A DNA stretch of 27,553 nt from IMG/VR virus record IMGVR_UViG_3300029653_000015. The stretch is one strand, 5' to 3'. The notes beneath the pieces are model-generated. The model made no database searches. It had not been told where the DNA came from and saw only the letters and a program-made list of their open reading frames with translations. This document shows positions 1 through 27,553 of the stretch, one piece after another. The stretch is from a virus (taxonomy: Duplodnaviria > Heunggongvirae > Uroviricota > Caudoviricetes). Position numbers and translations under genes: made by a program. Within the stretch, counting starts at the first letter, position 1; each line of letters starts with the position of its first letter.

Positions 1-33
1 GGCTCAGGAGTGAGAGAAGCCGGACGTTATGGT

Positions 34-465
34 TTAGCGTGGTAAGATCTGTGTAGTTTTCTGGATGCTTTCAGTAATTTTCTGGATGCTTTCAGTAAAT
101 AGTAATGAGTTATCAAAGGCATAGTAATATCTTTGGTGTTCCTGGATATTTGTAACCCATCGGAAAACTCCTGCTTTAGCAAGATTTTCCCTGTATTGTT
201 GAAATGTGATTTCTTTTGATTTCAACTTATTATAGGAGGTCTCTATAAGATGTTTGTTTCTGGAGAATTTAACATTTACAACCTTTTTGAGTCCTTTTAC
301 TAACACTATGTTGTCGTTTTCTAACACAATGTGAATATTATCTGTGGCTAAATAGTAAATATAAAGTGAGATATTGTGACGTTTTAGCTCAGAATAAAAT
401 AATTCACAGTTTAAATCTTTACGTACTTGATCGAATATTTCTTTAAAAATGGCAGCCTGAGCCAT
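34..465 (-). CDS. DUF1398-like prophage protein (YbcV/YdfO-like)
   Basis: Minus-strand ORF 34..480. Start chosen at the second ATG (465) because GGAAGG sits 7 nt upstream. Position between lysis-side genes and cos matches the ybcV slot of DLP12-type lambdoid prophages. Family assignment is from memory only. Confidence 0.45.
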
Positions 466-765
466 TGGTAAACCTTCCATGTGATACGATGGCGCGTAGT
501 TTGCATTATCGTGTTTATTGTTTCAATCTGGTCTGACCTCTTTGTGTTTTGTTGATGATTTATGTCAAATATTAAGCCTGTTTTTAATGAATAGTGTTGA
601 TTGCGTAACAAAATTGAGCCTTGCTGGCATCCAGGAGGGATATGCAACCGACAGATGTATGTAAGGTCGATGTACTCAAACTTTCATACTTTTCCTCTTT
701 TATGCAGTAAGATTTGAAGTAATATTTTAACCGCTAGATGACGAGCAAACGCATGGAGCGACAAA

Positions 766-972
766 ATGAATAAAGAACAATCTGCTGATGAACTCTCGTT
801 GGATCTGATTCGTGTAAAAAATATGCTTAATAGCACCATTTCTATGAGTTACCCGGATGTTGTAATTGCATGTATAGAACATCAGGTGTCTCTGGAAGCA
901 TTCAGGGCAATTGAGGCAGCGTTGGTGAAGCACGATAAGAATTCGAAGGATTATTCCCTGGTGGTTGACTGA
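766..972 (+). CDS. small prophage protein, YbcW-like (68 aa)
   Basis: 68-aa ORF with GGAG 8 nt upstream of the ATG. Size and position next to the DUF1398 gene and upstream of cos/terS match ybcW of DLP12-like prophages. Confidence 0.4.
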
Positions 973-1318
973 GCACCATAACTGCTAATCATTCAAACTA
1001 TTTCACCTGTGACAGAGTCAATATCGCATTCTGTCACTGTCAGGCTAATACAGAGCTGCAATTCAACTACTGCAATGTCCTCGTAATTAGGTGAATTTAC
1101 AATATCGTCCTGTTCGGATGCCGGCTGCATTGCTGAAGATGAGGCATTTATGGTTCGCATATTTTCCCCTCATGCTCGTCAGTCCTGTGCGTAGGAAGAA
1201 ACAGGACACTCACACTAATTTGTGTGGGCATGCTGTGATGTCCTTCTGAATTATTCCTATGCCATTATGTAAAGCGCTGTATCAGATGCTCGTCACGGCT
1301 GTCAGGCTGTCAGGCTGT

Positions 1319-1544
1319 CGGGTCCTCCCGGTGGGGGCCCCTGCCACGGGGCGGGAGCGTCGCGGAAAAAGGCTAGTTTTTGCATTTCCATGGCGGCGGC
1401 AGCATGTTTGGTAATTTATTGATAATTAAAAGTTATTTCTCTTTTTACCTGTACAATATTTTTTTCTTCCTGTCATTAGACCAGTTTGCAATTAATTGAA
1501 ATATATAAATAAACCTGATTTTCACCTGCCAGATGGAGTTGCTT
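1319..1544 (+). other. helper prophage cos region (cosN-like core CCACGGGGCGGGAGCGTCGCGG at 1345..1366, plus AT-rich cosB-like segment up to the terS start)
   Basis: The GC-rich core resembles lambda cosN (GGGCGGCGACCTCGCGG). It lies about 190 bp upstream of terS, the same spacing as in lambda. The segment recurs at 9998..10236 and 12538..12610. Confidence 0.6.
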
Positions 1545-2072
1545 ATGTCAAATGTGAGCGGGATCGGTGATGCTTATTACTGGAGTGTTTTTAAAATCGC
1601 CGAGGCCTTTGGGCTTCACCGGGACACAGTAAAAAAACGGCTCCTCGCGGCCAACACTCCTGTGGCTGCGACTGTCAGGGGGAACCCCGTTTACGCCCTG
1701 CAGCATGTCGGGCCCGCCCTGTTTAGTGTGAAGCATGAGGCAGCAGACTCTGTTCATGATCCATCCCGTATGGAGCCGAAAGAGAGAAAGGACTGGTACC
1801 AGTCTGAAAATGAAAGGATCAAGCTGGAAAAGGAGCAGCGAAAACTCATCCCAGTTGATGAAGTAGTCATCGTCTATTCGTCCATGAGAAAGGCTGTCGT
1901 CCAGGTTCTGGAGACAATTCCGGATGTTCTTGAACGCGATTGCGCCCTGACTCCTCAGGCCGTCGGCGTTGTACAACAGGCCATTGATGACCTGCGATAC
2001 ACTCTTCAGGAAAAATCCTACGAGGCTTGTGCTGCTGAATTAATTCCTGATGAGGAAGGAGAGAGTCTCTAG
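1545..2072 (+). CDS. terminase small subunit (helper prophage)
   Basis: Sits directly between cos and terL. N-terminal HTH-like segment, central charged KDWYQSENERIKLEKEQRKL coiled-coil-like segment. Homologous to the second copy at 12764..13249. Start taken at ATG 1545 (GGAG 6 nt upstream); the ATG at 1533 is the alternative. Confidence 0.65.
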   Translation: MSNVSGIGDAYYWSVFKIAEAFGLHRDTVKKRLLAANTPVAATVRGNPVYALQHVGPALFSVKHEAADSVHDPSRMEPKERKDWYQSENERIKLEKEQRKLIPVDEVVIVYSSMRKAVVQVLETIPDVLERDCALTPQAVGVVQQAIDDLRYTLQEKSYEACAAELIPDEEGESL

Positions 2073-2080
2073 GAGGAATA

Positions 2081-3073
2081 ATGGGTTTTTCATCAGCCCG
2101 AAATTTGGGAAGGGACATATCGGCAGGATTTTCCCCACCACGTCGCATGCCGATTTCGGAGGCTGTTAAAAAATTCATGCGTGTTCCCAAGGGGGCTGGT
2201 AACTCGGTGCCATGGGATCCTGAACTGACACCCTACATCATTGAGCCCATGAACTGCCTGGCATCGCGTGAATACGATGCGGTGATTTTTGTTGGTCCTG
2301 CGCGAACAGGGAAGACCATTGGTCTGATCGATGGATGGATTGTCTATACCATCGTTTGCGATCCTTCGGACATGCTCGTTGTGCAGATGACCGAAGATAA
2401 GGCCCGCGAGCATTCTAAAAAGCGCCTCGACAGAACGTTCAGAAGCAGTGCTGCGGTAAAGAAAAGAATGAGTCCACGTCGTAACGACAATAATGTCCAT
2501 GATAAGACGTTCAGGGATGGCTCGTTCCTTAAAATTGGTTGGCCCTCGGTCAACATTATGTCGTCGTCGGATTACCGGTTTGTCGCCTTAACCGATTACG
2601 ACCGTTTTCCGGAGAATATCGACAGCGAGGGTGATGGTTTCTCCCTGGCCTCAAAACGTACCACCACATTTATGTCCGCCGGGATGACTCTGGTGGAGAG
2701 CTCGCCGGGACGTGACATCTGCGATAGCAAATGGCGACGTAAGTCGCCTCATGAAGCGCCACCGACGACTGGTATTCTTTCCCTTTACAATCGTGGTGAC
2801 CGCCGCCGCTGGTACTGGCCATGTCCGCACTGCGGTGAATATTTTCAGCCAGCTATGGATGCCATGACCGGCTACCGTAATGAACCGGATCCCTTTAAAG
2901 CCAGTGAGGCGGCGTATCTACTTTGCCCGCACTGCAGCGGCATTATCACTGCGGAGAAAAAGCGTGAGCTCAATAGTGCAGGAGTCTGGTTGCGTGAAGG
3001 TCAGGTCATTGATCGTAACGGCAACGTTTCCGGTGAACCGCGCCGCTCCCGTATCGCCAGTTTCTGGATGTAG
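2081..3073 (+). CDS. terminase large subunit, N-terminal ATPase part (gene interrupted by the inserted element)
   Basis: AGGAGG RBS. Walker A-like GPARTGKT. Zinc-finger-like CPHCGEYF and CPHCSG. Ends ...RIASFWM then TAG exactly at the insertion junction. Continues in frame with 13496..14608 if the insert is removed. Confidence 0.8.
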   Translation: MGFSSARNLGRDISAGFSPPRRMPISEAVKKFMRVPKGAGNSVPWDPELTPYIIEPMNCLASREYDAVIFVGPARTGKTIGLIDGWIVYTIVCDPSDMLVVQMTEDKAREHSKKRLDRTFRSSAAVKKRMSPRRNDNNVHDKTFRDGSFLKIGWPSVNIMSSSDYRFVALTDYDRFPENIDSEGDGFSLASKRTTTFMSAGMTLVESSPGRDICDSKWRRKSPHEAPPTTGILSLYNRGDRRRWYWPCPHCGEYFQPAMDAMTGYRNEPDPFKASEAAYLLCPHCSGIITAEKKRELNSAGVWLREGQVIDRNGNVSGEPRRSRIASFWM

Positions 3074-3234
3074 GGTACATTTCTTACCTGTTTTTATGTT
3101 CTGGTGTCGTTTTATAGTCTTTTCAATGAGTTGTGATTTTTTGAGTTTCCTCTCTTTACTTGATAATGAGTTAGTTTATCGCTTGTTATCGACTTGAATG
3201 GACTACATGACGGACTAAAAAATGAGGGCGATAG

Positions 3235-4473
3235 ATGTCGGTAAAGCCATTAACCGTGACTGAAGTTAAGGGGATGAAACCACGTGAAAGGGACTATGCC
3301 GTTTATGATGGGTTCGGTTTATTGCTGAATGTGAGTAAAGCAGGTGGGAAAGTGTGGCGTTTCCGTTATAGCCATCCGATAACGAAGAAACGGCAGACAT
3401 ACACGATAGGGCGTTTTCCTGAATTCTCACTCGCGGAAGCACGGGAAGTACGTGATGAACTTCGGCGAATGATTGCACGTGGAGTTGATCCAGTGACAGA
3501 GAAGAAAAATCGTAAAATTGAGATGGCGCTAAAAAATCTACAGACATTTGAAGTCGTTGCTAATGCATGGTTCGCTTTTAAAAAAGGATCGGAGTTGAGG
3601 AAACCTACGTTGTATAATATCGAATATGAAGTATATAAGTATCTTGTTCCTTTCTTTGGTAAATACAGAATAGATAAAATTACAGCACCATTAGCAATTA
3701 AGGCACTGGATGCCGTATCTGATAAAAACGCGCTGCAAAAAAAATTAATATCAAGATTAAATGAAATCATGAATTACGCTGTAAATTGTGGCGCATTGAA
3801 AATAAATCCATTGCTTAAAATAAAGACAGCATTCACTGGAAAGAAAAATAAATTATTAGCCGCGTTACCTATAGAAAGATTACCTGAATTTCTGAGCTGG
3901 TGGGATAGTGTGCCTCATAAGTATCAAATAGCTCACAATGCGCTTTTATTCCAGATATTGACAATGGTAAGGCCCGGAGAGGCGATCCAGGCAGAGTGGT
4001 CCGAGATTGATTTTGATTCTGGCTTGTGGATTATCCCCGCGCATAAAATGAAATGCCATCGTGAACATGTTGTGCCTCTCTCATCACAGGCTATTAGAAT
4101 ACTAAGAACAATGCAGGAAATAAAAAGAGGGCGTTATATATTTTTTTCCTCCAGAACAAAAGATGCTCCTATGGGGAGGAATACTATCAATACCCCAATT
4201 GCTGCCAGTAAGTTCAAAGGGATTGTAACGTTACATGGTTTTCGTTCGATGTGGAGTACACTTTTAAATGAGGAGGGTTTTAACCCTGATGTTATTGAGG
4301 CTGCATTAGCACATAAAAGTGGTGATAAAATAAGAGATATTTATAATAGAACTACTTATTTAGAACAACGCAAAATTATGATGCAATGGGTAGGCGATTT
4401 TTTTGATGAGGCGAGAAAAGGGGTAATTAATAGATCCTGTGGTAAGAAAGGTTTGAGAATAGTAAATGGTTGA
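3235..4473 (+). CDS. int: tyrosine integrase, P4-type (N-terminal arm-binding domain)
   Basis: 412 aa. N-terminal LTVTEVKGMKPRERDYAVYDGFGLLLNVSKAGGKVWRFRY is typical of the P4-integrase arm-binding domain. C-terminal catalytic region has LHGFRSMWST (His/Arg) and a tyrosine near the end (RDIYNRTTY). GAGGG RBS. AT-rich codon usage differs from the flanking prophage. Confidence 0.9.
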   Translation: MSVKPLTVTEVKGMKPRERDYAVYDGFGLLLNVSKAGGKVWRFRYSHPITKKRQTYTIGRFPEFSLAEAREVRDELRRMIARGVDPVTEKKNRKIEMALKNLQTFEVVANAWFAFKKGSELRKPTLYNIEYEVYKYLVPFFGKYRIDKITAPLAIKALDAVSDKNALQKKLISRLNEIMNYAVNCGALKINPLLKIKTAFTGKKNKLLAALPIERLPEFLSWWDSVPHKYQIAHNALLFQILTMVRPGEAIQAEWSEIDFDSGLWIIPAHKMKCHREHVVPLSSQAIRILRTMQEIKRGRYIFFSSRTKDAPMGRNTINTPIAASKFKGIVTLHGFRSMWSTLLNEEGFNPDVIEAALAHKSGDKIRDIYNRTTYLEQRKIMMQWVGDFFDEARKGVINRSCGKKGLRIVNG

Positions 4474-4485
4474 GGAGTTCAGCAA

Positions 4486-4689
4486 ATGAATACCAATGAA
4501 GATATTTTATTTACTAAAGACGTAATGAAAATTTTGCGCTATGGGGCAATGAGCGCATTCATCAATTTCTGGAAAGATGAAAGTAATGGTTTTCCTCAAC
4601 CGTTCAGAATTGGGCGGCGGCATACCTGGCACCGCAGAGATGTAGAGGCATGGTTAGATAAACAACGAGAACAGGCCAATCCCCACTAA
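4486..4689 (+). CDS. AlpA/excisionase-family small DNA-binding protein
   Basis: 67-aa ORF immediately downstream of int on the same strand, the usual alpA position in Gram-negative satellites. Central segment with W...RRHTWHRRDVEAWL resembles AlpA-type HTH proteins. Family call from memory. Confidence 0.55.
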   Translation: MNTNEDILFTKDVMKILRYGAMSAFINFWKDESNGFPQPFRIGRRHTWHRRDVEAWLDKQREQANPH

Positions 4690-4703
4690 TAATATCTTTC
4701 ATA

Positions 4704-4729
4704 CCCCGCACGCAATGCGGGGTTTTTTG
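4704..4729 (+). terminator. rho-independent terminator after the int/alpA unit
   Basis: Hairpin CCCCGCA cgcaa TGCGGGG followed by TTTTTT. Confidence 0.6.
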
Positions 4730-4748
4730 TATGTGAGGTAAAAAAGCG

Positions 4749-5330
4749 ATGAATAAAAATATTGCCGTGACTGGCAAGGGTGACGCACGTCCAGTGAAAA
4801 AATTCTGTGATATTCGTGATCTGGTCGTTCTGCGCTTTGATGGCGTGGATGTTCGTGTGGTGTATCTGAACGGCGATCCGTGGTTTGTTGCAAAGGATGT
4901 TTGTGCAGCTCTGGAAATAAGCAACTCACGCGATGCTCTAAAAGCCCTGGATGTGGATGAAAAGAATACTGTCGCTTTAAGCTACGGTATTCGCGGAAAC
5001 CCAAATCATAGCGTCGTTTCTGAATCCGGTTTTTACAAGCTGATCGCCAGAAGTCGCAAAGCTGTTACTCCCGGCACGTTCGCCCATCGTTTCAGTAACT
5101 GGGTATTCAGAAATGTGATATCGGGTATCAGAAAAACGGGGGCTTATGGTATCCCGTGGGGCGCATTACAGGATTTTTCTCGCCGTAAAGAGCAATATCA
5201 GATAAGTGCCAGCGAGAAGGGGAGGGAGCTACAGGCCTGTAAGCGCAAAAAACGTGAACTGGAGGAAGAAGAAAAAAGGCTGATACGTGAATATCAGCCT
5301 GAGTTTTACTTTGGTGAGCGTATTCAGTAA
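4749..5330 (+). CDS. Bro-N domain protein (antirepressor-like)
   Basis: N-terminal segment VVYLNGDPWFVAKDVCAALEISNSRDALKALD matches the Bro-N/KilA-N-like signature. C-terminal part is charged and coiled-coil-like. Confidence 0.65.
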   Translation: MNKNIAVTGKGDARPVKKFCDIRDLVVLRFDGVDVRVVYLNGDPWFVAKDVCAALEISNSRDALKALDVDEKNTVALSYGIRGNPNHSVVSESGFYKLIARSRKAVTPGTFAHRFSNWVFRNVISGIRKTGAYGIPWGALQDFSRRKEQYQISASEKGRELQACKRKKRELEEEEKRLIREYQPEFYFGERIQ

Positions 5331-5938
5331 CCACTCGCAGTGCTGATTATACGGTACATTGTGTTGACCGGGAAACCCACCAGCAAGGCAAAATCTTCTG
5401 CTAAAAAATGATATATGACCAGTCGTCCGGAAAGCATGAAATTTTACAAAAATGGAAAATGAAGATTTTTATTGTGCTGGTGGGTAAAAACAAAAAGCGC
5501 CCCGTTGCCGGAGCGCCCTTGCGAACAATTAACCTGCTGCGAAAAAAATGGATCAGTGCAGGGGAATTATATCAACCGTGTGGTGAAGCGCCACTATTGC
5601 CGGATAACAGGCAAAACAAAGGCGACCGCAAAAGAGTCGCCAGTGGGAACAAGGGAAAACAAAAGCATCACCAACAATGCCACATTTGCGGCTGGTGGGC
5701 AATGCAATCAGTCTGGTTCAGTTCGTTGCCATACCTGCAATGAGCGCTTTTCCCTGTACTCTTTAAGGAATTGCTCAAGGGCAAAAGCACATGGCGCGAA
5801 TCTTTCTGATTCATGCTCTATCTTTCTGCGTCGTCTTTTCCGTGTCGGTGATAATGTTTTGGTCAATTCTTTATCGGTCATTGTGTTGTCCTGCATAGCA
5901 ATGCGCCGTAATACCTTACACCACGGCGCTGGTGATGG

Positions 5939-6118
5939 TTATTCCTGCTCTTTGGCCTTTCGGCGCTGGCGGCGTTTGATCTCACCTTCAAGCGCCGAAA
6001 CGATAAATTGCCCAGTGCTTTCGCCTTCTTCCTTTAAATTTTCTACAGCGTCAGCTATTGCATGGGGTACTCGTGCCTCAAGTTTTTTGGATTTTCCATT
6101 AACTGCTTTCGTTGCCAT
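5939..6118 (-). CDS. ribbon-helix-helix (Arc/CopG-like) transcriptional regulator, putative repressor of the rightward operon
   Basis: 59-aa product MATKAVNGKSKKLEARVPHAIADAVENLKEEGESTGQFIVSALEGEIKRR... has an RHH-like pattern. AAGGAAA lies 7 nt upstream of the ATG. Transcribed divergently from a promoter/operator region with three GTGGCTGACA repeats. The longer upstream extension of the ORF was rejected because it would run through that region. Confidence 0.5.
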   Translation of the reverse strand: MATKAVNGKSKKLEARVPHAIADAVENLKEEGESTGQFIVSALEGEIKRRQRRKAKEQE

Positions 6119-6139
6119 ATCTGATTTCCTTGTTATTAG

Positions 6140-6222
6140 GTGGCTGACAGTATACACACAAGAAAATAGAAAAACACTATTGACGTGGCTGACACCTGTC
6201 ACTAGTATAGTGGCTGACACCT
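6140..6222 (+). promoter_or_regulatory. rightward sigma70-like promoter (TTGACG 6180..6185, 17-bp spacer, TAGTAT 6203..6208) overlapped by three GTGGCTGACA operator-like repeats (6140, 6186, 6211)
   Basis: Seen directly in sequence. Repeat 2 fills the spacer and repeat 3 sits just downstream of the -10, the classic placement for repressor operators. Confidence 0.5.
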
Positions 6223-6317
6223 TTATTAAGGTAATCGATGAAAAGACAAAGCCCGCAGGTGCTACCAACACCAACGGGCTTCTAACCACCAACGATAGCA
6301 GAAGTATCGAGGCAGCT

Positions 6318-6521
6318 ATGAGAAATTATACCAGACACCCGCAAGGGCGGGACTCGTACAACCTGAATAAATACATCTGGCGTTTTATCGCCCTGAGCAC
6401 GGCACAACCGCGCGTGATTACCATTGAGGCCACCAGCGAACAGGAAGCGCGTCAGCAATCTCCTGATGGCTGCGTGATGGTATTCGCTGCCCGTATTCGC
6501 CAGGGGGAACACCATGATTAA
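6318..6521 (+). CDS. small protein, possibly Icd-like (host cell-division inhibitor family); first gene of the rightward operon
   Basis: 67-aa ORF beginning just downstream of the promoter. WRFIAL...PRVITIEATSEQEAR...CVMVFAARI resembles Icd-like proteins of P4-like elements, recalled from memory. Its stop overlaps the next start (ATGA). Confidence 0.4.
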   Translation: MRNYTRHPQGRDSYNLNKYIWRFIALSTAQPRVITIEATSEQEARQQSPDGCVMVFAARIRQGEHHD

Positions 6522-6726
6522 CCTGTCACTTACCGACCTTAACCGCGTTCAGTTTCGTGAGAAATTTACCGGGCAGCTACTGGTCAATGTGGATAAAGGT
6601 CGCGTGGTGTGTAATTACCACCTGCCAGATGAAGCCATTGTCGCAACAAGGGAATCATTACAGGAACTCGCAGAACGTGCCGGAATGATTAACGCGAATA
6701 TTCAGGGGGTGAGACATGTGCAATAA
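6514..6726 (+). CDS. hypothetical small protein (paralogue of 6945..7157)
   Basis: 70 aa, translationally coupled to neighbours. Shares a G-x-V-L-V-x-L-x-K-G-x-V-x-C pattern with the 6945 ORF. Confidence 0.5.
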   Translation: MINLSLTDLNRVQFREKFTGQLLVNVDKGRVVCNYHLPDEAIVATRESLQELAERAGMINANIQGVRHVQ

Positions 6727-6952
6727 CACCCGTCCGGACGCAGCCGCCGAAGCAATCAGAACGCTGATGAATGCGCTGATTGATATTTCTGTTATCGCAG
6801 ACAAGGCGCATAAGCACGCCACCAGTGAAGCAGAATATGCCGGGGCTTTCGTTCCTCACTTACTGGCTGTTATGCAATTTAGTGCTGATATGGCGCTGAA
6901 TGAGGCCAGCAAAATTATCATGGCTGATATGGAGGTGGTGAGCCATGAATAA
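6716..6952 (+). CDS. hypothetical protein
   Basis: 78 aa, GGGGTGAG RBS, overlaps both neighbours in an operon-like arrangement. Confidence 0.5.
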   Translation: MCNNTRPDAAAEAIRTLMNALIDISVIADKAHKHATSEAEYAGAFVPHLLAVMQFSADMALNEASKIIMADMEVVSHE

Positions 6953-7157
6953 TCATGAAGCGCATTTACCTGTAGTGCTGAATGTGCCGTCAGATTATAC
7001 GGGGCGCGTACTGGTGTATCTGGAAAAAGGCTGGGTTAAATGCCAGTGCCGTTTAATGGAAAACGAATTTATCAGCACTCTTGCGGGATTTTCTGAAATG
7101 CTCACTAAATCGGGTGTTAGTGCAGACCAGTTACGCGGGGGCGATTATGCGAAATAA
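6945..7157 (+). CDS. hypothetical small protein (paralogue of 6514..6726)
   Basis: 70 aa, GGTGGTGAG RBS. Same length and shared motif with the 6514 ORF. Confidence 0.5.
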   Translation: MNNHEAHLPVVLNVPSDYTGRVLVYLEKGWVKCQCRLMENEFISTLAGFSEMLTKSGVSADQLRGGDYAK

Positions 7158-7365
7158 ACATGATATTGAAGACCTGGCATTTGAAGCCCTGCACTCTGCG
7201 AAAAAAATCAGGGAAGTCGTCAATATGTGGATGAACAGCCTTAGCACCGATAAATCAGATAGCAGAGAGGAAATTCTTATTTCTTTGTTGTTAGATCTGG
7301 CCAATACACAGGTTTCTCTGACATCTGATATTGAACTCTCCGCTAAAAAGCTGCCTCTGGAGTAA
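7147..7365 (+). CDS. hypothetical protein
   Basis: 72 aa from ATG 7147, with GGGGGCG upstream and overlapping the previous stop. The ORF track's earlier start at 7081 would overlap the upstream gene. Confidence 0.45.
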   Translation: MRNKHDIEDLAFEALHSAKKIREVVNMWMNSLSTDKSDSREEILISLLLDLANTQVSLTSDIELSAKKLPLE

Positions 7366-7371
7366 AAAAAC

Positions 7372-7671
7372 ATGAAAAAGAAAAATTCTGGCTTTACTGC
7401 CAGCGGCCCCGCTCGGCCTGAAATCCGCCCCGGCGATATTTTCCGGGATAACTACGGCGGCACGGTAACGATTAAAAGCGCGGCGGGACGGTGCGTTACT
7501 TACCGCCGTGATGGGTACAGCTATGACTGCGTGATGCCTGTTTATCAGTTCCGGCGTGATTTTTCGCTGGTACAGGCCACACCACGCAGACAGCCCACCA
7601 GCAACGCAAAGGCACAGGCAAATATTCAGAAAATGAAAAACATGATTAACGCATTCAGGGGCACAAAATGA
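7372..7671 (+). CDS. hypothetical protein
   Basis: 99 aa. Its stop overlaps the start of the replication gene (ATGA). Confidence 0.5.
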   Translation: MKKKNSGFTASGPARPEIRPGDIFRDNYGGTVTIKSAAGRCVTYRRDGYSYDCVMPVYQFRRDFSLVQATPRRQPTSNAKAQANIQKMKNMINAFRGTK

Positions 7672-9083
7672 AACTGGCACCGAACTTAAAAAAACAGCCA
7701 CACGACAAAATGACCGAAGTCATTATTTTTGCGGGTAGTGATGCCTGGGCGCACGCGAAACAATGGCAGGAGCAGGACGGGCGACTTGCTGGCGACAATG
7801 TTCCGCCTGTATGGCTGGGAGACAGCCAGCTTGACGAACTGGCAGACCTGAAAATTATCGACGATGGTCGCTATTGTGTCCGGCTGTACAAGGCAGGCCA
7901 CATCAAGCCGTCAAATATTAATGCTATCGGGCAAAAGCTGGCGGCGGCAGGTGTACGGGATGCGAATTATTACCCTGAGGGAATGCACAGCCAGAAGCTG
8001 GAGAACTGGCACGACTACCTGCAACGGATCCGCGAACAGGCAGAGCGCGGGGAAATACTTACTGACGAGCAATACAGCCAGCGAAAAACCACGCTACCAA
8101 TGAGCATTGGATCTGCAGGGTACGACACACAGCTTGATTATGTCGTTAAGGGCGTGATTCCGGCTAATTCATTGTGTAGCACATACGGCGCGAGCGGTTC
8201 CTATAAATCATTCCTCGCGTGTTCCTGGGCGTGTCATGTTGCCACGGGTCGCCACTGGGGAGGCCGCAGGGTGGCGCATGGTTCGGTGATGTATGTCGTC
8301 GGTGAAGGTGGCATTGGTGTCCCTCGTCGTATCAAAGCATGGGAAATCGTTAATGATGAACGGGTGAAAAATCTGTACCTGGTAAACCGCCCGATTTTTC
8401 CGGCGGTCCCGCTTGATGTTGATGAAATGGTCATCGCTTCCCGTCAGGTTGAACGGGAAACGGGTAAACCGGTACGCATGATTATTCTGGATACGCTGGC
8501 GCGTTGCTTTGGCGGTAATGATGAAAATGACGCGCGGGATATGGGGGCGTTTATCCGTGGATGTGACGAACTGAAACGGCGCACAGGGGCCACGGTGCTG
8601 GTGGTTCACCATTCCGGCAAGGATGAAACAAAGGGGGCGCGTGGTTCCAGTGCATTTCGTGCATCTCTGGACGCTGAATACCGTATTCGCCGTGAAGGTG
8701 CGGACAGTGAAGCCCTGGTTATCTCCTGCACCAAAATGAAAGACGCAGAGGAACTGAAAGAGGCCGCATACGATTTACGCGTGGTGGAGCTTTTTACCGA
8801 CACTGACGGGGAGTTAATCACGTCGCTGGTGGTTGTGGATAAGCCGCGCCCACCTGTTGAACTGGAGCGCATCGAGGAGGCCGGGAACAAGACGGAAAAT
8901 CACGCTGCGCTATGGCAGTGCATCAGAACGCGAACAGCACACGGGGAGGCGTGCACTATAGCCCTTCTCCGCGACGATATGAAAAAGCTGGGGTATGAAA
9001 TGAAAAACTTCCGGCGCTGGCTGTACAAGCTGGAAAGCGACGGCGTAATCGCTATTGACGGTGATTATGTGCGCCCACTGTAA
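7668..9083 (+). CDS. replication protein: RecA-fold ATPase (RepA/AAA_25-like helicase or primase-associated ATPase)
   Basis: 471 aa. Deviant Walker A YGASGSYKSF, Walker B-like MIILDTLAR, and VLVVHHSGKD typical of RepA-like helicases. Followed directly by an iteron array. The N-terminal ~170 aa is unassigned. Confidence 0.65.
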   Translation: MKLAPNLKKQPHDKMTEVIIFAGSDAWAHAKQWQEQDGRLAGDNVPPVWLGDSQLDELADLKIIDDGRYCVRLYKAGHIKPSNINAIGQKLAAAGVRDANYYPEGMHSQKLENWHDYLQRIREQAERGEILTDEQYSQRKTTLPMSIGSAGYDTQLDYVVKGVIPANSLCSTYGASGSYKSFLACSWACHVATGRHWGGRRVAHGSVMYVVGEGGIGVPRRIKAWEIVNDERVKNLYLVNRPIFPAVPLDVDEMVIASRQVERETGKPVRMIILDTLARCFGGNDENDARDMGAFIRGCDELKRRTGATVLVVHHSGKDETKGARGSSAFRASLDAEYRIRREGADSEALVISCTKMKDAEELKEAAYDLRVVELFTDTDGELITSLVVVDKPRPPVELERIEEAGNKTENHAALWQCIRTRTAHGEACTIALLRDDMKKLGYEMKNFRRWLYKLESDGVIAIDGDYVRPL

Positions 9084-16338: not shown

Positions 16339-18297
16339 ATGCAGGCTGGTCACCAGAGTGACGCGGATATTTATATTTATGACGAGATTGGTTTCTGGGG
16401 TGTTACAGCGAAGCAGTTTATCAGTGATCTGAATGCACTGGGCGATATCACCCACATTAATCTCCATATCAATTCACCGGGTGGCGATGTCTTTGAAGGC
16501 ATCGCCATTTTTAATGCGCTGAAAACACATGGTGCATCCATTACCGTTTATGTCGACGGTGTGGCGGCGTCAATGGCGTCGGTCATTGCGATGGTGGGAA
16601 ACCCGGTCATTATGCCGGAAAACACCTTCATGATGATTCATAAACCATTTGGCTTTACGGGCGGTGATGCGGAGGACATGCGCACCTATGCCGACCTGCT
16701 CGATAAGGTTGAGGCGGTTCTGTTACCCGCTTATGCACAGAAAACCGGGAAAACCACCGATGAAATTGCTGCCATGCTGGCGGATGAGACCTGGATGTCC
16801 GGTGCCGAATGTCTGGCACATGGATTTGCTGATCAGGTGACGCCAGCCGTTAAGGCAATGGCATGTATTCAGTCAAAACGTACAGAGGAATTTAAAAAGA
16901 TGCCGGAATCCATTCGAAACATGATTACTCCGCCACGCAACAGTGCTCCACGCGTACAGGATGATGAACCTGCAGCCTCCCGGACGCCAGTGCAGGCAGC
17001 AGCACCCGTGGTGGATGAAAACAGTATCCGTGCGCAGGTACTGGCAGAGCAAAAAGCGCGTGTAAACGGTATTAATGATCTGTTTGCCATGTTTGGCGGG
17101 CGTTATCAGACGCTGCAGGCTCAGTGTCTTGCCGATCCTGAATGTTCGCTGGAGCAGGCCCGCGAAAAGCTGTTGAACGAGATGGGGCGCGAGTCCACGC
17201 CATCCAATAAAAATACCCCGGCTCATATTTATGCCGGTAACGGTAATTTTGTGGGGGACGGGATCCGCCAGGCGCTGATGGCGCGTGCCGGATTTGAAAA
17301 AACCGAACGTGATAATGTCTACAACGGGATGACCCTGCGTGAATATGCCCGTATGTCACTGACTGAACGGGGTATTGGGGTTTCCAGTTATAACCCGATG
17401 CAGATGGTCGGTGCGGCGTTCACACACAGTACGTCTGACTTCGGTAATATTCTGCTGGATGTTGCAAACAAAGCCATTCTGCAGGGCTGGGAAGATGCCC
17501 CTGAAACCTATGAACAGTGGACGCGGAAAGGTCAGTTGTCTGATTTTAAAATTGCCCATCGTGTGGGTATGGGGGGCTTCAGTGCTCTGCGTCAGGTGCG
17601 TGAAGGGGCGGAATATAAATACGTCACCACCGGAGATAAACAGGCCACTATTGCACTGGCGACCTATGGCGAGCTGTTCAGTATCACCCGTCAGGCCATT
17701 ATCAATGATGATCTGAATATGCTGACCGATGTCCCGATGAAACTGGGCCGTGCGGCGAAATCCACTATTGCCGATCTGGTTTATGCCATTCTGACGTCTA
17801 ACCCGAAAATCTCCACAGATAATGTAAGTCTGTTCGATAAAGCGAAACATGCAAACGTACTGGAGAGCGCTGCAATGGACGTGGCATCGCTGGATAAAGC
17901 CCGTCAGTTGATGCGCGTTCAGAAAGAGGGGGAGCGTCATCTGAATATTCGTCCTGCGTTCGTACTGGTACCGACGGCGATGGAGTCTGTTGCTAACCAG
18001 GTCATTCGCTCCTCAAGTGTCAAGGGGGCTGACATTAACGCCGGTATTATTAACCCGGTGAAAGATTTTGCGACCGTTATTGCAGAGCCTCGTCTTGATG
18101 ATAACAGCCAGACCACCTTCTACCTGGCTGCGTCAAAAGGCTCCGATACGATTGAAGTGGCTTATCTCAACGGTGTGGATACGCCATATATTGATCAGAT
18201 GGAGGGCTTCAGTGTGGATGGCGTGACAACGAAAGTGCGTATTGACGCCGGTGTCGCGCCAGTTGATCACCGTGGTCTGGTGAAATGTACGGCGTAA
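16339..18297 (+). CDS. prohead protease (ClpP-like)/major capsid protein fusion, helper copy
   Basis: 652 aa from ATG 16339. ClpP-like motifs GVAASMASV and FMMIHKPFG. A proline/alanine-rich linker (PRNSAPRVQDDEPAASRTPVQAAAPVVDE) precedes a capsid-like C-terminal domain. The ORF track's earlier start at 16078 overlaps the portal gene. Confidence 0.8.
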   Translation: MQAGHQSDADIYIYDEIGFWGVTAKQFISDLNALGDITHINLHINSPGGDVFEGIAIFNALKTHGASITVYVDGVAASMASVIAMVGNPVIMPENTFMMIHKPFGFTGGDAEDMRTYADLLDKVEAVLLPAYAQKTGKTTDEIAAMLADETWMSGAECLAHGFADQVTPAVKAMACIQSKRTEEFKKMPESIRNMITPPRNSAPRVQDDEPAASRTPVQAAAPVVDENSIRAQVLAEQKARVNGINDLFAMFGGRYQTLQAQCLADPECSLEQAREKLLNEMGRESTPSNKNTPAHIYAGNGNFVGDGIRQALMARAGFEKTERDNVYNGMTLREYARMSLTERGIGVSSYNPMQMVGAAFTHSTSDFGNILLDVANKAILQGWEDAPETYEQWTRKGQLSDFKIAHRVGMGGFSALRQVREGAEYKYVTTGDKQATIALATYGELFSITRQAIINDDLNMLTDVPMKLGRAAKSTIADLVYAILTSNPKISTDNVSLFDKAKHANVLESAAMDVASLDKARQLMRVQKEGERHLNIRPAFVLVPTAMESVANQVIRSSSVKGADINAGIINPVKDFATVIAEPRLDDNSQTTFYLAASKGSDTIEVAYLNGVDTPYIDQMEGFSVDGVTTKVRIDAGVAPVDHRGLVKCTA

Positions 18298-18320
18298 ACG
18301 TCGCAGACAACAACTCTGAT

Positions 18321-18341
18321 GGCCCGTAAGGGCTTTTTTTG
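18321..18341 (+). terminator. possible rho-independent terminator after the capsid gene
   Basis: Short GC stem GGCCC gtaa GGGC followed by TTTTTTT. The stem is short, so this is weak. Confidence 0.4.
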
Positions 18342-18383
18342 TACCTGAAATCAGCCCCTGAACGGGGCTGTGCGGAGACAGTT

Positions 18384-18707
18384 ATGGCAAAGAATTTTGT
18401 AGAAGAAGGAAAAACGGTGGCGATTGTTGCCAGTGCAGCCATCAGCAGCGGAGATCTGGTGCAGGTGGGTGATGTTTTTGCGGTGGCGCTGACCGATATT
18501 CCACAGGGTGAAACAGGCGACGGCCTGACCGAAGGTGTGTTTATGCTGCCTAAGCTGAAAACGGATGACATGAAAACGGGTAAGAAGGTTTATCTGAAGT
18601 CCGGAAAAGTTCAGCTGACTAACAGCGGCTCTGATCCGCTGGTCGGGGTTGTCTGGGCAGATGCCGGAACCAGTGCAGAAGAGGTGCCGGTAAAACTCAA
18701 TGTCTGA
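18384..18707 (+). CDS. DUF2190-like head protein (possible decoration/accessory protein)
   Basis: 107 aa from ATG 18384 with GGAGA RBS. Occupies the slot between the capsid gene and the FII-like gene. Family call from memory of similar small proteins that follow capsid genes. Confidence 0.45.
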   Translation: MAKNFVEEGKTVAIVASAAISSGDLVQVGDVFAVALTDIPQGETGDGLTEGVFMLPKLKTDDMKTGKKVYLKSGKVQLTNSGSDPLVGVVWADAGTSAEEVPVKLNV

Positions 18708-18975
18708 TCCCTTTTCCCGGCTGGCAGCGCGTATGGATGCTATCACGGTCAGAAAGATGGGAAAGACAGCCTCGATTAATGATGTCGATATGACCGTGAT
18801 CCCGGGAGAAACACTGGCAGAGCTGAATGCTCTGTCCGGACCTGCGGTCTCTCTGGTGGTGTTTTCTTCGGGATACCGCCCACGGCGCGGGGATCGCGTT
18901 GTTTATGACGGACAACAATGGACGGTCACACGGCATGAACGCTTTAACGGTAAGCCAATGATCTTTATTGAGTAA
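18700..18975 (+). CDS. head-tail connector, lambda FII-like
   Basis: 91 aa. RRGDRVVYDGQQWTVTRH parallels lambda FII RRGDTLTIGEENFWVDRV. Lies immediately before Z, as in lambda. Confidence 0.6.
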   Translation: MSDPFSRLAARMDAITVRKMGKTASINDVDMTVIPGETLAELNALSGPAVSLVVFSSGYRPRRGDRVVYDGQQWTVTRHERFNGKPMIFIE

Positions 18976-18986
18976 AGAGGTGTGGG

Positions 18987-19577
18987 ATGAAGGGGCTTGA
19001 GAATGCCATCCGCAATCTGAACAGCCTTGATACCCGTATGGTGCCACAGGCCAGCGCATGGGCGATAAACCGTGTGGCACAGAAAGCGGTCTCGGTTGCC
19101 ACCCGGCAGGTTGCCGGGAATACCGTTGCGGGAGATAACCAGGTGAAAGGGATCCCCCTGAAACTGGTACGTCAGCGTGTCCGGGTGTTTAAAGCCAGTC
19201 CGTCAGGAAAAATGACGGCCAGGATCCGCGTTAACCGGGGCAATCTGCCCGCCATCAAACTGAACACAACACGGCGGCGTGCTGGTGAAGGACTGAGAGT
19301 GGGAAAATACTTTTTCCGGGGGGCATTTGTTCAGCAACTGGCGAATGGCCGCTGGCATGTTCTGAGGCGTCTTCCTGAAGCGCGTTTTGCAACAGGGCAT
19401 GACCATCAGGGCAGGCCAAGAAAAAATCGTCTTCCTGTGGAGGTAGTGAAAATCCCGCTGTCCGGACCGCTGACACAGGCATTTGAAGATGCCCGCGACC
19501 GCATCATTGCTGCGGAAATGCCGAAACAGCTGGGGTATGCACTGAAACAACAACTGAGATTATGGCTGACCCGATGA
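18987..19577 (+). CDS. Z: minor tail protein Z
   Basis: MKGLENAIRNLNSLD...AINRVAQKA...RIRVNRGNLPAIKL...GAFVQQLANGRWHVLRRL...VVKIPLSGPLTQAF...LGYALKQQLRLWLTR aligns along its length with lambda gpZ as I recall it. Confidence 0.85.
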   Translation: MKGLENAIRNLNSLDTRMVPQASAWAINRVAQKAVSVATRQVAGNTVAGDNQVKGIPLKLVRQRVRVFKASPSGKMTARIRVNRGNLPAIKLNTTRRRAGEGLRVGKYFFRGAFVQQLANGRWHVLRRLPEARFATGHDHQGRPRKNRLPVEVVKIPLSGPLTQAFEDARDRIIAAEMPKQLGYALKQQLRLWLTR

Positions 19578-19975
19578 ACCGACATACACAAATCCGCCAG
19601 GTCGTACTGGCACGCCTTCGGGAACAGTGTGGAGACAGCGCCACGTTTTTTGACGGGCTTCCGGCATTTATTGATGCGCAGGAACTGCCCGCCGTGGCGG
19701 TGTGGCTGAGTGATGCTCAGTACACCGGAAAAATGACGGATGAAGATGACTGGCAGGCTGTTCTGCATATTGCCGTCTTCATCCGGGCACAGGCACCGGA
19801 TTCAGAGCTGGATATGTGGATGGAGAGCACCATTTTTCCTGCCCTGAATGATATACCGGCACTTTCCGGACTCATCGACACCCTGATCCCACTCGGTTTT
19901 AACTATCAACGTGATAATGAGATGGCCACCTGGGCGATGGCGGAAATCACGTACCAGATCACGTACACGAATTAA
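19574..19975 (+). CDS. U: minor tail protein U (tail terminator)
   Basis: ATGA overlap with the Z stop. ATFFDGLPAFIDAQELPAVAVWLSDAQYTG...WMESTIFPALNDIPALSGLI closely parallels lambda gpU. Confidence 0.85.
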   Translation: MNRHTQIRQVVLARLREQCGDSATFFDGLPAFIDAQELPAVAVWLSDAQYTGKMTDEDDWQAVLHIAVFIRAQAPDSELDMWMESTIFPALNDIPALSGLIDTLIPLGFNYQRDNEMATWAMAEITYQITYTN

Positions 19976-19985
19976 GGAGGTGGTA

Positions 19986-20729
19986 ATGACCACACCAAAT
20001 CCACTGGCAAAGACGAAAGGTGCGGGGACGACGTTCTGGATGTATACCGGCAACGGCGATGCGTTTGCGAATCCTTTGTCGGACACTGACTGGCTGCGTC
20101 TTGCGATGGTGAAGGATCTGCAACCTGGCGAAATGACCGCTGATGCAGAAGATGACACTTATCTCGATGATGAAGATGCAGACTGGAAAACGACAACCCA
20201 GGGGCAGAAATCAGTCGGTGATACTTCGGCGACGCTGGCCTGGCGTCCGGGTGACAGCGGGCAGAAAAAACTGGTTCAGTTGTTCGACTCCGGTGAAGTC
20301 TGCGCGTTTCGTATCAAATATCCCAACGGTACTGTTGATGTTTTCCGTGGCTGGCTGAGTTCACTGGGTAAAACCATTGCCTCAAAAGACGTGATGACCC
20401 GCACTGTGAAAATCAGCGGTGTGGGGCGTCCGTATCTGGCAGAGGAAGGCACTGAAACAGTGAGCGTTACCGGGCTGACGGTGGCACCGGCATCTGCCAG
20501 TGTAAAAGTGGGAGCAACCACCACGCTGACCTTTACAGTAAAACCTGACGGAGCCAGTGACAAAGCGATCAGTGTGCATTCGTCAGATCCACAGACTGCC
20601 ACGGTGACCCTGAACGGGCTTGTAGCCACGGTGAAAGGCGTGAAGCAGGGCAGTGTCAGCATTGTGGGCATGACCGCTGACGGGAATTTTGTGGCTGTGG
20701 CTGCGGTGACTGTCAGCGCCGCAGGTTAA
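19986..20729 (+). CDS. V: major tail protein V with C-terminal Ig-like domain
   Basis: AAGGAGG RBS. KGAGTTFWMYTGNGDAFANPLSDTDWLRLAMVKDL...YLDDEDADW...NGTVDVFRGWLSSLGK matches lambda gpV. C-terminal ~90 aa are threonine/valine-rich and Ig-like. Confidence 0.9.
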   Translation: MTTPNPLAKTKGAGTTFWMYTGNGDAFANPLSDTDWLRLAMVKDLQPGEMTADAEDDTYLDDEDADWKTTTQGQKSVGDTSATLAWRPGDSGQKKLVQLFDSGEVCAFRIKYPNGTVDVFRGWLSSLGKTIASKDVMTRTVKISGVGRPYLAEEGTETVSVTGLTVAPASASVKVGATTTLTFTVKPDGASDKAISVHSSDPQTATVTLNGLVATVKGVKQGSVSIVGMTADGNFVAVAAVTVSAAG

Positions 20730-20749
20730 CAGGACGATACTCATCATTT

Positions 20750-20773
20750 GCCCCGGTTATCCGGGGCTTTTTT
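20750..20773 (+). terminator. rho-independent terminator after V
   Basis: GCCCCGG ttat CCGGGGC followed by TTTTTT. Confidence 0.6.
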
Positions 20774-20786
20774 GCAGGTGGAGAAC

Positions 20787-21176
20787 ATGATGTTTCTGAA
20801 ACAGGGCACGTTTAATTATGAAAAACAGTCCGTGGTGCTCAGTGAGCTGTCCGGGCTGCAGAGAATTGAATATCTGGCGTTTGTTCAGCAGCGAACGGCA
20901 AAGTTTGATGCCGGTGAGGGAGAACTGCCGGAGGCTGAACGACAGATTGCTTTTCTGCGGATGGGGATGGATATCAATGCCTGGCTGGTTTCCCGCTCAC
21001 TGTGGAATGCGGATCAGTCTAAGGATGTAGAGACGCTTTGCGCATCCGTTATTACAACATGGTCGTATGATGCCCTGGGTGCGGGGGCGGAGATGGTTCT
21101 GTCGCTGAGCGGTATGGGGGCCATTGATAATGCCGGGGATGATGAGCATGAGGCGCTGACGCCGGAAAAGTCCTGA
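20787..21176 (+). CDS. G: tail assembly chaperone G
   Basis: MMFLKQGTFNYEKQSVVLSELSGLQRIEYLAF resembles lambda gpG (MFLKTESFEHNGVTVTLSELSALQRIEHLAL). GGTGGAG RBS. Confidence 0.8.
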   Translation: MMFLKQGTFNYEKQSVVLSELSGLQRIEYLAFVQQRTAKFDAGEGELPEAERQIAFLRMGMDINAWLVSRSLWNADQSKDVETLCASVITTWSYDALGAGAEMVLSLSGMGAIDNAGDDEHEALTPEKS

Positions 21177-21514
21177 CGCGGGAAATGCAGTTTGTCATGC
21201 GGCTTGCCCGGGAGTTCCGGCGGGCAGACTGGCGGCGGATGCTGTCGGAAATGTCGGCCACTGAGCTTGGTGAGTGGGGCGATTATTTCCGGATGCAGAG
21301 CTTCAGTGATGTGTGGATGGATGCGCAGTTTGCCTCGCTGAAGGCATTGATCGTGAGAATGGTGTCCGGCAGCAGTGATGCTGCGGTGGCTGATTTCAGC
21401 CTTTTACCGGAAGAGAACGGGATACCGGAGCGAACGGACGAAGAACTGATGCATCTTGGGGAAGGTATTTCCGGAGGTGTGCGTTATGGACCAGATAGCC
21501 AACCTGGTCATTGA
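21164..21514 (+). CDS. T: T portion of the G-T tail assembly fusion, reached by a predicted -1 programmed frameshift near the end of G
   Basis: The -1 frame is open across the last G codons, with a G GAA AAG heptamer at 21164..21170 (lambda uses G GGA AAG). The downstream ORF is in the -1 frame relative to G and overlaps the H start. The exact slip site is unverified. Confidence 0.55.
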   Translation, partial: GKVLTREMQFVMRLAREFRRADWRRMLSEMSATELGEWGDYFRMQSFSDVWMDAQFASLKALIVRMVSGSSDAAVADFSLLPEENGIPERTDEELMHLGEGISGGVRYGPDSQPGH

Positions 21515-24500
21515 TTTGGGGATTGATGCGGCAGAGTTTAAAAATGAAATCCCCCGTATCAAAAACCTTCTGAATGGTGCAGCCAGCGATGCAGAACGGT
21601 CTTCTGCCCGTATGCAGCGTTTTATGGAGCGTCAGACTCAGGCCGCCCGGCAGACAACGCAGGCGGCGTCTTCGGCTGCAACAGCCGCATCCGTCCATGC
21701 GCAGACGGTGGAGAAGAACGCACAGGCTCATGAACGCATGGCCCGCGAGGTGGAGAAAACCCGCCAGCGCATGGAGGCGCTGAGCCAGAAAATGCGCGAG
21801 GAACAGGCGCAGGCCATGGCTCTGGCGGAGGCTCAGGATAAAGCGGCTGCTGCGTTTTATCGTCAGATTGACAGTGTGAAACAGGCCAGTGCGGGTCTGC
21901 AGGAATTACAGCGTATTCAGCAGCAGATCCGACAGGCCAGAAACAGTGGCGGGATTGGTCAGCAGGATTATCTGGCGCTGATTTCTGAGGTTACGGCGAA
22001 AACCCGTGTTCTTACACAGGCTGAGGAAGAGGCTACCCGACAGAAAGTGGCGTTTATCCGTCAGCTTAAAGAGCAGGCAACCCGCCAGAATCTTTCTTCT
22101 TCTGAGTTGCTTCGTGCTAAGGCTGCCCAGCTGGGGGTAAGCAGTGCTGCAGAAGTGTATATCCGCAAAATGGAGCAGGCAGGAAAAGCCACGCATTCGC
22201 TGGGTCTGAAAAGTGCAGCGGCCCGCCAGGAGATAGGCGTTCTGATAGGTGAACTGGCTCGCGGCAATTTAGGTGCGCTGAGGGGATCCGGGATAACGCT
22301 GGCTAACCGTGCCGGATGGATAGACACACTGATGTCACCGAAAGGCATGATGCCAGGTGGGGTTATTGGCGGTATTGCCGCGGCCGTCTATGGTCTGGGT
22401 AAAGCCTGGTATGACGGTCAGAAGGAGGGGGAAGAATTTAACCGCCAGTTGTCGCTGACGGGGCATTATGCCGGAGTCACTGCCGGGCAGCTGTGGACGC
22501 TTAGTCGTGCTATTTCCGGGAATGGTATCACGCAACATGCTGCAGCCGGTGCGCTGGCTCAGGTGGTGGGGAGTGGTGCATTTCGTGGAAACGATATCGG
22601 TATGGTGGCGAGAGCTGCCGCACAGATGGAGCGATCGGTTGGCCAGTCGGTCAGCGATACCATAAATCAGTTTAAGCGGCTGAAGGATGATCCTGTAAAT
22701 GCCGCGAAGGCTCTGGACAATGAGCTGCATTTTCTTACTGCCACTCAGCTTGAGCAGATACGTGTCCTTGGGGATCAGGGACGGTCCAGTGATGCTGCAC
22801 GGATAGCCATGTCTGCACTGGCAGAGGAAACCGGTCGGCGTACTGCGGATATTGATAATAACCTCAATGCGCTTGGCAGTACGCTGAAGTATCTGTCTGA
22901 TTTGTGGAGTCGTTTCTGGGATGCGGCCATGAATATTGGTCGTGAAGACTCGCTGGATGAACAGATTGCCGCTTTACAGGAGAAAGTGTCGCGGGCGAAA
23001 AGACTCCCCTGGACGGCATCATCTTCTCAGGTTGAATACGATCAGCAGCGTCTGAACGATCTTCAGGAGAAAAAACGCCAGAAGGATTTGCAGGATGCAA
23101 AAGAGCAGGCAGAGCGGAATTATCAGGAGCAACAGAAACGACGTAATGCTGAAAATGCTGCACTGAACCGGATGAATGAAACGGAAGCAGCACGACATCA
23201 GCGTGAAATTGCGCGTATTAATGCCATGCAGTACGCCGACCAGGCTGTCAGGGATGCGGCGATACAACGTGAAAATGAACGTTACGAGAAAGCCCTGGCA
23301 TCCGGTAAGAAAAAAACACGCGAAACCCGTAATGATGAGGCCACCCGGTTATTGCTGCAGTACAGTCAGCAACAGGCACAGGTGGAAGGGCAGATTGCTG
23401 CTGCAAGACAGTCAGCAGGCATTGCCACTGAAAAGATGACAGAAGCGCATAAACAGCTTCTGGCTCTGCAGCAGCGCATCAGCGACCTGGACGGGAAAAA
23501 ACTGACGGCAGATGAAAAGAGTGTGCTGGCCCGTAAAGATGAACTGATTCAGGCACTGACGCTGCTGGATGTAAAACAGCAGGAGCTTCAGAAACAGACG
23601 GCACTCAACGAGCTGAAGAAAAAAACAATTCAGCTGACCAGTCAACTGGCTGAAGAAGAGCGTGCTCAGCGTCAGCAACATGACCTGGATATCGCCACGG
23701 TGGGTATGGGTGATCAGCAGCGGCAGCGATATCAGGTACAACTGAGTCTTCGCCAGAAATACCAGCAACAGCTGGAGCAGTTGAGGCGGGATAGTGAGCA
23801 GAAAGGGACATATAACACGGATGACTACAGAAAGGCCGAGCAGGCGCTGACGGAGAGCCTGAACCGACAACTGAATGAGAATCGCCGTTACTGGCAACAG
23901 CTTGAAATTGCTCAGGGGGACTGGAAAAACGGAGTCCTGCGTGCACTCCAGAATGTCACTGAGAATGCGGATAACACAGCCGGGACAGTGGAACAGTTGT
24001 TCACGTCTGCGTTCAGTAGCATGAGTGACTGGCTGGCGACATTCTGTACTACAGGCAAACTCAATTTCAAATCCTTCACCTCTTCTGTGCTGTCAGATAT
24101 GTCCAGAATCATGGCTCAGATAGCTTTAATGAAAGCGGTAAAAGGCATTGCTTCCGCGCTGCCTTTTGATTTTGTAGCTAATGCTGATGGCGGTGTTTAT
24201 CAGTCGGCTGATTTGAGTCGCTACAGTGGCACGGTGGTTAACCGTCCGACGTTTTTTGCTTTTGCAAAAGGCGCGGGTGTGATGGGGGAAGCTGGACCTG
24301 AAGCCATTCTGCCACTGCGTCGTGGTGCTGACGGTAAGCTGGGGGTTGTGGCGGATATTGGTGGTTCAGGTATGGCGATGTTTGCCCCGCAGTACAACAT
24401 CGAGATCAATAACGATGGCACGAACGGGCAGATAGGTCCGGCTGCCCTGAAGGTGGTTTATGACCTTGGGAAAAAAGCGGCAGCGGACTTTATGCAACAG

Positions 24501-24542
24501 CAGGCCCGTGATGGTGGTCGGTTTAGTGGAGCATATCGGTAA
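21486..24542 (+). CDS. H: tail tape measure protein H
   Basis: 1018 aa from ATG 21486 with GGAGGTG RBS. Long Q/A/R-rich coiled-coil region and glycine-rich C-terminal segment. Sits between G-T and M. Confidence 0.9.
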   Translation: MDQIANLVIDLGIDAAEFKNEIPRIKNLLNGAASDAERSSARMQRFMERQTQAARQTTQAASSAATAASVHAQTVEKNAQAHERMAREVEKTRQRMEALSQKMREEQAQAMALAEAQDKAAAAFYRQIDSVKQASAGLQELQRIQQQIRQARNSGGIGQQDYLALISEVTAKTRVLTQAEEEATRQKVAFIRQLKEQATRQNLSSSELLRAKAAQLGVSSAAEVYIRKMEQAGKATHSLGLKSAAARQEIGVLIGELARGNLGALRGSGITLANRAGWIDTLMSPKGMMPGGVIGGIAAAVYGLGKAWYDGQKEGEEFNRQLSLTGHYAGVTAGQLWTLSRAISGNGITQHAAAGALAQVVGSGAFRGNDIGMVARAAAQMERSVGQSVSDTINQFKRLKDDPVNAAKALDNELHFLTATQLEQIRVLGDQGRSSDAARIAMSALAEETGRRTADIDNNLNALGSTLKYLSDLWSRFWDAAMNIGREDSLDEQIAALQEKVSRAKRLPWTASSSQVEYDQQRLNDLQEKKRQKDLQDAKEQAERNYQEQQKRRNAENAALNRMNETEAARHQREIARINAMQYADQAVRDAAIQRENERYEKALASGKKKTRETRNDEATRLLLQYSQQQAQVEGQIAAARQSAGIATEKMTEAHKQLLALQQRISDLDGKKLTADEKSVLARKDELIQALTLLDVKQQELQKQTALNELKKKTIQLTSQLAEEERAQRQQHDLDIATVGMGDQQRQRYQVQLSLRQKYQQQLEQLRRDSEQKGTYNTDDYRKAEQALTESLNRQLNENRRYWQQLEIAQGDWKNGVLRALQNVTENADNTAGTVEQLFTSAFSSMSDWLATFCTTGKLNFKSFTSSVLSDMSRIMAQIALMKAVKGIASALPFDFVANADGGVYQSADLSRYSGTVVNRPTFFAFAKGAGVMGEAGPEAILPLRRGADGKLGVVADIGGSGMAMFAPQYNIEINNDGTNGQIGPAALKVVYDLGKKAAADFMQQQARDGGRFSGAYR

Positions 24543-24871
24543 TGGAGACGTTTCACTGGAAAGTGCGCCCGGATATGAATGTGGTATCAGAGCCGAAAGT
24601 GGTGACAGTGAAGCTGGGCGATGGTTATGAACAGCGTCGTGCGGCGGGACTGAATAACCAGTTGTCGACTTACAGCGTGACGATACGTGTTCGTAAATGT
24701 GAACACCCATCTTTAAAAGCCTTTCTGGAACGGCACGGTGGCGTCCGCGCATTTCAGTGGACGCCACCTTATGACTGGAGGCCGATCAGGGTGGTTTGTC
24801 GTAAATGGTCGGCAAGCGTGGGGGCGCTGTGGGTAACCATAACGGCAGATTTTGAACAGGTCGTGGCATAG
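24542..24871 (+). CDS. M: minor tail protein M
   Basis: METFHWKVRPDMNVVSEPKVVTVKLGDGYEQR...FLERHGGVRAFQWTPPYDWRPIRVVCRKWS...FEQVV parallels lambda gpM. Confidence 0.85.
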   Translation: METFHWKVRPDMNVVSEPKVVTVKLGDGYEQRRAAGLNNQLSTYSVTIRVRKCEHPSLKAFLERHGGVRAFQWTPPYDWRPIRVVCRKWSASVGALWVTITADFEQVVA

Positions 24872-24880
24872 GAGGCCCTG

Positions 24881-25579
24881 ATGCAGGATATTCCACAGGA
24901 AACACATCATGAGACGACACGCCTTACTCAGTCAGCCCTGGTGGTGCTCTGGGAAATCGATCTGACAGAGGTCGGTGGTGAACGTTATTTTTTCTGTAAT
25001 GAGCAGAACGAAAAAGGTGAGCCGGTCACCTGGCAGGGGCGGCAGTATCAGGCATACCCCATTCAGGGGACGGGATTTGAACTGAACGGTAAGGGCAGTG
25101 CTGCCCGTCCGACACTGACGGTCTCTAACCTGCACGGCATGGTCACCGGGATGGCGGAAGACCTGCAGAGTCTGGTCGGCGGAACGGTGGTCAGGCGTAA
25201 GGTTTACGCCCGTTTTCTGGATGCGGTGAACTTCGTCAACGGAAACAGCGACGCCGATCCGGAGCAGGAGGTGATCAGCCGCTGGCGCATCGAGCAGTGC
25301 AGCGAACTGAGTGCGGTCAGTGCCTCCTTTGTGTTGTCCACACCGACGGAAACGGACGGCGCTGTTTTTCCGGGACGTATCATGCTGGCCAACACCTGCA
25401 CCTGGACCTATCGCGGCGATGAGTGCGGTTATCACGGTCCGGCGGTCGCGGATGAATATGACCAGCCAACGTCCGATATCACGAAGGATAAATGCAGCAA
25501 ATGCCTGAGCGGTTGTAAGTTCCGCAATAACGTCGGCAACTTTGGCGGCTTCCTTTCCATTAACAAACTTTCGCAGTAA
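24881..25579 (+). CDS. L: minor tail protein L
   Basis: 232 aa with GGAGG RBS. Cysteine cluster near the C-terminus (CTWTYRGDECGY...CSKCLSGC) and position match lambda gpL. Confidence 0.85.
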   Translation: MQDIPQETHHETTRLTQSALVVLWEIDLTEVGGERYFFCNEQNEKGEPVTWQGRQYQAYPIQGTGFELNGKGSAARPTLTVSNLHGMVTGMAEDLQSLVGGTVVRRKVYARFLDAVNFVNGNSDADPEQEVISRWRIEQCSELSAVSASFVLSTPTETDGAVFPGRIMLANTCTWTYRGDECGYHGPAVADEYDQPTSDITKDKCSKCLSGCKFRNNVGNFGGFLSINKLSQ

Positions 25580-25583
25580 TCCC

Positions 25584-27553: not shown

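Follow-up and report, generated by a model that had tools for sequence, protein, structure and literature searches.

The window, i.e. the whole analysed stretch of 27,553 nucleotides, corresponded to the late region of a lambdoid prophage, with Nu1-like, terminase A, portal and protease/capsid genes followed by tail genes reaching to the tape measure, L, K and I. The gene for the terminase large subunit was found split into an N-terminal part (2081-3073) and a C-terminal part (13496-14608), between late genes of lambda-like type, because of an insert of ~10 kb co-oriented with the late genes. Both the insertion in the terminase gene and the presence of four zones (int plus AlpA, Bro, replication and late; Table 1) identified the insert as a PICI of the helper-embedded kind (HE-PICI) inside the prophage terminase gene, a group of elements that Tommasini, Mageeney and Williams described (PMC10111431). 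The same gene order (int, alpA, bro zone, replication zone) characterizes EcCICFT073 and EcCIEDL933, which are elements of the same type. The comparison of exact words shared by the two ends of the insert, as candidates for attL and attR, yielded just one unconvincing 11-mer.

Within the insert, a gene for a 59-aa ribbon-helix-helix (RHH) regulator was divergent from a rightward gene array that starts with an Icd-like gene. The genes behind the rightward promoter P_R overlapped or abutted one another, and the first terminator predicted on the plus strand was that at 10258-10274, so that the operon is likely to extend beyond RepA and through SSB. The initial annotation had this promoter driving an operon that ends in the replication gene, and the tightly packed plus-strand array containing RepA agrees with that description, except that its end lies probably beyond SSB. 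The label Icd-like was also present in the PGAP annotation of three related loci (L001, L002 and L080). As a side observation, the Icd-like homologues were very alike among themselves. On the minus strand, the regulator gene was followed by a 62-aa ORF of accessory character, missing from most relatives, where a convergent Bro-type gene directly follows the RHH gene. Two terminators predicted after this ORF probably mark the end of the leftward transcript.

Table 1. Features of the inserted element and of its divergent control region (positions in the window).
Feature	Position	Strand	Remarks
P4-type integrase gene	3235-4473		insert
AlpA-like HTH gene	4486-4689	+	HTH_17 17.8 bits, below cut-off; phrog_66 1e-6; weak assignment
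Strong intrinsic terminator	4703-4723	+	after AlpA-like gene
Bro-N gene	4749-5330		insert
Leftward terminators	5641-5621, 5520-5493	-	after 62-aa ORF
62-aa ORF (phrog_21027)	5708..5896	-	3' of RHH gene, same strand
RHH regulator gene, 59 aa, YlcI/YnfO family, MATKAVNGKSKKLEARVPHAIADAVENLKEEGESTGQFIVSALEGEIKRRQRRKAKEQE	5939..6118	-
Shine-Dalgarno AAGGA of RHH gene	6127..6131	-	8 nt 5' of ATG; read from sequence
Operator O1 GTGGCTGACAG	6140..6150	.	10/11 match to O2/O3; overlaps leftward-promoter start region
Leftward promoter P_L, -10 TATACT	6149..6154	-	putative; precedes RHH gene
Rightward promoter P_R	6180..6208	+	-35 TTGACG (6180-6185), 17-nt spacer, -10 TAGTAT (6203-6208)
Operator O2 GTGGCTGACAC	6185..6195	.	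from last -35 base, occupies P_R spacer
Operator O3 GTGGCTGACAC	6210..6220	.	over predicted P_R start site; begins 2 nt past -10
Small hairpin ACCTT-TATT-AAGGT	6219..6232	+	predicted 5' end of P_R transcript; centroid structure
Leader hairpin AAGCCCG..GGTG-loop-CACC..CGGGCTT	6249..6281	+	covariation
Single-stranded motif TCTAACCACC, conserved	6281-6290	+	directly after leader hairpin
Second leader hairpin CGATA...TATCG	6293..6312	+	adjoins Shine-Dalgarno GAGG of first operon gene
Icd-like gene, 67 aa	6318..6521	+	first of P_R operon; NCBIfam NF033153 at 1e-19
Small overlapping operon ORFs	6514-6726, 6716-6952, 6945-7157, 7147-7365	+
DUF4222 gene	7372-7671	+	P_R operon
RepA-type (RepA/AAA_25) helicase gene	7668-9083	+	P_R operon
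SSB gene	9533-9955	+	probably P_R operon
Terminator	10258-10274	+	first predicted plus-strand terminator 3' of P_R
ClpP-protease/major-capsid fusion gene	10589-12505		insert

Repeats, promoters and transcript leader

The repeat GTGGCTGACA occurred in three exact copies on the plus strand (6140-6149, 6185-6194 and 6210-6219), and no further exact copy was found on either strand of the whole 27.5-kb window, where copies with one or two mismatches were not enriched elsewhere (35 vs. 26 ± 5.5 expected). The number of copies and the position of the first had been correctly given in the initial annotation, while the other two had been placed one base off, at 6186 and 6211. The full site extended over ~11-13 bp with the structure (G)GTG-N5-CAC(C), and the three sites, named O1, O2 and O3, were separated by start-to-start spacings of 45 (O1-O2) and 25 nt (O2-O3). 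A repeat search showed O2 and O3 to be parts of an imperfect direct repeat of 23 nt, CACTA-N5-GTGGCTGACACCT, located at 6175-6197 and 6200-6222.

In a consensus promoter scan, P_R was the sole sigma-70-like match within 5600-6800. Direct reading confirmed the previous description of the second repeat as lying in the spacer of TTGACG-17-TAGTAT and of the third as lying just past the -10. The promoter had moreover been described as covered by all three repeats; this held for O2 and O3, which lie on the rightward promoter, but O1 sits at the regulator's own leftward promoter, P_L. The putative existence of P_L is suggested by the conservation of its -10 and by its position: the element CAGTATAC, which comprises the -10 region, was nearly invariant in every specificity class of relatives (see below). 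The -35 candidate (GTGTTT, 6172-6177) was weak, and it is because of this poor -35 that P_L was missed by the consensus scan. P_L and P_R were separated by an A/T-rich tract (6156-6179), and O1 shared one base with the downstream edge of the opposite-strand TATACT. A LexA box was also considered for the conserved CAGTATAC and ruled out, since CTG is absent at the required spacing.

The predicted 5' untranslated region of the operon, overlooked in the initial annotation, is a conserved structured leader, as judged from covariation in 37 diverse sequences compared with 500 shuffles and slid controls. In the leader hairpin, 91% of the cells were paired, with compensatory changes at 11 of 12 pairs, and in the second leader hairpin the corresponding values were 97% and 3 of 4. 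The covariation score of the leader was 0.312, against 0.079 in shuffled alignments (none of the 500 reached it) and up to 0.073 in slid controls. In those loci in which O3 directly adjoins the -10, a hairpin resembling the small one at the predicted transcript start mostly came after O3, although the test of this was weak. Searches against Rfam gave no match to C4, isrK, CI or any other family at E <= 1 over positions 3000-13600 and at E <= 10 over 6120-6340, the best match being SymR on the opposite strand (23.7 bits vs. a gathering score of 61). A mini-ORF of 15 codons in the same region (6238-6285) was rejected because its ATG is missing in relatives.

The 59-aa protein and its relatives

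The product of the divergent gene was assigned to the YlcI/YnfO family (NCBIfam NF041551; 61.9 bits vs. a cut-off of 30) and matched phrog_949 at 6e-23, a PHROG whose annotation states no function and which also contains YlcI of E. coli K-12. It had no match in Pfam; DUF3950 (PF13132), which K-12 YlcI matches at 2e-20, did not match it even at E <= 10, and identity between the two proteins was 22%. The K-12 proteins YlcI and YnfO (DUF3950, phrog_949) nonetheless share with it the NCBIfam family, the PHROG and the N-terminal pattern M-S/A-T-K...R.P. An AlphaFold2 model based on 28 homologues (mean pLDDT 86.8) consisted of an extended segment (10-17) and two helices (19-28 and 35-58), that is, the strand-helix-helix topology of ~45 residues typical of the RHH (MetJ/Arc) superfamily. 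The proteins listed beside the model included AmrZ (5.2), SvtR, ORF56, VapB, omega and Arc (4.4), as well as TacA, ParD, PutA, NikR and TraY. In the alignment of homologues, hydrophobic (L13, A15, V17) and polar residues (12, 14, 16) alternated along the N-terminal strand, with variable K12 and E14 and an invariant R16; the turn before helix B (G32-E-S-T35) was nearly invariant and corresponded to the G-x-S/T/N pattern of RHH proteins, and a C-terminal EIKRRQR motif was invariant. Both the fold model and these hallmarks support the earlier reading of the 59-aa ORF as an RHH protein. The family was small, with 91 clusters (50% identity) out of 1.84 billion representatives, and was essentially limited to Enterobacterales; a tblastn search of the RHH protein against 50,697 phage records gave no match. 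The same operator logic held for longer alleles (101-123 aa), whose C-terminal motif carries an insertion.

In order to compare the control region across relatives, 75 loci with RHH homologues were taken from one-genome-per-species contigs, of which 62 non-redundant loci were used for statistics. The genera sampled included Xenorhabdus, Pectobacterium, Yersinia, Serratia, Proteus, Morganella, Dickeya, Hafnia and Kosakonia. A site with no more than one mismatch in 11 from O2 was found at the place of O3 in 57 of the 62 loci (10 of 12,400 shuffles), and O1 was found with up to two mismatches in 53 of them (86 of 12,400 shuffles). The order of elements was O1, CAGTATAC, A-rich tract, TTGA, O2 and O3, with distances from the RHH ATG in 57 loci of +22 for O1, +62 for the -35 (TTGA) and +67 for O2; O3 followed 22-28 or 35 bp beyond O2, in direct or inverted orientation depending on the class. 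The TTGA of the P_R -35 was invariant at its position, and in almost every class O1 was a 10/11 variant (CAG for CAC). Three sites were also present in L002, a variant helper-embedded element, but the first lay just 5' of the -35, a position in which the -35 of the leftward promoter would be covered by it.

The genetic context was also shared in many genera, with int to bro on one side of the leftward RHH gene, a Bro gene being often present upstream, and the Icd-like gene followed by either a primase or RepA behind the divergent promoter on the other. In L001, a capsid-forming PICI with a chromosomal location, the RHH gene and the intergenic region were 100% identical to those of the window over 302 nt, whereas the replication gene was a primase instead of the RepA helicase. 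Since the identical module accompanies both, it is not linked to a particular replication protein.

The flanks of the operators, (G)GTG...CAC(C), were constant, while the 5-nt core varied between elements and matched at the three sites within each element. Approximately 20 operator cores were distinguished, and each followed the sequence of the beta-strand at the three sites simultaneously. The strand residues 11-16 and the cores were paired as follows: KKLEAR with GCTGA; KRFDVR with TCCGA or TCGGA; LQVSVR with GTGTT; QALKAR and QSLKSR with GGCCA; K/QKMQAR with GAGCA; QKLQAR with GAGTC; QMTTVR with TATTT (operator GTGTATTTCAC); QLFTVR with TGTTT; QQLNAR with CGATT; KQVNVR with CTATT; QQIVSR with GCATT; and QTVAAR with TTTAA. 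Mutual information with the operator core was highest at residues 14, 13 and 12 (z = 14.8, 13.3 and 12.9, respectively). Within the KKLEAR class, operator columns were 97-100% identical between E. coli and Xenorhabdus, compared to 49-62% in the other intergenic columns and 68-71% identity between the proteins. With 20-100 bp between the gene and the sites, linkage by itself would lead to some association between protein and operators; the decisive points are therefore the concerted change at three sites and the conservation of the operators in the KKLEAR class. By this measure, the operator sites are under strong selection, and the covariation between operator and beta-strand is the strongest non-experimental support for the 59-aa protein as the likely ligand of the repeats. 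Satellites co-resident in 9 genomes were never of the same specificity class, a trend that was not significant (P = 0.18).

Proposed function of the module and competing explanations

The observed sites and their positions, the fold, the covariation of protein and operator and the selective conservation of the sites form the basis of the model preferred here. It is considered likely that the 59-aa protein is an autoregulated RHH repressor which acts on three operators and keeps the replication operon of the HE-PICI silent in the lysogen. The repressor would use its N-terminal beta-strand, in which residues 12 and 14 are variable and R16 is invariant, to read (G)GTG-N5-CAC(C), probably with one dimer per site, and the three sites would organize the back-to-back promoter pair P_L/P_R. 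Binding at O2, over the -35 and the spacer, and at O3, over the start site, would shut the strong, near-consensus P_R, and with it an early/replication operon composed of the structured leader, the Icd-like gene, the small ORFs, DUF4222, RepA and probably SSB. O1 would act on the predicted start region of P_L; the assignment of the first repeat to the leftward promoter of the regulator implies negative autoregulation, and the variant sequence of O1 is consistent with a weaker, homeostatic form of it. The module would exist in many hetero-specific 'immunity' alleles.

Several events may lift repression. The one preferred here is transcription from upstream, either late transcription of the helper that resists terminators or transcription driven by AlpA, through int-alpA-bro, which would pass the terminator after the AlpA-like gene and run antisense across the RHH gene into the operon; it may be the simplest route for an embedded element. 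An antirepressor, namely a Bro-N or Ant-type protein of the satellite or a helper protein, is placed second in preference and may be equally possible. Genes of Bro-N or Ant type were found between alpA and the RHH gene, no candidate antirepressor was identified, and neither L002 nor the helper portion of the window contained an RHH paralogue that could serve as a heterodimer-type dimer poison. The third candidate trigger is the plain absence of repressor upon entering a new cell.

How far such a repressor would decide induction is a separate matter. The initial annotation had proposed a master switch whose inducer may be a helper-encoded signal; for this embedded element, read-through from the late genes of the helper would serve just as well as a trigger. 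Neither EcCICFT073 nor EcCIEDL933 can be induced without AlpA, which is itself turned on by helper phages (PMC6092414; bioRxiv 10.1101/2022.09.08.507074). Since the induction of the model Gram-negative PICIs depends on AlpA, the RHH protein may not be the decisive switch, and it is quite possible that the module is real and merely lowers the background level at which the toxic Icd-like gene and the replication operon are expressed, with AlpA or helper late transcription deciding on induction. Such a role would fit with the AlpA-like gene upstream, with the location of the satellite within, and co-oriented with, the helper late operon, and with the passive read-through of helper late transcription into HE-PICIs that has been proposed (PMC10111431). 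It is less easily reconciled with the strong terminator after the AlpA-like gene, and with a dedicated near-consensus promoter under two perfect, strongly selected operators, an arrangement typical of primary lysogeny-type repressors. The more far-reaching proposal is that YlcI/YnfO-type RHH proteins are Stl/Rpr-analogue master repressors of a large fraction of Gram-negative phage satellites (classical, capsid-forming and helper-embedded PICIs), with 20 or more hetero-immune specificities set by residues 12-14, and that their inactivation couples the satellite to its helper; this is put forward tentatively and is rather doubtful at present. Under this proposal, inactivation would occur through antisense helper late or AlpA-driven transcription, or through a Bro/Ant-type antirepressor. 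If it were true, a repressor-based logic would be common to Gram-positive and Gram-negative PICIs after all.

Other explanations of the repeats do without a repressor of the replication operon. Replicon origins, PICI origins included, carry iterons, and the three repeats are direct repeats close to a replication operon, so they could in principle be origin sites for the replication protein and not operators for a small protein. This is very improbable, because the repeats are identical in the window, where the replication protein is RepA/AAA_25, and in L001, where it is an unrelated primase, and because their core co-varies with the RHH beta-strand; moreover, the sites lie exactly on the -35, the spacer and the +1 of a promoter, and PICI origins are located downstream of pri/rep (PMC6092414, PMC10111431). 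The RHH protein could alternatively be an antitoxin to the 62-aa ORF, with the repeats merely autoregulating that pair. The toxin-antitoxin reading, which we regard as highly unlikely, does not hold, as the downstream ORF lacks conservation, its place being taken by the convergent Bro-type gene in nearly all relatives; the 59-aa protein also lacks a C-terminal toxin-binding extension, and two of the three sites lie over the divergent promoter and not over that of the RHH gene. Finally, the inclusion of O2 and O3 in the 23-nt imperfect duplication would be compatible with repeats that arose by chance or recent duplication and serve no function. The chance of this is negligible, given the concerted change of three sites in ~20 classes, the contrast between operator and background conservation in the KKLEAR class and the near absence of comparable sites in shuffled sequences.

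Relation to known regulatory systems

The preferred repressor model is conventional in its mechanism and belongs to a classical kind, exemplified by Arc/Mnt, CopG and omega, in which divergent promoters carry repeated sites for an RHH repressor. Arc and Mnt, from the immI region of phage P22, are likewise small, autoregulated RHH repressors that read DNA through a beta-sheet and whose operators overlap one of two divergent promoters. Omega of pSM19035 and CopG act as RHH dimers on repeated short asymmetric sites in direct or inverted orientation, as seen here for O3, and likewise repress by occupying the -35/-10 region; however, the omega heptads are contiguous and belong to a plasmid, whereas the sites described here are 22-45 bp apart and belong to a satellite.

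As for function, a parallel is found in the Stl/Rpr master repressors of Gram-positive PICIs (SaPIs), which are also encoded divergently from the excision/replication operon of a satellite, occur in many allelic specificities and maintain the quiescent state, the same role that is proposed here for the RHH protein. The layout in the window, with the regulator gene divergent from the replication operon and candidate operators on the promoter of the latter, was of this type. The fold was not: Stl/Rpr are larger HTH proteins (Cro/CI-type) with domains for helper antirepressors, in contrast to a minimal RHH protein with no obvious partner domain. Another resemblance concerns the beginning of the operon, since in the P1 immI region (C4 RNA-icd-ant), and with the P4 CI RNA, an Icd-like gene also comes first behind a structured leader, 3' of a repressed promoter. 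Immunity relies on RNA in P1 C4 and P4 CI, while here control is apparently exerted by a protein, as no C4-, isrK- or CI-type RNA was recognized by Rfam.

In the founding paper on Gram-negative PICIs, whether they possess a global repressor was considered unclear and the difference from the repressor-based Gram-positive PICIs a mystery (PMC6092414), and later papers on cf-PICIs and HE-PICIs describe just AlpA, Bro-network proteins and immunity RNAs. In the literature consulted on Gram-negative PICIs, cf-PICIs and HE-PICIs, no repressor of Gram-negative satellites is reported. The models for EcCICFT073 and EcCIEDL933 contain an activator only (PMC6092414), and the RHH-operator module would be an extra layer that is absent there and in PMC10111431, in whose main text neither the term RHH nor the term operator occurs. 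New in the present analysis are a candidate function for the YlcI/YnfO family and a specificity code that appears to be readable from ~20 natural alleles; the data further suggest a candidate repressor role for YlcI/YnfO-type RHH proteins in Gram-negative satellites, where it had gone unrecognized. In K-12 itself, the region upstream of ylcI contained no comparable operators and corresponded to a cos region near nohD of a lambdoid prophage.

The result is a base-resolved candidate repressor module (protein, three operators, two promoters and specificity code), which provides a testable function for the uncharacterized YlcI/YnfO, phrog_949 family and a natural set of potentially orthogonal small repressor-operator pairs. 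Of 5426 complete E. coli genomes, 1604 contained the leader-icd segment at the nucleotide level and 486 (~9%) the RHH allele or its blastn-detectable relatives, which is the mosaic pattern expected for a swappable immunity cassette. The module was also more widespread, in the form of diverged alleles in many genera of Enterobacterales.

A satellite within the helper terminase gene

The large-subunit terminase gene of the lambdoid prophage was found to be interrupted by a satellite of about 10 kb, co-oriented with the prophage; the element is a helper-embedded PICI (a phage satellite) of the type described in PMC10111431. Satellite and helper each carried a fusion gene of the same type (ClpP-like protease/major capsid), a few kb apart, with the helper copy lying downstream. 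The coordinates of these and the other features are collected in the table.

Features of the satellite, its helper and related loci
Feature	Location	Remarks
Terminase large-subunit gene halves, lambdoid prophage	window 2081-3073 and 13496-14608	split by insert at ~3100-13400
Strong intrinsic terminator	window 4703-4723 (+)	8-bp GC-rich stem and T run; directly 3' of AlpA-like gene
Two terminator-like hairpins	window 5520-5493 (-) and 5641-5621 (-)	after 62-aa ORF
62-aa basic ORF, phrog_21027	window 5708-5896 (-)	downstream of RHH regulator gene, same strand
Conserved structured 5' leader of P_R (replication) operon	window 6249-6312	two hairpins with compensatory changes; conserved TCTAACCACC motif
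Two paralogous 70-aa operon ORFs	window 6514-6726 and 6945-7157	both match phrog_340 (unknown function)
Near-perfect 40-nt palindrome	window 9139-9178	just 3' of RepA helicase gene
ClpP-like prohead protease/major capsid fusion gene, satellite	window 10589-12505	
Same type of gene, helper	window 16078-18297	
First operator, variant layout	L002 (related helper-embedded element) 16376-16480	immediately upstream of P_R -35
ylcI, E. coli K-12, gene naming the regulator family	L078 6252-6446	just upstream of cos site and nohD, cryptic prophage DLP12

Transcription units around the regulator

Given the terminator 3' of the AlpA-like gene, transcription from upstream can extend into the Bro gene and past it only by antitermination or read-through. 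The 62-aa ORF was missing in most related elements, and in the corresponding region of the capsid-forming PICI L001 a pseudogene remnant is called by PGAP on the opposite strand. Regarding the P_R operon, its leader matched no Rfam family, and the segment spanning leader and icd was far commoner than the RHH allele of the window (1604 vs. 486 E. coli genomes). The family of the Icd-like first gene (phrog_6196/1743) is labeled "transcriptional repressor" in PHROGs; if this label is true, the gene would act as a counter-regulator. The palindrome, noticed only through a spurious miRNA-family match, may be an origin element or a terminator acting in both directions.

Regulator and operator variation among relatives

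Nine genomes carrying two to four such satellites (L012/L032/L064, L014/L024/L030/L065, and seven others) were evaluated for co-residence. Two satellites of the same class, defined by the pairing of regulator beta-strand residues with the operator core, were found together in none of the nine, a pattern compatible with hetero-immunity, yet not significant at this number of genomes (P = 0.18). At the K-12 ylcI locus, an operator array comparable to those of the satellites was not found, suggesting that the role of ylcI may be different from that of the satellite subfamily. Longer regulator alleles (101-123 aa) were detected in L080 (3545-3850) and L060, with a helical insertion within the C-terminal EIKRRQR motif, invariant in other alleles; these alleles retained a layout of three operators, the core being one of their own (TGTAAG). 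In L002, the first operator overlapped the TTGAAC -35 of the leftward promoter, rather than adjoining the leftward -10.
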